A DNA stretch of 64,000 bases from Ignavibacteriota bacterium (GCA_963701295.1 OY969585.1:1-64000), one strand, 5' to 3'; positions 1-64,000 are shown, counted from the stretch's first letter. Program-made: numbers and translations. Notes: generated by a model from the letters alone, not told the origin.

Positions 1-1582
1 AGTGATCCATAACTTCCGCTACGTCTGTCTTTGTATTGGGGTGTTTCCACTTATCAAAGAATTTCACATCGGCGCTGTGCGGAGTCGGTGTGGGAAGATC
101 AATTTGTACACGCTGTGGAATAGGAATCGCATCACCTATAATGATGGATTCACCTTGACGAAGAAGCGGAACAACGCTGTCAAGTCCGCTGAATGTATCG
201 GGCATCAGACGACGTATGTACGCCTGATCGGTCGGATTGAGTAATCGCAAGATTATAAAATTGTTGCATTGAGAGAGAATCGTCTCAGAAATATCCGAAG
301 GACGTTGACTGACAATCATACAACTGACACCGTATTTTCTTCCTTCTTTCGCAATACGTTCAACGGTTCGCCGTGCTGCTTTTGATCCGTCATTGGAAGT
401 CGACAGGTAATTATGTGCCTCTTCGAATACCAACAAGATAGGCAGATCACTACGTTTTGGATTCCAGAAATTGAAATCAAATGTGACTCTTGCTATCAAG
501 GCAGAAATTGTTTTGACAACATCAAATGGAACACCGCTCATATCCCAAATAGTAATCCTTGCTTTGCTCGCAAGACCGAAAAGCGTCATAAGGAGCGGCA
601 AGACGGACTCTGTTTCTACACAAATATTAGGTTGGAATAAAAATGCATACCGTGGATCGCTCATTTTATTGTCGAGACGAATCAATAAACGAGAGAACTT
701 ACCGAAGTACGGTCCCTCCTTCATACCGCCCGCAGTAGTCACTTTTTCGGTATCAAGAAAATGTAGTCTCGTACGTATTTCTTTCAAATCGTACGAAACC
801 GGCGAATCAATCGTAATGACATCTGCGAGTGTCGGGTTTTTAGCTTTTTTTGCTGCGTAGATAAGATCTTGGAGAACGGCTCCTTGAACCGATGCATTCT
901 CATCCGTAGGTTCCACAAACATTTCGAGCATCTCTTCTGCGTTCATCAACCAATACGGAAGTTCGAGCGATGCGATATCGCAGAATTGGCCCGTATCAGG
1001 AAAAGCCTCACGATATTCATTGTGGAGATCCAGAAGGACAATATGAGTATCCGAGAATCGTGCAACTTTTTGGAGAATAGATGCTACAGTGTAGGACTTC
1101 CCCGAACCACTTGAGCCGAGAACTGCAAGATGTTTTCCAAAGAACCGATTCGGATCTAAATAAGCGCGCTCATTTTCAAACAAGGAGAGCTGTCCGATAG
1201 AAAAATTGTACTGCTGATACGCTGCAAAGATAGACTTGATGTCTTTGTCTTCCAGTAAATAAACAACCATATCCACTGTCGGCATAACCGAAACACCTGT
1301 TTCATATTTTCCTTTTCGGATTGTTCCTACCAACGTGACCGTCATAATGTATTGAATAAAGCCTACTCCATCTTCACGCGTTTCCTCTTTCTTGATTCCC
1401 GAAACAATACCGATAACATAGATAGCACCAATCGGAATGAGCACGTAAGAACCGATCTGCCCGATATAGTAAACCCTATCTCCAATTTTTTTTGTCATAT
1501 TGGTGATTTCACGATCAAGAAGAACAACGACTGTTACGTTGACTACTTCTTTCACGACCCCTATTTGCTTTTGTTCCCACAT
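1..1582 (-). CDS. HerA/DUF87-family P-loop ATPase with N-terminal HAS-barrel-like region (3' end runs just off the window)
   Basis: Manual translation (missing from the ORF track): MWEQKQIGVVKEV...YIGQIGSYVLIP..., Walker A HLAVLGSSGSGKS, LDLHNEY, Walker B LLVFEEAHNY, ERIAKEGRKYG, VSQRPSDISETILSQCNN; open to position 1. Confidence 0.9.
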   Translation of the reverse strand, partial: MWEQKQIGVVKEVVNVTVVVLLDREITNMTKKIGDRVYYIGQIGSYVLIPIGAIYVIGIVSGIKKEETREDGVGFIQYIMTVTLVGTIRKGKYETGVSVMPTVDMVVYLLEDKDIKSIFAAYQQYNFSIGQLSLFENERAYLDPNRFFGKHLAVLGSSGSGKSYTVASILQKVARFSDTHIVLLDLHNEYREAFPDTGQFCDIASLELPYWLMNAEEMLEMFVEPTDENASVQGAVLQDLIYAAKKAKNPTLADVITIDSPVSYDLKEIRTRLHFLDTEKVTTAGGMKEGPYFGKFSRLLIRLDNKMSDPRYAFLFQPNICVETESVLPLLMTLFGLASKARITIWDMSGVPFDVVKTISALIARVTFDFNFWNPKRSDLPILLVFEEAHNYLSTSNDGSKAARRTVERIAKEGRKYGVSCMIVSQRPSDISETILSQCNNFIILRLLNPTDQAYIRRLMPDTFSGLDSVVPLLRQGESIIIGDAIPIPQRVQIDLPTPTPHSADVKFFDKWKHPNTKTDVAEVMDH

Positions 1583-1620
1583 AGATTTTCCTGTTGTCCT
1601 AATGTTTAAGAATTTTTCTC

Positions 1621-2745
1621 TCAGCTTTCCGCAGGAGCATTTATCGGAAGACTGAATCGAAATGTGGTTATTTTCCCTGGATCGCTTTCTACTGTAATAA
1701 TCCCACCATGTGCTTCCACAATGAGCTTACAAATTGCCAATCCCAATCCCGTGCCTTTTGCTTGTACAATTTCAGAAGCAATTCCTTGTTTATACCGTTC
1801 GAAGAGCGTTGGTAATTCATTCGGGGAGATTCCAGGACCGTTGTTGCTGATCGAAGTCTTTATAAATTCACTCGTTCCGGATGCATCCTTTGAACTTACC
1901 ACTGAAATTTGGACAGTTCCTTCGGCTGGCGTAAATTTTAAAGCGTTGCTGAAGATATTCGCATATACCTGACCTATTTTTTGCGCATCCGCTGAAATTG
2001 ATGGTGAGCCATCTTCAATTGAGATGTCAATATGGATCCGCTTTTGTTTGAATTGAGGCTGCATTTGTTTCATGATTCTATTGGCGATTTCACCAATATA
2101 CACCGGCTCTCGGATCAGGTTCATTTTGCCGGCTTCATATTTTGAGAGGTCTAGCATGTCGTTGATCAAATTAAGCAATCGCCTTGTAGCATCTTCAGCT
2201 GAAACGAGAAGTTCTCGATGAACATCTTGAATCGGAGAACCCTTGATCAACGGTTCTTCGAGTAATTCCATGATACTGCTGATTCCACCAATCGGACTAC
2301 GCATATCGTGGATGAGCATCGCCATAAAATCAGCCTTCGTTCGCTCAAGTTCAGCTTCCATTTTTTTGAGACGCACAAGTGAACGGGTGCGAACCAATAA
2401 CTCATCAATGTCGATCGGTTTCGTGAGGTACTCATCCGCCCCTAACGAGAGACCTTGTTCAATACTCGAAGCATCTTTCCGCTGAGCCGTGAGAAAGATG
2501 ACAGGAATGTCCGCAGTTTTCTTTGAAGCGCGTAGATGTTTCAGGGTCTCGAACCCATCCATTTCCGGCATTTGAATGTCCAACAAAATAACATCCGGAT
2601 GATTCTGGGCTGCCATCTGTAAACATTCTTTGCCGCTGCTCGCACGTAACATCCGCACCGGTTTTCGTTTGAGGGCAAACTCCAATAAATCGAGATTATC
2701 CTCAGTATCATCAACGACAAGAATTGTGGGTTGCGGTACGTCCAT
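1621..2745 (-). CDS. Receiver-domain/histidine kinase hybrid (REC-HisKA-HATPase)
   Basis: ILVVDD, LLDIQMPEMDG, TKP; H-box LIHDMRSP; N-box NALKF; G-box GTGLGLAI. Confidence 0.93.
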   Translation of the reverse strand: MDVPQPTILVVDDTEDNLDLLEFALKRKPVRMLRASSGKECLQMAAQNHPDVILLDIQMPEMDGFETLKHLRASKKTADIPVIFLTAQRKDASSIEQGLSLGADEYLTKPIDIDELLVRTRSLVRLKKMEAELERTKADFMAMLIHDMRSPIGGISSIMELLEEPLIKGSPIQDVHRELLVSAEDATRRLLNLINDMLDLSKYEAGKMNLIREPVYIGEIANRIMKQMQPQFKQKRIHIDISIEDGSPSISADAQKIGQVYANIFSNALKFTPAEGTVQISVVSSKDASGTSEFIKTSISNNGPGISPNELPTLFERYKQGIASEIVQAKGTGLGLAICKLIVEAHGGIITVESDPGKITTFRFSLPINAPAES

Positions 2746-2764
2746 ATGCTTCTCTGTTCTTTCT

Positions 2765-5650
2765 CTATCGAGGTGATTGATAAATAATTTTCTTGATCGT
2801 ACTCGAAATAATTTCTTTCGAGAATTGACCCTTTTCGATAAACTCCTGAGTCAGAGTATTCAAGCTCTTACGCTGTCCGTCTGTAATCTCGGCTCCGGAA
2901 ACAATCACGATAGGAAGATCGCGCCACCGTTCCTGACTGCGAAGCTGTTTTACAACGGCAAATCCGTCCATACCAGGCATAAGAAGATCAAGGAATAAAA
3001 GCGATGGATTGATATTCTCAATATCCTTAAGTGCATTTTCACCGCTGTACATCGCCACTGCACGATATCCTTCAGTTTCAAGCAATATTTTTAGTGAATC
3101 AGCAAAATCCTGGTTATCATCAACGATCATGATTGGCTTATTCTTCGAACGACAGGCACGTTCTACAACACTTAGCACTTTCTTTGGTTCAGATGGCTTT
3201 GCAATAACTTCCAGTGCACCAAGCGATAATGCCAGCGGTCGGTTTTCAATAATCGAATGAATAATTACAGGAATATCTTTCGTCGCAGGATTATTCTTGA
3301 GTTCTCGAAGAACTTGCCAACCATCTTTCTCTGGCATCATAATGTCTAAAGTAATAACTGCAGGACGAAGTTCTTGTGCTAATCGAATTCCTTCTTCTCC
3401 CGATCCCGCTCCTCGAACTGAATAGCCTTCCGGAATGAGGTAGCGGCGCAGAAGATCAATCACTTCTGTATCATCATCAATGCAAAGAACAAGAATGCTT
3501 GTAGAAGGCGCAACTGACTTCTCCGGTGCAGGTCTTGCTGCCGAGAGTACTGCTGTTGATGCGGAAGCTGGCGTACCCTTTGAAGGCGCCGGTTCTTCAC
3601 CGGGTTTCTGAAGTTTATCTTGGGGGAACGCAGGGGGAAGAACAAGAATAAACGTAGAACCTTTCCCAAACTCACTTTGCACAGTAAGATTACCACCCAG
3701 TAGTCGTGCATAGTTTTTCGCAATCGGTAATCCTAGGCCGGTGCCCTTATACTTCCTGGCATTGCTCGAATCGATCTGAGAAAACTCCTCAAAGACACGA
3801 TCAAGATTTTTTGCTTCAATGCCGATGCCATCATCTTTCACGGAAATAGAAATCATGTCGCCGTGCTTCTTAGCAAAAATCGAAATAGTACCCTGGTCAG
3901 TAAATTTTGCAGCATTACTTAACAGATTCAAGAGGATTTGTTTAACCTTGAGGATATCGGTATTCAAAATGGGAAGTTCGGGTTCAACCTCCTGAATAAG
4001 TTTCACACCTTTCGATGTCACCATTGGTTCCACGGTAACCATGACGTTTGAAATGATTTCACTAATTTCACCGCTGTCAATATTGATAGGTGTTCTGCCC
4101 GCCTCAATTTTTGAGAAATCCAATATATCATTAATGAGCTCAAGCAGGTGTTTACCATTCTTCAATACTTTTTCTATTGCTTTTGCCTGATCAGGAGTGA
4201 GCGGTTCACCGTGTGGTCCTAACAAAACAGAAGTAAAACCGATGATGGAGTTCAGCGGGGTCCGCAGTTCATGAGACATGTTCGAGAGGAAATCAGATTT
4301 TACACGGTACGCTTTCTGCAATTCAGCATTCTTCGTATTGAGCTCATTATTCTTTGTTGCAACTTCGATCGAAAGCTTCCGCGTAGAATCCGTGTTCATC
4401 GCGTTGGTAATAGCAACACCAATCTGCGGAACGGAATTTTTGATGATTTCCAGGCGAAGTTTATCGAATGGCTGCATAGCACCCAGAACAATCACACCAA
4501 TGAGATTTTCTTGAAACAGAATAGGCACTGCCAAAACATTGGTAGGTGCAATGCGTACAAGACCTGTATCGATGATAAATCCTTTGGTGGCAACAATATC
4601 GCTGACTTCAAGATTCTTTTTCATCGCGGCACACTGGCCGGGAATACCTTCCCCTAATTTATATTCCAACTTGTCTTCGGTCATATTCAGGGCATAGCCG
4701 CTGACTAATCTCAACACATTTGATTCGTTCTCCAGAAGATATAATGCGCCAACCGCAGCGCTCATATGCAAACATAATATTTGCAAACTGGTTTGTTCTA
4801 CGTTTTCAGTCGATTCGTGTTTATTCAATGCTGTCATCAACTCTGAATACGCCGTCAGGCGATTATAGTTATTTTGCAGCATTTCAGACATATGATTGAA
4901 ATCTTTTGCCAAAGCTCCTAATTCATCACGTTGCCGCAGTGTTATAGGCTGATATATCCCGTTCATAATATTTTGCGTTCCGTTCCGTAATTTTTCCACT
5001 GGTTTGGTAATAGAGCGCGAAAGAATAAATCCGAGAGCAATAGCAAAAACAGCAAATAAGATGTTCACTGCAAAGATAAATGTGTTTATGTTCTTTGCAA
5101 GTCCTATAGCATTCTCAATATTCAAGGAAACAGACCTGAGCCTGCGTTGATAGAGGGAATTAATCAATGTTCTTGCCGTCTCAAAATATTGGGCGGTTGT
5201 TTGTTGTCGCCCTAAAGCCTGAATCTCTTGCGAAAGTTTTTCTCCCTTGAGACCGGAAGAGTATAAAAGTATCCTTCTATCTCCTATATTAGCGATCCAA
5301 TCATAAACAGAAGATCGTATTTGCCTCAATGTTTGGTTATCGATAGAATCAACATAGCTTTTCTGAAGCGTTGCCATCTCATTGTCGAATGATTTCAGAT
5401 AGGTGTCATAGGCCGCTCTTTTCCCCGGATTACCCGTATAGAAGTAATCATCGACTGTAGCTTGAATATCAACAAGTAATTCCCGAATGCGATCTAAATT
5501 AGAGGTGACTGTAATTTCGTCAAATGCTTCGCTATAGCTTTTTTGTTGCTGTTTTAAAAAATACAGCGTTACACCTGTTGTCGCTGAAAGAATAAAAAGA
5601 AGAATTATAAAATCAAAGGTCACTTTCCAAAAGAGTCTCGATGAGAACAT
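2765..5650 (-). CDS. Membrane hybrid sensor kinase (periplasmic CHASE3-like helical sensor, HAMP, GAF, HisKA, HATPase, two REC domains)
   Basis: Two TM segments, HAMP DELGALAKDFN, GAF GEGIPGQCA, SHELRTPLNSIIGF, NAAKFT, GTGLGL, two receiver domains; ATG at 5650 follows GAGG (ORF track starts at 5692). Confidence 0.92.
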   Translation of the reverse strand: MFSSRLFWKVTFDFIILLFILSATTGVTLYFLKQQQKSYSEAFDEITVTSNLDRIRELLVDIQATVDDYFYTGNPGKRAAYDTYLKSFDNEMATLQKSYVDSIDNQTLRQIRSSVYDWIANIGDRRILLYSSGLKGEKLSQEIQALGRQQTTAQYFETARTLINSLYQRRLRSVSLNIENAIGLAKNINTFIFAVNILFAVFAIALGFILSRSITKPVEKLRNGTQNIMNGIYQPITLRQRDELGALAKDFNHMSEMLQNNYNRLTAYSELMTALNKHESTENVEQTSLQILCLHMSAAVGALYLLENESNVLRLVSGYALNMTEDKLEYKLGEGIPGQCAAMKKNLEVSDIVATKGFIIDTGLVRIAPTNVLAVPILFQENLIGVIVLGAMQPFDKLRLEIIKNSVPQIGVAITNAMNTDSTRKLSIEVATKNNELNTKNAELQKAYRVKSDFLSNMSHELRTPLNSIIGFTSVLLGPHGEPLTPDQAKAIEKVLKNGKHLLELINDILDFSKIEAGRTPINIDSGEISEIISNVMVTVEPMVTSKGVKLIQEVEPELPILNTDILKVKQILLNLLSNAAKFTDQGTISIFAKKHGDMISISVKDDGIGIEAKNLDRVFEEFSQIDSSNARKYKGTGLGLPIAKNYARLLGGNLTVQSEFGKGSTFILVLPPAFPQDKLQKPGEEPAPSKGTPASASTAVLSAARPAPEKSVAPSTSILVLCIDDDTEVIDLLRRYLIPEGYSVRGAGSGEEGIRLAQELRPAVITLDIMMPEKDGWQVLRELKNNPATKDIPVIIHSIIENRPLALSLGALEVIAKPSEPKKVLSVVERACRSKNKPIMIVDDNQDFADSLKILLETEGYRAVAMYSGENALKDIENINPSLLFLDLLMPGMDGFAVVKQLRSQERWRDLPIVIVSGAEITDGQRKSLNTLTQEFIEKGQFSKEIISSTIKKIIYQSPR

Positions 5651-5701
5651 AGAAACCTCAGTATAATAAAAATAAAATAAGTGTGTGGACACTAGAAAAT
5701 A

Positions 5702-5839
5702 TCATGGGCAGTCATACTTTTGAATAAGATTCATGAGTTGCTCCTGATCCATCGGTTTAGTGTAATGCTCTATGCAATCGATCGAAACACACCTCTTTAT
5801 GAAAAAGGCGTATAGATGAATGACCATATCTGAAAACAT
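5702..5839 (-). pseudogene. Short ORF/remnant resembling the C-terminal end of a receiver domain
   Basis: MFSDMVIHLYAFFIKRCVSIDCIEHYTKPMDQEQLMNLIQKYDCP*; the C..dy.tKP.d.e.L...i.kY pattern matches REC beta5-alpha5; directly upstream of the hybrid kinase. Confidence 0.45.
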
Positions 5840-6070
5840 TTGAAAACAGAACGAGAAAGTTCACTCAATTCCCATCCTCGTATCAATAAACATCATCGAC
5901 TGCTTTTTATAATCATTTTCCAAATCAATTTACAGCAAGGCGTATAGAAATGCAAGTACATACATAGAGACAACTATTTATATCCCTCACAAAGGGCTTT
6001 CTACCCAGAATGCCAAAAAAAAGATCAGTGAAGAGTAATTCAAGCCGGAATAGCCTCTTCACCGCATCCT

Positions 6071-6271
6071 TCAAGCGTACACTATAGTTGGCATCCATAC
6101 CATACCGTACCGTGCCAGAGCACAGATTACATCGTATTCGCCCCCGCCAGCATACGCTTCAAATATAGGAATAAGTTCAATCCGCTGATGTCCTGAACGA
6201 CTCAACTGGTTCATGCATTCTCCCCTCGAGAGCACATCAAATTCAGCTTCTTGGTCTGTTTTAATTTCCAA
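6071..6271 (-). pseudogene. kdgK: Truncated PfkB-family sugar kinase (2-keto-3-deoxygluconate kinase-like) N-terminus
   Basis: FDVLSRGECMNQLSRSGHQRIELIPIFEAYAGGGEYDVICALARYG matches the KdgK start (GE.M.RLS....R......FE...GGGE.NVA..LA..G); only 66 aa; directly downstream of uxaC. Confidence 0.75.
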
Positions 6272-6321
6272 TCCTATCTTTCACATTTCACTTGTCGACT
6301 GTATTAATGTCCAAACAATTT

Positions 6322-7740
6322 TCAAATCGGATTAAAACCAAAATATCTCTTTGCATTGTTATAACAAATATCCTGGACCATACTGCCAATGAGTTTTATG
6401 TCACTCGGAATCAGACCCTGTTCTATCTCGCCACCAAGAATATTGCAGAGGAGCCTTCGGAAATACTCATGTCGCGAATAAGAAAGGAAACTCCTTGAAT
6501 CTGTGAGCATGCCGACAAACTGACTTAACATTCCCAAGTTCGAAAGTGCCTCGATTTGTTTTTGTATCCCATCACGTTGATCAAGGAACCACCAGCTTGA
6601 ACCATACTGCAATTTACCAGCAATAGTTCCATCTTGGAAATTCCCAATCATGGTTGCTATCAATTCATTGTCTCTTGGATTAAGATTGAAGAGAATGGTT
6701 TTAGCAAGCTTATTCTCTAAATCAAGCTTATCGAGAAATTTAGCTAATGGTCGAGCAATTTCGAAATCACCGATAGAATCGAATCCAGTATCCGGTCCAA
6801 GTATGCGCATCATTCTTGAGTTGTTATTGCGAAGTGCACCTAGATGGAGCTGTTGTACCCATCCCTTCTCGTAATCCATCACACCAAACTCATGCATCAT
6901 CGCTGACTTGAATTTCAATGTCTCGACTGCATTAAGACTTTTCCCCTTCTGGAGCTTTTTGAAAATAAACTTAATTTCTAAATCCGTGTAATCTTCTGCA
7001 TACGCTGTTTCGATACCATGATCCGAAACCCTGCAGCCACGCGAGTGAAAGAAATCATGCCGAGCACGAAGAGCAACTAGCAAGGAGTCAAAATCCTTTA
7101 TCTCAATTCCGGATGCGGTTTCTAACTTCCGGAGATAGGAGAGGAACGCATCTACATTTTCTACTGCCATTGTTTTATCCGGTCTAAATGTCGGCAACAT
7201 CTTTGTGAATCCATTACCCTTTTTTTCATATGCTTCATGATAATCGAGAGAATCAATTGGATCGTCAGTTGTGCAAATGACCTTGACATTCATTCGTTTC
7301 ACAATTCCTTGCGATGTAAAGCCGAGAGTGGCTAACTTGGCATTACACTTTTCCCAAATCGATTTCGCTGTCTTTTCGTTGAATAGTTTATCTGAAATGC
7401 CAAAAGGACGTTTTAGTTCCAGATGTGTCCAATGGTACAGCGGGTTGCGAATTGTTTTTGGCACTGTGCGTGCCCACATTTCAAATTTTTCCCAATCTGA
7501 TGCATTACCTGTAATAAACTGTTCCTTGACACCACAAGTACGCATGGCACGCCACTTATAGTGATCCTCTGCGAGCCATATTTGTGTCATATTTTCAAAC
7601 TTACGATTTTGTGCAACTTCTTTTGGTGAAATGTGACAATGATAATCAATGATGGGAAGAGGTTCCGCATAGGTATGATATAACTTCGATGCAGTTTTTG
7701 AGTCAAGCAAGAAATCTTTATGGATGAATTCTTTTTTCAT
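6322..7740 (-). CDS. uxaC: Uronate (glucuronate) isomerase
   Basis: PIIDYHCH, DHYKWRAMR, NPLYHWTHLEL, TTDDP, WWFLDQ, GMLTDSRSFLSYSRHEYFRR. Confidence 0.97.
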   Translation of the reverse strand: MKKEFIHKDFLLDSKTASKLYHTYAEPLPIIDYHCHISPKEVAQNRKFENMTQIWLAEDHYKWRAMRTCGVKEQFITGNASDWEKFEMWARTVPKTIRNPLYHWTHLELKRPFGISDKLFNEKTAKSIWEKCNAKLATLGFTSQGIVKRMNVKVICTTDDPIDSLDYHEAYEKKGNGFTKMLPTFRPDKTMAVENVDAFLSYLRKLETASGIEIKDFDSLLVALRARHDFFHSRGCRVSDHGIETAYAEDYTDLEIKFIFKKLQKGKSLNAVETLKFKSAMMHEFGVMDYEKGWVQQLHLGALRNNNSRMMRILGPDTGFDSIGDFEIARPLAKFLDKLDLENKLAKTILFNLNPRDNELIATMIGNFQDGTIAGKLQYGSSWWFLDQRDGIQKQIEALSNLGMLSQFVGMLTDSRSFLSYSRHEYFRRLLCNILGGEIEQGLIPSDIKLIGSMVQDICYNNAKRYFGFNPI

Positions 7741-7848
7741 AAGTTTGTCCTTTTAGATTAGTTCAGAACCAATCAACTTTACAAACTGTCATAGCGTAAT
7801 ATCGATGTAAAACGAATCTTCCCACATTATTGCTTTACATCTGCTACA

Positions 7849-7948
7849 TTCTGCTTCTTCTTCCGCCAGTCCAAGAGACATACCTTACCATAAACAAGTG
7901 CGTGTACTAGTAGCAACGGCGACATTTCCACACAAATCGAACAGACAT
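7849..7948 (-). pseudogene. kduD: Remnant of a KduD-like SDR N-terminus
   Basis: Minus frame reads LFDLCGNVAVATSTRTCLW*GMSLGLAEEEAE, matching LFDL.GKVAVVTG..TGLGQGMALGLAEAGA with an internal stop; upstream of uxaC. Confidence 0.6.
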
Positions 7949-8899
7949 CTCAGTGCTCTCTTCCCAATATTAGTAGATATAGAATTGTCTTTTCAAGTTT
8001 CACTTACTAACAGGATTTGGTTTTTATTCCATGAAACAAGAATAAGCCATATACTTGAAAATAATATACCTATAATCTCTCGTAAGATAAACACTCCTTG
8101 TTTGTCATTTGCATTGAAAAGAAAGAAAATTTAGAAGGTCAAATGTAAAAGTGACGACTTTGCGTGCGGGAACATAGAATATCTTTTATATGAAATGAAA
8201 AAGAGATCATAACCAATTAAGCAAAGATCTCGTCATAAATCAGAAACGTTCATAGAGCAAAATATTTGCTGTGTCAGAGAGAGCTTGGCAGGTAAATCCG
8301 GCTCGCTACATAATAATCACAGGAGATTGTGCAATGTGAACTCTCATTTGCAAAGGGATGCCTCTCGTTTATTCATTTTTCAGATTTACTTCGGCTCATT
8401 CCATACAACAATTTACTATTCTAAGTGCTGGGAAAAAGTTATTCATACGATTACAAACAACATGAACACAGCTTAAATTTTCTCTTTTTTCTTAGGAAAA
8501 CGGGGGAGCAAGAACTATTAAAATGACGAGCATACAATACCAGACAGCCAAACCACTGATAGTGGTAACATTTGGATTCATTTGGAATACCAAATGAGCT
8601 TGCGTAAGATCGATTTTTTCCATTTGGAAGTTACCTTAACAAATTGTACTTTAACAGTGCCAAGTAACAGTACACCGTGCTTGCTTTATTGTGAGAATTC
8701 CCTTTCGTTTTATATAAGGGAATCTGCTTCGATAATCTTAGATGGGGTTAAGCTCTGCATCCCAAGTGTAAGAAGCTATCAACGAGCAACTACCAATTGG
8801 TATATCTGTTCGCTGATTTTTTTCGCAAGAGCCGGTAGTTGCGGCGTACACCATCCCGACGGTTGGTCGGGGAACATCTTATATGAAAGGATTTGTTCC

Positions 8900-9100
8900 A
8901 TGGAACAAGGAACAGTCAAATGGTTCAATAGTGCTAAGGGGTTTGGATTCGTTTCTCGCGCAAGCGGCGAAGATGTATTCGTGCATTTTAAGTCGATCGT
9001 TGGTGAAGGGTACAAGACCCTGAACGACGGTGACAAAGTGCAGTTTGAAGTCCAGGAGGGACCGAAGGGGCTCCAAGCAGTAAACGTTTCCAAGGTGTAA
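8900..9100 (+). CDS. cspA: Cold-shock protein (66 aa)
   Basis: [30 protein letters not shown]; RNP1/RNP2 motifs; AAAGGA RBS; the ORF-track 8582 start is an over-extension. Confidence 0.95.
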
Positions 9101-9146
9101 GGGATGCATTTCATTTCTTGCGAATGAACATTCTGGAATAAGACAC

Positions 9147-9183
9147 AAAAGGCATGCAGTAATAAATCTGTATGCCTTTTTTT
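9147..9183 (+). terminator. Intrinsic terminator, probably bidirectional, between csp and terC
   Basis: AAAAGGCATGCAG-taataaat-CTGTATGCCTTTTTTT. Confidence 0.8.
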
Positions 9184-9237
9184 ATAAACTCTGCGACCGA
9201 CGAAGGAATCTTCCTCTGTCTGATGATCACACCAGGA

Positions 9238-10176
9238 TTAGTTAGGCAAAGTATTTTTTTTCTTCAACCTTTTTGACCTATTTATTGACGCCATAATTGC
9301 AATCACAAGCACCGCACCAACCACCCCTAATGCTATTCCAATTGAAATTGGTATATATCCCATCAGCAGCATCTTTAATCCTATGAAGACGAGCACAACC
9401 GACAATCCATGCCTAAGGTAGTAGAATAAATCCATCATTCCTGCTAAGGCAAAATAGAGAGATCTCAAACCGAGAATAGCGAATACATTGGATGTATAGA
9501 TGATAAATGAATCTTGCGTAATGGCAAATATTGCAGGGATTGAATCTACGGCAAAAAGAAGATCCGTTGTTTCTATGACTATCAGAACAACAATTAAGAG
9601 CGTGCCAAATCGTCTTCCTCCGGTCTTCACAAAGAACTTCTCTTCATGATATCCTGCAGTAACCGGAAAAAGTTTTTTAAAAAACCGAACTACAATATTC
9701 CGCTCAGGATGCACTTCTTTTTCCTTGTTCTGAAATGCCATTTTGATTCCGGTAACTACAAGAAATAATCCAAAAAGATAGAGTATCCAATGAAAGCGTG
9801 CAACGAGTGCGGCGCCTAAAAAGATCAAGGTACCTCGCATAACCAAGGCACCCAATATTCCCCAGAACAGAACCTTATGCTGATACTTTGCAGGTACTTT
9901 GAAATATGAGAACAAGAGGAGAAAGACAAAAAGATTATCAACACTGAGAGATTTCTCGATGAGGTACCCGGTGAAGAATTGCAACGCTGATCCATGACCG
10001 TACCAGAGAAATACTCCGACATTAAAAAGAAGTGAAATAAAAATCCATATTCCACTCCACACTAAGGATTCTCGAATGCTGATTTCATGGGGCTTGCGGT
10101 TAAAAACCATTAAATCAATAATGAGAAGAAAGAGAATGAAGACATTAAATCCAACCCAAAGAAGGATGGTATGCAT
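9238..10176 (-). CDS. terC: TerC/Alx family integral membrane protein
   Basis: FFTGYLIEKSLSVDNLFVF, LFWGILGALVMR, DLLFAVDSIPAIFAITQD, TSNVFAILGLRSLYF; probable ATG at 10176. Confidence 0.92.
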   Translation of the reverse strand: MHTILLWVGFNVFILFLLIIDLMVFNRKPHEISIRESLVWSGIWIFISLLFNVGVFLWYGHGSALQFFTGYLIEKSLSVDNLFVFLLLFSYFKVPAKYQHKVLFWGILGALVMRGTLIFLGAALVARFHWILYLFGLFLVVTGIKMAFQNKEKEVHPERNIVVRFFKKLFPVTAGYHEEKFFVKTGGRRFGTLLIVVLIVIETTDLLFAVDSIPAIFAITQDSFIIYTSNVFAILGLRSLYFALAGMMDLFYYLRHGLSVVLVFIGLKMLLMGYIPISIGIALGVVGAVLVIAIMASINRSKRLKKKNTLPN

Positions 10177-10500
10177 TAGGACTGCTTTCTCGAAAGAGCC
10201 ACACAGTTCATTTGTTGTTTCCAATAAAGATAGAAAGGAATTCCTACAAGAAGCAATAGGAAACCTACTAAAGAATCGGCTATCTGTTCAACAAGTGTAT
10301 TCACGACAAACCACATTGCCATAAAAATGCATGTAATCGGCACCCACGTGTATCCTAGCACACAAAACGTGCGGTTGACGGAAGACATCTTTTTGCAAAT
10401 AATAAAATCACGATGGCATCAAGGTCTAAGAAAATCCAACCGGCAAAGATCACATAGGTCAACATAATAGTAAGCAATCCTGTAAGCACCCAAAGACATG
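10176..10500 (-). pseudogene. C-terminal remnant of an APC-family amino-acid permease
   Basis: Two frames: ..VLTGLLTIMLTYVIFAGWIFL..VILLFAKR and NRTFCVLGYTWVPI..WFVVNTLVEQIADSLVGFLLLLVGIPFYLYWK; stop overlaps terC start (TAATG). Confidence 0.7.
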
Positions 10501-10591
10501 CGGACGGTTTGTTGCATATTCCTTCGCTCCCGGACGGGCGATTGTAGGACTAGTACTATCAAGATCCAAAATTCATTTTTCCGAATTCAAC

Positions 10592-10626
10592 AAAAAGAAG
10601 CCGGGACCGTTGAACGGTCCCGGCTT
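10592..10626 (-). terminator. Intrinsic terminator of the exbB/tonB operon
   Basis: Perfect 13-bp stem AAGCCGGGACCGT-tga-ACGGTCCCGGCTT with a T-rich tail on the minus strand. Confidence 0.85.
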
Positions 10627-10649
10627 TTCAAAAGACGGGAATTATAATA

Positions 10650-11666
10650 TTACTTTAAGCGGATCGAAGCAATGACTTTTTCAAATGCGGGCAAGAAGTC
10701 CTTCTTCATCGGAGCATAATAGTTTAGAATAATACGATAAATTTTATCATTTTTGACGATAAAATAAACTCGACTGTCAATGTTCCTAACTTTTTGCGGT
10801 ACATAGTTCAAATATATGGCTTTATCGCTGCCGACATTCGTTTCACCCTTCGATTTGGGATTAAAAAATTTTGTATTCTGTTCTATAACCTTCTCTAGCG
10901 AAAGCTTCTTTGCCGGTCGTATATCAATGTCGATGCTGCAATCATTCCGCATACCGTCCTTATTCCCGGCAAATCGTACTCCAGAGATCATATCTCCCTT
11001 TTTAGGCAATTCATTCGGACCAAAATTGGCAGGATATTCCAATTGAATATAATTATCAGAGTACTTCTCAACTTGTGCAAGAGGAATTGCAGGATCCATA
11101 CCCTTCGGTATAACAATTTTCTGAGGTAGTATTAACGATGCCAAGATGGAATCGAACACAGGTTTATAGGGAACAAAAAGGTCATTGAAAGCTGCGTATT
11201 GAACATAGTACATCGTGGAATCTTTCAAGGTTGCAACATAAATCGTCTTGATTTTAGTTTTCTCATCAATGACACCAGAATAACTGATTTTTTTTGCATC
11301 AAGTCCGTTTATCTTTACATCTTCCATTTCGGTCACTTTATATCCTTCCGATTCCTTGGTAGCTTTAAAATCGCCAACATACTTTACAAAATCCTGCAAG
11401 GAATCACTGCGTTCTGACGCGATGACAACCTGGACGCCGTCAGCTTTTCGCGAATCACGATCGAAAAATTTCTCTGCCGCTTCAGCAGATGAAGAAATGA
11501 CGACTTTTGTCGGCTCAGTAACAACTATCCAATCTTTTGGATAGTTAAATGAGACCTTAAAAAACTGATCTTGAAATTGTGTCCAATCTTTTACTTCAAT
11601 TGCTTTCTTTGAACAACAGGGAAACATCATAATAATAAGTACAAATAAGATGACTTTATTCTTCAT
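10650..11666 (-). CDS. Lipoprotein with two PsbP/DcrB-like repeats
   Basis: Lipoprotein-type signal (FPCCSKK); two repeated units (F.YP..W ... F..IL.S) resembling the PsbP/Mog1p fold. Confidence 0.6.
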   Translation of the reverse strand: MKNKVILFVLIIMMFPCCSKKAIEVKDWTQFQDQFFKVSFNYPKDWIVVTEPTKVVISSSAEAAEKFFDRDSRKADGVQVVIASERSDSLQDFVKYVGDFKATKESEGYKVTEMEDVKINGLDAKKISYSGVIDEKTKIKTIYVATLKDSTMYYVQYAAFNDLFVPYKPVFDSILASLILPQKIVIPKGMDPAIPLAQVEKYSDNYIQLEYPANFGPNELPKKGDMISGVRFAGNKDGMRNDCSIDIDIRPAKKLSLEKVIEQNTKFFNPKSKGETNVGSDKAIYLNYVPQKVRNIDSRVYFIVKNDKIYRIILNYYAPMKKDFLPAFEKVIASIRLK

Positions 11667-11760
11667 AGCGGTTCCTTTCATTTCAGACTATGTATAAAAA
11701 TCGTTTTACTTGGTTCATTTTCATTCTGTCGATAGATTGACTTGCACTTCAATATTATTC

Positions 11761-13479
11761 CTACTGCAAATCTTTTAATGCCTTCTTTGCATCTTCATTC
11801 TTTGGATCAAGCTGAAGCGTGCGCTTGTACTCCTTAATAGCCTCTTCCTTTCTGCTTGTATTCAGGACATCTAGTGTGTTTAAATTCTGATAACATTTTC
11901 CCAAATTGAGATGGGTCTGAGCTATATCCTCTTTATATTTAATCGACTTCTTGAGATACGAAATGGCATCTTCCCATTTATGTATCGATTCTACATCTGT
12001 AGATTTTTTTTCTACCATAATCGAGAGTGCAATCATACGATAGGAATCTGCAAGATCAATTTTATATCTCCATTCTGATGTATCCACAACTTTGATAGCT
12101 GTTTCAAACATTCTTCTCCCAGCATTAAAATCTTTCATTTGAAAATAACAGAACCCAAGATTTGTATATGCCGGTGGAAATTTTGGGTTCTTTGCTATCG
12201 CAATCTTAAGAGCAGAGACCGCATTTCCAAATTGTTCTTGCTGCATCCTGCATTGAGCATAATTGATATACGCGCTCACAGCATTTGAGTCAAGTTGTAT
12301 TCTCTTCTGATAAAATTCTGCAGCCCGTTCATACGATCTCAAATACATCCAAACCGATGCGATTTGATCAATATAGAATGATCGGACATTGAGCGGCTGC
12401 GTCGTATCTTTGATTCCTTCTTCCCATGTCATTGCCGCAAGTGAATCTTTCTTTAATTGTCTGTACGAAGCGCCGAGCCAACGATAATCTTCAAATTCTA
12501 ATGTGTCTACTTTTTTAAAACTTTCAATGGCTTGTACGTATTTCTTTTCATTAAAATAGCCATTGGCTATCGCCCGGTATGCAAGAGGTGAGTTTGGTTC
12601 GATCTTTAAGAATGCTTGACCTACCTGCGCGGCCTCTTTATATTGCCTGGCACGAAGGAGTGCTTCCAGATACATTGATTGAATATCTTTGGGTGGATTT
12701 ATTTCTTTCTTGAAGTAGTCTTTAAGAGTTGCCGCACAGTTTGTCCATTGTTTTGCTCGATAATATAAACGCGCAAGTTCTAAACGGGAAGCATCATTGT
12801 TAGGATCAAGGGCAAGTATCTTACTATATACATGTGCTGCTTCTGTATATTGACGTTCCTTCATATATGCATTTGCAAGCTTGTAGAGAACTCTTGGTTG
12901 TACAGAATCAATTTCCAATGAATTTTCGTAACCAGTGATCGCCATGGGTGCAACCTTCTGCTTCACATAGGCATCTCCTATGACCTCATATGCAGTTGCA
13001 TTTCTTGAATCTAACTCTTTTGCTTCTGAAGCAGCAACCAAAGCCGCATCTGCGGAGTCAGCTGCAATGAGAATCTGCCCAAGTACCACGAGCAACGGTG
13101 GATACTTCGGCTGTTTCTTCCCTATCATTTTCAACCCGGCTTTTGCAGTTGCATAGGCACCTTGAACATTCTTTTTTTCAAGTTGCACTTGTGCAAGGAG
13201 CGTATATCCTTCCAATAACTCGTCATCTAACTGTATTACTTTCTTTGCGGCGTTTTCTGCAGAGTCAAGCAGACCGATTTGCTGAAGAGCTTTCGCAAGA
13301 AGCAACCATGCATTTTCATCTTTCTGGTTGGATTGGAGATAACCTTGACATACCGTAATAGCCTCGGTGATTTTTTTTTGTTTTAACAGTTCCTTAGCTT
13401 TATCAATTTGCGGCTGACTGAAAAGTGAAGCCGCAGCAGTGACGAGAATGAGAATAACAACTGAGAGTATGCGTTTCAT
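11761..13479 (-). CDS. Exported tetratricopeptide repeat protein
   Basis: Signal peptide MKRILSVVILILVTAAASLFS; many TPR units (AYEVIGDAY, AYTNLGFCY, LQLDPKN). Confidence 0.88.
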   Translation of the reverse strand: MKRILSVVILILVTAAASLFSQPQIDKAKELLKQKKITEAITVCQGYLQSNQKDENAWLLLAKALQQIGLLDSAENAAKKVIQLDDELLEGYTLLAQVQLEKKNVQGAYATAKAGLKMIGKKQPKYPPLLVVLGQILIAADSADAALVAASEAKELDSRNATAYEVIGDAYVKQKVAPMAITGYENSLEIDSVQPRVLYKLANAYMKERQYTEAAHVYSKILALDPNNDASRLELARLYYRAKQWTNCAATLKDYFKKEINPPKDIQSMYLEALLRARQYKEAAQVGQAFLKIEPNSPLAYRAIANGYFNEKKYVQAIESFKKVDTLEFEDYRWLGASYRQLKKDSLAAMTWEEGIKDTTQPLNVRSFYIDQIASVWMYLRSYERAAEFYQKRIQLDSNAVSAYINYAQCRMQQEQFGNAVSALKIAIAKNPKFPPAYTNLGFCYFQMKDFNAGRRMFETAIKVVDTSEWRYKIDLADSYRMIALSIMVEKKSTDVESIHKWEDAISYLKKSIKYKEDIAQTHLNLGKCYQNLNTLDVLNTSRKEEAIKEYKRTLQLDPKNEDAKKALKDLQ

Positions 13480-13486
13480 TGATGTT

Positions 13487-14389
13487 TCACTCCGCATGTA
13501 GCTGAATAGTGCGATATGGAATTGAAGCGGGAACTAAACCCGCTCTCTGAATAATTTTTTGTCCAACATTTGAGAGTACCAGTGCGCCGAAACCTACTCC
13601 AACAGACGTCTTTGTTTCTGCGTTGTAAAGATACAAAGAATAATGGAACGGGTAAAGGGTATTATAAATTTCTTGCTGCTGCGGTACATATTTATTCTCA
13701 ATCCCCTCCGGTGATTTTGCAATAACTGGAATCACTTTTATTTGCTCTCTCTCATCGTTTACCAGCGATGCGGCAACACATCCAACCGACTTTGAATGCG
13801 TAGATACATACTTTACTACTTCGCTTTGATTTGGCATAACAGTCGTTGGTTCCAATGGTTTCGATACCGAAAAAATTCTTTTCTGAAGTAGTTCGTACAT
13901 TCCGGAATTCTTGCTTGTTAAAACAAAATCGATGACGCCGGACCAATGAGCTTCAGTGATCTGGCTCCAATCCTTTACTGTGTTTGTAACAATATTCCGA
14001 ACAGATTCTGTGCGGATGCTTGAGATTGGATTTTGCTTATGAACGATAATAGCAATGCCATCCTCAGCAATTCTGTTTTCAACGATTCTGATGGCAGTTT
14101 GTTGAATGACCTGCTGTTCTTCTTCATTGAATTGTCGGTCGATCACAATCGAATGCACACTGTCATTCAGCAGAAGGACAACTGCCTCACGAGTAGAAGC
14201 ACTGCACACCTCCATCTTCACTTCCGGATAAATGCTCATGAACTGTTCCACTTCTTGCTGCATGAGAGGTACATAGGGATCGGCTGTCAAAAGAAGACGA
14301 TGTCCGGATGTAGCCGTCTCCACTTTTTTCTTACACCCGCCAATGCCCGTCAAAAGAATGAGAAGTATGGAGAAAAAAAACCGTTTCAT
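13487..14389 (-). CDS. PstS-like substrate-binding lipoprotein (PBP type 2)
   Basis: Lipobox GIGGC; IAEDGIAIIVHKQNP, NSG, YPF...LY, GQKIIQRAGLVP typical of PstS-like proteins; no ABC permease nearby. Confidence 0.8.
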   Translation of the reverse strand: MKRFFFSILLILLTGIGGCKKKVETATSGHRLLLTADPYVPLMQQEVEQFMSIYPEVKMEVCSASTREAVVLLLNDSVHSIVIDRQFNEEEQQVIQQTAIRIVENRIAEDGIAIIVHKQNPISSIRTESVRNIVTNTVKDWSQITEAHWSGVIDFVLTSKNSGMYELLQKRIFSVSKPLEPTTVMPNQSEVVKYVSTHSKSVGCVAASLVNDEREQIKVIPVIAKSPEGIENKYVPQQQEIYNTLYPFHYSLYLYNAETKTSVGVGFGALVLSNVGQKIIQRAGLVPASIPYRTIQLHAE

Positions 14390-14601
14390 TCCTCTTCGTC
14401 TTCATGTTTCCGGTGAGCCCGAGTTTTGGTAAGGACAAATCGGTACACTCCCCAAAGTATCATAACGATGCCAAACATCATCCGCATTTGAATCGGTATA
14501 TATTGGAACGCAAGACCGCTCACAATAATGATTCCAAACACAAAGGTAACCGTAGAGACCGAGTAACCGAGGTAAATCGAAATGTTGGAGAGTTTCAACA
14601 C
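14386..14601 (-). CDS. Small two-TM membrane protein (71 aa)
   Basis: Two hydrophobic helices, FGIVMILWGVYRF, charged tail; ATGA overlap with the downstream gene. Confidence 0.75.
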   Translation of the reverse strand: MLKLSNISIYLGYSVSTVTFVFGIIIVSGLAFQYIPIQMRMMFGIVMILWGVYRFVLTKTRAHRKHEDEEE

Positions 14602-14708
14602 TATGAATTCCCTAATTCTAAAACGTGCGAAGCTGATAAGTCTCAGTAACAGTGCACATCTGTGTGTTCTGTTTCCCTACGCTCATCAGCTTCGACGTTG
14701 TTTAATGA

Positions 14709-15428
14709 TTATTTATTTCCTGTGAGTCTAAACCGGAATGGAATGGAAACCCATACCGATACGGGTCCTTTCTGCATCACTGCCGGAGTAAAAACCCACT
14801 GGCTTGCAGCTGCAATCGCAGCCTCTTCGAAAATTGGGGCATCACTCTTGAGAAGGACAACCTTCCGTACTTTTCCTTCTTTGTCCACCCACACTTTCAC
14901 AAACACGTTGCCTTCCAAGCCAGCACGTAAAGCAAGATCTGGATACTTCGGTTCAATACGTTTGATAACCGTGGGTTCTTTTTCATACGGAACAAAATCC
15001 GGAGGAGGTCCTTCATCTTCAATCTTCAGTTCTGCCCCACCTGTTCCACCACCGCCGGCATCCAATGCTGGTGCAGCTTGCTGGCTCAACTCTGTCTGCG
15101 ATGCAATTGTTTGTTCAGGGCTTACCTCTGCATCAGGCACAGGAACCGGAATACCAACGCTTGGCTTCACTGCTGCCCCAGCTACTGCAACGGCAGGCGC
15201 TGCTTGACTGGTCAATGATGGAGGTGGTCCAAGATCTGAGTATTTCATGATGCGGACCATATGAACAGGTTCTTCTTCTTCGGTCAACCATGCAACAAGA
15301 TAATACGAACCAATGAAAGAAAAGCTCAGAATGGAGGCCGCCACAACACCGATCATCATATATTTTTGGGCAACTGCCTTGAGTTCTATTGCTCCGTATT
15401 TTTGCGTTACTGCTATTGTCTGTGTCAT
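14709..15428 (-). CDS. tonB: Energy transducer TonB
   Basis: N-terminal YGA.EL + TM, Pro-rich linker, C-terminal YPDLALRAGLEGNVFVKVWVDKEG..WVFTPA..V.IPFRF. Confidence 0.92.
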   Translation of the reverse strand: MTQTIAVTQKYGAIELKAVAQKYMMIGVVAASILSFSFIGSYYLVAWLTEEEEPVHMVRIMKYSDLGPPPSLTSQAAPAVAVAGAAVKPSVGIPVPVPDAEVSPEQTIASQTELSQQAAPALDAGGGGTGGAELKIEDEGPPPDFVPYEKEPTVIKRIEPKYPDLALRAGLEGNVFVKVWVDKEGKVRKVVLLKSDAPIFEEAAIAAASQWVFTPAVMQKGPVSVWVSIPFRFRLTGNK

Positions 15429-15436
15429 ATCATCTC

Positions 15437-15934
15437 CTATCCCGCCACCCTTGCTATCAGTTTCTTGTCCGTATCTTTCATCGGCGCGATGCTGAAGCGT
15501 GTGATATTAGCAAGATTCAACTCATCGATGATATCAACCATATCGTTATATTTTGCTTCACGATCGATTTGTACAAGCGTAATAAGTTTTGGAATACCAC
15601 GAAGTTTTTCGATCAACAACGGTCGTAACTCTCTAAATGCGATCTTCTTCAGAGCGGTCTGCTCATTTCCCATGTTCCAATAGATCTCCATATTCGGCGC
15701 AACTCGAACTATGAGCAATGTCGTTGCAGCAACCTCCACCTGGACCTTGCTATCCGGCGGCAAGTTGAGTTCCATTGTTTGCGGTTTATTGAAAACCGTT
15801 GTAAGCATGAAGAATGTCAGCAACAGCATCGCCACGTCCACCATCGGTGTCATGTCGATACGAACGCCGGCGCGCTTCTTTTTCTTCTTTCCTTTTGCAT
15901 GCGATTTCGATTCAACAACATCTGCACCGGCCAT
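15437..15934 (-). CDS. exbD: ExbD/TolR family protein
   Basis: RIDMTPMVDVAMLLLTFFML; AKYNDMVDIIDEL. Confidence 0.93.
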   Translation of the reverse strand: MAGADVVESKSHAKGKKKKKRAGVRIDMTPMVDVAMLLLTFFMLTTVFNKPQTMELNLPPDSKVQVEVAATTLLIVRVAPNMEIYWNMGNEQTALKKIAFRELRPLLIEKLRGIPKLITLVQIDREAKYNDMVDIIDELNLANITRFSIAPMKDTDKKLIARVAG

Positions 15935-15936
15935 TT

Positions 15937-16404
15937 TTATACTCCTTTATTCAATTCAGTGACAAGATTAAAACGCGTAATCTGTGCTTTCACCAAGACA
16001 TCCATAACATCTTCCATCGGCCCGTACGGAGCATCTTTATCACCCTTGACAACCGTGCGAAGCTTCGGATCGTTGATACGCGCTTGAATAAGAATATTAC
16101 CAAGCATGTTTTTGTCTACTTCAATGGCACGTTTGTATTTATTTTGTGTTCCAAACAAGCGCTCCATTAAACCCTGGGCATCAACACCAAGATAAATTTT
16201 GCCTTCCTTGTTCACATACACCATCATAATGTGCGATTCAGGCAGCTTAAACTGCGAATGTGACGCTGGGAGAATTACTTCCACATCTTCGGGTGGTTTG
16301 AACTGCGTCGTCATCATAAAAAACGTGAGCAATAACATCGCCACATCCACCATTGGTGTCATGTCGATGCGAGTGCCGAGTCTTTTCTTTTTATGTTTTG
16401 GCAT
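15937..16404 (-). CDS. exbD: ExbD/TolR family protein
   Basis: RIDMTPMVDVAMLLLTFFMM; KGDKDAPYGPMEDVMDVL. Confidence 0.93.
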   Translation of the reverse strand: MPKHKKKRLGTRIDMTPMVDVAMLLLTFFMMTTQFKPPEDVEVILPASHSQFKLPESHIMMVYVNKEGKIYLGVDAQGLMERLFGTQNKYKRAIEVDKNMLGNILIQARINDPKLRTVVKGDKDAPYGPMEDVMDVLVKAQITRFNLVTELNKGV

Positions 16405-16421
16405 AACGTCACCTTTCCCGG

Positions 16422-17156
16422 TTACTTCTTATGCGGTCTGCGTGAAGCTAATGATTGAATTATGGAATAGCTTGCTTCGTCAATCATGTAAGTAAAGTTG
16501 TCGATTTTCGTGACAAAGAAATTGTAGGCAACAATACCGCCGATACCAGCAATAAGACCGCCAGCAGTGTTAATAAGCGCTTCTGAGATACCAAGGGCAA
16601 GTTGAACGGCATCCGGAGCACCGGCGCGAGACATAGCTTGGAATGAACGGATCATACCGATAACTGTTCCCAGCAATCCTACCATGGTTCCGATAGAAGC
16701 AATTGTAGACATCATGGACAAATTACGTTCTAGCATGGGAACTTCAAGCATAGTTGCTTCTTCAATAGAGCGTTGAATACTTTCCATCAACTCTTTTTGT
16801 CCTTTAATATCGCCTTCTTCAACTACCGTTTTATATCTTTCTAAACCGGCATGAAGAACATTGGCGCAGGAACCGCGCTGTTTATCGCATGCTGTGAGTG
16901 CCGTATCGATATCGCCTGCATTGACGGCTTGTTGTACGTTCCTCAAAAAAACTGTCATATTGCCTCTTCCGTTTGCTTTTTTTAAGGTGAGCATCCGCTC
17001 AATAATAACAGCGATGAGCATAATCACCAATGCGATAAGGCCAACGACAAGAGGACCACCATCTGTAATTACTTTCGGTAATGTAAATTCGAAAATCACC
17101 CAACCGACCACGAAGGCTAGGACAATAACGATTGTATTAAACGTTGAAGTCTTCAT
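16422..17156 (-). CDS. exbB: MotA/TolQ/ExbB proton channel
   Basis: IASIGTMVGLLGTVIGMIRSF, LALGISEALINTAGG. Confidence 0.94.
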   Translation of the reverse strand: MKTSTFNTIVIVLAFVVGWVIFEFTLPKVITDGGPLVVGLIALVIMLIAVIIERMLTLKKANGRGNMTVFLRNVQQAVNAGDIDTALTACDKQRGSCANVLHAGLERYKTVVEEGDIKGQKELMESIQRSIEEATMLEVPMLERNLSMMSTIASIGTMVGLLGTVIGMIRSFQAMSRAGAPDAVQLALGISEALINTAGGLIAGIGGIVAYNFFVTKIDNFTYMIDEASYSIIQSLASRRPHKK

Positions 17157-17202
17157 GAAACTTGCTCCTGATTATGTGAAATTGGATTAGTATATGTATG
17201 AT

Positions 17203-17550
17203 TTATTTTTTAAGACTATTGATCGCTTTATTGCGATCTTCTTCAACATCAAAAACACCAGTAAGTTTTGTAATAACAAATACATTCTGAACACCTTTTG
17301 CAACATTGCACAGTTTAATCTGACCGCTCACTTTCTGATACATCGAGTGGATACCGACAAGCGCACCAAGGCCGGAGCTATTGATATATGAAATACCACC
17401 AAGATCCAACACAAGCTTTTTGTTTCCTTGCTCGATGAGATCTTTCGCTTTTGCCTTCAACTCGTCTGTCTCTTCACCGCCGATGAGGGAACCACGCGGC
17501 TCCAACACAGCTAAATCAAGATTATTGAGTGTGGTGAGTTTTGTTGACAT
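17203..17550 (-). CDS. STAS-domain anti-sigma-factor antagonist
   Basis: LVLDLGGISYINSSGLGALV, IKLCN...VF.ITKL..VF. Confidence 0.92.
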   Translation of the reverse strand: MSTKLTTLNNLDLAVLEPRGSLIGGEETDELKAKAKDLIEQGNKKLVLDLGGISYINSSGLGALVGIHSMYQKVSGQIKLCNVAKGVQNVFVITKLTGVFDVEEDRNKAINSLKK

Positions 17551-17601
17551 AGTATTTCCTCGACATTTTTCGGTTCAATGAACATTTCTCTTGCATATCT
17601 T

Positions 17602-17777
17602 TCACATTCAGTACCACAAATTTCTGGTACTTTACGGCTCATTTTAACACAAAATCTGTATATTGAGATTATCAAAAGAGAAGGCTTGGGGAATATTTCC
17701 TCATAAAAAAGGAGAGAACAGCAGAAAAAAGAAAACTTCAGGTATTTGCTTGGGAAAAGGTCGAGGAAAAATTCCCC
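17602..17777 (-). promoter_or_regulatory. Candidate sigma54 promoter plus paired enhancer sites upstream of the STAS-exbB operon
   Basis: Minus-strand TGGTACTGAATGTGA (17602-17616, weak -24/-12); GGGGAATATTTCCTC (17688-17702) and GAGGAAAAATTCCCC (17763-17777) are near-perfect reverse complements. Confidence 0.4.
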
Positions 17778-17788
17778 GCGTCACAATG

Positions 17789-19111
17789 CTATAACCCAAA
17801 TTTCTTTCGTTTGTTAAGTAGTGTTTTTCTGTCAACACCAAGAATACGAGCTGCTTCGTCGTAATCTTTTGCAATTTGTAGGATTTTTTTAATCTGAACC
17901 TTTTCGGTTTCTTCTAATGAAAGTGCTTTGGGTTCAGAAGCAGTGCGGATTTCTTCCGGCAGGTGACTCATTTCAATGACACCATTCGCCGAGAGAAGCG
18001 CTGCACGTTCAATAACATTTTCCAATTCTCGAACATTACCGCTCCATCGGTACACTTTTAATGCTTTGTCGGCGTCTGGCGATATTTCGATATTCTTTTC
18101 TTTGGAAAATTTTTCTAGAAAATGATGAATAAGGAATGGTACATCTTCCGGACGTTCACGAAGCGGTGGCAATTTGATGCGAACACCGTTTAAACGGTAA
18201 AAGAGATCCTCGCGGAAACTTCCTTCTTTTAACGCTTCGTCTAAATTGCGATTCGTAGCAGAAATGACCCGCACATCCACTTTGCGTGTGACATTTTCAC
18301 CGACACGCTCGAAATCCTTTGTTTGCAGTACACGCAGCAATTTGGATTGGATGGAGGAAGAAAGCTCTCCAATTTCATCTAAGAAGATCGTTCCGCCATC
18401 AGCCATCTCAAACCGACCTTGACGATCTTTCAACGCACCTGTGAACGCTCCGCGAACATGACCAAAAAGTTCGCTTTCTAATAGTTGCTCAGGAATGGCT
18501 GCACAATTCACCTTAACAAATGGCTTCTCAGCACGATCGCTCTTCCGATGAACATAGTGTGCTACCAATTCTTTTCCTGTCCCACTTTCACCTTCAATGA
18601 GAATACTGATTGAGCTTTCAGCCACACGCGCCGCAAGATCAAGTAGCTCGATCATTCCGCGATTACGCGTGACAATATCTCCATTGCCTTGTATGGAGGC
18701 AAGCTCCTCGCGAAGTTCTGCCATCTCGTGAATGAGTTGATGATGTTCGAACACTTTCCGCGTAAACAACTTCAGTTCCTCAAAATCGAACGGCTTCTGC
18801 AGATAATCATAAGCGCCTTTTTTGATCGCGATGACAGCCGTATCGATTGAACCATGTGCCGTCATAATAATAACTGTTGTACCCGGCGAGTATTGCTTGA
18901 TTTCCAAAAGGATTTCTATTCCATCCATTGGCGACATTTTTAGATCGACAAAAGCAACATCAAATCTATTCTGCTGGAGTAATTGTAATACTTCCTGCGG
19001 TTTCGAGCAGAGAGTTGCTTCGATGCCGATAGATTCTAAACAGATGCCAATAGTATTGAGAATGTTTTTTTCGTCATCAACGACAAGCGCTTTAGTTTTT
19101 TTTTGCTGCAT
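17789..19111 (-). CDS. Sigma54-dependent response regulator (NtrC/AtoC family: REC-AAA+-Fis HTH)
   Basis: GESGTGKE, ESELFGH, GAFTGA, FLDEIG, FREDLFYRL, WSGNVRELEN, AARILGVDRKTL. Confidence 0.95.
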   Translation of the reverse strand: MQQKKTKALVVDDEKNILNTIGICLESIGIEATLCSKPQEVLQLLQQNRFDVAFVDLKMSPMDGIEILLEIKQYSPGTTVIIMTAHGSIDTAVIAIKKGAYDYLQKPFDFEELKLFTRKVFEHHQLIHEMAELREELASIQGNGDIVTRNRGMIELLDLAARVAESSISILIEGESGTGKELVAHYVHRKSDRAEKPFVKVNCAAIPEQLLESELFGHVRGAFTGALKDRQGRFEMADGGTIFLDEIGELSSSIQSKLLRVLQTKDFERVGENVTRKVDVRVISATNRNLDEALKEGSFREDLFYRLNGVRIKLPPLRERPEDVPFLIHHFLEKFSKEKNIEISPDADKALKVYRWSGNVRELENVIERAALLSANGVIEMSHLPEEIRTASEPKALSLEETEKVQIKKILQIAKDYDEAARILGVDRKTLLNKRKKFGL

Positions 19112-19116
19112 ATTCC

Positions 19117-20994
19117 TTATGTCTCGCTCTGATTTCCTGTAGGAAGAGTAAAGAAAAATGTACTTCCAACATCCATGGTGCTTTCAAGCCAAATTCGTCC
19201 TCCATGAGCTTCTACCACTTCGCGCGCAATCGCTAATCCTAAACCAACACTGCCTGGGGTTGTTTCAGTTGGACTTTTTACTTGAACAAACTTATCGAAT
19301 ACAGTTTCTTGATGCTCATGTGGAATTCCATGTCCTGTATCGGAAACCGTTACCAACAGCCCACCTTCCTCTTCCTTCGCTTTTAAATGAACGCTTCCTC
19401 CTGGATCGGTAAATCGAAGTGCATTACTTAAGAGGTTCGTCACTACCCAAATGAGTTGATGGGGATCAGCAAAGAGAGCAGGGAATCGTTCCGGCACATC
19501 AAATTCCAGGTGAATTTGTTTTTCTTCGAATGGAAGGCGCAGCGGTCGTATCGCCTCAGCGACAAGCCTGCGAAAATCGACAAATTCCTTTTTCATCTCG
19601 TACTTCCCTGATTCGAGCTTGGAAAGATCCAGCAGATCTTTTACTAGTTTCCGCAGCCGTTCTGAATCATCTTTCGCAGCAACAAGAAGTTCCCTCTGAC
19701 GCTGATTCACCGCTCCCACAACTCCTTGTGAAAGAATATCAATTCCCATACTTAATGAAGTCAGAGGTGTGCGGAGTTCATGCGAAACCGTTGCAATAAA
19801 TTCTGATTTCATTCGATCAAGGTCTTTAAATCGTGTTACATCCTGCAAGAGGGTCACAACCCCTTGAACATTCCCCTGCTCGTCTACAATTTGCGCTTGG
19901 CGCGGTCTGAAGTACAGGGTCACATTATTGCGGACAAATGCAAAAAGTGGATCGCGGTTTTCCTCCTCATAACGCTGCACACCATTCAATTCTAGCATCT
20001 CAACCCAACTTTGATTGCCAATAACTTCACGCAACGGTTTCGATTGCCAATTCGATCCGAGGACATTGAATACCGTCGCAGCCGCCTGATTCATAAGCAT
20101 GAGACATCCCTGTCGATCCGTCACGATCACCGGATCTGCAATACTTTCAACGATGGTTTCCGATTTTTTCTTCTCAGCGATGAGTTGATGGATATTCATT
20201 TGTTCGTACGCTCTCAGCCGCTCCGTCATCTTGTTAAATTCGCTGCCCAGTTCGCCAATCTCATCATCCGTATTTACATCGATTTTTTGATTCAGTTGCC
20301 CTTCGCTAATCCGGCGGACAGATTGAGTTAACTTTTCTGCAGGCCGTAGAATGGTCTTTGTAAATCGTGCGCTCGTAAAAAAGCTCAAAAATACAGCAAC
20401 GAGAGAAATCGTAATCACCGTCAGCGTTGCATCACTTGCAGTCTGATTCAATCTTTCTTCGGTGTGCGTCATCGCATCCTGATTGATTTCGAGATACTCA
20501 AAACATCTTTCTTTTAACGAGTCGGCGATCGGACGGATTACATTAGATTTAAAATTGGAAGCGACGCTGGTCTGACCTCTTATTTGCAGCAGACGATAGA
20601 GCGAATCGGAAAGTTGATTGTATTTGTGATAATCCTGCGTAATCCGTTCTAAAACAACTTTTTCTCGTGCGCTCCGGCCTCCTCGTCTTGCTTTTTCCAG
20701 CCACCCAAGAAAATTTCCGCGGTTGAAGTTGAATTGGATATAAGCAAGATCAATATCTTGAAGCAACATCGAAAGCTGCGCGTTCTCCTGACGCTCAAGA
20801 GCTTTGAACATATTCTGTGCAGCAGACACACTTTCATAATTGTCACGCAGCACAAGTCCGAAGGTATCACGCAGGCGTGAAAAATTATAGACTGCAAAGG
20901 CGCTGGTAACCAAGCCAATGACAACAATAACGAGATAGTACAGACCAATTTTATAACGGAGACTTGTCACAGAAAAAAGGTATTGTAATTTCAA
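19117..20994 (-). CDS. Sensor histidine kinase (4-helix sensor, HAMP, PAS, HisKA, HATPase)
   Basis: DEIGELGSEFNKM, PAS-like segment, SHELRTPL, NALRF, GLGLAI. Confidence 0.93.
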   Translation of the reverse strand: MKLQYLFSVTSLRYKIGLYYLVIVVIGLVTSAFAVYNFSRLRDTFGLVLRDNYESVSAAQNMFKALERQENAQLSMLLQDIDLAYIQFNFNRGNFLGWLEKARRGGRSAREKVVLERITQDYHKYNQLSDSLYRLLQIRGQTSVASNFKSNVIRPIADSLKERCFEYLEINQDAMTHTEERLNQTASDATLTVITISLVAVFLSFFTSARFTKTILRPAEKLTQSVRRISEGQLNQKIDVNTDDEIGELGSEFNKMTERLRAYEQMNIHQLIAEKKKSETIVESIADPVIVTDRQGCLMLMNQAAATVFNVLGSNWQSKPLREVIGNQSWVEMLELNGVQRYEEENRDPLFAFVRNNVTLYFRPRQAQIVDEQGNVQGVVTLLQDVTRFKDLDRMKSEFIATVSHELRTPLTSLSMGIDILSQGVVGAVNQRQRELLVAAKDDSERLRKLVKDLLDLSKLESGKYEMKKEFVDFRRLVAEAIRPLRLPFEEKQIHLEFDVPERFPALFADPHQLIWVVTNLLSNALRFTDPGGSVHLKAKEEEGGLLVTVSDTGHGIPHEHQETVFDKFVQVKSPTETTPGSVGLGLAIAREVVEAHGGRIWLESTMDVGSTFFFTLPTGNQSET

Positions 20995-21175
20995 AGGAAA
21001 GGCAAGACGACAATTGACGGAATACGGTGTACCATCAGTAGATTATCTAAAATAGGAACTTTGAGAAAAAGACCGGACAGAAGTAGTGAAGTAAATAGGT
21101 TTATCTACACATCCTCATCGGAAAGAGTCCACGCCTGACCATGTGAATTGCTTGTTCATTATGATAGAATCAGCA

Positions 21176-22174
<999 letters not shown>

Positions 22175-22179
22175 TTAGC

Positions 22180-23454
22180 TTACTTACCGGCAGCGGATGA
22201 ATGAAAGTGTGCAAATAACTTGTCTGTAAAGAGCACCGCCTCAGCACTAAATGGATCGACTTCATTCGCAAGATAGAGTGTATCGAGATATTGAGCGACT
22301 TCTTCCCACGTGCCAAAGAGGCTGATTTCTGTAATTGCCCCATGGAACGCAGGCTCATCATGGGTAAAGAGGCTCTTCACTAATAAACTTTGTTCTTCGT
22401 CAGAAAAAATGTCAAAAATTTCTTTTTTCTTTATACTTGGCATTGATGCAAGAAATTTTTCGTCATCCTCGCCAAAAATGATGGACGGTGTCTTCAATGC
22501 TCCAGAGTTTTCTATTGCTTGTTCAACCGTACCAGTCTCTCGTTCCTGCGAAATCTCATCGTCAATAAAATCGGAAGTGTACTGATCGGTCGCCTCATTA
22601 TTCACCTGCTGAATATCATCCGGAGTGCCAACGGGTAAATCAATCGGATGTGCAGTTGCATTTTCATTTCCCACTCGCACGATTTCTATAATGTCTGCCA
22701 AGCGATCCGCAGTAATTTGGATAGCACGATGGTGATCGCGTTCGAATTCAAGCCGCATACGAATGTTGGTAAGGTGCTTATCATCGAAGAAAACAATTGC
22801 CGCGTTGATTGGCAGTGTTTGTTGTTCAAATTCTACTTGCGGCACCATTTTTCCCGACTCGACAAAATCGAATAATGCGCGCGTCATATGGGCAAGTTCA
22901 AAGCTGGAATGCTGCGCTACTACTTCATGGTCGATCTTTTCGATGAGCGATTTGAACTCTTCATAGGTCACTTCTGCCAACCCATGGTCGACGAGAAACC
23001 GCTTGATCAACTCAGGGAAGTAGGTATAATCAATGCAATACTTCAGCCGCTTCTCAATAGTCGAAGAGGCAACTCGACGCTGGTCACCGACGATAAAATT
23101 CAAGAGTGTCCACTGTGGACGGCAGAGATAGTTGAATTGGAAGTGCACTGACTCATCGAGAACCGATTCGAATTCTTGCAGACTGAAATGGTAATTTTGA
23201 ACAAGCAATAAATCGATTTGCTCTTCAAGGCTTTTTACTTCAGCCAACGAGTACGAAAATTTTTTAGAACGATATTCCAATCCCCGTTCCTGTGAAAGTG
23301 TTTTTTCCACCTCCGCCTTGAAGTACGCTTTGATCGCAGGATGAATATTTGCCGAGAGGATTTTTTTTAGGAACACATCATCCTCCTCGCCTATCGTTTT
23401 GACACGAACTGCATGAATGATGGATTCTATTTCTGCTTCGAAAATATAGCCCAT
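22180..23454 (-). CDS. Hypothetical protein (acidic, helical)
   Basis: 424-aa ORF in the same orientation as obgE with a 14-bp gap; no motif recognised. Confidence 0.75.
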   Translation of the reverse strand: MGYIFEAEIESIIHAVRVKTIGEEDDVFLKKILSANIHPAIKAYFKAEVEKTLSQERGLEYRSKKFSYSLAEVKSLEEQIDLLLVQNYHFSLQEFESVLDESVHFQFNYLCRPQWTLLNFIVGDQRRVASSTIEKRLKYCIDYTYFPELIKRFLVDHGLAEVTYEEFKSLIEKIDHEVVAQHSSFELAHMTRALFDFVESGKMVPQVEFEQQTLPINAAIVFFDDKHLTNIRMRLEFERDHHRAIQITADRLADIIEIVRVGNENATAHPIDLPVGTPDDIQQVNNEATDQYTSDFIDDEISQERETGTVEQAIENSGALKTPSIIFGEDDEKFLASMPSIKKKEIFDIFSDEEQSLLVKSLFTHDEPAFHGAITEISLFGTWEEVAQYLDTLYLANEVDPFSAEAVLFTDKLFAHFHSSAAGK

Positions 23455-23460
23455 TTTACA

Positions 23461-23500
23461 ATTGAGACATTAAGTCATTGCGTGATTGAGGGATTATTTA
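23461..23500. repeat. Degenerate 8-bp tandem repeat
   Basis: attgagac attaagtc attgcgtg attgaggg attattta; a similar octamer run lies at about 27272-27310. Confidence 0.5.
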
Positions 23501-23581
23501 GAAAATACATTTTTCCTCTACCTCCTGCCGTGTGCTGTTTGATTGGAAGTCGAAAAAATTGCGAGCAGTTCATCAATTTCT

Positions 23582-26500
23582 TCATTCTTTTTTTCCAAGA
23601 ACTGTCTTTACACGATCAATTTCTTTCTGTGCCGCTGTCTTAAACTGCGCATCGGTGTCTTTTCGGCTTATGATTTGCTTGTACATTGTCATTGCCTGAT
23701 CATATTTTGACATCTTCTCATACGACTGTCCAGCCATATAGTATGCCGTTGAAATCCAATCCATCTTGCCTCGTTTCGTAACAAGATATGGAACTTTCAA
23801 GAATTCGAGAATCGCTTGTTGAAATTCCCCTTTATAAAAGTATGCCTCGCCAATATAGTACCGGAGTTCTGCTTCAAGATCGATATTTCCTGCTTCTATT
23901 AAATCCTGCAAATGGAGAATCGACTGATCGTAGTATCCTAACTTCTGATATAACACACCAATATCAATTTTTTTATCGATGAGATCAGGATCGTTCGGGT
24001 AACGATCGATATACTTGCGTGTCAACTCCAGCGCACCATCATACAATTCCATTTCCTTATATACCATAATCAAATTGCTCATCGCTAATGGGACAAGATT
24101 GGGAGACCGCTGTTCATTATCGAGAATGATACGATATTGTTTTGAAGCGGCATCCCATTGCTCAAGACTGTAATATGCATTCCCCAAGCTCAAGTGTACG
24201 CGCGGCAAAATCGGATCATTAGGGTAATATCTCAGCAGAGAATCATACATACGCACAGCAAGCGGCAGTTTTTCATCCAGCTCATACACGCGAGCCGTCC
24301 AAAACATCGTTTCAGGAATAATAGGTGCTTTTGGATATGAATGGACAACCTGAGCAAACCGTTCTCGTGCTTTTACAATATCTTCTTTTCGCAGCTGGTA
24401 TTTGCCGCGCTCGAATTCAAACTCTGCCTCAAAATTGTACGTATGGGAATGTTCTTTTATAAATTCCGCCGCCCGTCTATCTGCTTCTTTCACATTATCG
24501 AGCCGGAAGTACGATACGACGATACGCGATTGTATGTATTGCTTTGCAGTATCATTCTTTGCCTGTGAGAGTGCTTCGTTATATCTTTTGACTGCATCGG
24601 CATATTGTTCATTCTGGAACAGCATCTCCGCTGTCTCCAATGCCACGGATAAAGATTGCCCGCCTGATTTCGCTGCAATGCGGCTCACTTCCTGCAGATA
24701 CTTCGCCGCGAGTTCAATAAAGTTTTCCATCTTTGCAATAGAGGCGAGCGCGTAATATGCTTGTCCGGCCCTTGCCGTTGTTTGATCTCTTGTCACGTAT
24801 TCTGCATACCATTTCTTTGCCGCAGAATAATCCATGAGTTTTTCGCTGCATATACCTAATTTAAAAATAATTGAACCTTCAATCTCCGGATCCAGAGCGA
24901 CGAAAAAGAAATCTGTTCGCAATCTTTCCAGACTACGCGTATACCATTCATGTGCATTCTTAAAATCATTGGCAAAGAAATATGCGTCAGCTTTGTACAG
25001 ATCGAGACGTGATCGCATTGGATTATAGAAATACCGGGTCTCGAGAAGGTCAAAATAGCCGAACGCTTTTATTACTCGGCCGCTGTCTGCCGCAGACTCC
25101 GCGAGATATGCAGCGGCGGCGGCGCTTTTTACATGATTCGGATTTTGAGCAAGGAATTTGTCAAGCACTTGAATTGCCGAATCTTTCTCCATCATTCCAT
25201 CGAGTGCAATTCCAAGCTGGTACTGTGCAGAGTGAGCTGTCTCGCGATCCGAATACTTTTCTAAGAGAAGCTTATAGGTAAGAACCGCGCTTTCATAATT
25301 TTTCACTGTCAAATAAGAATCTCCCAGCAAGAGAAGCGCTACATCTCTCCCGCGCGCGCCGGAAGATTTCGATAAGAATTCCGTGCCAAGTGTCCGTACT
25401 TCTTCCAACTTCTCTGCCAATTGCAGGCGGAGGGTGAATGCTGCGACAACCGCTTGATCGGTAAGCTCGCCCGCGGGATATAGCGCTGCAAGAGAATCGT
25501 AGAGAGCAATCGCCTTAGAAAGAAATTCTTTTTTCTTTGCAGTTTTTTCTCCTTCTTTCAGCGCAAGCAGTTCAAACGACTGCGCTTGTTTGAACCACGC
25601 CATCGGACGCAGGGTTTCTTCCAGATCGACCGTGAGTGCATATGCAAACTGATCGGCAGCAAGTCGGTAATCTTTTATATCGGAGAAATAAATTTCGGCA
25701 AGACGATAGGCAAGATTACCTTTTGATTTCTGCGCGATGACATCTCCGACCAGAAGAGCAAGTTTCTGCATGCTCGCATCTTTGCTGCGCAGGTCAAAAG
25801 CCTTGATGAGACGAATTTGTTTTTGTGCTTCAGGAACAAACTCACTGCTCGGATAGCGGCGCTGGAGATTTTCGAATGCCGCAATCGCTTCATCCATATT
25901 GCCGGCTTTTTTCCACGCTTCACCCAACTTCATTGCCGCATCGTCGACCAATTCACTCGATGGAAAATGTTCGAGAAGCCATTCGCAAAAATCAATCGCG
26001 GTCTTCGTATCACCAACTTCATCGTTAGCAACTGTGGCTCCTTCTAATAAAAGTCTAGGCAGGTTGGCATCTGATGGATACTGTTGACGGAATAGACTCG
26101 TTAATCGTACCGCTTCCGTAAAATTCTTTGCTGTTATAGCACCCTTCATCGCACCAACAATAATTGCCCTGCGATCCGCATTGCCAACGCTGTCGGTTAG
26201 AGCGCGAGAATACAACTGCGCCGCTTTTACAGGATCGCCTGTCCGCTCGGCAGCGACGCCGGCTTTATAGAATGCTTCCCCATTACGGAGTCCGTGAATT
26301 TTTCCGGCTTTCTCGAACAACTCAAGTGCCCGTGCATTTAACTGCATACGGTTGTTTGCTTCTGCCATTTCCATATATGCATCCTGCCGAAGCTGCTTGG
26401 GGGCTTTTAAACTATCATCAGCTGCCGATTTCCAGGCTGACAATGCTTCCTCTGTTTTACCGGCTGAATTTTTCAGAACACCTAGTGTAAAGAGTGCATC

Positions 26501-27232
26501 ATAGTAGCTCGATGTCGATTTAAAATTCGCTGTAACTTCGGATACTGCTGTTTCTGCTTCAGAAATTTTTCCAAGGCCGATGAGCGATTGTCCATACAAC
26601 ACGAGTGCGCGCGCTTTCAACTGCGACTCTTTGGTCGCATCGATCACACGCTTGCTCTCTTGACGAGCCTGTTCAAATTGTCCTGCGGATATCAATATCT
26701 CGGCAAGTTTATTTCTTGCCGGCAGTACTTCATCGGTCGTGTATTCCTGCGTGAGGGTCCGTAAAACACGGAGCGTGTTGTCTGTATCCTTAAGCCGGCC
26801 GTAGTACTCGGCAGCTTTGAGAAGTGCAACCGGGGCAAATTTACTGCTCGGGTGAAACGTCTTTACACGTTCAAACGCCATTGCAGCTTCACGCTCGTTC
26901 TTCATTGCGGCATATTCTTCCGCAACATTCATCCACGCTTCCGGCGCTTTCATATTATCGGTATACGCCAGAGCGAAATTCTGGAATGTATAGCGGGCAT
27001 CGTCGTGCTTGCCGAGTTTGGATTGTGTTAAGCCGAGATAGAAACGCGCTTCAATTCCCTGCGCACTGCTCGGGTAGAGATTGATGAACGTGCGGAACTG
27101 TTCCAGCGCAAGATCGTACATTTTGTCGTTATAGAGATTGACGGCAAGCTTAAAATCGGCGTTCTCTTTAGCATCCTGCGCAAAGGCGATGCATGAGAAC
27201 AAAAGAAAAATGGAGAGAAGTCTGACTTTCAT
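23582..27232 (-). CDS. Large exported TPR protein (BamD/CpoB-like repeats)
   Basis: Signal peptide ending AFA-Q; repeated F...YPSS...EA.F.LG units over 1216 aa. Confidence 0.88.
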   Translation of the reverse strand: MKVRLLSIFLLFSCIAFAQDAKENADFKLAVNLYNDKMYDLALEQFRTFINLYPSSAQGIEARFYLGLTQSKLGKHDDARYTFQNFALAYTDNMKAPEAWMNVAEEYAAMKNEREAAMAFERVKTFHPSSKFAPVALLKAAEYYGRLKDTDNTLRVLRTLTQEYTTDEVLPARNKLAEILISAGQFEQARQESKRVIDATKESQLKARALVLYGQSLIGLGKISEAETAVSEVTANFKSTSSYYDALFTLGVLKNSAGKTEEALSAWKSAADDSLKAPKQLRQDAYMEMAEANNRMQLNARALELFEKAGKIHGLRNGEAFYKAGVAAERTGDPVKAAQLYSRALTDSVGNADRRAIIVGAMKGAITAKNFTEAVRLTSLFRQQYPSDANLPRLLLEGATVANDEVGDTKTAIDFCEWLLEHFPSSELVDDAAMKLGEAWKKAGNMDEAIAAFENLQRRYPSSEFVPEAQKQIRLIKAFDLRSKDASMQKLALLVGDVIAQKSKGNLAYRLAEIYFSDIKDYRLAADQFAYALTVDLEETLRPMAWFKQAQSFELLALKEGEKTAKKKEFLSKAIALYDSLAALYPAGELTDQAVVAAFTLRLQLAEKLEEVRTLGTEFLSKSSGARGRDVALLLLGDSYLTVKNYESAVLTYKLLLEKYSDRETAHSAQYQLGIALDGMMEKDSAIQVLDKFLAQNPNHVKSAAAAAYLAESAADSGRVIKAFGYFDLLETRYFYNPMRSRLDLYKADAYFFANDFKNAHEWYTRSLERLRTDFFFVALDPEIEGSIIFKLGICSEKLMDYSAAKKWYAEYVTRDQTTARAGQAYYALASIAKMENFIELAAKYLQEVSRIAAKSGGQSLSVALETAEMLFQNEQYADAVKRYNEALSQAKNDTAKQYIQSRIVVSYFRLDNVKEADRRAAEFIKEHSHTYNFEAEFEFERGKYQLRKEDIVKARERFAQVVHSYPKAPIIPETMFWTARVYELDEKLPLAVRMYDSLLRYYPNDPILPRVHLSLGNAYYSLEQWDAASKQYRIILDNEQRSPNLVPLAMSNLIMVYKEMELYDGALELTRKYIDRYPNDPDLIDKKIDIGVLYQKLGYYDQSILHLQDLIEAGNIDLEAELRYYIGEAYFYKGEFQQAILEFLKVPYLVTKRGKMDWISTAYYMAGQSYEKMSKYDQAMTMYKQIISRKDTDAQFKTAAQKEIDRVKTVLGKKE

Positions 27233-28029
27233 TTGTGCAAAATGTAGCCAAATATGAGAGGATTAGCAAGAATTGAGAAGTAAGAGATTATAAGATTGAG
27301 AGATAAGAAAAGAAAAATTGGGAGAAACCGCCCATTGAAGAAAAAAAGGCTCGACGAGGCACATGTTTTGACATCTCGTTGAATGACGGAAAGTCCCGCT
27401 GTACAGTTTCACTTACGAGCGGAATCCAAAATGCGGAAATGCAGAGTAATGATTTTTTTTGAACGGCAAAAACAACGGCGAAGAGAAAAAGAAGGATTGA
27501 TTACGACCCCTTCAGCCCCCAGAGGTCGCGTTGCGCGTTTTTTGCGTCCGCCATATTTTGGACGGATTAGGGGGCGCGCGTTCGCATATAAAAATGGTCA
27601 CACGCTTTGCGTGTGTTTGTAATGGGCCTCCGGCTGCCCTGATAGAAAAGATTCCATGCGGAATCAACATTATTCCAGCATAATTATAGCCGCCTGCCCG
27701 CCGGATCAGGCTGGGAATCTAGGAATAGGTAACCCAAAACTAATATATGAAACTGTGTTTATCGTCGCTTTCTTTGATTGCACAAAGCGACACATCTTCT
27801 TGACAATGCACTCAAGAAAAACCATATTGTTCCTGTTCCCAAGTTACCAAAGTGCTTGACAATTATTACGAATGTAAATTTATGACGTATACTGAAAAAA
27901 CAACATTTGAGATGAAGAGAAATATCAGTCGACTTTTCATGCGCATTAGTCACAAAGGGTCTACTCAGTCAACCTAATCACATATTAGAACACACGAATT
28001 ACATAACTATTCTTTCAAGGAAAAAAGCA

Positions 28030-28812
28030 GTGAAACGATTCTTTCTACTTCTTATTTCGGTTGCAATCTCATATTCAGTCTTTGGTCAAGCCAAGATGGT
28101 TATCAATAAGACATCCGGTACTGATTCACCTCCAACCGTTATTGCATCGGAAGAGTGGAATACCATCACAGATAACGACACGGCTAATCACGGTCACCTA
28201 ACATTTGAAAAATATTCAGATGGAAGTATTACAGTGAATGGTTATTGGTATTGAGGATCGATAGATGGGGTAATTTCAAGCGGAACTGGGACCATAGTCG
28301 ATACAGCTTTCTCAATTACTGAGCAAGGCACAGCAACAGACGCAACTGCACGCGTTGGCTATCAAAGCTCTACTTTCACAAACAATATAAGCGGTGGTGC
28401 TCACAATGGAAAATCGTCTGGCACGTACACAATCTCTTTTGCAACATCAGGATGGCCATCGAACAAACAGGGTATTTTTACTGCAACAAGGATAAGCGGA
28501 AGCGGGATTACAGTTTCTGTAAAAGAAATAACAAGCAAAACAGTTCCGGAAGCATTTACCTTATTCCAGAATTATCCCAATCCATTTAATCCAACGACAA
28601 CAATCTCCTTCACTCTTCCATCACGATCATTTGTATCGCTGAAAATATTTGATCTCTTAGGAAGAGAAATAGCGACCATTGTTACCGAAGAAATGTCGGC
28701 GGGAAGTTATTCTAAACAATGGAATGCATCAGCATTGTCAAATGGAGTATATTTCTATCGTTTACAAGCAGGCTCATACACAGAAACAAAGAAACTTGTT
28801 TTACTGAAATGA
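28030..28812 (+). pseudogene. Secreted protein with T9SS (Por secretion) C-terminal domain, interrupted by an in-frame TGA at 28252-28254
   Basis: Frame continues past TGA: GSIDGVISSG...FTLFQNYPNPFNPTTTISFTLP..VSLKIFDLLGREIATIV...GVYFYRLQAGSYTETKKLVLLK*. Confidence 0.85.
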
Positions 28813-28842
28813 ACTGCAATTGCATCCAGCCCGGCGTTCAAG

Positions 28843-28868
28843 CTCGGCTTACCGAGAAGAATGCATCA
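28843..28868 (+). repeat. Cassette-junction repeat copy 1
   Basis: CTCGGCTTACCGAGAAGAATGCATCA, preceded by attC-like left arm CCAGCCCGGCGTTCAAG. Confidence 0.8.
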
Positions 28869-28904
28869 CGCGGAGCAAACGGCCACCATAAACATATCGA
28901 TACT

Positions 28905-29208
28905 ATAAAATTTAGTGAACGTAAAGGTTTTGTAGCTGTTCAAAAGGTTCTCCAAAAAGATCAGATGAATGATGATTTGCGGAATTCACTCTGGAATATT
29001 CTTGATTTCATGATTTCGAAATCTGAAAATTTTCTATAGGATCAATATGATAGTCCATATATATATTTTTAGTCGTGCAACGTGGTTCGCTTATTTCAAA
29101 TTACCCATAGATAAAATACCAAATCGTTCTGCTGGTATATTAGCAAAGATTCGGGACCATTTCTTTAAATGCCAATGGCATGAAGCCTATGATATTCTCG
29201 CTGCCTAA
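28905..29208 (+). pseudogene. Broken AbiJ N-terminal-domain-like (AbiJ_NTD4) gene
   Basis: (ATA)KFSERKGFVAVQKVLQKDQMNDDLRNSLWNIL..FL* then frameshift to FSRATWFAYFKLPIDKIP...IRDHFFKCQWHEAYDIL. Confidence 0.7.
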
Positions 29209-29271
29209 CTTGGCACATCAAGCTCGGCTTGTCCGGAAGAATTCATCATGCGAATCGGTCATCCGTGAGGC
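29203..29271 (+). mobile_element. Degenerate attC site containing junction repeat copy 2
   Basis: R'' GCCTAAC (29203-29209), L''-like TCAAGCT, core CTCGGCTTGTCCGGAAGAATTCATCA, end ATCC-GTGAGGC (R' with one mismatch to GTTAGGC). Confidence 0.65.
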
Positions 29272-29299
29272 TACCAAATAAACAAAGGAGACTATCCTC

Positions 29300-29665
29300 A
29301 TGAACAAGAATTTAAAACAAATCCTCTTTTGGTCTCCACGAACTTTATGCATTCTGTTCGCGCTCTTTATCAGCATTTTTGCTCTTGATGTATTTCGTGA
29401 GGGGTATGACTTTTGGAAAACTCTTCTCGCACTAGCGATACACCTTATTCCAACAGTCATTGTTGTGCTCTTCTTAATTATCGCATGGCGATGGGAATGG
29501 ATTGGAGGAATTATATTCATTATCCTTGCCGTATTCTATATAATTTTGGCTTGGGGGAGATTCCCTTTCTCTGTCTATTTAACAATATCTGGGCCAATGA
29601 TAATCATAAGCATCCTATTTTTTCTCAATTGGAAGTATCGAACTGAAAAAAAAACAAGTAAATAG
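29300..29665 (+). CDS. Small four-TM membrane protein (cassette-type gene)
   Basis: 121 aa, AAGGAG RBS, W.PR.L.IL..LF.S.FALDVF..G..FW....AL.IHL.P pattern. Confidence 0.85.
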   Translation: MNKNLKQILFWSPRTLCILFALFISIFALDVFREGYDFWKTLLALAIHLIPTVIVVLFLIIAWRWEWIGGIIFIILAVFYIILAWGRFPFSVYLTISGPMIIISILFFLNWKYRTEKKTSK

Positions 29666-29676
29666 CGGCAGCACGA

Positions 29677-29710
29677 GTCGCTCACTCGGCTTGTCCGGAA
29701 GAATGCATCA
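29677..29710 (+). repeat. Cassette-junction repeat copy 3
   Basis: GTCGCTCACTCGGCTTGTCCGGAAGAATGCATCA, 11 bp after the stop codon. Confidence 0.85.
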
Positions 29711-29830
29711 CATGGAAGCCGCATGTAATTGACACTTATAAGAGTGTGTACCAATCCCAACAAAATCGGGACGTAGGCATTTTTTATGATTATTGCACTT
29801 AGATTGTTACATTAAACAACAGAGTTCTCC

Positions 29831-30256
29831 ATGATTACACAACTTGCTCATCTCAATTTATTCACCGATAGACACGAAGAAATGCTAAAATTCTATACGG
29901 ATGCGTTAGGCTTGAAGATACAATTCACACTGGATAACGATAAAGGCGTCCCTTTTGGGTGGTATCTTGCATGTGGTAGAATGACATTTATTGAGATCTT
30001 TGATCAAGCAGGGGCCGTTCGTCGATGGGGCGGAAAGGTTACAGAATTACAACACGGAAGTAAATATCGCCATCTCTGTTTTGAAGTAAAAGAATTAGAG
30101 GCCTACCGAGAAATGCTTATCGGAAAAGGAATATCTATTTCGGCGATTACTGTTGGATTGGATCATTCCAAACAAGCATGGATAAAAGACCCAGATGGCA
30201 ATGACATTGAATTAATGGAATATACACCCACAAGTTTTCAGATGAGTAGAAAATAA
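29831..30256 (+). CDS. VOC/glyoxalase family protein
   Basis: LAHLNL..D...MLKFY.DALGL, FIEIF, YRHLCFEV, WIKDPDGNDIELMEY. Confidence 0.92.
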   Translation: MITQLAHLNLFTDRHEEMLKFYTDALGLKIQFTLDNDKGVPFGWYLACGRMTFIEIFDQAGAVRRWGGKVTELQHGSKYRHLCFEVKELEAYREMLIGKGISISAITVGLDHSKQAWIKDPDGNDIELMEYTPTSFQMSRK

Positions 30257-30280
30257 CAGCTTAACCGCCGTCCGTTAGGC
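30251..30280 (+). mobile_element. Collapsed attC-like site
   Basis: AAATAAC overlapping the stop, then AGCTTAACCGCCGTCC-GTTAGGC (canonical GTTRRRY) 12 bp before the next ATG. Confidence 0.65.
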
Positions 30281-30292
30281 CAGTGACCATTT

Positions 30293-30706
30293 ATGATAAA
30301 GCCATCGACTATTTGCTTCAGTCTTTTGATTATGTTGTTCCCCAGCGTCTTATTGCAACATCAGCCGACGCGAGTTATTTCTGGCAAGGGTGTGTTTATC
30401 TTTGGGCCTTCGCTAGCCGAAGCTGATACATTGAGTTCCGACGAATCAGAAGCACTCAACGATTTTGCATATTATAGTAACAAAATTGCGATATTTGTGA
30501 GAGCCGAAGGTATTAAGTGCGAATACATCTCAGCCCGACAAATCAAAGTTCAATATGCTACAGTAAAAATATTCATTGTCAATCGAGATTCCATCGAATT
30601 TGGTACGATTCTCACTGATGGCATGAAAGAACCTCTGCTGCTCAAATATGTTTTGACTGACACTGATCTTGATGAGAAGTGCAAAGAATACTTCCACATC
30701 AAGTAG
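30293..30706 (+). CDS. Hypothetical exported protein
   Basis: 137-aa ORF with hydrophobic N-terminus directly after a GTTAGGC core site. Confidence 0.7.
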   Translation: MIKPSTICFSLLIMLFPSVLLQHQPTRVISGKGVFIFGPSLAEADTLSSDESEALNDFAYYSNKIAIFVRAEGIKCEYISARQIKVQYATVKIFIVNRDSIEFGTILTDGMKEPLLLKYVLTDTDLDEKCKEYFHIK

Positions 30707-30711
30707 CCGCT

Positions 30712-31027
30712 GTTTGATTAAACGCTCAAGTCCCGATAAACAACATCGGGATGTAAAAAAAACGACGAAACGAGTATTCGTACGTCTTGTATGGCGAGTA
30801 TAGGTAAAAAGAATGAACTATAACAAAGAACCACACTTCGCGTGTTACAGGAACGGAAGAATATCTGTGTAGCTTTTGTTATCCCGCATAGCGGGATAAC
30901 ATTTATACGCAGACTCCGACTGTTTAGCACACTTTGATAGTTTTTCAGTACGGCAGTCCCGCTGTACGGGATCCTCGATTCGACTCTTTTAGTCGAATCA
31001 AGACTTAGCGCTCATCCGCAAGGTAGG
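30712..31027 (+). mobile_element. Long degenerate attC-like element with nested hairpins
   Basis: Left CGCTCAAGTC pairs with right GACTT-AGCG (one extrahelical base), followed by CTCATCCGCAAGGT; interior holds several TCCCG..CGGGA palindromes. Confidence 0.5.
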
Positions 31028-31076
31028 CAGAAAAAAACTACAACTTTATCAATGTAAATTAAAAGCGAGAGGACCT

Positions 31077-31781
31077 ATGAAAGCAATACTCTATTGCTGT
31101 ATGATTCTATTTATGTTTTCATGTACCGTAAACGCACAAGATAGTACAAGTAATGCAAAAATAGATTCCGTGCTTTATTATCAAAAGAAGATGTTAAATC
31201 AACAAGAAAAAATATACAATGAGGTTGTGCGTTATAAAGAACCGCTGGAGAATAAAAAATTTGGTATCGAGATCAATCCGGCATATATGCTGCTCAGCAG
31301 CGCCCGTTCATATTTTGTGTTAAGCGGAGGATTTTCTTTCTTCAATATAGATCGACACGCAGAAATTGCGTGTCCGATTTTTTATCAAAACGGAGCCGGT
31401 AATAACTCAGGGGTTCATGAATTGACATTGTGGAATCAAGATATAGTATATCGAAAATTTTTAGGGCAGCATCAGGACGGATTTTATCTAGAGGGAGGTT
31501 TACGCTATACGCATATCAAAGGAGAATCTAACGATGGTGTTTCCATACTGGGAGTAAGTTTATTTTCAACATACCCTCCTTCAATAATAACCACGGATAA
31601 GCTCGGAGGGATGTTTGGTATCGGGTACAGGTATTTTTCAGTGTCAGGGTTTTATTGGGGAACAAGTCTTGTGGTAGGGGCATATTTTTCTGCTGATGAA
31701 AGAACGATACAAGGGATAATATTGGATGATACAAGAACCATATTTGATTTCGAAATATTGAAATTTGGTTATTCGTTCTAA
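31077..31781 (+). CDS. Hypothetical exported protein, probable outer-membrane beta-barrel
   Basis: Signal peptide ending VNA-Q, alternating beta-strand pattern, C-terminal KFGYSF; GAGAGG RBS. Confidence 0.75.
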   Translation: MKAILYCCMILFMFSCTVNAQDSTSNAKIDSVLYYQKKMLNQQEKIYNEVVRYKEPLENKKFGIEINPAYMLLSSARSYFVLSGGFSFFNIDRHAEIACPIFYQNGAGNNSGVHELTLWNQDIVYRKFLGQHQDGFYLEGGLRYTHIKGESNDGVSILGVSLFSTYPPSIITTDKLGGMFGIGYRYFSVSGFYWGTSLVVGAYFSADERTIQGIILDDTRTIFDFEILKFGYSF

Positions 31782-31785
31782 CTAC

Positions 31786-31879
31786 GCCCTAACATAGGCT
31801 CAAGTCCCACTATTAATATTTCTAATGTAGCGCGATAGCGCTTATGTCGCTCACTCGGCTTGTCCGGAAAAATGCATTA
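31786..31879 (+). repeat. attC-like left arm plus cassette-junction repeat copy 4
   Basis: GCCCTAAC-ATAGGC-TCAAGTCCC just after the stop; GTCGCTCACTCGGCTTGTCCGGAAAAATGCATTA at 31846-31879. Confidence 0.75.
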
Positions 31880-31995
31880 CAGCCGGAGATTTGAGAATGT
31901 AATTGCAAGAGATGCAAAACGACTTTATAATATGTAAATTCATGGCAAATATAAGCGTATTGAATGAACTATTAAAAAAGGAAAAGAACCTCTAT

Positions 31996-32697
31996 ATGAA
32001 GCTGCTAACAAATAAATGGGCACTTGTGACAGGCTCCAGCAGGGGTATCGGCCAGCAAATCGCGATTGGCCTTGCCCAGCGTAAATGCAACGTCATCGTG
32101 CATGGACGTATGGAAAGTCACACCGCAGAAACTCTAAAGCGGCTGAAAACCTATACTGTCCAAACTCATGCCGTCACAGGCGATTTGGAAAACGCGAAGA
32201 ACGTTGAAGCCATCATCCAGGAAGTTAAGTCAAGTCCTGGTTCGGTGGATATTCTCTACAACAATGCTGCCATCCAAAATAAGTGGAAACCCATCTGGGA
32301 GATTAGCATAGACGAGTGGCTTCAGTCCTTCCAGATCAATCTCTTTGCTATGGTGGCACTGTGCAATGCCTTTGCGCCTGAGATGAAACGTCGTGGATAC
32401 GGACGCATTATCAACCTGACCTCCGGCATCAAGGATATTCCGCAGTTAGCACCTTATAGTGTCTCGAAGGCCGCTGTAGATAAATACAGCCGTGATCTGG
32501 CAGCGGAATTACGGGGTACGAATGTGCTGGTGAATTACTTAGATCCAGGTTGGTTGAAAACAGACTTGGGCGGGCCGAATGGGGAAAATGCGGTCGAGGC
32601 GGTATTACCGGGAGCGTTAGTGCCTGCTTTGTTGGAAGATCATGGGCCAAGCGGGCGGTTCTATGCAGCGCAAGATTACAAAGTTCTGGAGTACTAA
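31996..32697 (+). CDS. SDR family NAD(P)-dependent oxidoreductase
   Basis: ALVTGSSRGIG, LYNNAA, catalytic YSVSK, DPGWLKTD; probable ATG at 31996. Confidence 0.92.
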   Translation: MKLLTNKWALVTGSSRGIGQQIAIGLAQRKCNVIVHGRMESHTAETLKRLKTYTVQTHAVTGDLENAKNVEAIIQEVKSSPGSVDILYNNAAIQNKWKPIWEISIDEWLQSFQINLFAMVALCNAFAPEMKRRGYGRIINLTSGIKDIPQLAPYSVSKAAVDKYSRDLAAELRGTNVLVNYLDPGWLKTDLGGPNGENAVEAVLPGALVPALLEDHGPSGRFYAAQDYKVLEY

Positions 32698-32825
32698 CGG
32701 AACGAGCGCCCACCAACATTTGGAAGTAAATTTTGTGAAAAGGTTAGAGTAACGTCCGACTCGCAGTCAGACCTATTTGAGATTATCTTTTACAAATTCA
32801 TCCTGCTACAAACAGAGCTCTACAC

Positions 32826-33575
32826 TCACTTCAGCTTCGCTAAGAGAAATTCCCGATTGAGCCGCGCAATGTGTATCACGGAAATTCCCTTCGGACATTC
32901 GGCTTCACACACATAATTGTTGGAACAGTTTCCAAATCCCTCTTTGTCCATTTGAGCAACCATTTTCTGGACTCGCTCTTTACGTTCCGGTTGACCTTGC
33001 GGGAGCAATGCAAATTGCGATACTTTAGCTGCAACAAATAGCATGGCAGAGGAATTCGGACATGCCGCTACACACGCTCCGCATCCGATGCATGCTGCTG
33101 CATCCATTGCTTCTTCAGCGTTCTCCTTAGGCACCGGAGTGGAATTCGCGTCCGGCACACCTCCGGTTCGCACTGAAATAAATCCTCCTGCTTGCATAAT
33201 CCTGTCAAACGCCGTTCTATCCACAATAAGATCTTTGATAACCGGGAATGGATTTGCGCGCCATGGTTCGACGGTGATTGTCTGCCCATCGGTGAAGCTT
33301 CGCATCCGCACATCACAGGTTGCCTGCTTGCGACCTTTACCGTGTGCGCGGCCGTTGATCATCATCCCGCAGCTCCCGCAAATGCCCTCACGGCAATCAT
33401 GATCGAATGCAACCGGTTCTTGATCTCCTATCACTAATTGGTCATTCAGCACATCCAACATCTCCAGGAATGATGCATCCGGTGAAATATTCTTCACCTC
33501 ATACGTTTCAAAATTCCCCGCAAAGTTCTGATTCTTCTGACGCCAAATTTTTAATATAAAATTCATGCTCATCAT
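32826..33575 (-). CDS. sdhB: Succinate dehydrogenase/fumarate reductase iron-sulfur subunit
   Basis: [35 protein letters not shown]. Confidence 0.96.
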
Positions 33576-33578
33576 TCC

Positions 33579-35492
33579 TCATTTATAGCTGCGTTCCGAG
33601 GGCTTCACATATTCAAACGTAAGCGGTTCTTTGTTCAACTTCGGTTTTTTGCCGTCGCCTGTAAATTCCCACGCCGCTGCGTATGCAAATTTTTTATCAT
33701 TCCGAAGCGCTTCACCTTCCGGTGTTTGACACTCTTCTCGGAAATGCCCTCCGCATGATTCTTTCCGCTGCAATGCATCGAATGTTAATAGTTCCGCCAA
33801 CTCCAGAAAATCAGCGATGCGTCCAGCTTTTTCCAATTCGATGCTGAGATTATCAGAATTACCAACAACTTTTGCATCCTTCCAGAATTCTTCCTGAATT
33901 TCCGGAATCAACTTCAATGCTTTCTTCAATCCTTTCTCATTTCGCCCCATCCCGACAAAATCCCACAAGACCTTGCCAAGCTTCTTGTGAATTTCATTGA
34001 CAGGTTGTTTACCATTGATGGCGAGAAGTTTTTCCACTCGCTCAGCAATGCTCTTATTTGCCTTCTCGAACTCCGAATGATTGGTCGCAAGAGACGAAAA
34101 TTTAGTCTTTGCAAGATAATCACTCATCGTATAAGGCAGAATGAAATACCCATCCGCCAAGCCTTGCATCAGGGCGCTGGCGCCGAGTCGATTTGCACCA
34201 TGATCGGAAAAGTTTGCTTCCCCGATAACAAACAAACCCGGAATCGTGCTCATCAAATTGTAGTCGACCCACAATCCACCCATAGTATAATGGACGGCGG
34301 GATAGATGCGCATGGGATCTGCATAGGGATTTTCGGCAGTGATTTCATGATACATATCAAAGAGGTTGCCGTACTTCTCTTCAATCCAATGTTTTCCGTT
34401 TCTCTTGATTGCATCAGCAAAATCGAGGTACACTGCCATCTTTGTCTTCCCGACACCAAGACCTTTGTCGCATATTTCTTTCGCGCGGCGAGAAGCAACA
34501 TCGCGCGGCACTAAATTTCCAAATGAAGGATAGAGGCGTTCGAGATAATAATCGCGTTCATTTTCCGGAATCTGCGATGGTGTGCGTGAGTCTCCTGATT
34601 TCTTCGGCACCCAGATGCGCCCATCGTTGCGAAGGCTTTCGCTCATAAGAGTCAACTTAGATTGATAATCACCGCTCACCGGAATGCATGTGGGATGAAT
34701 TTGCGTGAAACACGGATTCGCAAACAACGCACCTTTCTTATATGCACGCCAGATGGCTGTAGCATTGCTCGCCTTCGCCATTGTGGAGAGATAAAAAGTG
34801 TTTCCGTACCCGCCAGTTGCAAGCACGATTGCATCCGCAACATATGACTCGATTACCCCAGTTCTCAAATTTCGACAGATGATACCGCGTGCCATTCCAT
34901 CAACAACAACCAACTCCATCATCTCCCGCCGGTCAAAGAATTTTACGGCACCTGCACCAATCTGACGGCTTAAAGCGGAATATGCGCCAAGCAACAGTTG
35001 CTGGCCTGTTTGCCCGCGCGAATAAAATGTCCGGGATACTTGAGCGCCGCCGAAAGAACGCATGTCGAGATACCCGGCATAGTCACGAGCAAAAGGCACG
35101 CCTTGTGCAACGCACTGGTCGATGATGCTTCCGCTCACTTCCGCAAGCCTGTACACATTCGCTTCTCGCGCTCGGTAGTCTCCGCCTTTTAATGTATCGT
35201 AAAACAAACGATAGACGCTATCGCCGTCGTTTGCGTAATTCTTCGGTGCGTTGATACCACCCTGGGCCGCAATACTGTGCGCACGCCGCGGTGATTCATG
35301 GTAAGATAATGCAATCACCTTATAACCAAGCTCTGCCAATGAAGCCGCTGCAGAAGCTCCAGCTAAACCGGTTCCAACTACTATAATAGAATACTTACGC
35401 CGATTTGATGGATTGACTAATTTCATATTGAAACGATGATTGGACCATTTTTTTTCGATGGGCCCATCGGGAATTTTGGAGTCAAGCGTCAT
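33579..35492 (-). CDS. sdhA: Succinate dehydrogenase/fumarate reductase flavoprotein subunit
   Basis: [38 protein letters not shown]; ATG at 35492. Confidence 0.96.
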
Positions 35493-35494
35493 AG

Positions 35495-36193
35495 TCAATG
35501 AATCCCCATAATCACGGTAGATGCAGCTTGGTGGAAGAAAAAGAAATAAATCGGAATGGCGGCAAAACCGAGTGGAATCAGACACCAAACGATACATGCT
35601 AAGAGATCAAGAAATGGAGCGTATGTTTTATTTCGCAGTCCGAGTGTCTGGAATGCTGATTGGAATCCATGCCGCAAGTGGTACCCAAGCAAAAAGAGAG
35701 CAATAAGATACAAAGCAACATACCAAGGGTTTGCAAAGGCATCAACAATGAGTTTGTATGATGAGATCTTTTCTCCCTCAAAACGAGAAGGATATAATGG
35801 GATAAAAAAAGATCGAAGGTGAATGACAAGAAAGCAAAAGATTATACTTCCAGTCCAAATCATAGTACGAGAAGAAAGTGTTGCATTATCTTTCGATCGA
35901 AAGAGTTTGTACTTGATTGGACGCTTCATCTTATTTGTGAGCCATAATGTAGCACCGAGAAATGCATGACCAACAATCGAGAGAAAAAGGAATATCTCGA
36001 TAGTTAGAACAACGGGGTTATGGACAAGGAATTCGCCGTATGCTTCGAACGTTTTTCCATTGTCGTGAAATAGGACGAGCAGGAGATTGCCGATGAGATG
36101 TTCCGTCAGAAATACAATCAGGAACAAACCGGTGAGACTCATCAAGACTTTCTTGCCGATAGACGAGTAATAAAAGGCAAAGATGTTGTTCAT
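35495..36193 (-). CDS. sdhC: Succinate dehydrogenase cytochrome b subunit
   Basis: SSIGKK.LM..TGLFL, five TMs with conserved His, [14 protein letters not shown]. Confidence 0.94.
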
Positions 36194-36392
36194 AGAATTC
36201 TTAATGTATGGTTTAACAACAGTGCTCGTCGATGAGTGTTCATTTACACTACTATATCATACGGTTTTTTCACTGTTGAGAGTGTAGGGAAGATTTTTAG
36301 AAAAAGCAATGATTTTACTATGGGCTATGGCAAAAGTATTTCTAAACGAATATACCATCCACTGATGATGGAGCGGTTCTTCCACACGACTT

Positions 36393-37271
36393 TTAACTGC
36401 CGACTCCCTCACTAATAAAACGGCGGACAGAAATCATACTTCCGAACAACCCAAGTACACAACCGACCCCAACAATGATGCTATAGTAGTATGGTTGAAC
36501 ATGGACAAATTCTGAAAGAGAGACGGTAAGCCACTGCTCCAGATAGTTGAAGAGCACAAATACGATGGCTGCTGCAATCAATCCGCCAAGCAGACCTTGA
36601 AGAAATCCTTCCAGTAAAAACGGCAGCCGAATGAAACCGCGCGTGGCGCCGATAAGCTTCATTGTCTGTATAATTTTACGCTTAGCATAAATAGCAAGGC
36701 GGATAGTGTTTGCAACAAGAATAACAGAGGAAAGGGTGATAAAGATACCTACGCCAAGCGTGATCCAGAGAAACAGCATGGCGCGTTCGTCCAGCATTTC
36801 CAATAATTGCTTGCGGTAGATAACATCATCTACACCTTTGAGAGATTTTACTTGTTGAACGATACTCTCTGCATGTTTGGCGGTTTTGTAACCTTCTTTC
36901 AGGAATATTTTAAGCGATGCCGGCAGCGGATTGAAGTTCAATATTTTATATATGTCTTCGCCGAATTCCTGCTGAAATATTTTTGCCGCTTCTTCTTTTG
37001 AAACAAAATGTACTTCGCGTACACCGTCCAGCATTTCTATTAAGCCCTTTACTTCGGTAATTTTATCAGAAGAGAGTTGATCGTTCAGAAATGCTTCCAT
37101 CTCTACTTTCTCTCTGAGGGAGTTTACGACATTATTAGCATTGAGAAAGAGAATCGCAAAAAAACTCAGCAGCAACAAGGACACGCAGATAGTGAAGACT
37201 GCGGAGAACATCGATAACTTCGCGCGTTTGAATCCTGAGAATCCTTCTCTTAACACATATCGTAGTTGCAT
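36393..37271 (-). CDS. ftsX: Cell division permease FtsX
   Basis: FVSKEEAA, NPLPAS, NTIRLAIYAKR..I..MKLIGAT..FIRLPFLLEG. Confidence 0.94.
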   Translation of the reverse strand: MQLRYVLREGFSGFKRAKLSMFSAVFTICVSLLLLSFFAILFLNANNVVNSLREKVEMEAFLNDQLSSDKITEVKGLIEMLDGVREVHFVSKEEAAKIFQQEFGEDIYKILNFNPLPASLKIFLKEGYKTAKHAESIVQQVKSLKGVDDVIYRKQLLEMLDERAMLFLWITLGVGIFITLSSVILVANTIRLAIYAKRKIIQTMKLIGATRGFIRLPFLLEGFLQGLLGGLIAAAIVFVLFNYLEQWLTVSLSEFVHVQPYYYSIIVGVGCVLGLFGSMISVRRFISEGVGS

Positions 37272-37278
37272 AGCTCTC

Positions 37279-38133
37279 TTATGTACTCTGCTGTGAATCG
37301 CGACCACTTTCGAATGGGCGATAACTACCCAGCACTCGCACTAATGTGCACATTTCTTTCAAGTGATTCAATGCCCGACGAAGCGGATCGCTGTTCGGCG
37401 TTCCTTCAACATCGAGGTAGAAAAGATATTCCCATGGCTTTCCGATGAGTGGACGCGATTCGACTTTTAGTAAATTGATGTCGCGAAGAGCAAATACGGC
37501 CAATGCTTTGAAGAGCGAACCTGGAATATTCTTTGCAGCAAAGACGAGTGATGTCTTTACCGTGCCGTGGAGCTGAATCGGTGTGCGTGAAAGCGCTATG
37601 AAGCGTGTGAAATTACGATGATCACTTTCTACATTCCGCTTCAGTATGTGCAGTGCGTGGGTCTGGGCAGCTTGTTCGCTTGCGAGAGCGGCAGCGTCAT
37701 GCTGCCGACGTTCACGGATAAACCGCGCCGCTGCTGCGGTATCGTGCACCGCTTCTACTTTTACTTTCTTTAGTTTACCGAGGAAATTTTCGCACTGACC
37801 AATCGCCTGCAACTGAGAATAGATTGTGCGAATATTGCTCTGTTTAGTCTCCGGAAGTGCCATCAAATGCAGTTCTATGCGGAGTTTCACTTCACCGATG
37901 ATAAAGAGCTTGTGCTTCAGGAGAAGATCATATACCTGATGGATACTTCCGAAAAGCGAGTTTTCAATCGGGACGATACAACGACCTGCGGTGCGTCGTT
38001 CAGTATCAGTAAAGACCTCAGAGAAAGTTGGCAACGGTTTCAATGCAGAATGTGTACCGAAGAATTGCCGTGCTGCCTGTTCACTGAATGACCCCGATTC
38101 ACCTTGATATGCAATCATAGGTTGTCTTTTCAT
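37279..38133 (-). CDS. pheA: Prephenate dehydratase
   Basis: IAYQGESGSFSE, VPIENS, NFTRF, INLLKVESRP, WEYLFYLD, VLGSY. Confidence 0.95.
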   Translation of the reverse strand: MKRQPMIAYQGESGSFSEQAARQFFGTHSALKPLPTFSEVFTDTERRTAGRCIVPIENSLFGSIHQVYDLLLKHKLFIIGEVKLRIELHLMALPETKQSNIRTIYSQLQAIGQCENFLGKLKKVKVEAVHDTAAAARFIRERRQHDAAALASEQAAQTHALHILKRNVESDHRNFTRFIALSRTPIQLHGTVKTSLVFAAKNIPGSLFKALAVFALRDINLLKVESRPLIGKPWEYLFYLDVEGTPNSDPLRRALNHLKEMCTLVRVLGSYRPFESGRDSQQST

Positions 38134-38134
38134 C

Positions 38135-38650
38135 TTAGTGATTTGAATCATCATGCCATCGGACAATCATCCAGGGATATTGCGTTCCCTGGCGCGCCAA
38201 TTGAAGGCTTGCATATCCATCAACACGAACAATATCGCTCGCATTAAATGTCACCGTAAGATTAAATCCCCGGCTTATGGAAGCATCTGTAGTGTAAGAA
38301 TCTATAGATGATGAATCAATAATGTTATTCCACACGAGATCCAAACGCTCAACGCTCTGAAAGAGTCCATATGTAGTTCGCATTTCCTCATCTCTTCCCC
38401 ATGAAATTTCAGCGCCACCGCGGTCATAGTCAGGATAAAGAAATATAAAGTTGCCATTGATGAGTTGTCCATAGATTGACGTGTCCCGAAATGTATAAGC
38501 ATATTTGAAATTCTGAAACACGCCATCGGGATTTTTCTGGTCACTCAAGAGCGACGATGTTTCTCCAGAAGAATCATCCAATCCCGGTGCAAATGGATTA
38601 CAAGAAATAAGTGCAAAACAAAACGGTATGAAAATGATGATATATCTCAT
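38135..38650 (-). CDS. Hypothetical lipoprotein
   Basis: Lipobox LISC-NPFAP; F..AY...D...Y...I...F.F and W.I..W.D pattern. Confidence 0.8.
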   Translation of the reverse strand: MRYIIIFIPFCFALISCNPFAPGLDDSSGETSSLLSDQKNPDGVFQNFKYAYTFRDTSIYGQLINGNFIFLYPDYDRGGAEISWGRDEEMRTTYGLFQSVERLDLVWNNIIDSSSIDSYTTDASISRGFNLTVTFNASDIVRVDGYASLQLARQGTQYPWMIVRWHDDSNH

Positions 38651-38743
38651 AACGCAAAAACGGTCGATTATCAGTTTTCAATAATCCATAATAAGGCATC
38701 AACACTTAACCATGCGTATTCAATTGACAATTTCTTCCTCCCC

Positions 38744-39331
38744 CTAATTAACGAACGAACCCTTCAAATCGCTCCAAGTCGAATCAGAAGGATTTAATTC
38801 ATAATCTGTCCAACGACGAATGTACCAACTTCCTTTCAGTGGGTCGCGAACAAGAGCAAACTGTGCCTGTCCTTTGTACACCTTCACCGGACCACCTGGT
38901 ACTGTATTCGGAACATTTAATAAATACGTTTGCACGAACTCACACGAATCCAAATAGTTCGTTGATGCGATTGTCGTAAACTCTAATGATACTTTTGAAT
39001 TTTTTGGAAGGCTGCCTATTACATTTTTAAAATATTCTTCTTCCTTCGCCTTATTCCAATCAATCAATTCCCCATAGCTTTGAAGTGCTTTGCCGCTTGC
39101 TACAAAAGTGAACGATGAATCAGAAATAGTCTGAGAATAATTGAATGCATCAGCCTCCTGAAACGCATAGATCATATTTTGAAAAACAAGTGAAGCATCT
39201 GTTGCTGTTACATTGCTCGAACTCGCTTGCGTGGGAGCGGGAGCTTCTGCTGTTCTCGTCTTAAACAAATTACAGGACGCCACACAAAAACACAGCACAA
39301 AGCCAATCACCACGATCACTTTTCTCGGCAT
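38744..39331 (-). CDS. Hypothetical lipoprotein, similar pattern to its neighbour
   Basis: Lipobox VASC-NLFKTR; VFQN..YAF, WYIRRWTD. Confidence 0.78.
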   Translation of the reverse strand: MPRKVIVVIGFVLCFCVASCNLFKTRTAEAPAPTQASSSNVTATDASLVFQNMIYAFQEADAFNYSQTISDSSFTFVASGKALQSYGELIDWNKAKEEEYFKNVIGSLPKNSKVSLEFTTIASTNYLDSCEFVQTYLLNVPNTVPGGPVKVYKGQAQFALVRDPLKGSWYIRRWTDYELNPSDSTWSDLKGSFVN

Positions 39332-39341
39332 CAGAACTCCT

Positions 39342-39941
39342 TTACACTGCAATACGACCTTCCAACGCTCTGGAGAGTGTTGCTTCGTCTGCAAATTCAA
39401 GATCAGAACCCACAGGTAAACCCCGCGCTATGCGCGTAATTTTCATACCCAACGGTTTCAACAAACGGGAAAGATACAGCGTGGTCGCTTCACCTTCCAC
39501 GTTAGGGTTCAGCGCCAGAATTACTTCCTCAATCGTTGCATTGGAAAAACGCTGGAGCAATTCTTTGATCTTCAGATCATCCGGACCAACACCATCAAGC
39601 GGTGAAAGCGCACCGCCAAGTACGTGATACAGACCTTTGAATTCGTGTGTCTTTTCGATTGCAATCACGTCGTGTGGTTCTTCCACAACGCAAATGAATG
39701 ATCGCTCACGTTTCGTATTAGAACAGATTGCGCACGGATCAGATTCCGTGATATTGGAACACACAGAGCAGTATCGAACCTTGTCTTTGACATTCACCAA
39801 TGCTTTTGCCAACGTAACGACTTCATCGCGCGACATCTTCAATACATACAGCGCAAGACGATACGCTGTCTTCCTTCCGATTCCTGGAAGCTGAGCGAAT
39901 TGTTCTGCGAGTTGTTCAACTGATTCGGCGGTATAAAACAT
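39342..39941 (-). CDS. recR: Recombination mediator RecR
   Basis: [18 protein letters not shown] zinc finger, [21 protein letters not shown]. Confidence 0.97.
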
Positions 39942-39960
39942 AAAATTTCTCTTGTGAGAA

Positions 39961-40305
39961 TTATAAACCGGGGAGTTTCATACCGGGAATGTTCGGCATC
40001 ATCCCGCCTGTCACTTTCTGCATTTCCTCCGCTGCCATTGCAGTTGAACGTTCCAACGCTTGATTCACTGCTGCGAGCACTAAGTCTTCTAGCATCTCTT
40101 TTTCATCCGGATTGATAACTTCTTTCTCGACTTCAATCTTCACAATGTGCTGTTTACCATTTGCCGCGACCTTTACCATGCCTCCTCCGGACTCAGCAGT
40201 CACAACTTTGTTCTCTAATTCTGCTTGTACCATGTCCATCTTTTCCTGCATTTTCTGTACTTGCTTCATCATCTGTTGCATATTCGGCATACCACCTTTG
40301 AACAT
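39961..40305 (-). CDS. ybaB: YbaB/EbfC nucleoid-associated protein
   Basis: [32 protein letters not shown]; adjacent to recR. Confidence 0.96.
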
Positions 40306-40348
40306 TCTCAACTCTCCTCAATTCTCTATTTAATAAATTTTATAAGGT

Positions 40349-40430
40349 AATATACCCTGAAATAGAAGGAAAGTCAACGAACGGAATATTCCCATCCCTT
40401 CTTGACTTTCGGGAGAATTGCAGATATATT
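40349..40430. promoter_or_regulatory. Divergent sigma70-type promoters (ybaB-recR on minus; toward tRNA-Asn on plus)
   Basis: Minus TTGACT-17-TATATT (40349-40377); plus TTGACT-17-TATATT (40402-40430). Confidence 0.6.
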
Positions 40431-40486
40431 TATTGAAAGCTCATCAGGTACGGTGAGCTTTTCAGTTGATATTCTGCTCACGAGAT

Positions 40487-40617
40487 AGACCTTGGGAGAT
40501 ATTTTTTATTAAAAAGTATCCGACAAAAAAAGATGCAACTCTCGCAGAACGAAAAGTGAAGTCATGGAAAACCGAGAAATGATTAGTAAATTGGTGCGCG
40601 GAGAAATTCAAATTTAG
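40487..40617 (+). pseudogene. C-terminal remnant of a small GIY-YIG nuclease
   Basis: RPWEIFFIKKYPTKKDATLAERKVKSWK/NREMISKLVRGEIQI* with a frameshift. Confidence 0.65.
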
Positions 40618-40630
40618 CCGTTCACAAAAT

Positions 40631-40705
40631 TCCGCGATAGCTCAATGGTGGAGCATCCGGCTGTTAACCGGAGGGTTGTAGGTTCGAGTCCTACTCGCGG
40701 AGCCA
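40631..40705 (+). tRNA. tRNA-Asn (GTT)
   Basis: TCCGCGATAGCTCAATGGTGGAGC-A-TCCGG-CTGTTAA-CCGGA-GGGTT-GTAGGTTCGAGTCCTAC-TCGCGGA-G-CCA cloverleaf. Confidence 0.97.
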
Positions 40706-40782
40706 TTTAATATAAAAACTCGACGCTTGAGATTTCCTTTTAGACATCTAACTAAAATCCTCGCCTTCCTCGTTTCTACGTA

Positions 40783-42972
40783 CTACAATTTTTCCAGTAT
40801 ATATTTTGTGATTGTCTCAAATAAATAGACTCGAGTATTACCGCCAGCTATACTATGGTTCTTATTCACATAAAATTGAATATCAAAATGTTTTCCTGCT
40901 TTTTGAAGCGCATCTACTAACTGCATGGTGTTCTGCCAATGAACATTGTCATCTGTAGTTCCGTGAACAATCAGTAAATTTCCTCGTAATTGATCGACAT
41001 ACGAGAGTGCTGAGCTTTCTTTATAGCCTTCAGGGTTCTCCGCCGGAAGACCCATATAGCGTTCCGTATATATATCATCATACAAATGCCAATCGGTTAC
41101 CGGTGCAACTGCCACCGCTGTTTTGAAAGTCTGATTTGCCCTTAGGATTGAGGACACTGCCATATAACCGCCATAGCTCCACCCCCAGATACCAACTCGT
41201 GTGCTATCAATAAATGATCGAGAGATGAGATATTTGACTCCTTCGCACTGGTCGTTCACTTCCCATTTGCCCAAATTCCTATACACGATATCTCGAAATA
41301 TTTTACCCCGCTTGCCGGTTCCGCGACCGTCGATCCTGACAACTACATATCCTTTCTGCGCTAACATACGATGCCAGAGATCGGTGGAACCGCCCCATGA
41401 ATTCACGACATTCTGGGAATTCGGGCCACCATAAATATAAATAAGCAAAGGATATTTTTGAGCTTGATTGAAGTCAGGCGGCTTAATCATCGAAGCATTC
41501 AATGTTACTCCATCAGAAGTAGAAATTTGAAAGAACTCTTCAGGTGCCAGATGCAAATCTACAATCGATAGGTTCATATTCTCTTCGACAATCTGGTTCT
41601 TCTTTCCATCAGTTGAAACGACCTCTATTTTAGGAGGCATATTTGTGTTTGAATATGTATCTAGAAAATTCTGTTCATCGGGGGCAAGATTGGGTGAGTG
41701 AGTAAATCCCTCAGCCGTTAATTGCTTCATACCGGTCCCGTCATAACGGATGGAATAGAAATGACGTTCAATGGGTGTCTTTACTGATGCGGTAAAATAG
41801 ATTACCTGCCGGTCTTCATCGATCCCGGAAATTCCCTCAACCTCCCATTCACCTTTTGTGATCTGTGTTGTCTTCTTCGTGACAAGGTCAACTAGAAAAA
41901 TGTGTGCATAGCCATCTTTATCTGAGATACGAAAAAACTGTTTACCGGATTTTAACAAAAAGGCTTCGTACCCTTCTTCTATCCAAGTCTTTGATTCTTC
42001 TGTCAGGAGAACTGAGGACTTGCCTGATTCAATATTTGCTTCGAGGAATTCCAGTTTGTTCTGCAATCGATTCAACCGCTGGATGAGCAGTCGCTTACCA
42101 TCCGGGAACCACTGCATACGTGGAATATAAACATCCTCCTCCTTACCAATATCCATCCACACCGTCTTTTTTGTTTTCAAAGATACAGTACCGATGCGTA
42201 CAATTGAATTTGTATCACCGGCCTTCGGATAGCGCATAGTTTCGACTTCACTCCGCTTGGTCATAAAATCGATCATATGATATTCTGGAACACGGTTTTC
42301 ATCCAACTGCCAGTAGGCAATGCTCGCTCCGTCAGGAGACCAAGCCCAACCATCCGAGATATCGAATTCTTCTTCATAGACCCAATCAAATTTGCCGTTG
42401 ATCAAATGCTCAGTACCATCCGTCGTGAGTTGATTCTCCACCCCTTGTGCAAGATCGATATAATAAATGTTATTTCCGCGAACAAAACCCAACTTTGAAC
42501 CATCAGGTGAAAATTTTTGATTGTACTGTGTCTCGTTTATATTTGTCAATCTCCGCAAATTTTTTCTCTTCAAGTCGTAGAGAAAGTAATTTTCGGCCGG
42601 CGTGAACCTCGAAAAGTATTGTCGCTCAGGATGTGCAGAAACAAAAAGGACTTTCTGTTCATCAGGTGACCATTGATAGCTTGTATATCTCAGGACCGCC
42701 TTGCTTGTGTCGTTATACAATGTGGAAGCATCGATCAAGACTTCACGCTTACCACTGGCAAGTGCATATTTCCAAACCTGAGTCGCTTTCTTTACACTAT
42801 CATATTGTTGATAGCTAAAAGCTTTTCCCCCATCTATCCAGCGAATGCCAGAAAGACTATCGGTGGAATACTTTGAAGATCCAAAAATATCCTGAATTGT
42901 GGGACTCTGCTGCCCTTGGGTTACCGTCAGCGCAAGAGCAATTATTATTGCCAAACTTAACACCTTTTGCAT
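40783..42972 (-). CDS. S9B dipeptidyl-peptidase IV family protein
   Basis: DWVYEEE, YPKAG, GWSYGG nucleophile, DDNVH, catalytic His in NHSI. Confidence 0.95.
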   Translation of the reverse strand: MQKVLSLAIIIALALTVTQGQQSPTIQDIFGSSKYSTDSLSGIRWIDGGKAFSYQQYDSVKKATQVWKYALASGKREVLIDASTLYNDTSKAVLRYTSYQWSPDEQKVLFVSAHPERQYFSRFTPAENYFLYDLKRKNLRRLTNINETQYNQKFSPDGSKLGFVRGNNIYYIDLAQGVENQLTTDGTEHLINGKFDWVYEEEFDISDGWAWSPDGASIAYWQLDENRVPEYHMIDFMTKRSEVETMRYPKAGDTNSIVRIGTVSLKTKKTVWMDIGKEEDVYIPRMQWFPDGKRLLIQRLNRLQNKLEFLEANIESGKSSVLLTEESKTWIEEGYEAFLLKSGKQFFRISDKDGYAHIFLVDLVTKKTTQITKGEWEVEGISGIDEDRQVIYFTASVKTPIERHFYSIRYDGTGMKQLTAEGFTHSPNLAPDEQNFLDTYSNTNMPPKIEVVSTDGKKNQIVEENMNLSIVDLHLAPEEFFQISTSDGVTLNASMIKPPDFNQAQKYPLLIYIYGGPNSQNVVNSWGGSTDLWHRMLAQKGYVVVRIDGRGTGKRGKIFRDIVYRNLGKWEVNDQCEGVKYLISRSFIDSTRVGIWGWSYGGYMAVSSILRANQTFKTAVAVAPVTDWHLYDDIYTERYMGLPAENPEGYKESSALSYVDQLRGNLLIVHGTTDDNVHWQNTMQLVDALQKAGKHFDIQFYVNKNHSIAGGNTRVYLFETITKYILEKL

Positions 42973-43251
42973 ACAACCTCCAAAACAAAACTATTGATAA
43001 CAAAAAATAATTCAAGATTACAGATTTCATTTGTGAGAAAATGACGTCAGAAAATAGAAAAAGACTCAACGAATAACAACAATAAACCTCAACACACCAC
43101 TAGACGCCGGAGTATCAGGAGGCTAACTTCGTCATCGGGGAGACAACACGAGCAACAATCAAATCGTTTGCATATTTATCAACTTCTTCCCCTATCCCCC
43201 TCTCAGATGAGAAAGGAATTTGGGCAAATTTGAATCGTATTACTTTGGTCT

Positions 43252-45156
43252 TTATCGTTTTAGTATATGGTTTATTGCCGTCTTCCGGTGATACAAAAAA
43301 CCAATACATACCCGAGCGTCTTCCGATGCTACGGAAACCTTCCCAGTGTTGTCGATCGCTTTAATATGATAGCTCCAATAGGCATCCTTATCTGCAGGAA
43401 TACTGGTTGGAACAGCAGGAGGACTATCAGTAAAGGATGATGAGGTAATTGAAGTTGAATTTATTTTAGTGTAAGAAGGTGTGCATCCATCATAGTAGAT
43501 AGAACGATAAATGTCGTAGTGGTGATTCCCGGGTTGAGTCATATGAGGATCTATATTCCCTGTCCAAGAAAGTGCGACAGAATCGTAACTTGTATATAAG
43601 CCCTGCACATTCATCGGTTTAGCTGGTGATGCTTGTTCCGGATTATTTACAAAGAGATTCAGATCGAAAACATCTTCTCCATTCGGCCCTACATGTTTCC
43701 CAACAATTTCAACTGCAATAGAAGTTGGGGAATTATTCCAAGTGTTGCTGTTCGGATTGCTCCAAGGTGAAAAAACCTGATTGTACCCAATATTATATGG
43801 ATCTCTAGGATCCCCTTTATATCTGTCAACATGGACTGCTTGTCCATTTTCACAATAATAGAATGCTTCACATATCCATTTACCATTCGATAATTGCTTG
43901 TCAGTAGGCAACATATCTCTTCCATCATAACCCGCCGGATTTGCAATTGTCTGACTAAATGCCGGTATTGGATTGATACCCCAACCAGGACCGGGATTAA
44001 ACCAATACGGAATAATCCAGTTGAACCTTCCTTCAGCAACTTCCATATCGTAGTTTGGCTGTGCAGCTGTCGTATCCTTGATATGATAGATGAAAATGCC
44101 CTTGCCTGGTCTGTCTGTGTTGGGATCATCGTAAATACAAAGCTTTTGATGATTCTGAATGAGAAAAGCTTCTTTAGTTCCAGGGATTGCAATTTTCAAG
44201 ACTTGACCTGTTGTGACATAATCTCCAAGTGTAGCTGATTGGCTATTTAATACGTTGATATAAGGTATCCACCCCAACTTTTGTCTTTCCCATCCCGTGG
44301 CAACATTTCCTTGACCCATCAAAATACCCGACATCCCTGCTGATGCATAACCACTATCATCGCGATTTGAATATTCTGGATGGCCACCACCCAATAAAAG
44401 GTGACCATATTCATGCTTCATAGAAGGCATAAAACCTGCCATACCTTGCCAACCACCGGAATTCGTTATCCCTGAACCAGGAAAACCAAATTTCAGTATT
44501 TTGCCGTTAAGTGTTAAATCTGGTTCATTGATACCCAATGCAGCGACCCCTTGTGCTTTATCTCCTGGAGGATATATACTCTGGCGGTAAAGAACAATAA
44601 TAAGATCCACTATGCCATCGGGTGTATTGGGCGTATGTGCATTTCTGATATCTTTCCAGTTATCATATTCCGCATAGTTGATCTGGGAGTTAAGAGTACC
44701 TAATACTTCCTTCGTTACTTTTCCGTAGGCATTATTGCCTAAATGAAGTGTATCTCTATAATAATTTTCGGTATGTTGTGTAATGACAAAGTAACCCTTT
44801 CCATAAATTTTAAGTGCATCAAAAGACATTTTTCTATAGTAATCCGAAAAACTCCACGGCATGGATACCTGTGCTTCCGTAGAATCTAAATAGGTATTAA
44901 GAAAAACGGGCGCTTGATTAAGTGGCCACTCACTACTCTCTGGGTGGGAATGATCACCCAAGAATTGAATAAATACTGCCAATGCTTTAATCGTGCCTTT
45001 AGAAGTGATATACAAGCCCTTATTGGAAATTGGAGCGCCGTTTTTGTCTTCAACGTTCGGGCGTACTGTGTGGAGATTGATTTGCGGGAATAAATCAATC
45101 GAGAAGAAGAACACAAGAATTAGGGGTGTCAAAAATATTCTAAGTAATGTAGTCAC
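43252..45156 (-). CDS. Secreted M6-like (immune inhibitor A-like) zinc metalloprotease with FnIII-like C-terminal domain
   Basis: Signal peptide, DGIVDLII, HEYGHLLLGGGH, WERQKLGW, FSPWSNPNS; no T9SS CTD at the end. Confidence 0.75.
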   Translation of the reverse strand: MTTLLRIFLTPLILVFFFSIDLFPQINLHTVRPNVEDKNGAPISNKGLYITSKGTIKALAVFIQFLGDHSHPESSEWPLNQAPVFLNTYLDSTEAQVSMPWSFSDYYRKMSFDALKIYGKGYFVITQHTENYYRDTLHLGNNAYGKVTKEVLGTLNSQINYAEYDNWKDIRNAHTPNTPDGIVDLIIVLYRQSIYPPGDKAQGVAALGINEPDLTLNGKILKFGFPGSGITNSGGWQGMAGFMPSMKHEYGHLLLGGGHPEYSNRDDSGYASAGMSGILMGQGNVATGWERQKLGWIPYINVLNSQSATLGDYVTTGQVLKIAIPGTKEAFLIQNHQKLCIYDDPNTDRPGKGIFIYHIKDTTAAQPNYDMEVAEGRFNWIIPYWFNPGPGWGINPIPAFSQTIANPAGYDGRDMLPTDKQLSNGKWICEAFYYCENGQAVHVDRYKGDPRDPYNIGYNQVFSPWSNPNSNTWNNSPTSIAVEIVGKHVGPNGEDVFDLNLFVNNPEQASPAKPMNVQGLYTSYDSVALSWTGNIDPHMTQPGNHHYDIYRSIYYDGCTPSYTKINSTSITSSSFTDSPPAVPTSIPADKDAYWSYHIKAIDNTGKVSVASEDARVCIGFLYHRKTAINHILKR

Positions 45157-45902
45157 GCAGGTATGTCTTGTATTATATATAAGTTGAAATATATCAGAAG
45201 CAATGTAACAATTTTTTTCTAAACCGCAGTAGGGTTATAAAAATAATCCGAAGAAATAAAGTGTATTGTTCTGGTGGTCAATAATTGAAAGTTTTCAGTG
45301 TGGCAGTCTACTCCCGCTTCGCAGAATCGCGATCGCATGGCACTAAAAGTGCTACGGATTTATGCAATCGATCGCTAAGGCGTACCACATAACAAAATAG
45401 TGGGAATGTTTATGGAGAAAAGTGTTTTAATTTTATTCATGCCTATGATTACCTGATGTGAAACCGCTAAACCGCCTGCATCAGAAACATTCTTCCTTTA
45501 TCAGATAGCCAGGGCTTGTTAATGGATAAATACCAACTTATCATTGGCTCGTAATCTGGGGCAGGGCAATCAAAAAGCGATGTATGAAATCAGGTCATCG
45601 CATGCTCGCGGAACATCAATCCTAAAGGAAATATCCTTTTTCCCATGAAGGGCGATTTAATCGTGACACCCATCACAGTTAAACTTAAATATAAATGAGA
45701 TGAGTTAAACCAAATAGCAATTATACAGTTCTAATATATGTTATAAAAAATAGTTAGAAGTAGGGAAATCATTCGGGGACAGGTTATTCTTGCCCCAGTA
45801 ATCTTGACTGTGAGAGGTAATTTGTTCCACATCTTCAAGAGCTTTATATAGTCTTTCACGTGGAAAAGAGGGATGGTTGATTGAAATCTGATGTCATAAT
45901 CT

Positions 45903-45917
45903 TGGTACAGAACTTGG
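45903..45917 (+). promoter_or_regulatory. Candidate sigma54 -24/-12 promoter of the pilin-like gene
   Basis: TGGTACAGAACTTGG vs consensus TGGCACG-N4-TTGC, about 80 bp before ATG. Confidence 0.4.
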
Positions 45918-45994
45918 ATATATTACATTGACGGGACGAATTGGATAACAAAAGCATTTCATTTTATACTTAATATTTTATTGGAGGTTTCATT

Positions 45995-46378
45995 ATGGGA
46001 CAACAACAATTATTGCTTATCATCCTCGGCGTTATCATTGTCGGTATCGCAATTGCCGTCGGATTAAGCTTGTTTACCGCAAACAGTATTCAGGCAAACA
46101 AAGATGCTATAATTAACGATGTTAACAATATTGCCGCAAATGCATATCAGTATAGAATTCGTACAACAACTATGGGTGGTGGTAATAATGCTTATGACGG
46201 CTATAACATTCCATCAAGACTGTCGTCGAATTCTAATGCTACATACGTTGCAGTTGGAGCCGGTCAAACCTGTACAATTACAGGTGCTTCTATAGCAAAC
46301 TCAGGCTGCACAGTTGTAGGATCTGTAGATGCAACCGGCAAATTGACTTTGAGTTTCACAGGATCAGATTTCCAGTAA
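45995..46378 (+). CDS. Pilin-like protein of the MGQQQLLLI family
   Basis: MG|QQQLLLIILGVIIVGIAIAVG hydrophobic helix, small globular head with two Cys; GGAGG RBS. Confidence 0.75.
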   Translation: MGQQQLLLIILGVIIVGIAIAVGLSLFTANSIQANKDAIINDVNNIAANAYQYRIRTTTMGGGNNAYDGYNIPSRLSSNSNATYVAVGAGQTCTITGASIANSGCTVVGSVDATGKLTLSFTGSDFQ

Positions 46379-46418
46379 GCTCCATACCTGAAAAAGGCAT
46401 AGAAGTTTTTTCTGTCGT

Positions 46419-46456
46419 CCCAACCATCTTCTGCACGAAGATGGTTGGGCTTTTTT
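46419..46456 (+). terminator. Intrinsic terminator
   Basis: CCCAACCATCTTC-tgcac-GAAGATGGTTGGG-CTTTTTT. Confidence 0.88.
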
Positions 46457-47152
46457 ATGTGCCTAAGGCTAAAAGAGCCGGAGGATAGAGCTATCACTGG
46501 CAACAGCCTGAGTCTCATTTCATTTACTTTCGATTTCCTCATGAACAGTACACACCAGTGCATTAGCTGAAGAATAGCTTTCATGTCGTCTTCCGTTCGA
46601 GATCGCATACATGGTTCTCCACACATTGTATGCAAACCATTGGCGCAAATATAATCTACCGTGTTACATCACAACCTTAGGCAGATTTACAATATTTATG
46701 GTGAGCATAGGATTAGTGCAAAATTGTAAGCCAGAGACTTATGAACCTTCACTCAAAAGTGAAGTGAATGGAACTCAGTCCGATCGGATAATCAGAGAGC
46801 ATTGTTTGAAATGGAAATTCCAAGACGAAGAAGGATTCTATTGAAACCGATGAAATTTACTTGGTCTTAGTGTAAAATAAGAGAGAGAGAATGAAATCCA
46901 ACAGTATATGCTATCTCAGAAATATTCTTATCTTTAGTAAGTAATAATTCGATAGTTCTTTTTAAGCAAATAATTCGTATGAATTCTTTTACCGGTTGAC
47001 CCAAGACAGCATGTATTTTGCGGTATAATTTCATTTTATTGTATTTAAGGAAAAAATTTGAAGAGTGCAGGAGTCGCCCAAACTGATTTTGTTTCTTGCA
47101 GGGGCATAATTCTTTAACTAACCAATTTCAATCGATTCAATAATTGACAACA

Positions 47153-49033
47153 ATGAAAAAACTTGCGCACATCATGGCATTTCTCATCGCCATTGCCACT
47201 GCCACACCGGTCTTTTCGGGAAACGGTTATAAAAACTTTGAGGTTGCCGTCTACGCCCGCGCTTATGAAGTACGAAAAATGGACAGCTTGCAATGGCTCG
47301 AACCAATATGGAACGAAATTTCCCAACAAGTAAAGATCGATAAAATCTATCTTGAAACCCATCGCGACCAGATACTAGTTGATGAGAAAACAATTGAATC
47401 AGCCAAAAAGTTTTTCGAAACAAGGGGTGTAAAAGTTGCGGGAGGTATTACCTATACAATTAACGAGAGCAACCGTTATCAGACATTTTGTTATACAAAC
47501 CCCGAACACCGGAAGAAAGTAAAGGAAATCGCAGAATATACGGCTAAGCATTTTGATGAAATTATTCTTGACGATTTTTTCTTCACCAACTGCAAATGCG
47601 AATTATGCATCAAGGCCAAAGGGGATTTAACCTGGACCCAATACCGCCTGAAACTCATGAAAGAAGCTGCGCAGGAGTTGGTAATAAAACCTGCTCAAGC
47701 AATAAATCCTAAAGTAAAAATAGTGATTAAATTTCCAAACTGGTACGAACACTTTCAGGGACTGGGTTTTAATTTGGAGGCAGAGCCTAAATTATTTGAC
47801 GGAATTTATACTGGGACAGAAACACGCGATCCTCTTCGCAGCGGACAACATCTCCAGCAATATGAAAGCTATCTCATCTTTCGTTACTTTGAAAACATTA
47901 AACCAGGCGGCAATGGCGGTGGATGGGTTGATCCCGGCGGGATGTTGTATATGGACCGTTATGCGGAACAGCTTTGGATGACACTCTTTGCCAAAGCGCC
48001 TGAAATTACGCTTTTCGATTTCCGACAATTGCAACGACCTATTCATCTCACAGATCGTGCTGAATGGCAGGGATCACACACCAGCTTCGACTTCGACGAA
48101 ATGCTGAAACCAATCCAGTTCCAAAATGGAAAAACGGTAACGTCCACAACCATTGCACGTGCGGCCGGCTATACGTTCGAACACGTTGATTCCATACTTG
48201 GAAAATTGGGAAATCCGATAGGCATTAAGAGCTATAAACCGTATAATTCGCTGGGCGAAGATTTTCTCCAGAATTTTCTTGGTATGGCAGGAATTCCAAT
48301 GGATATTGTGCCCGATTTTCCTGCTGAGGCAAAAATGATTCTCCTTACAGAATCGGCAAAGTTCGACCCCCTCATTATAGACAAAATCAAAGCACAGTTA
48401 TACGCCGGCAAAAACGTAATGATTACATCCGGATTACTCAGGGCATTACAAGGCAAAGGGATCGAAGATATTGTGGAACTCCGAAACACCGACAGAAAAG
48501 TATTGACGAAAGAATTTGTTATCGGCCGGCAAAATAATTGTTTGGCAAAAAAAGAAGTATTGATTCCTCAAATACAATACCTTACCAATGATTCATGGGA
48601 AGATATATCATGCATTGCATCGGGGAGTGGATGGCCTATTCTCCATCAGGCCCGTTATGCAAACGGTTCACTTTTTATATTGATAATTCCCGAAGATTTT
48701 GGCGATCTGTACAATCTGCCCCCCGAAGTTTTAAACAGGATCAGAAGTGTACTGTCACAGGACATCAAAGTACGCATTGAAGGTTCGGCACAAGTCAGCC
48801 TGTTTGTATACGATAACGGTACATTTATAGTGGAATCATTCCTGCCGAAAAAGGTCAATATCAAAATCATAACTGACAACAAGATCAGCAAACTCAATAA
48901 TATTCTTACCGGTGAGGAAATTACCGGTAACGCTGCACAAGCCAATCAGATATGGGGAAGGGAAAAAGAAGAGACTACGGCATTCAACGTTACTGTCAAG
49001 CCACATTCCTACATTGTATTTCAGTGTAGATAA
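47153..49033 (+). CDS. Exported protein, putative glycoside-hydrolase-like
   Basis: Signal peptide; IYLETHR, ILDDFFFTNCKCELC, KFPNWYEH, GTETRDP; architecture reminiscent of GH42-like enzymes (inference). Confidence 0.6.
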   Translation: MKKLAHIMAFLIAIATATPVFSGNGYKNFEVAVYARAYEVRKMDSLQWLEPIWNEISQQVKIDKIYLETHRDQILVDEKTIESAKKFFETRGVKVAGGITYTINESNRYQTFCYTNPEHRKKVKEIAEYTAKHFDEIILDDFFFTNCKCELCIKAKGDLTWTQYRLKLMKEAAQELVIKPAQAINPKVKIVIKFPNWYEHFQGLGFNLEAEPKLFDGIYTGTETRDPLRSGQHLQQYESYLIFRYFENIKPGGNGGGWVDPGGMLYMDRYAEQLWMTLFAKAPEITLFDFRQLQRPIHLTDRAEWQGSHTSFDFDEMLKPIQFQNGKTVTSTTIARAAGYTFEHVDSILGKLGNPIGIKSYKPYNSLGEDFLQNFLGMAGIPMDIVPDFPAEAKMILLTESAKFDPLIIDKIKAQLYAGKNVMITSGLLRALQGKGIEDIVELRNTDRKVLTKEFVIGRQNNCLAKKEVLIPQIQYLTNDSWEDISCIASGSGWPILHQARYANGSLFILIIPEDFGDLYNLPPEVLNRIRSVLSQDIKVRIEGSAQVSLFVYDNGTFIVESFLPKKVNIKIITDNKISKLNNILTGEEITGNAAQANQIWGREKEETTAFNVTVKPHSYIVFQCR

Positions 49034-49193
49034 TGTTATGATACCAACATCAAGATTGCCATTGATCCGGTTACACATGATCAAAAGAGTAAAATATTCC
49101 ATTCTACGTGTGGATATATCACCTGTTATTCGTCCAGGAATAAGAATTTGGCCAGTTGATAAGATAATAACAAATTAATTGCGCCTTACCTAA

Positions 49194-49533
49194 GCGTTCA
49201 AGCATCTTCTCGCTCTTAATTTTTCCGGCAATCACCATAAATATATTCTCAGGAATCGAGAATATCCATGCGCTGATCTCGCCAAGATTTATGACAGGGC
49301 GATTAGTAAACCGAATCTCCATTATGACCAGTTCCCTCATGCAGATGCGAAGAATGCAATGAAGCAAATGGGAATGGGTGAAAGTGTCGTGGACAAATTG
49401 AATAAATTTATGAAATCGATGGATGAGGATAAAATTCTGGACGATGATCGCCATACGCCTGAATACAACAACTACGACAGCAGAAGAGTTCGCATAGGTG
49501 TTTAAATCGGTTTACGAACGGATAAAAGGTTAA
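49194..49533 (+). pseudogene. C-terminal remnant of an NmrA-family NAD(P)-binding protein
   Basis: AFKHLLALNFSG...LAKIYDRAISKPNLHYDQFP...MKQMGMGESVVDKL...TTAEEFA*VFKSVY. Confidence 0.6.
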
Positions 49534-49830
49534 ATATAAAGTATCAATAAATCTTCACACCGATAGAATTCGAGTTGAAGAAATGATAACAACGAACTCT
49601 GGAGCAGAGTTAAAGAGGAGAGGAATATCCACTCAAAGACGAAACATTATACATCCAAGATCAATCGTATAGAGCGAGTAAATGCCATCCTGAATGGCAA
49701 TAAGCGAGGGAAATTCAACATCTTTCTCTCCATCAACCTTGTTTTTCCATCTCAGCAGAATTTGATTTAGGCAAAAAATACACGATATTATATAGAATTG
49801 TTTTTAAAATTTCTGATGAAAGAGCCGCAG

Positions 49831-51654
49831 ATGGAAAATTCACAGGTGCATACATTTCATATTCCCGTTTTGGGATTAGCATTTTCTATCGATACGCCTA
49901 TCCGCGTTGGACGGTTCGGCATTTCGTCGGTTATATCAATTGTCGATGACATTCTGATTGAACATATGCGGAAGCATTATGCTCACCTTCATGGAGAATC
50001 TTATATTCCAATTACTGTACGGGACGAAGATTACCGCGCACGCAGAATCACTGCCTATCTCAACCTCGTTCAGAAAATCGTTCGGAAACAAATTGCTGAC
50101 CTAAAGATTTCGGCATTTGAAAAAGGAAGTGATATTGTAAAGTATTTCGAAATGTTGTCAGAGCATTCACCGCTGAAAGCGTTGTATCATCGGATGCTCC
50201 ATACGAATGACACAGCCAAACAATCTGAATTGCAGGATGAGCTGCGGATCAAGATCGTCCCCGGTGACATCGATGTGAACATCATGACGAAACTCGACAA
50301 GGTCAATACCGGGCGGAATCAAGAGCAGCTGCCATTGGAATTCACGGATGCGCTTGCATCGTTACGCGGATTTGCACTCAGCGACCTCAATTCATCGGTT
50401 GTTCTCTCTGCAGGATTGAATCCTCGATTGTTCAGTTACATGGGACAACGTCCAGAATTTTTCCCTGATGAAAACGGCAGCCTGAGGAAAAGGGTTATCC
50501 TCAAAGTCAGCGATTATCGCTCTGCTCTTATCCAGGGAAAGATTCTTGCAAAGAAAGGAATTTGGATTTCAGAATTTCGTATTGAATCCGGATTGAATTG
50601 CGGCGGCCATGCTTTTCCCTCGCATGGATTTTTGCTCGGACCAATTCTCGAAGAATTCAAAACTCATCGTACATCACTATTGTCAGAATTAGAACAAATC
50701 TATGCAGTGGCATTACAGGAAAAAGGAATTCCTCTTCCTCCCTCTATGCCGTTTCGAATAACAGTTCAAGGCGGGATTGGCACAGCAAAGGAAGACACGT
50801 TTTTACGTGAATATTACTGTGTCGAAGGGACAGGCTGGGGATCACCGTTCCTCCTTGTCCCTGAAGCAACCAATGTGGATGAGAGAACAAGACAGATGCT
50901 TGCTCATGCCGGGAGAGAAGATTATTACATCAGCGATGCTTCACCACTTGGAGTACCATTTAACAATCTTCGAGGAAGCACGAGCGACCTGCTTCTACAA
51001 CAGCGCGCTAACGACGGAAAACCCGGAAGCAAGTGCACGAAAAAATTCCTTGTCTCTAATACAGAATTTACAACAGAGCCGATATGTACTGCATCCAGCC
51101 AATACCAGGAACTCAAGATTGACCAACTAAAAAAACAGAATCTCTCGCCACATGTCTTCTTAGAAAAACTTGCGAGAGTAGTTGAAAAGGCATGTCTCTG
51201 TGAAGATCTTGCTGCATCGGGACTCATCAATAGTAATGGGCATGGACCGGCGAAAGAACGCGCTGTTGCCGTGTGCCCTGGCCCGAATCTTGCTTACTTC
51301 TCAAAGATTGCCTCGCTGGAAGAGATGGTTGGACATATCTATGGACGCTTACAGCTTCTGACCGACCCGAATCGCCCTAACTTGTTCATCAACGAGTTGA
51401 GGTTGTATGTGGATTATATGAAACAAGAAATTCAGAAACATCTCGACTCGTGGAATGCAAAAGAACAAAAATATTTCGATACATTTCGAAAGAATCTTCA
51501 GGATGGCATCGCACATTACAAGGCCTTAATACCGAAACTAATAGAAGAGACGGACCGCTACCGAGAGACAATGCGGAATGAACTACTGGCGCTCGAACAA
51601 GAATTATTAGAAATTGTCATCCCTTCTCTTGAAGTACCTGAGTTTGCACACTAA
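49831..51654 (+). CDS. Conserved uncharacterised protein, possibly an FMN TIM-barrel oxidoreductase
   Basis: HTFHIPVLG, ESGLNCGGHAF, VQGGIGT, GWGSPFL, Cys-rich CTKKFL..CTAS..CLCEDL..CPGPN. Confidence 0.65.
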   Translation: MENSQVHTFHIPVLGLAFSIDTPIRVGRFGISSVISIVDDILIEHMRKHYAHLHGESYIPITVRDEDYRARRITAYLNLVQKIVRKQIADLKISAFEKGSDIVKYFEMLSEHSPLKALYHRMLHTNDTAKQSELQDELRIKIVPGDIDVNIMTKLDKVNTGRNQEQLPLEFTDALASLRGFALSDLNSSVVLSAGLNPRLFSYMGQRPEFFPDENGSLRKRVILKVSDYRSALIQGKILAKKGIWISEFRIESGLNCGGHAFPSHGFLLGPILEEFKTHRTSLLSELEQIYAVALQEKGIPLPPSMPFRITVQGGIGTAKEDTFLREYYCVEGTGWGSPFLLVPEATNVDERTRQMLAHAGREDYYISDASPLGVPFNNLRGSTSDLLLQQRANDGKPGSKCTKKFLVSNTEFTTEPICTASSQYQELKIDQLKKQNLSPHVFLEKLARVVEKACLCEDLAASGLINSNGHGPAKERAVAVCPGPNLAYFSKIASLEEMVGHIYGRLQLLTDPNRPNLFINELRLYVDYMKQEIQKHLDSWNAKEQKYFDTFRKNLQDGIAHYKALIPKLIEETDRYRETMRNELLALEQELLEIVIPSLEVPEFAH

Positions 51655-51917
51655 CTGCTTTTAAGTACAAAGCGGAACATATTCCCTCTACTGTTTTTCA
51701 ATCTTCGTAAGTATAGATTATTTCTTCTGATGGAAAGCTAGAAACGAGCGTACATAGTTTCACAATTTATAACCATCCATTTTTCCCATCTCGCTTTTTA
51801 GTCATTCTATGGTCTGATTGCCTTCGGACACAAATGTCGTAAAAATGACATAATAAAGGCGCAACAAGTAAAACTATCAGTTCGTATCTTTATTGTAAAT
51901 TTGAAAGGACAACTTGT

Positions 51918-52556
51918 ATGAAAAACGAATTATTAGGCAAACGGGTGAAAGAATTAAGAGTAAAGAATGCTTTTTCTCAGGAATTTTTGGCGGAGGAGTG
52001 TAAAGTAAGCTTAAGAACAATTCAGAGAATTGAAAACGGCGTCACCATTCCTCATGGATATACATTATCAAGACTGGCAATGGCACTACACGTTAGCCCA
52101 GACGAATTGGTAGACTGGTCGAAACAGGAAGACAAGGGACAATTGAATCTTCTGAACCTTTCTGCGCTCACACTCTTAATAAATCCCTTCCTGGGAACTA
52201 TCATTCCATTAGCTCTTTGGATTACCAAAAGGGACAAGATAGAACATGTGGATGAAACCGGTAAAAAACTGCTCAACTTCCAAATAACCATGCTGATCAT
52301 GATTTCATTAGTAATCATTCTCTTTGTAGTGGCAATTTTCGTTTTCAGACCAGACGAAGTTATCATTGGATCTGCAAGAAGTTGGGCAGAACACGGCGGT
52401 CATACAAGCTTTTTTACTATGGTTGCTGCCTTCATATTCCTTGGGTGTCTTGGATTGTATTATGTATATAGTATCATTATGATTGTGAAAAATTCGATTC
52501 GAATTCAAAAAGAATTGCCAGTTATTTATAAACCGACAATAAACTTTATCAAATAA
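51918..52556 (+). CDS. XRE HTH protein with DUF4870-like membrane domain
   Basis: SQEFLAEE..VSLRTIQRIENG; IIPLALW...GKKLLNFQIT. Confidence 0.88.
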   Translation: MKNELLGKRVKELRVKNAFSQEFLAEECKVSLRTIQRIENGVTIPHGYTLSRLAMALHVSPDELVDWSKQEDKGQLNLLNLSALTLLINPFLGTIIPLALWITKRDKIEHVDETGKKLLNFQITMLIMISLVIILFVVAIFVFRPDEVIIGSARSWAEHGGHTSFFTMVAAFIFLGCLGLYYVYSIIMIVKNSIRIQKELPVIYKPTINFIK

Positions 52557-52568
52557 AGGATATGAAAA

Positions 52569-54017
52569 ATGAATAAGATACGATTGTACATCCTGACGAC
52601 TGTAATCTTCACACAGATTTCTTTTGGGCAGCAGCAAAGCAATTACTCCGCGCAGCAAGTGAAAGAAGATTTCAAATACTTATATAAAACTCTCGAAGCT
52701 TCTCATTATGATCTTTACGCAAATACTAAAAAAGAAGTGTTCGATAAGGAATATGAAAGAATCACGGAATCGATTGCAGATTCACTCACACCGCTTCAAA
52801 TAGACAGACTGTTTCTACAGTTTATTGCCCTCTCAAAAGAGGGTCATTGCTCTATCGACTTACCTTTTAGCAGCTATGGCCATTACCTTCAAAATGGAGG
52901 AACATTATTTCCACTCAACGTTTTTTTTAAGAACAGCCGGGTTTTTGTCCTTGACAACTTTTCACCCGATTCTTCAATTATAGCCGGTGATGAAATTGTA
53001 TCCTTAAACGGGGAGCCAATAAATGATTTTATGAAGAATATATTCAAGTACCTCCCCGGTGAAAACGATTATTTTAAACACAACACAATTGAAGCAATCT
53101 CATTTCCCCGTGTTTTATGGATAGTAAACGATGAAAACAAAAATTATGAAGTAGGAATTAAAAAACAAGATGGAAAGCAAATACATATCAATATATCATC
53201 GATTCCAGGTTATACGTTTGAAGGAATGATGGCTAAAAGAAAACCTTTACCTTTCTCAAATCAGTCAAGAGATTTTCATTATATAGATGATATTGCATAT
53301 TTATGCCCGGGGCAATTTTATAAAGGACCAAAATTTAGCGGCGGCTCAATAAAAATAAATAGTGACGTGCTCGACAATACAGAATTCGTTCATTTCCTGG
53401 ATTCATGTTTTACCATAATTCACAATAAACACACATATAACCTGATCATTGACTTACGGGGAAATCCAGGTGGAGCTAGTACCTTTAGCAATCCTATGGT
53501 TGCCTTTTTTGCCACCAAACCGTTTATTGGCGCCTCAAAATTCTATATGAGAACCAGCGAGATTAGTAAAAATTTTTGGAAAGGTGTCAGTGATACTTCC
53601 GAACTTTCCGTGGTTAAAAAAGAAATACTGTCAAAGGAAAATGGCGTCCGGTTTGAAATCGAGGTATCTAAATACGAATATCAACCTCGTACTGATTCTT
53701 TAAAATTTAAAGGTAATGTTTATGTTTTGATAAATCGTTTTAGCGGTTCCCAGGCAATTGAAGTGCCCGCAATGATACAGCATTATGGATTTGGGAAATT
53801 AATAGGCGAACAAACTGCACCATTAACCGATGCCAATGCACGACAATTCAAACTGCCCAACACGCAATTAACAGTTATGTTTCCGGAAGCATTTTATGGT
53901 GATACTTCAATGGCAAATGGAGTTATCCCGAACTATGTAATAAACGATGATGTGTTAACTGAAAAAGATGAGATACTAGATTACACTCTGCAACTGATCA
54001 AAGAGAATAAATATTAA
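52569..54017 (+). CDS. S41 family peptidase
   Basis: Signal peptide, EDFKYL...LE..H, PDZ-like GDEIVSLNG, LIIDLRGNPGG, FKLPN. Confidence 0.88.
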   Translation: MNKIRLYILTTVIFTQISFGQQQSNYSAQQVKEDFKYLYKTLEASHYDLYANTKKEVFDKEYERITESIADSLTPLQIDRLFLQFIALSKEGHCSIDLPFSSYGHYLQNGGTLFPLNVFFKNSRVFVLDNFSPDSSIIAGDEIVSLNGEPINDFMKNIFKYLPGENDYFKHNTIEAISFPRVLWIVNDENKNYEVGIKKQDGKQIHINISSIPGYTFEGMMAKRKPLPFSNQSRDFHYIDDIAYLCPGQFYKGPKFSGGSIKINSDVLDNTEFVHFLDSCFTIIHNKHTYNLIIDLRGNPGGASTFSNPMVAFFATKPFIGASKFYMRTSEISKNFWKGVSDTSELSVVKKEILSKENGVRFEIEVSKYEYQPRTDSLKFKGNVYVLINRFSGSQAIEVPAMIQHYGFGKLIGEQTAPLTDANARQFKLPNTQLTVMFPEAFYGDTSMANGVIPNYVINDDVLTEKDEILDYTLQLIKENKY

Positions 54018-54060
54018 GGAATAACACAAAATTATTGTGTTCTTTTAAAGGTGTTCGGCT

Positions 54061-55503
54061 TTAACTGCTTTTCAGCACAAATCGGAACGTACTCCCTTCT
54101 CCCACTGTACTTTCCACAGTTACCGAGCTGCTGTGTGCTTCAATAATATGTTTGACTATTGCAAGACCGAGTCCCGTACCGCCGAGTGCGCGTGACCGGT
54201 CGCTATCGACGCGATAAAATCGTTCGAAGATTCTTGATACGTGTTCTTGCGGAATTCCCACTCCGGTATCTTTCACACCGATCTGAATTCCATTCACAAC
54301 CTTTTCAGACGAGAGAACAACCTCGCCACCCTGTTTATTATAATTGATGGCATTGGTCAGAAGATTATTGAGAACTTGCCGCAATCGTTCACGGTCTCCG
54401 AATGCTTCATCCTCTGCGGTGGTGTTTAACACTAAGCGCAGTGTAACATGATGGTTTGCAGAGATTGTTTCATATTCCTTGTAGACCGATTCCATAAATT
54501 CATTCACACGGAAAATGCGGAAACTCATTTTCATTTCACCGGATTCGATCTGAGAGATGTTAATAAGATCTTCCAACAATGAATTCAGCCGTTCAAGATT
54601 CGTTTGTGCTTTTTCTAAAAATGAGCGATTCACGGAAGCGTCATCTATCGCACCGCCAAGAAGTGTCTCCAAGTATCCTTGCACTGCAAAAATAGGCGTG
54701 CGAAGTTCGTGCGAGACATTTCCCAGAAATTGGCTTCGTACCTGTTCTAATTTTTTCAATTGGATGATATCGGCTTTGAGTTTTTCAACAAGTTCATTGA
54801 TCGCCTTTGCCGCAAGTCCGATTTCATCATTCGACTTCACTGAAAGCCGAGCATCTAAATCACCCGCGCGAACCCGCTCTACACCGCGGACTATCTGTGT
54901 CATTGGATATGTAATGCGGCGTGAAATAAATATGCTGACGAGGATAATCGCCAACAAAACTCCAAATCCAGAAACAATCACGATAGAACGAATCTGATCG
55001 ATCTGCCTTTGCACTTGTTCGTACGGCACACTCAATCTGATATAATGAAGATTCTGAAAGAGAGAATGTCTCAGAGATTTCTTTACCTCTTTTGCCATAT
55101 ACAAAAAATCGCGATCGACTGTTGCGCTGCGCCGAATGTCGTGCCCAATGCCGGTGCGTTTCGCTTGTAGTACTTCCGGACGATCTAAATGATTCTTCAC
55201 CTCTGCAATTTCCAAAAACGGGACATCGGAGTCGGCTAATACGTTTCCAAGATCATCAATGAGAGTGATACGTAAATGTTCAAGACCGCCGACTTGTTTA
55301 ACCTGTTCATCCACTTGTGAGAATGATCGTGTTGAATCTTCTTGCAGGATGTAAAAAACTAAGTCCGCCTGCCGACTCAGTTCGTTCACTAAGCGATCTT
55401 TGAAAAAAGATTCCATCCAAAAACTGGTGAGTATTCCGAGACTTGCAACTATCAACACAGCAAGCACGACATATGTCACGGTAATTTTTGTTTGTATTTT
55501 CAT
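54061..55503 (-). CDS. phoR: PhoR-like sensor histidine kinase
   Basis: RITLID..G.VLADS, NHLDRPEV, FLGNVSHELRTPIFAVQGYLETL, RIFERFYRVD..RSR..GGTGLGLAIVKH. Confidence 0.88.
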   Translation of the reverse strand: MKIQTKITVTYVVLAVLIVASLGILTSFWMESFFKDRLVNELSRQADLVFYILQEDSTRSFSQVDEQVKQVGGLEHLRITLIDDLGNVLADSDVPFLEIAEVKNHLDRPEVLQAKRTGIGHDIRRSATVDRDFLYMAKEVKKSLRHSLFQNLHYIRLSVPYEQVQRQIDQIRSIVIVSGFGVLLAIILVSIFISRRITYPMTQIVRGVERVRAGDLDARLSVKSNDEIGLAAKAINELVEKLKADIIQLKKLEQVRSQFLGNVSHELRTPIFAVQGYLETLLGGAIDDASVNRSFLEKAQTNLERLNSLLEDLINISQIESGEMKMSFRIFRVNEFMESVYKEYETISANHHVTLRLVLNTTAEDEAFGDRERLRQVLNNLLTNAINYNKQGGEVVLSSEKVVNGIQIGVKDTGVGIPQEHVSRIFERFYRVDSDRSRALGGTGLGLAIVKHIIEAHSSSVTVESTVGEGSTFRFVLKSS

Positions 55504-55506
55504 GAA

Positions 55507-56196
55507 TTATGCCTTAAATCGATACCCTACACCTGGTACAGTCTCAATATAATCAGCATACGTATTAAGTTTTTCCCTGATCTTTCGAATATGTACATCG
55601 ACCGTTCTATCCACAACATGAACATTCTCTCCCCAGACTGCATTCAGAATGGATTCCCGTGAAAGCACTCTGCCCTTATTGCGAATGAGATGTACAAGCG
55701 TTTCAAATTCTTTCCTCGGGAGTATGAGCTTTTGTTTTCCAAGATGCGCTGTGTAACTGGAAACGTTAATTTCTAATTCCTTTATTTTGATCAGATCGAC
55801 TTGAGGCATTACTTCTTTTGCGGATTGTTCTTTCCGCCGAAGTGCGGCGTGTACTCGAGCAACGATCTTGCCAATTTTTACAGGTTTTACAATATAGTCA
55901 TCTGCCCCCACTTCCAGTCCGACTATTTCATCGGTCTCCGATCCTTTTGCTGTGAGCAAAATGACTGGAATGGAAGCGATGCTTTTCTCCTTTCTTAGTT
56001 CTTGGATCACCTGCAGCCCATTCATCTCAGGCATCATCACATCCAGTATAATCAAGTCTGGTTTCTGCCGAGCGCGGTCAAGGGCATCGCGCCCGTTGCG
56101 GGCTGTAATTACCGAAAATCCTTCCTTAGTAAGATTATAGGATAAGAGGTCGACAATGTCTTTTTCGTCATCAACAACAAGTATAGTTTTTTTCAT
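55507..56196 (-). CDS. phoB: PhoB/PhoP-family response regulator (copy 1)
   Basis: REC plus winged helix, DRTVDVHIRKIREKL, IETVPGVGYRF; coupled to phoR. Confidence 0.88.
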   Translation of the reverse strand: MKKTILVVDDEKDIVDLLSYNLTKEGFSVITARNGRDALDRARQKPDLIILDVMMPEMNGLQVIQELRKEKSIASIPVILLTAKGSETDEIVGLEVGADDYIVKPVKIGKIVARVHAALRRKEQSAKEVMPQVDLIKIKELEINVSSYTAHLGKQKLILPRKEFETLVHLIRNKGRVLSRESILNAVWGENVHVVDRTVDVHIRKIREKLNTYADYIETVPGVGYRFKA

Positions 56197-56230
56197 AAGG
56201 GATATCAGCCCGGCTTATTGTACCACCTCT

Positions 56231-56259
56231 AATATAGAGGACGAAGTAATCTATTTCAA
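56231..56259 (-). promoter_or_regulatory. Sigma70-type promoter of phoB-phoR
   Basis: TTGAAA-17 bp-TATATT. Confidence 0.6.
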
Positions 56260-56386
56260 GTTACAATATCTTTATAAGATGTAAAAAATCAATCATCCTT
56301 GCGGGTTGAGAACGTGAATCGTAAATTGTAAATAAGCGAATTCTAAGCATCTACTTGAGATTAGCACTACATAAAGGAAATCACTT

Positions 56387-58909
56387 ATGAAACATCGATT
56401 TCTCTTCCTTTCTCTCATCTTTTTTATCTTTCAACCAACACGAGCTCAAACGACAGATCCGCGCGATGCCGCCGAAATCAGACTCGCCTTGAAAAAACTC
56501 ACCGTGTTAGGATCTATTCTTTACATCGCCGCCCACCCTGATGATGAGAATACAGCGTTACTTGCTACTCTGGTACAGGATCGGTGCTACCGAACCGCTT
56601 ATTTATCAATTACTCGGGGTGAAGGAGGTCAAAATATTCTTGGTTCTGAGCAGGGAGAAATGTTAGGATTAATTCGAACACAAGAATTGCTTGCTGCGCG
56701 AAGAATCGACGGTGCCGAACAATACTTCACAAGTGCAATTGACTTCGGTTTCTCCAAAACCTCTGAAGAGACCCTTCGCTTCTGGGGAAAAGAAAAAACT
56801 CTTGCCGATGTGGTCTGGGTCATTCGCAAGTTCAGGCCTGACGTCATCATTACACGTTTCACGCCGATATTAGGAGGGCACGGAAATCACACAGCTTCTG
56901 CAATACTTGCGGAAGAAGCATTTCGTGCTGCGGCAGATCCATCTCGTTTCCCAGAACAGTTACAATATGTTGCACCATGGCAAGCGAAAAGAATTCTTTT
57001 CAATATATTCCGCCAACCGCAGAGTGACCAAAATCCAAAAACCGCGCCTCTTGTAACTTTGGACGTTGGAGCGTATTCACCTTTGCTCGGAAAATCATTT
57101 ACAGAAATTGCCGGCGAAAGTCGGAGCATGCATAAAAGTCAAGGAATGGGCGCAAGCCAGAATCGTGGTGAGTCTCTCAATTACTTTCAACACATTGCTG
57201 GGGATACAGCAAAGAAAGATCTTTTCGATGGAATCGATATTGGATGGTCAAGAATTAAAAACGCTACTAGCGTTGGAAAAATTCTTGATGAAACATATCG
57301 GACGTTTGACGATGTAACACCCGCTCGATCTATCCCGCTGCTTTTCAAAGCGTTGAATCAACTTAATGCAATTGCACAAGATTCATGGGTCAATATTAAA
57401 AAAGAAGAATTAATTCGTACGATTCTTGCATGCGCCGGACTATGGATTGACGCAACGACCGCCGATAATTCCGCAATTCCAGGAAGTGAAATAAAAATCA
57501 GCACAACAATCATCAACCGATCAGATTATCCACTTGTTCTTGATCGTATAACGCTTCCTTTTGGTGGAACCGACACATTATTCCATCTGCAACTTGTAAC
57601 AAATCAACCTGTTCGTTCAAACTTTACAGTGCTATTGCCTGAACAAATGGACTATTCTCAACCATACTGGTTGATCGATAAGCCTAACGTCGGTTCATAT
57701 AATATTTCTGACAAAAAACTGATTGGACAGCCAGAGAACACGCCTCCTATCAATGTCACTATCCAGCTCTCTTCATCGGATGGTACCTTAAAAGTCGATT
57801 TACCGTTGCGCCAGAGAGTCATAGATCCAGTAGACGGAGAGCTGCTGTGTCCCTTTGTCATTGTTCCGCCAATTACAGTCAATGTACCGGAGTTAGTTGT
57901 TCTTTTCCCGGATACATCGGAACGACGAATATATGTAACTCTCAAGAGCGAAATACCAAATACGCACGGTACAGTTCGATTGAAATTACCGGAATATTGG
58001 AGTGTTGCACCATTGCAATCTGAGTTTGAATTTCAGAATAAAGATGACGAGCAAACTTTCTCCTTCGACGCGCGTCCACTCAAAGGTGCAAAGAGCGGTA
58101 CATTCATTGCGGAAGCCAAGGTCGGAAAAACAATCATTAACCGTGGTCTGCAAACCACGCAATATAAACACATCCCGCCACAGACAATATTTTCACCTGC
58201 AGAAGGTAAACTTTTAAGAGTCGATCTAAAAATAATTGGGCAATCTGTTGGATACATTATGGGAGCGGGAGATGAAATGCCTTCTGCAATCCGACAAATG
58301 GGATATTCGGTTGTCCTTCTTTCGGATGAGGATCTTGCAGAAGGGGACCTTGACCAATACAATGTTATTGTTGCAGGAGTGAGAGCGTACAACACACGAC
58401 CAAAGCTTCGAATTCACAAACAACGTTTGATGGAGTATGTAAAACGTGGAGGAACATATATTGTCCAGTATGTCACTCTGCAAAGAAGTGAATCAGAAAA
58501 TATCGGACCGTATCCAATGAATATCTCGCGCGACCGGGTTGCAGAAGAAGACGCTCAAATCACTTTCTTGAATCGAAACCATAGAGTAGTCACAACGCCC
58601 AACAGGATTCATGAGGATGACTTCAAAAACTGGATTCAGGAACGAGGTCTTTATTTTGCAGATCGCTGGGATGCAAAGTATGACTCTGTGTTCAGTTGCC
58701 ATGATGCAAACGAACCGGATCGAGCAGGTGGTTTGCTGACAACTCAATATGGAAAAGGATACTACATATATTGCGCGTACGCATTCTTCCGACAATTGCC
58801 TGCAGGCGTGGAAGGTGCTTACCGTTTATTTGCCAATATTCTCTCACTGCAAGCTGATCATCAGCGAAGTCCTTTAGCCAAACCAGGATCAAATTATCGT
58901 CGAAAGTAG
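56387..58909 (+). CDS. Exported PIG-L/LmbE family deacetylase with C-terminal GATase-like domain
   Basis: AAHPDDEN, TRGEGGQN, RTQELLAARRIDG, DFGFSK, GHGNH. Confidence 0.9.
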   Translation: MKHRFLFLSLIFFIFQPTRAQTTDPRDAAEIRLALKKLTVLGSILYIAAHPDDENTALLATLVQDRCYRTAYLSITRGEGGQNILGSEQGEMLGLIRTQELLAARRIDGAEQYFTSAIDFGFSKTSEETLRFWGKEKTLADVVWVIRKFRPDVIITRFTPILGGHGNHTASAILAEEAFRAAADPSRFPEQLQYVAPWQAKRILFNIFRQPQSDQNPKTAPLVTLDVGAYSPLLGKSFTEIAGESRSMHKSQGMGASQNRGESLNYFQHIAGDTAKKDLFDGIDIGWSRIKNATSVGKILDETYRTFDDVTPARSIPLLFKALNQLNAIAQDSWVNIKKEELIRTILACAGLWIDATTADNSAIPGSEIKISTTIINRSDYPLVLDRITLPFGGTDTLFHLQLVTNQPVRSNFTVLLPEQMDYSQPYWLIDKPNVGSYNISDKKLIGQPENTPPINVTIQLSSSDGTLKVDLPLRQRVIDPVDGELLCPFVIVPPITVNVPELVVLFPDTSERRIYVTLKSEIPNTHGTVRLKLPEYWSVAPLQSEFEFQNKDDEQTFSFDARPLKGAKSGTFIAEAKVGKTIINRGLQTTQYKHIPPQTIFSPAEGKLLRVDLKIIGQSVGYIMGAGDEMPSAIRQMGYSVVLLSDEDLAEGDLDQYNVIVAGVRAYNTRPKLRIHKQRLMEYVKRGGTYIVQYVTLQRSESENIGPYPMNISRDRVAEEDAQITFLNRNHRVVTTPNRIHEDDFKNWIQERGLYFADRWDAKYDSVFSCHDANEPDRAGGLLTTQYGKGYYIYCAYAFFRQLPAGVEGAYRLFANILSLQADHQRSPLAKPGSNYRRK

Positions 58910-58921
58910 ATATTCAAGGCA

Positions 58922-59089
58922 ATGCATCAAGAGCAAAACAAAAAACCAGATCAATTGAATTCTGAGGATGGCAACACTAACGAGAAGCCGCCCATCCTCG
59001 GTTCATGGAAAAACATTTATCTCGTTGTTCTTCTTAGTCTAACTGCCATAATCATTTTTCTATATTTCTTTTCTGAAGCGTTTCAATGA
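58922..59089 (+). CDS. Small single-TM protein coupled to the sodium:solute symporter (55 aa)
   Basis: MHQEQ...EKPPILGSWKNIYLVVLLSLTAIIIFLYFFSEAFQ*; ATGA overlap with symporter start; below the ORF-track length cutoff. Confidence 0.8.
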   Translation: MHQEQNKKPDQLNSEDGNTNEKPPILGSWKNIYLVVLLSLTAIIIFLYFFSEAFQ

Positions 59090-60789
59090 AACTTCTCGAT
59101 TGGATTGTGCTTGCAATAACTCTCCTCTCAATCGTTCTCTATGGAACGTGGAAAGGTCGCGGAAGTCGAAACATCAAAGGTTTTCTGCTGGCAGATAGGT
59201 CGATGAAGTGGTACACAGTAGCTCTTTCGATCATGGCGACCCAAGCAAGCGCTGTGACCTTCACATCGACCCCAGGTCAAGCATATGTAGATGGAATGCG
59301 ATTTGTTCAGTTCTATTTCGGTTTGCCAATTGCAATGGTAATTCTTTGCATCACTGTCGTACCAATCTTCCATAGGCTTGGAGTCTATACAGCATATGAA
59401 TATCTTGAAAAACGTTTCGATACAAAAACTAGAGTCTTGACAACTCTGATCTTTCTTGTCTCACGAGGACTTGCTGCCGGTATCACTATCTATGCACCGT
59501 CACTTCTTCTTTCTGTCATGCTTGGTGTGAATATTCAAGTCACAGCTTTTATTATCGGCGGCGTTGTCATAATCTACACAACATCCGGAGGAGTCAAAGC
59601 CGTTAATTATACAGATTTTCTCCAGCTCATTATTGTGATAGCCGGAATGTGTATTGCGTTCGGTATGGCGCTTTACTTGCTTCCCAAAGAAGTTTCCTTC
59701 ACCGATGCTCTTTCTATATCTGCCGTTATGGGAAAATTGAATGCAATAGATCTCTCGCTTGATTTTAGCAATCGGTACAACGTATGGTCAGGCATGATTG
59801 GCGGTATGTTTGTCGCACTTGCATATTTCGGAACAGATCAATCACAGGTACAGCGGTATCTGACCGGCCAATCAGTCTCGCAAAGTCGTCTCGCGCTCTT
59901 ATTCAACGGCTTGGCAAAAGTGCCGATGCAATTCTTTATCCTATTCATTGGAGTTATGGTATTCGTATTTTTCCAATTTGTTCAACCTCCATTGATATTT
60001 AACCCGGTTGAGGCAGGAAAAGTAAAAGAACAAACTCAAGTTTTCCATCAATTAGAAGAGAAGCATAAGAAGTTATTTCTGGAAAAATCGGAAGTGATAC
60101 ATGAATACCTTAATGCCAAACATCAGCATAATGAAAAAATAATTCTAGAGAAGAAAACAGATTTGCAGCAAATCCAGCAGCGATACGATGCTGTCCGTAA
60201 AGAAGCCTCCAACCTCAGTGCAACTCATGAGAATGAATCCAATTCAAGTGACACAAATTTTATTTTCTTGACATTTGTGTTCACGTACTTACCTGCGGGA
60301 TTAGTAGGATTAATTTTTGCATGCATTTTCACAGCGTCTATGTCTTCATCATCTGGCGAGTTAAGCGCTTTGGCGACAATCTCAATTATTGATATATATA
60401 AACGGTTCATCAAGCGCGAAGCAAGTGAAAAGCATTATCTCGTGGTCTCACGAATTATGATGGCATTCTGGGGTTTGTACGGAATTATGTTCGCACAATA
60501 CGCGGGCAAAATGGGATCTCTGGTAGAGGCAGTAAACATTCTTGGTTCATTATTTTACGGAACAATGCTCGGCATATTTGTTCTTGCGTTCTCTTTCAAG
60601 TCGGTAAGAGGAACATCTGTCTTCATTGGTGCCTTGACCGGTGAGGCCGTAGTTTTATATTGCTTTCAATTCACATCCGTCGCCTGGTTATGGTATAATG
60701 TTATTGGATGTTTTGTTGTGGTGGGTGTTGGAATAATTCTTTCTGCTTTCAAGAAAAACAGAGCCATTCAGAGTCTGACATCATCGTAG
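59086..60789 (+). CDS. Sodium:solute symporter (SSS family)
   Basis: SIMATQASAVTF, TAYEYLEKRFD, YFGTDQSQVQRYL, ASMSS. Confidence 0.93.
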   Translation: MKLLDWIVLAITLLSIVLYGTWKGRGSRNIKGFLLADRSMKWYTVALSIMATQASAVTFTSTPGQAYVDGMRFVQFYFGLPIAMVILCITVVPIFHRLGVYTAYEYLEKRFDTKTRVLTTLIFLVSRGLAAGITIYAPSLLLSVMLGVNIQVTAFIIGGVVIIYTTSGGVKAVNYTDFLQLIIVIAGMCIAFGMALYLLPKEVSFTDALSISAVMGKLNAIDLSLDFSNRYNVWSGMIGGMFVALAYFGTDQSQVQRYLTGQSVSQSRLALLFNGLAKVPMQFFILFIGVMVFVFFQFVQPPLIFNPVEAGKVKEQTQVFHQLEEKHKKLFLEKSEVIHEYLNAKHQHNEKIILEKKTDLQQIQQRYDAVRKEASNLSATHENESNSSDTNFIFLTFVFTYLPAGLVGLIFACIFTASMSSSSGELSALATISIIDIYKRFIKREASEKHYLVVSRIMMAFWGLYGIMFAQYAGKMGSLVEAVNILGSLFYGTMLGIFVLAFSFKSVRGTSVFIGALTGEAVVLYCFQFTSVAWLWYNVIGCFVVVGVGIILSAFKKNRAIQSLTSS

Positions 60790-60825
60790 CCATTTCGGAA
60801 AGAAGTTTTTCAACTAGATATAAAA

Positions 60826-60859
60826 ACGCCTTCCTAAAAAAGTGATTTCCTGGAAGGCG
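60826..60859. terminator. Hairpin between convergent genes
   Basis: CGCCTTCC...GGAAGGCG with an A-run on the left (T-tail on the minus strand). Confidence 0.55.
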
Positions 60860-60878
60860 CCTGTTCAAATCTTCATTC

Positions 60879-61709
60879 TTACTTCTTTGATTTCCAATCA
60901 ACAATCATCTTTTCAAGCATAGTTGTATTTGCCTTTGGATCCTTTGCCTTTGCAACCTTAACAGCTTCTTCGGCTATCGGAATTGCATCATTGACTTTAC
61001 CCAATTGTGCAAGAAGCTCAGCTTTGGTCTGGAGATTGCGTTCATTCTTCTCAATCATGATAGAGCGCTCAGCCCAACTAAGCCCTTCCTCAATGTACAT
61101 TTTATTATCTAATGCAAACCGTGCCGCGCCATTGAGCAATTGCCATGTTCCAACGGATGATTGAATTTTTGCGAGTACATTGAACTCGATCTTAAAACTT
61201 AATCGGATTTTTTCCCATGCAAGTACAATACGGGCAGATGCTGGAGCCAAATCGGTAAAACTAAAAGACATCCATTCTTCCAGCGGCCCTTCTTCTGGTT
61301 TTACCAATATCTTGAGTGAATCATACTTCGCATCATATACAGTCCCCCAATTCTTGATCTCTGAGTTGAATATCAACGACCAGTCTCCTGTCTTTGACGG
61401 AATTACTACAAACCGATATGTTCCCGCACCGAGTTTCTTTCCTCCGATGGTTACATCATCACTAAAAGTAAATAGAGTTGGCTCGTTAGCGCCTGCACGC
61501 CAAACTTCGTCATACTTTAGAAGATTGCCCCAAACTTCACGCCCTTTTACACCCGGCCGATGATAAGAAATTGACACTTCACTTAAGCCAATAATCTGAG
61601 AGACTTTAGCTCCCTGGCTAATCCTTGGCACGCGCAATTGTGTTTGTCCGTTCATCAATGTAACAATGAAAGCAGCGGCAAGCAGCATAGAAAAAGTTTT
61701 TTTAACCAT
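60879..61709 (-). CDS. DUF2911 family exported protein with TPR-like tail
   Basis: YHRPGVKGREVWG.L..Y..VWRAGANE, L.AGTY, WGT.YD. Confidence 0.88.
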   Translation of the reverse strand: MVKKTFSMLLAAAFIVTLMNGQTQLRVPRISQGAKVSQIIGLSEVSISYHRPGVKGREVWGNLLKYDEVWRAGANEPTLFTFSDDVTIGGKKLGAGTYRFVVIPSKTGDWSLIFNSEIKNWGTVYDAKYDSLKILVKPEEGPLEEWMSFSFTDLAPASARIVLAWEKIRLSFKIEFNVLAKIQSSVGTWQLLNGAARFALDNKMYIEEGLSWAERSIMIEKNERNLQTKAELLAQLGKVNDAIPIAEEAVKVAKAKDPKANTTMLEKMIVDWKSKK

Positions 61710-61937
61710 ATGACATCTCCTTTAGATTAGTATGAGATTGAAACACAAACTATAACAATCATAACAATCAAACGATTCCCATTTTTTAAGGAATTTGATA
61801 AATAAAGTCTGCTCTATTGAGGATTTCCACAAAACCCAAGCTGTAAGTTATACGAATTAGCATTAATTCCAATACGGCTTCGTTGTCCATTAATAGCTCA
61901 TATAAGAAGAGAGTCATTCGCCTTGAGGGCTGTCTTT

Positions 61938-62627
61938 CTATGCCTTGAATCGATATCCCACGCCGGGAACAGTCTCAATATACTCTGCACAGGTGCCAAG
62001 CTTCTCACGAATCTTTCGGATATGAACATCAACTGTCCTATCCACAACATGAACATTTTCCCCCCAGACTGCATTAAGAATGGATTCCCGCGAAAGCACT
62101 CTTCCTTTATTGCGGATGAGATACACAAGGGTTTCAAATTCTTTCCTCGGGAGCGTAAGTTTTTGTTTCCCAAGATGCGCCGTGTAGCTTGCAACGTTAA
62201 TTTCCAAATCCCTTAGTTTTATAATATCGTCTTGAGCCAATGTTTCTTTGGCGGATAGTTCTTTTCTGCGAAGCGCGGCATGCACACGTGCAACGATCTT
62301 TCCAATCTTGACAGGCTTTACGATGTAATCGTCTGCACCGACTTCTAGCCCTACAATTTCGTCTGTCTCCGATCCCTTCGCTGTAAGAAAAAGCACGGGA
62401 ATAGTTGCTGTTTTCTTTTCCTTTTTCAGCTCCTGGATAACTTGAAGCCCATTCATCTCGGGCATCATCACATCGAGAATAATCAGATCCGGTTTCTGTT
62501 TTGCATGGTCCAAAGCATCACGGCCATTACGAGCTGTAATAACAGAGAAGCCTTCTTTCGCAAGATTATAGGATAAGAGATCGACGATGTCTTTTTCGTC
62601 ATCAACGACAAGTATCGTTTTCTTCAT
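61938..62627 (-). CDS. phoB: PhoB/PhoP-family response regulator (copy 2, no adjacent kinase)
   Basis: 229 aa, 24 substitutions relative to copy 1 by manual alignment. Confidence 0.88.
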   Translation of the reverse strand: MKKTILVVDDEKDIVDLLSYNLAKEGFSVITARNGRDALDHAKQKPDLIILDVMMPEMNGLQVIQELKKEKKTATIPVLFLTAKGSETDEIVGLEVGADDYIVKPVKIGKIVARVHAALRRKELSAKETLAQDDIIKLRDLEINVASYTAHLGKQKLTLPRKEFETLVYLIRNKGRVLSRESILNAVWGENVHVVDRTVDVHIRKIREKLGTCAEYIETVPGVGYRFKA

Positions 62628-62656
62628 AAGACTCTGAATATTATTAAACCATTGAT

Positions 62657-62740
62657 AATATAGATGAGTATATCTCCTCTTTCAAGTAGTTTGCAAAAAG
62701 GCTCCATTTTTTTAATAAATATTTAACAATTCGTTAATAC
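62657..62740. promoter_or_regulatory. phoB copy 2 promoter and Pho-box-like direct repeats
   Basis: Minus TTGAAA-17-TATATT (62657-62685); TTAATA/TTAACA/TTAATA at 62712, 62723, 62734 (11-bp period). Confidence 0.6.
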
Positions 62741-62786
62741 CTATCCTTTTAATTCTGTTTAACTTGATAACGATAAATTAACAGTT

Positions 62787-62987
62787 ATGCCTATAGACGA
62801 TCAAGTAAACAACAAATCAGAAGAATATTCTTCGTTTTTCTTACAATTAGTAAACAAACATCTCCCTAGTGATGATGCTTATGAAGAAGAACGGTCTATG
62901 GGCACAAAAGAATTCATTCTTTGGTTAGTTGGGATAACATCTGGACTTTTTTTTCTCCGAGCCATCTTTTCTCTCCTCTTTCAATAA
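62787..62987 (+). CDS. Small protein with one C-terminal TM helix
   Basis: 66-aa ORF, acidic N-terminus then hydrophobic helix; follows the Pho-box-like repeats. Confidence 0.5.
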   Translation: MPIDDQVNNKSEEYSSFFLQLVNKHLPSDDAYEEERSMGTKEFILWLVGITSGLFFLRAIFSLLFQ

Positions 62988-63098
62988 TCCTGATTTTCCG
63001 CTTTCCCGCCTCCGTTTCATAACAAATCAATAACCGTTACATCATCTTCAGGTAATATACTTTTTTTATATTGAATACGATTAGAAAAGGAGTAAAAT

Positions 63099-64000
63099 AT
63101 GCGTATTGCATATTTCAATGCTAACTTAAAGGTAGGTCAAGATGGTGTTACCCGCGTCGTCTATAAAATGATTGAGGGAGCACTTGAACGTAATCATGAA
63201 GCAATTGCGATTACTTCCATCCTGCCGGAATCATGGCAGCAGCCAATTCCAATGTTTAAGGTTCCTTCGGTTGTAATACCAATGCATAAAGAGTATCGAA
63301 TTGCATTACCGGGGTACCAATCTTTTGCGAAGATACTCCAGAAATTTCAACCAGATATCTTGCACATCAATAGTCCTTGTACGCTTGGTTTCGGAGCAGC
63401 GAAATATGCCCAGCACTTTCAAGTGCCGGTTGTTGCAACGTATCATACACATTTCCCTACATATCCGCGTTATTTCAACCTGACAAAACTTGAGGATTTG
63501 ACGTGGAGAATATCGCGTCGTTTCTACAATAATGTAGATAGAACGTTTGTACCTACGAAACCGATTCTCAATGAACTGACCAGGCATGAAATTCTTCGTC
63601 TGCAATACCTTCCTAATGGTGTCGATACAGGTTTGTTTACACCGGAACGCAGAAGCGAGGCATGGCGGGCGTGTTTCGGCCAAGGGAACAAGCCCATCGT
63701 CCTGTTCGTCAGCCGGTTGGTGTGGGAAAAAGATTTGCGTGTGTTGGTCGAAGCATATCGACACCTCAAAGCAAAACGAAACGATTTCGAAATGGTGATC
63801 GTGGGGGATGGTCACGCTCGTGCACAGTTTGAACAAATGATGCCGGGCGCACACTTCCTAGGATATCAGACAGGTGTCACACTTGCAGAGAGCTTTGCTT
63901 CTGCAGACATCTTTGTATTTCCCTCTACAACGGAAACATTCGGCTTAGTAACATTAGAAGCAATGGCTTCCGGATTAACTCCAGTCGCAGCTAAAATGGG
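63099..64000 (+). CDS. GT4 family glycosyltransferase (partial, runs off the right edge)
   Basis: Manual translation: MRIAYFNANLKVGQDGVTR..PDILHINSPCTLG..VVATYHTHF..NGVDTGLF..VSRLVWEK..FPSTTETFGLVTLEAMASG; missing from the ORF track. Confidence 0.92.
   Translation, partial: MRIAYFNANLKVGQDGVTRVVYKMIEGALERNHEAIAITSILPESWQQPIPMFKVPSVVIPMHKEYRIALPGYQSFAKILQKFQPDILHINSPCTLGFGAAKYAQHFQVPVVATYHTHFPTYPRYFNLTKLEDLTWRISRRFYNNVDRTFVPTKPILNELTRHEILRLQYLPNGVDTGLFTPERRSEAWRACFGQGNKPIVLFVSRLVWEKDLRVLVEAYRHLKAKRNDFEMVIVGDGHARAQFEQMMPGAHFLGYQTGVTLAESFASADIFVFPSTTETFGLVTLEAMASGLTPVAAKM

Follow-up and report, generated by a model that had tools for sequence, protein, structure and literature searches.

What is the 26-nt motif that recurs at four gene-cassette junctions of an Ignavibacteriota bacterium? 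The motif lies in a window of 64,000 nucleotides, which is the whole stretch of DNA analysed here (GCA_963701295.1 OY969585.1:1-64000). The original prediction placed it where the right arm of an attC site should be. It was read as the footprint of an element that inactivates attC hairpins, and as the best candidate in the window for an undescribed mobile or recombination system, with a lineage-specific attC interior as the fallback. Our analyses favour the fallback. The motif is probably a genus-specific, cis-acting module of the attC interior, without autonomous function, that survives in the decayed array of the window.

A motif scan of the whole window returned copies at 29223 (one mismatch), 29685 (exact) and 31854 (two mismatches), all on the plus strand, where 0.00 matches are expected by chance (100 shuffles). 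A fourth copy on the same strand, at 28843, differs from the motif at four positions, and its changes produce a perfect local hairpin, CTCGG-CTTA-CCGAG. No copies beyond these four were found in the window at up to six substitutions, so the set of four copies in one orientation, with none elsewhere in the window, stands as first noticed. The same is true of their setting, as every copy is 3′ of a gene end and of an L''-like left arm (..TCAAG or ..GCTCA). Mean ungapped pairwise identity of the four copies falls from 0.87 within the motif to 0.29 over the 26 nt before it and 0.27 over the 26 nt after it, in line with the claim that the motif is better conserved than the surrounding arms, with the caveats that the copies were picked by the motif itself and that the flank differences are partly indels or modules. 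Overall, conservation is 0.85-0.87 for the motif versus 0.27-0.45 for the flanks.

Two parts of the earlier description need revision. The motif does not replace the right arm; it starts at the distal edge of the L'' box, where the variable terminal structure (VTS) has its base, and the R' remnants of junctions 2 and 3 lie 3′ of it, farther downstream. The motif is indeed not palindromic when taken alone, but its 5′ end forms a palindrome with the preceding CAAG, CAAGC-TCG-GCTTG, which overlaps the L'' box. The features of the window array are as follows.

28255..28812, plus strand: last gene before the array, the C-terminal part of a T9SS-sorted protein (Pfam Por_Secre_tail, E 8.5e-14)
28822..28842, plus strand: junction 1 (J1), decayed R''/L'' left arm GCATCCAGCCCGGCGTTCAAG (from sequence and alignment with the other junctions)
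28843..28868, plus strand: motif copy 1, four mismatches, with the internal hairpin
28887..29208, plus strand: AbiJ_NTD4-like cassette gene, broken, in two frames (Pfam PF18863, E 1.3e-7 and 9.6e-5, spanning profile positions 2-39 and 59-94 of 152)
29203..29222, plus strand: junction 2 (J2), R'' box GCCTAAC (29203-29209) and L'' arm, matching the attC left arm of the genome
29223..29248, plus strand: motif copy 2, one mismatch
29249..29271, plus strand: right end of J2, TGCGAATCGGTCATCC and R' remnant GTGAGGC (29265-29271), homologous to a short attC of the sister genome G057
29300..29665, plus strand: cassette gene for a DUF7670 membrane protein (Pfam, E 1e-37)
29664..29684, plus strand: junction 3 (J3), decayed left arm ending in GTCGCTCA (from sequence)
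29685..29710, plus strand: motif copy 3, exact
29711..29778, plus strand: right part of J3, with CATGGAAGCCGCATGT, two inserted hairpins (GACACT..AGTGTG and TCCCAAC..TCGGGA) and R' remnant GTAGGC (29773-29778)
29831..30256, plus strand: cassette gene of the glyoxalase/VOC family (Pfam PF00903, E 1.7e-11)
30257..30280, plus strand: solitary L'/R' attC right end CAGCTTAACCGCCGTCCGTTAGGC without the motif (match on the minus strand at 30279)
30293..30706, plus strand: cassette gene, 137 aa, no Pfam family
30716..31028, plus strand: long attC, degenerate and motif-free, enlarged by inserted hairpins (GTCCCGAT..ATCGGGAT, GTTATCCCGC..GCGGGATAAC, GTCCCGC..ACGGGAT and GATTCGA..TCGAATC), ending in ..ACTTAGCGCTCATCCGCAAGGTAGGC
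31077..31781, plus strand: cassette gene, 234 aa, signal peptide, no Pfam family
31786..31853, plus strand: junction 4 (J4), R'' GCCCTAAC (31786-31793), L'' ATAGGCTCAAG and an inserted module of about 49 nt ending in GTCGCTCA
31854..31879, plus strand: motif copy 4, two mismatches
31880..31970, plus strand: class A continuation after copy 4, with CAGCCGGAG.., hairpin ATTGCAAGAGATGCAA and ..AAATTCATGGCA..GAATGAACTATT, aligning with intact class A attCs at 1160592 and 1161885
32008..32697, plus strand: short-chain dehydrogenase, the last cassette or a flanking gene (Pfam adh_short, E 3.3e-47)
After 32697, minus strand: core genes, a 249-aa ORF and then a 672-aa ORF (ORF map)

An in-frame stop at 28252-28254 splits the T9SS gene part from 27916-28251. 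The 249-aa ORF, a putative sdhB judging by its own sequence and its neighbours, has 90% DNA identity to its G057 counterpart.

The four junctions differ in what is left of their R boxes. J2 has R'' GCCTAAC and an R' with one mismatch, and its arms are unpaired in predicted folds. J3 has an eroded R'' and a shrunken R', J4 has R'' only, and both boxes are eroded in J1. No significant matches of the genome's own attC HMM were found in the window (nhmmer), and in a maximum-sensitivity run on 14 motif copies those of the window gave weak partial matches only. The four sites appear to be deletion or decay derivatives of attC, an ancestry that is drawn from their short arm remnants and their homology to G057 sites, and they are probably no longer recombinogenic.

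For example, J2 as a whole (29203-29271) is a short attC derivative of about 69 nt that aligns with one G057 short site through to the R' position, and its G057 homologue at the orthologous locus ends in GTTAGGC. The attC of J4 is cut off at 31970, and the next gene has no preceding R'. The lone right end at 30257..30280 is a site of which the left half and interior have been deleted. The array as a whole, of about seven cassettes, is old, decaying and integrase-less, and lies between the gene for the T9SS protein and the succinate dehydrogenase genes. G057 has an array at the orthologous locus too, with different cassettes; the sole one in common is the 234-aa cassette (92% DNA identity), and the difference in cassette content shows past turnover only.

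The wider genome provides the context in which these sites can be interpreted. A true IntI is encoded at 3566721-3567662 (TIGR02249, 453 bits against a cut-off of 265) and adjoins one array. Relatives of this protein in genome contigs, from many phyla, reach up to 63% identity, and none is close. An attC HMM built from 53 standard attCs gave 203 matches in at least eight arrays in a genome-wide search, and the genome holds approximately 170 long, conserved attC sites (150-195 nt, up to about 300 with inserts) in these arrays, most of which have no integrase. Counting arms, there are 150 left and 135 right, with a right arm within 500 nt of 100 of the 150 left arms; the resulting pairs peak in size at 150-159 nt and 180-199 nt. 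We folded the bottom strands of 112 standard sites, with the VTS swapped for a 4-nt loop. The commonest predicted folds have paired R boxes, an unpaired spacer and an extrahelical G and T on the R''-L'' arm (..CCG-T-CAGCTT-G-AGCGCC..). Paired R boxes, an unpaired spacer and extrahelical bases are presented as defining features of attC in PMC2727003. ORF maps around all motif copies show mostly promoterless single genes in co-oriented arrays, with an attC at their 3′ ends. The genus has a sedentary chromosomal integron together with many integrase-less arrays.

Where does the motif occur outside the window? In this genome (G000), 14 of the 15 matches at up to six substitutions follow an L'' arm. 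A complete attC right half is present in four of these 14 copies (E 1e-21 to 1e-29), which have GCCTAAC ... GTTAGGC. In the G057 and G043 genomes of the two sister species, an R' box is found within 330 nt of the motif in 15 of 24 contexts, R'' and R' both being present. In metagenomes, all 60 distinct contexts have the motif after an L''-type end (38 of class B, 19 of class A and 3 of other architecture), and TCCGTTAGG occurs within 330 nt in 31 of them, again with both R boxes. In all three sets, the contexts that do not reach R' are cut short, exceed the 330-nt span or run into a contig end. The motif is thus found in the ordinary interior of intact attC sites, as a minority subtype, which had been named in advance as the observation that would speak against a footprint. 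Its position and orientation relative to L'' are constant in both sister species and in the 60 metagenome contexts. One metagenome run (X1) contains the same sequence as the window in fragments, at very low depth, and another (X2) contains cassettes of relatives in other contexts. Joints seen in these runs (e.g. 31792 to 30793) were set aside as evidence, having short sides or low likeness.

The abundance of the motif varies widely between relatives. Counts are 11 in G000, 41 in G057, 7 in G043 and 0 in G017, where the standard left arms number 138, 56, 188 and 62 respectively. The motif was found in none of 57 genomes from 32 other genera of the family, and appears to be restricted to this genus.

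Three architectures carry the motif: short sites, class A and class B. In the short sites the motif is essentially the whole loop, and at the orthologous G057 locus they run R''-L''-motif-~20 nt-GTTAGG. In class B the motif is followed by a small hairpin (ATCACGC-GAA-GCGTGAT), and in class A by a nested, longer form. Pairing in the class B hairpin is 96%, with covariation at one pair (GC to UA in 8 of 35 sequences) and a second pair changed from AT to GC in the G057 copies. By hmmalign the module falls at model positions ~22-36, one of at least five optional insert positions. When 13 motif-type sites were folded with the VTS truncated, the palindrome CAAGC-TCG-GCTTG competed with the canonical L stem, and the folds were heterogeneous with no common canonical one. 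These sites keep the G position in sequence and lose the second bulge (AAGCT-CGG versus AAGCTG-A-CGG). We considered whether class B arose by joining a short attC to the right-hand portion of a standard one, and rejected this since the linker ACTTAATCTC is too variable and AT-rich for a decayed R' box. A simpler reading is that the short sites are internal-deletion derivatives, as suggested by site L176, which retains L' and R' directly after the motif.

Taken together, these observations suggest a subfamily of long attC sites with a module that directly adjoins the L'' box. Six bases at the start of the motif, CTCGGC, would lengthen the L''/L' stem region, and the remaining bases, TTGTCCRGAAGAATGMATCA, would lie at the base of the VTS, followed by the class B hairpin or the class A version. 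The attC sites of the window probably derive from this subfamily, through deletions of interior or right-arm sequence and the acquisition of unrelated hairpins, so that the recognisable repeat would now be the left arm plus the motif. In the decayed sites the motif lies 52-129 nt upstream of the next start codon. It may well be a functionally neutral passenger of the VTS.

IS1111-attC elements and group IIC-attC introns target attC hairpins and inactivate them. Could the motif nevertheless be a footprint, or a leftover end, of an element with this behaviour? All four motif-bearing window sites are without a normal right half, attC-targeting IS1111-type elements are active in the genome, with 13 of 13 transposase matches inside arrays, and solo IS ends remain in some attCs (sites near 1809957 and 2384585). 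However, the insertion point of both IS types of the genome is in the R'' box (CCTAA^CCAG on the top strand), 15-20 nt upstream of the motif start, and the elements run antisense to the cassettes. The class A and B modules have no Smith-Waterman similarity to either type, on both strands, above shuffles (of 200 shuffles, 45 to 193 equal or exceed the real score). Ten nucleotides, CCAGAAGAAT, recur inside IS type B; this identity was spotted by eye and is treated as chance because the motif-IS alignments are no better than shuffles. Neither group II intron RNA (RF00029) nor reverse transcriptase (RVT_1, PF00078) has a match in this 99.3%-complete genome, and no longer versions of the motif were found next to a transposase, reverse transcriptase or recombinase. 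Rfam gave no match at E<=1 for 28700-32100, and an Rfam 15 gathering scan of the whole window returned a single match, a tRNA at 40631-40702. Elsewhere, moreover, the motif lies at one position and in one orientation in sites with intact R'' and R' boxes. We regard a footprint as highly improbable, and the window offers no new attC-targeting system.

A different kind of mobility would be that of a MITE- or REP-like non-autonomous module, with the motif as its core, which inserted, or is still inserting, in the attC loop region and spread among cassettes by homologous exchange between very similar attCs. The module is polymorphic for presence and absence with sharp boundaries between otherwise collinear attCs (..GCTCAAGCT[GA]CGG-AATGAGCG.. 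versus ..GCTCAAGCTCGG[~45 nt]AATGAGCG..), at least four more optional hairpin modules are found elsewhere in these attCs, and the ratio of motif copies to standard left arms ranges from 41 / 56 in G057 through 11 / 138 in G000 to 0 / 62 in G017. We nonetheless consider it unlikely, as the motif is never outside attC and keeps to a single position and orientation, neither target duplication nor terminal inverted repeats were seen, and no associated gene could mobilise it; duplication within the site is an alternative origin, given that GAAGAATGA.. recurs as GAGAATGT.. in class A.

The motif could also have been co-opted within attC as a binding site for a protein of the host or an accessory protein of the integron, an L''-sequestering folding switch, or an RNA element that influences the cassette gene downstream of it. 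Its conservation above the flanks across three architectures and three species, its retention ahead of start codons in decayed sites, and a local palindrome that overlaps the L'' box are all compatible with such a role. Bacteroidota-type promoters have a -33/-7 pattern; judged by eye, the sequence has no such pattern and no T-run terminator. No Rfam family matches it, covariation backs only the neighbouring small hairpin, with one or two changes, and most attCs of the genome do not carry the motif. Conservation of whole sites is normal in sedentary chromosomal integrons (e.g. VCR-type repeats). A co-opted function of this kind is very unlikely. A related proposal, distinctly unlikely in our estimation, is that the motif is a control element of an attC subclass. 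Its 5′ end, CAAGC-TCG-GCTTG, would fold back on L'' and compete with the recombinogenic L stem, and a factor of the host or the integron could bind its conserved single-stranded stretch, TCCRGAAGAATGMATCA. If true, the genus would have 'lockable' cassettes whose excision is regulated separately, and this would explain why the motif outlasts the rest of the site in immobilised arrays. A neutral loop does not obviously predict a motif that is far better conserved than its flanks and common to three downstream architectures.

The attC-interior reading can be compared with some well-studied systems. The sites here resemble the VCR of Vibrio cholerae and other species-specific attC repeats of that type from sedentary chromosomal integrons, whose VTS is large and branched. 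They share with them the inverted R''/R' and L''/L' boxes, an unpaired spacer, an extrahelical G and T on the bottom strand, high sequence identity between the more than 100 sites within one genome, a real IntI beside one array, and a long interior (VTS) that tolerates deletion or alteration. PMC2727003 describes conserved extrahelical bases in VCR; in that study, replacing the 65-nt VTS by GAA changed recombination less than 2.5-fold. Unlike VCR, the sites here are longer (150-195 nt, up to about 300), visibly modular with at least five optional insert positions, and spread over at least eight arrays that are mostly integrase-less; the motif subtype has three architectures, with a competing palindrome where the 5′ end of the motif overlaps the L'' stem.

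The IS elements of the genome lie near the 5′ end of attC and antisense to the cassettes, like the IS1111-attC group (ISPa21, ISPst6 and ISKpn4), for which this arrangement is described in PMC3001079. The 26-nt motif is not part of the elements or their remnants, differing in position and showing no sequence similarity. According to the same paper, group IIC-attC introns also insert into attC in antisense (PMC3001079), whereas this genome has neither a reverse transcriptase nor domain V/VI RNA, and the motif region has no Rfam match. The window array resembles a CALIN, with small same-strand cassettes split by attC-derived junctions, and is about 106 kb from intI on a circular map (the 3.64-Mb single contig is presumably circular). 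PMC9024848 proposes that CALINs are degraded integrons. Here, unlike in a CALIN, decay is so advanced that the window has no match to an HMM built from the attCs of this very genome.

In summary, a free-living genus of the FCB group carries about 170 long, sequence-conserved attC sites in many arrays, with interiors built of optional modules. The attC subfamily marked by one of these modules is common in one species (41 copies), and the sister species have few such sites or none. The attC sites here decay by internal deletion, and sites that are modular or truncated are likely missed or split by standard attC models, so that cassette counts in such genomes may be underestimated. This is of interest mainly to integron specialists, for whom the paired standard and motif-type sites are natural material on the role of the variable terminal structure.

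A scan of the window placed copies of the 26-bp motif at four junctions of a small cassette array, with 0 matches expected by chance (100 dinucleotide-preserving shuffles of the window). The fourth copy, at 28843, differs at four positions, and its changes turn CTCGGCTTGTCCGG into a perfect hairpin, CTCGG-CTTA-CCGAG.

Junctions of the window array
28843, + strand: motif, four differences (junction 1)
29223, + strand: motif, one mismatch (junction 2)
29685, + strand: motif, exact (junction 3)
30257-30280: lone L'/R' end
30716-31028: swollen, degenerate site without the motif
31854, + strand: motif, two mismatches (junction 4)

Upstream of every copy is the stop codon of a + strand ORF followed by a short arm ending in TCAAG or GCTCA. 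The scan, the ORFs and the sequence thus confirm the original prediction of four copies in one orientation, each after a gene end and an attC-like left arm. That the motif occurs nowhere else in the window also held, at up to six substitutions. Its better conservation than the surrounding arms was borne out as well, with a mean ungapped pairwise identity of 0.87 against 0.29 for the 26 nt before and 0.27 for the 26 nt after, in a comparison that is biased because the copies were picked by the motif itself and the flanks differ by indels.

The window is the initial 64 kb of one 3.64-Mb contig, and the genome encodes a genuine integron integrase at 3566721-3567662 (TIGR02249, 453 bits against a cut-off of 265). 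An arm search of the genome found 150 left and 135 right arms, with a right arm at most 500 nt away for 100 of the left arms; the paired arms give size peaks at 150-159 nt (n=52) and 180-199 nt (n=34). The standard consensus is GCCTAAC-CA-GGCGCTCAAGCTGACGG, then about 110 nt of conserved interior, then CCGCAGCTTAGCGCC-GGTCC-GTTAGGC. An attC HMM built from 53 standard sites of this genome has 203 genome matches at E<1e-3, none of them inside the window.

attC arrays located with the HMM
225-261 kb
1156-1166 kb
1797-1810 kb
2373-2495 kb
2820-2833 kb
3134-3171 kb
3439-3457 kb
3532-3565 kb, adjoining intI

For 112 standard sites we predicted bottom-strand folds with a 4-nt loop in place of the interior. 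In the commonest predicted folds the R boxes are paired, the spacer is unpaired, and a T and a G bulge from the L stem on the R''-L'' arm. Paired R boxes, an unpaired spacer and extrahelical bases define attC in the excerpted text of PMC2727003. Because the predicted folds show these features, the sites are ordinary, though long, attC of a sedentary chromosomal integron, many of whose arrays lack an integrase. Ignavibacteriae and Chlorobi were already known to have integrons (PMC9024848). A type IX secretion sorting domain, a hallmark of the FCB group, was also found.

At up to six substitutions the motif has 15 matches in the genome, 14 of them preceded by an L''-type arm; the fifteenth, at 2080476, looks like chance. 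A motif variant from the sister species, used as query, found one extra diverged copy in attC context. From the L'' box a standard site continues GCTCAAG-CTGACGGAATGAGCG, and the motif type GCTCAAG-CTCGGCTTGTCCAGAAGAATGAATCA before returning to the normal interior at AATGAGCG. A complete attC right half follows four of the 14 copies (1160592, 1161885, 1406108 and 3536126; E 1e-21 to 1e-29) and a partial one follows two; the HMM detects no significant right half at the window's four copies. These comparisons show that the motif belongs to the attC DNA itself: its first bases prolong the L'' arm, and the remainder lies at the base of the variable terminal structure (VTS). The motif had been thought to take the place of the right arm; instead it opens the interior, and at the window's motif junctions the right arms have been deleted or eroded.

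Alignment with hmmalign places the motif module as an insert at model positions ~22-36, one among at least five optional insert positions, the others being 17, 34/35, 57-82 and 138-159. This modularity is seen in attC genome-wide (e.g. 1156310, 2826468, 3442800 and 3562124), with optional inserts that recur at set places: CCGCCCAACAAGACGGCGGGCAAGC where L'' has its extrahelical base, CCCGCCCAAAGATAAAGCATGGCGGGTAAA at position 35, an AT-rich block of ~37 nt at 57-82, and hairpin pairs before L'. Hairpins of the form CCCGCC..GGCGGG lie within 300 nt of an attC match in 21 of 25 cases, and such zones make up at most 4% of the genome. There are 17 small TCCCGC-N3-6-GCGGGA hairpins in the genome (one at window 30882-30900), and 16 of them lie at a distance from any recognisable attC. 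They resemble a REP-like repeat whose copies also reach decayed attCs.

A survey of 61 family genomes, allowing three mismatches, confined the motif to the window's genus, with 0 of 57 genomes from 32 other genera carrying it.

Counts of motifs and standard arms in genomes of the genus
G000 (the window's genome): motif 11, left arms 138, right arms 125
G057: motif 41, left arms 56, right arms 81
G043: motif 7, left arms 188, right arms 200
G017: motif 0, left arms 62, right arms 51

Set against the standard arms, the motif type accounts for roughly two fifths of the G057 sites and a few percent of those elsewhere. At loci of G057 and G043 the sites around the motif bear R'' and R', with R' within 330 nt in 15 of 24 contexts. 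A single exact-pattern scan of metagenome contigs gave 63 loci in 60 distinct contexts, all 60 preceded by an L''-type end; 38 are class B (CGCGAAGCGTGATACT), 19 are class A (with AGCCGGAGGCC, a longer nested version) and three are other. TCCGTTAGG follows within 330 nt in 31 of the 60, the others being cut off, too long for that distance or interrupted by the end of a contig. Over 35 sequences, the class B hairpin ATCACGC-GAA-GCGTGAT shows 96% pairing, and eight of the sequences change one pair from GC to UA, in an alignment partly fixed by the search pattern; in the G057 copies a second pair changes from AT to GC.

G057 has a cassette array at the same chromosomal position, between a TPR-protein gene and a putative sdhB (names inferred from sequence and neighbours). 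Only a 234-aa cassette (92% identity) is common to both arrays, and the other genes differ, which implies cassette turnover after the species split. In this G057 locus (L045, G057:C2:143500-153500) ORFs of 361, 308, 92, 436, 166 and 489 aa surround the shared cassette. Two of its three motif copies are in short sites with an intact R' box: the first reads GGCTGAC..L''..motif..CGCGAGGCGGTCATGTGTTAGGC, and the second, of 66 nt, reads GCCCTAAC-ATCGGCGCTCA-motif-CATTTAGGAGCTATCGTTAGGT, its predicted bottom-strand fold pairing the R boxes with the motif in the loop. At this locus G000 now has sites that look decayed. Junction 2 can be aligned with the first short site up to the R' position and ends TGCGAATCGGTCATCCGTGAGGC; junction 3 starts in the same way, then has two inserted hairpins and GTAGGC; junction 1 is more decayed than either, and junction 4, of class A, breaks off ahead of the next gene.

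The window cassettes (a broken AbiJ-like gene, DUF7670, a glyoxalase-family gene, two without family and an SDR) are typical small accessory genes. Before the array, the gene for a T9SS-sorted protein (27916-28812) has an in-frame stop at 28252-28254, with the signal peptide on one side and Por_Secre_tail on the other; a pseudogene, readthrough or a sequencing error could each account for this. Between it and a minus-strand gene for a 1226-aa TPR-like protein lie ~650 nt without a long ORF (27263-27915), with stretches 86-93% identical in G057 and no Rfam match.

The original prediction favoured the footprint or end of an element that targets attC, and such elements are present: all 13 Transposase_20 (IS110/IS1111) matches in the genome lie inside attC arrays.

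Transposase_20 matches, contig G000:C1, outside the window
226528, 235102, 254715, 2396830, 2409121, 2413385, 2474810
2480187, 2828556, 3164255, 3543148, 3556998, 3563403

Type A (~1.43 kb) has nine near-identical copies and two at ~82% identity, and type B has two copies. Both insert within the R'' box at top-strand CCTAA^CCAG, CCAG flanks both sides, and the transposase is antisense to the cassettes. The R''-end placement and antisense transposase are shared with the IS1111-attC group as described in excerpts of PMC3001079 and PMC11187229, and together the insertions amount to an IS1111-attC-like burst in a genome of the FCB group. Solo IS ends remain in attCs near 1809957 and 2384585. The motif starts 15-20 nt further into the site than the IS insertion point, and local alignment of the class A and B modules with both IS types, on both strands, scored within the range of 200 shuffles. 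By genome position no transposase or recombinase match lies within 5 kb of any motif copy, and the suggested longer versions flanking such a gene or a reverse transcriptase did not materialize; searches of the genome for group II intron RNA and for RVT_1 gave no match, and Rfam finds nothing in the motif region. Because the tests of IS position and similarity, neighbours, introns and Rfam were all negative, the footprint reading is unsupported. The fallback of a lineage-specific attC interior is supported by the genus-restricted occurrence of the motif inside R''/R'-bearing sites.

The module is most likely a tolerated passenger of one attC lineage and travels along with the cassettes; exchange between near-identical sites may have helped to spread it. 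On this reading the array in the window is old and integrase-less, with sites that are probably dead. In the excerpted PMC2727003, replacing the 65-nt VTS of VCR by GAA or TTC moved recombination 1.6-fold up or 2.4-fold down. The motif is common to three architectures and conserved above its flanks, and its 5' end forms with the L'' box a local palindrome that displaces the canonical L stem in 13 predicted truncated folds. Given this conservation and competition, the motif may, at low probability, help to control folding or bind a protein. Our search for literature joining attC, integron and Ignavibacteri- found only IntegronFinder 2.0, and was not aimed at modular attC interiors. Rather than a new system, the motif-bearing sites form a new subfamily within a known kind of site.
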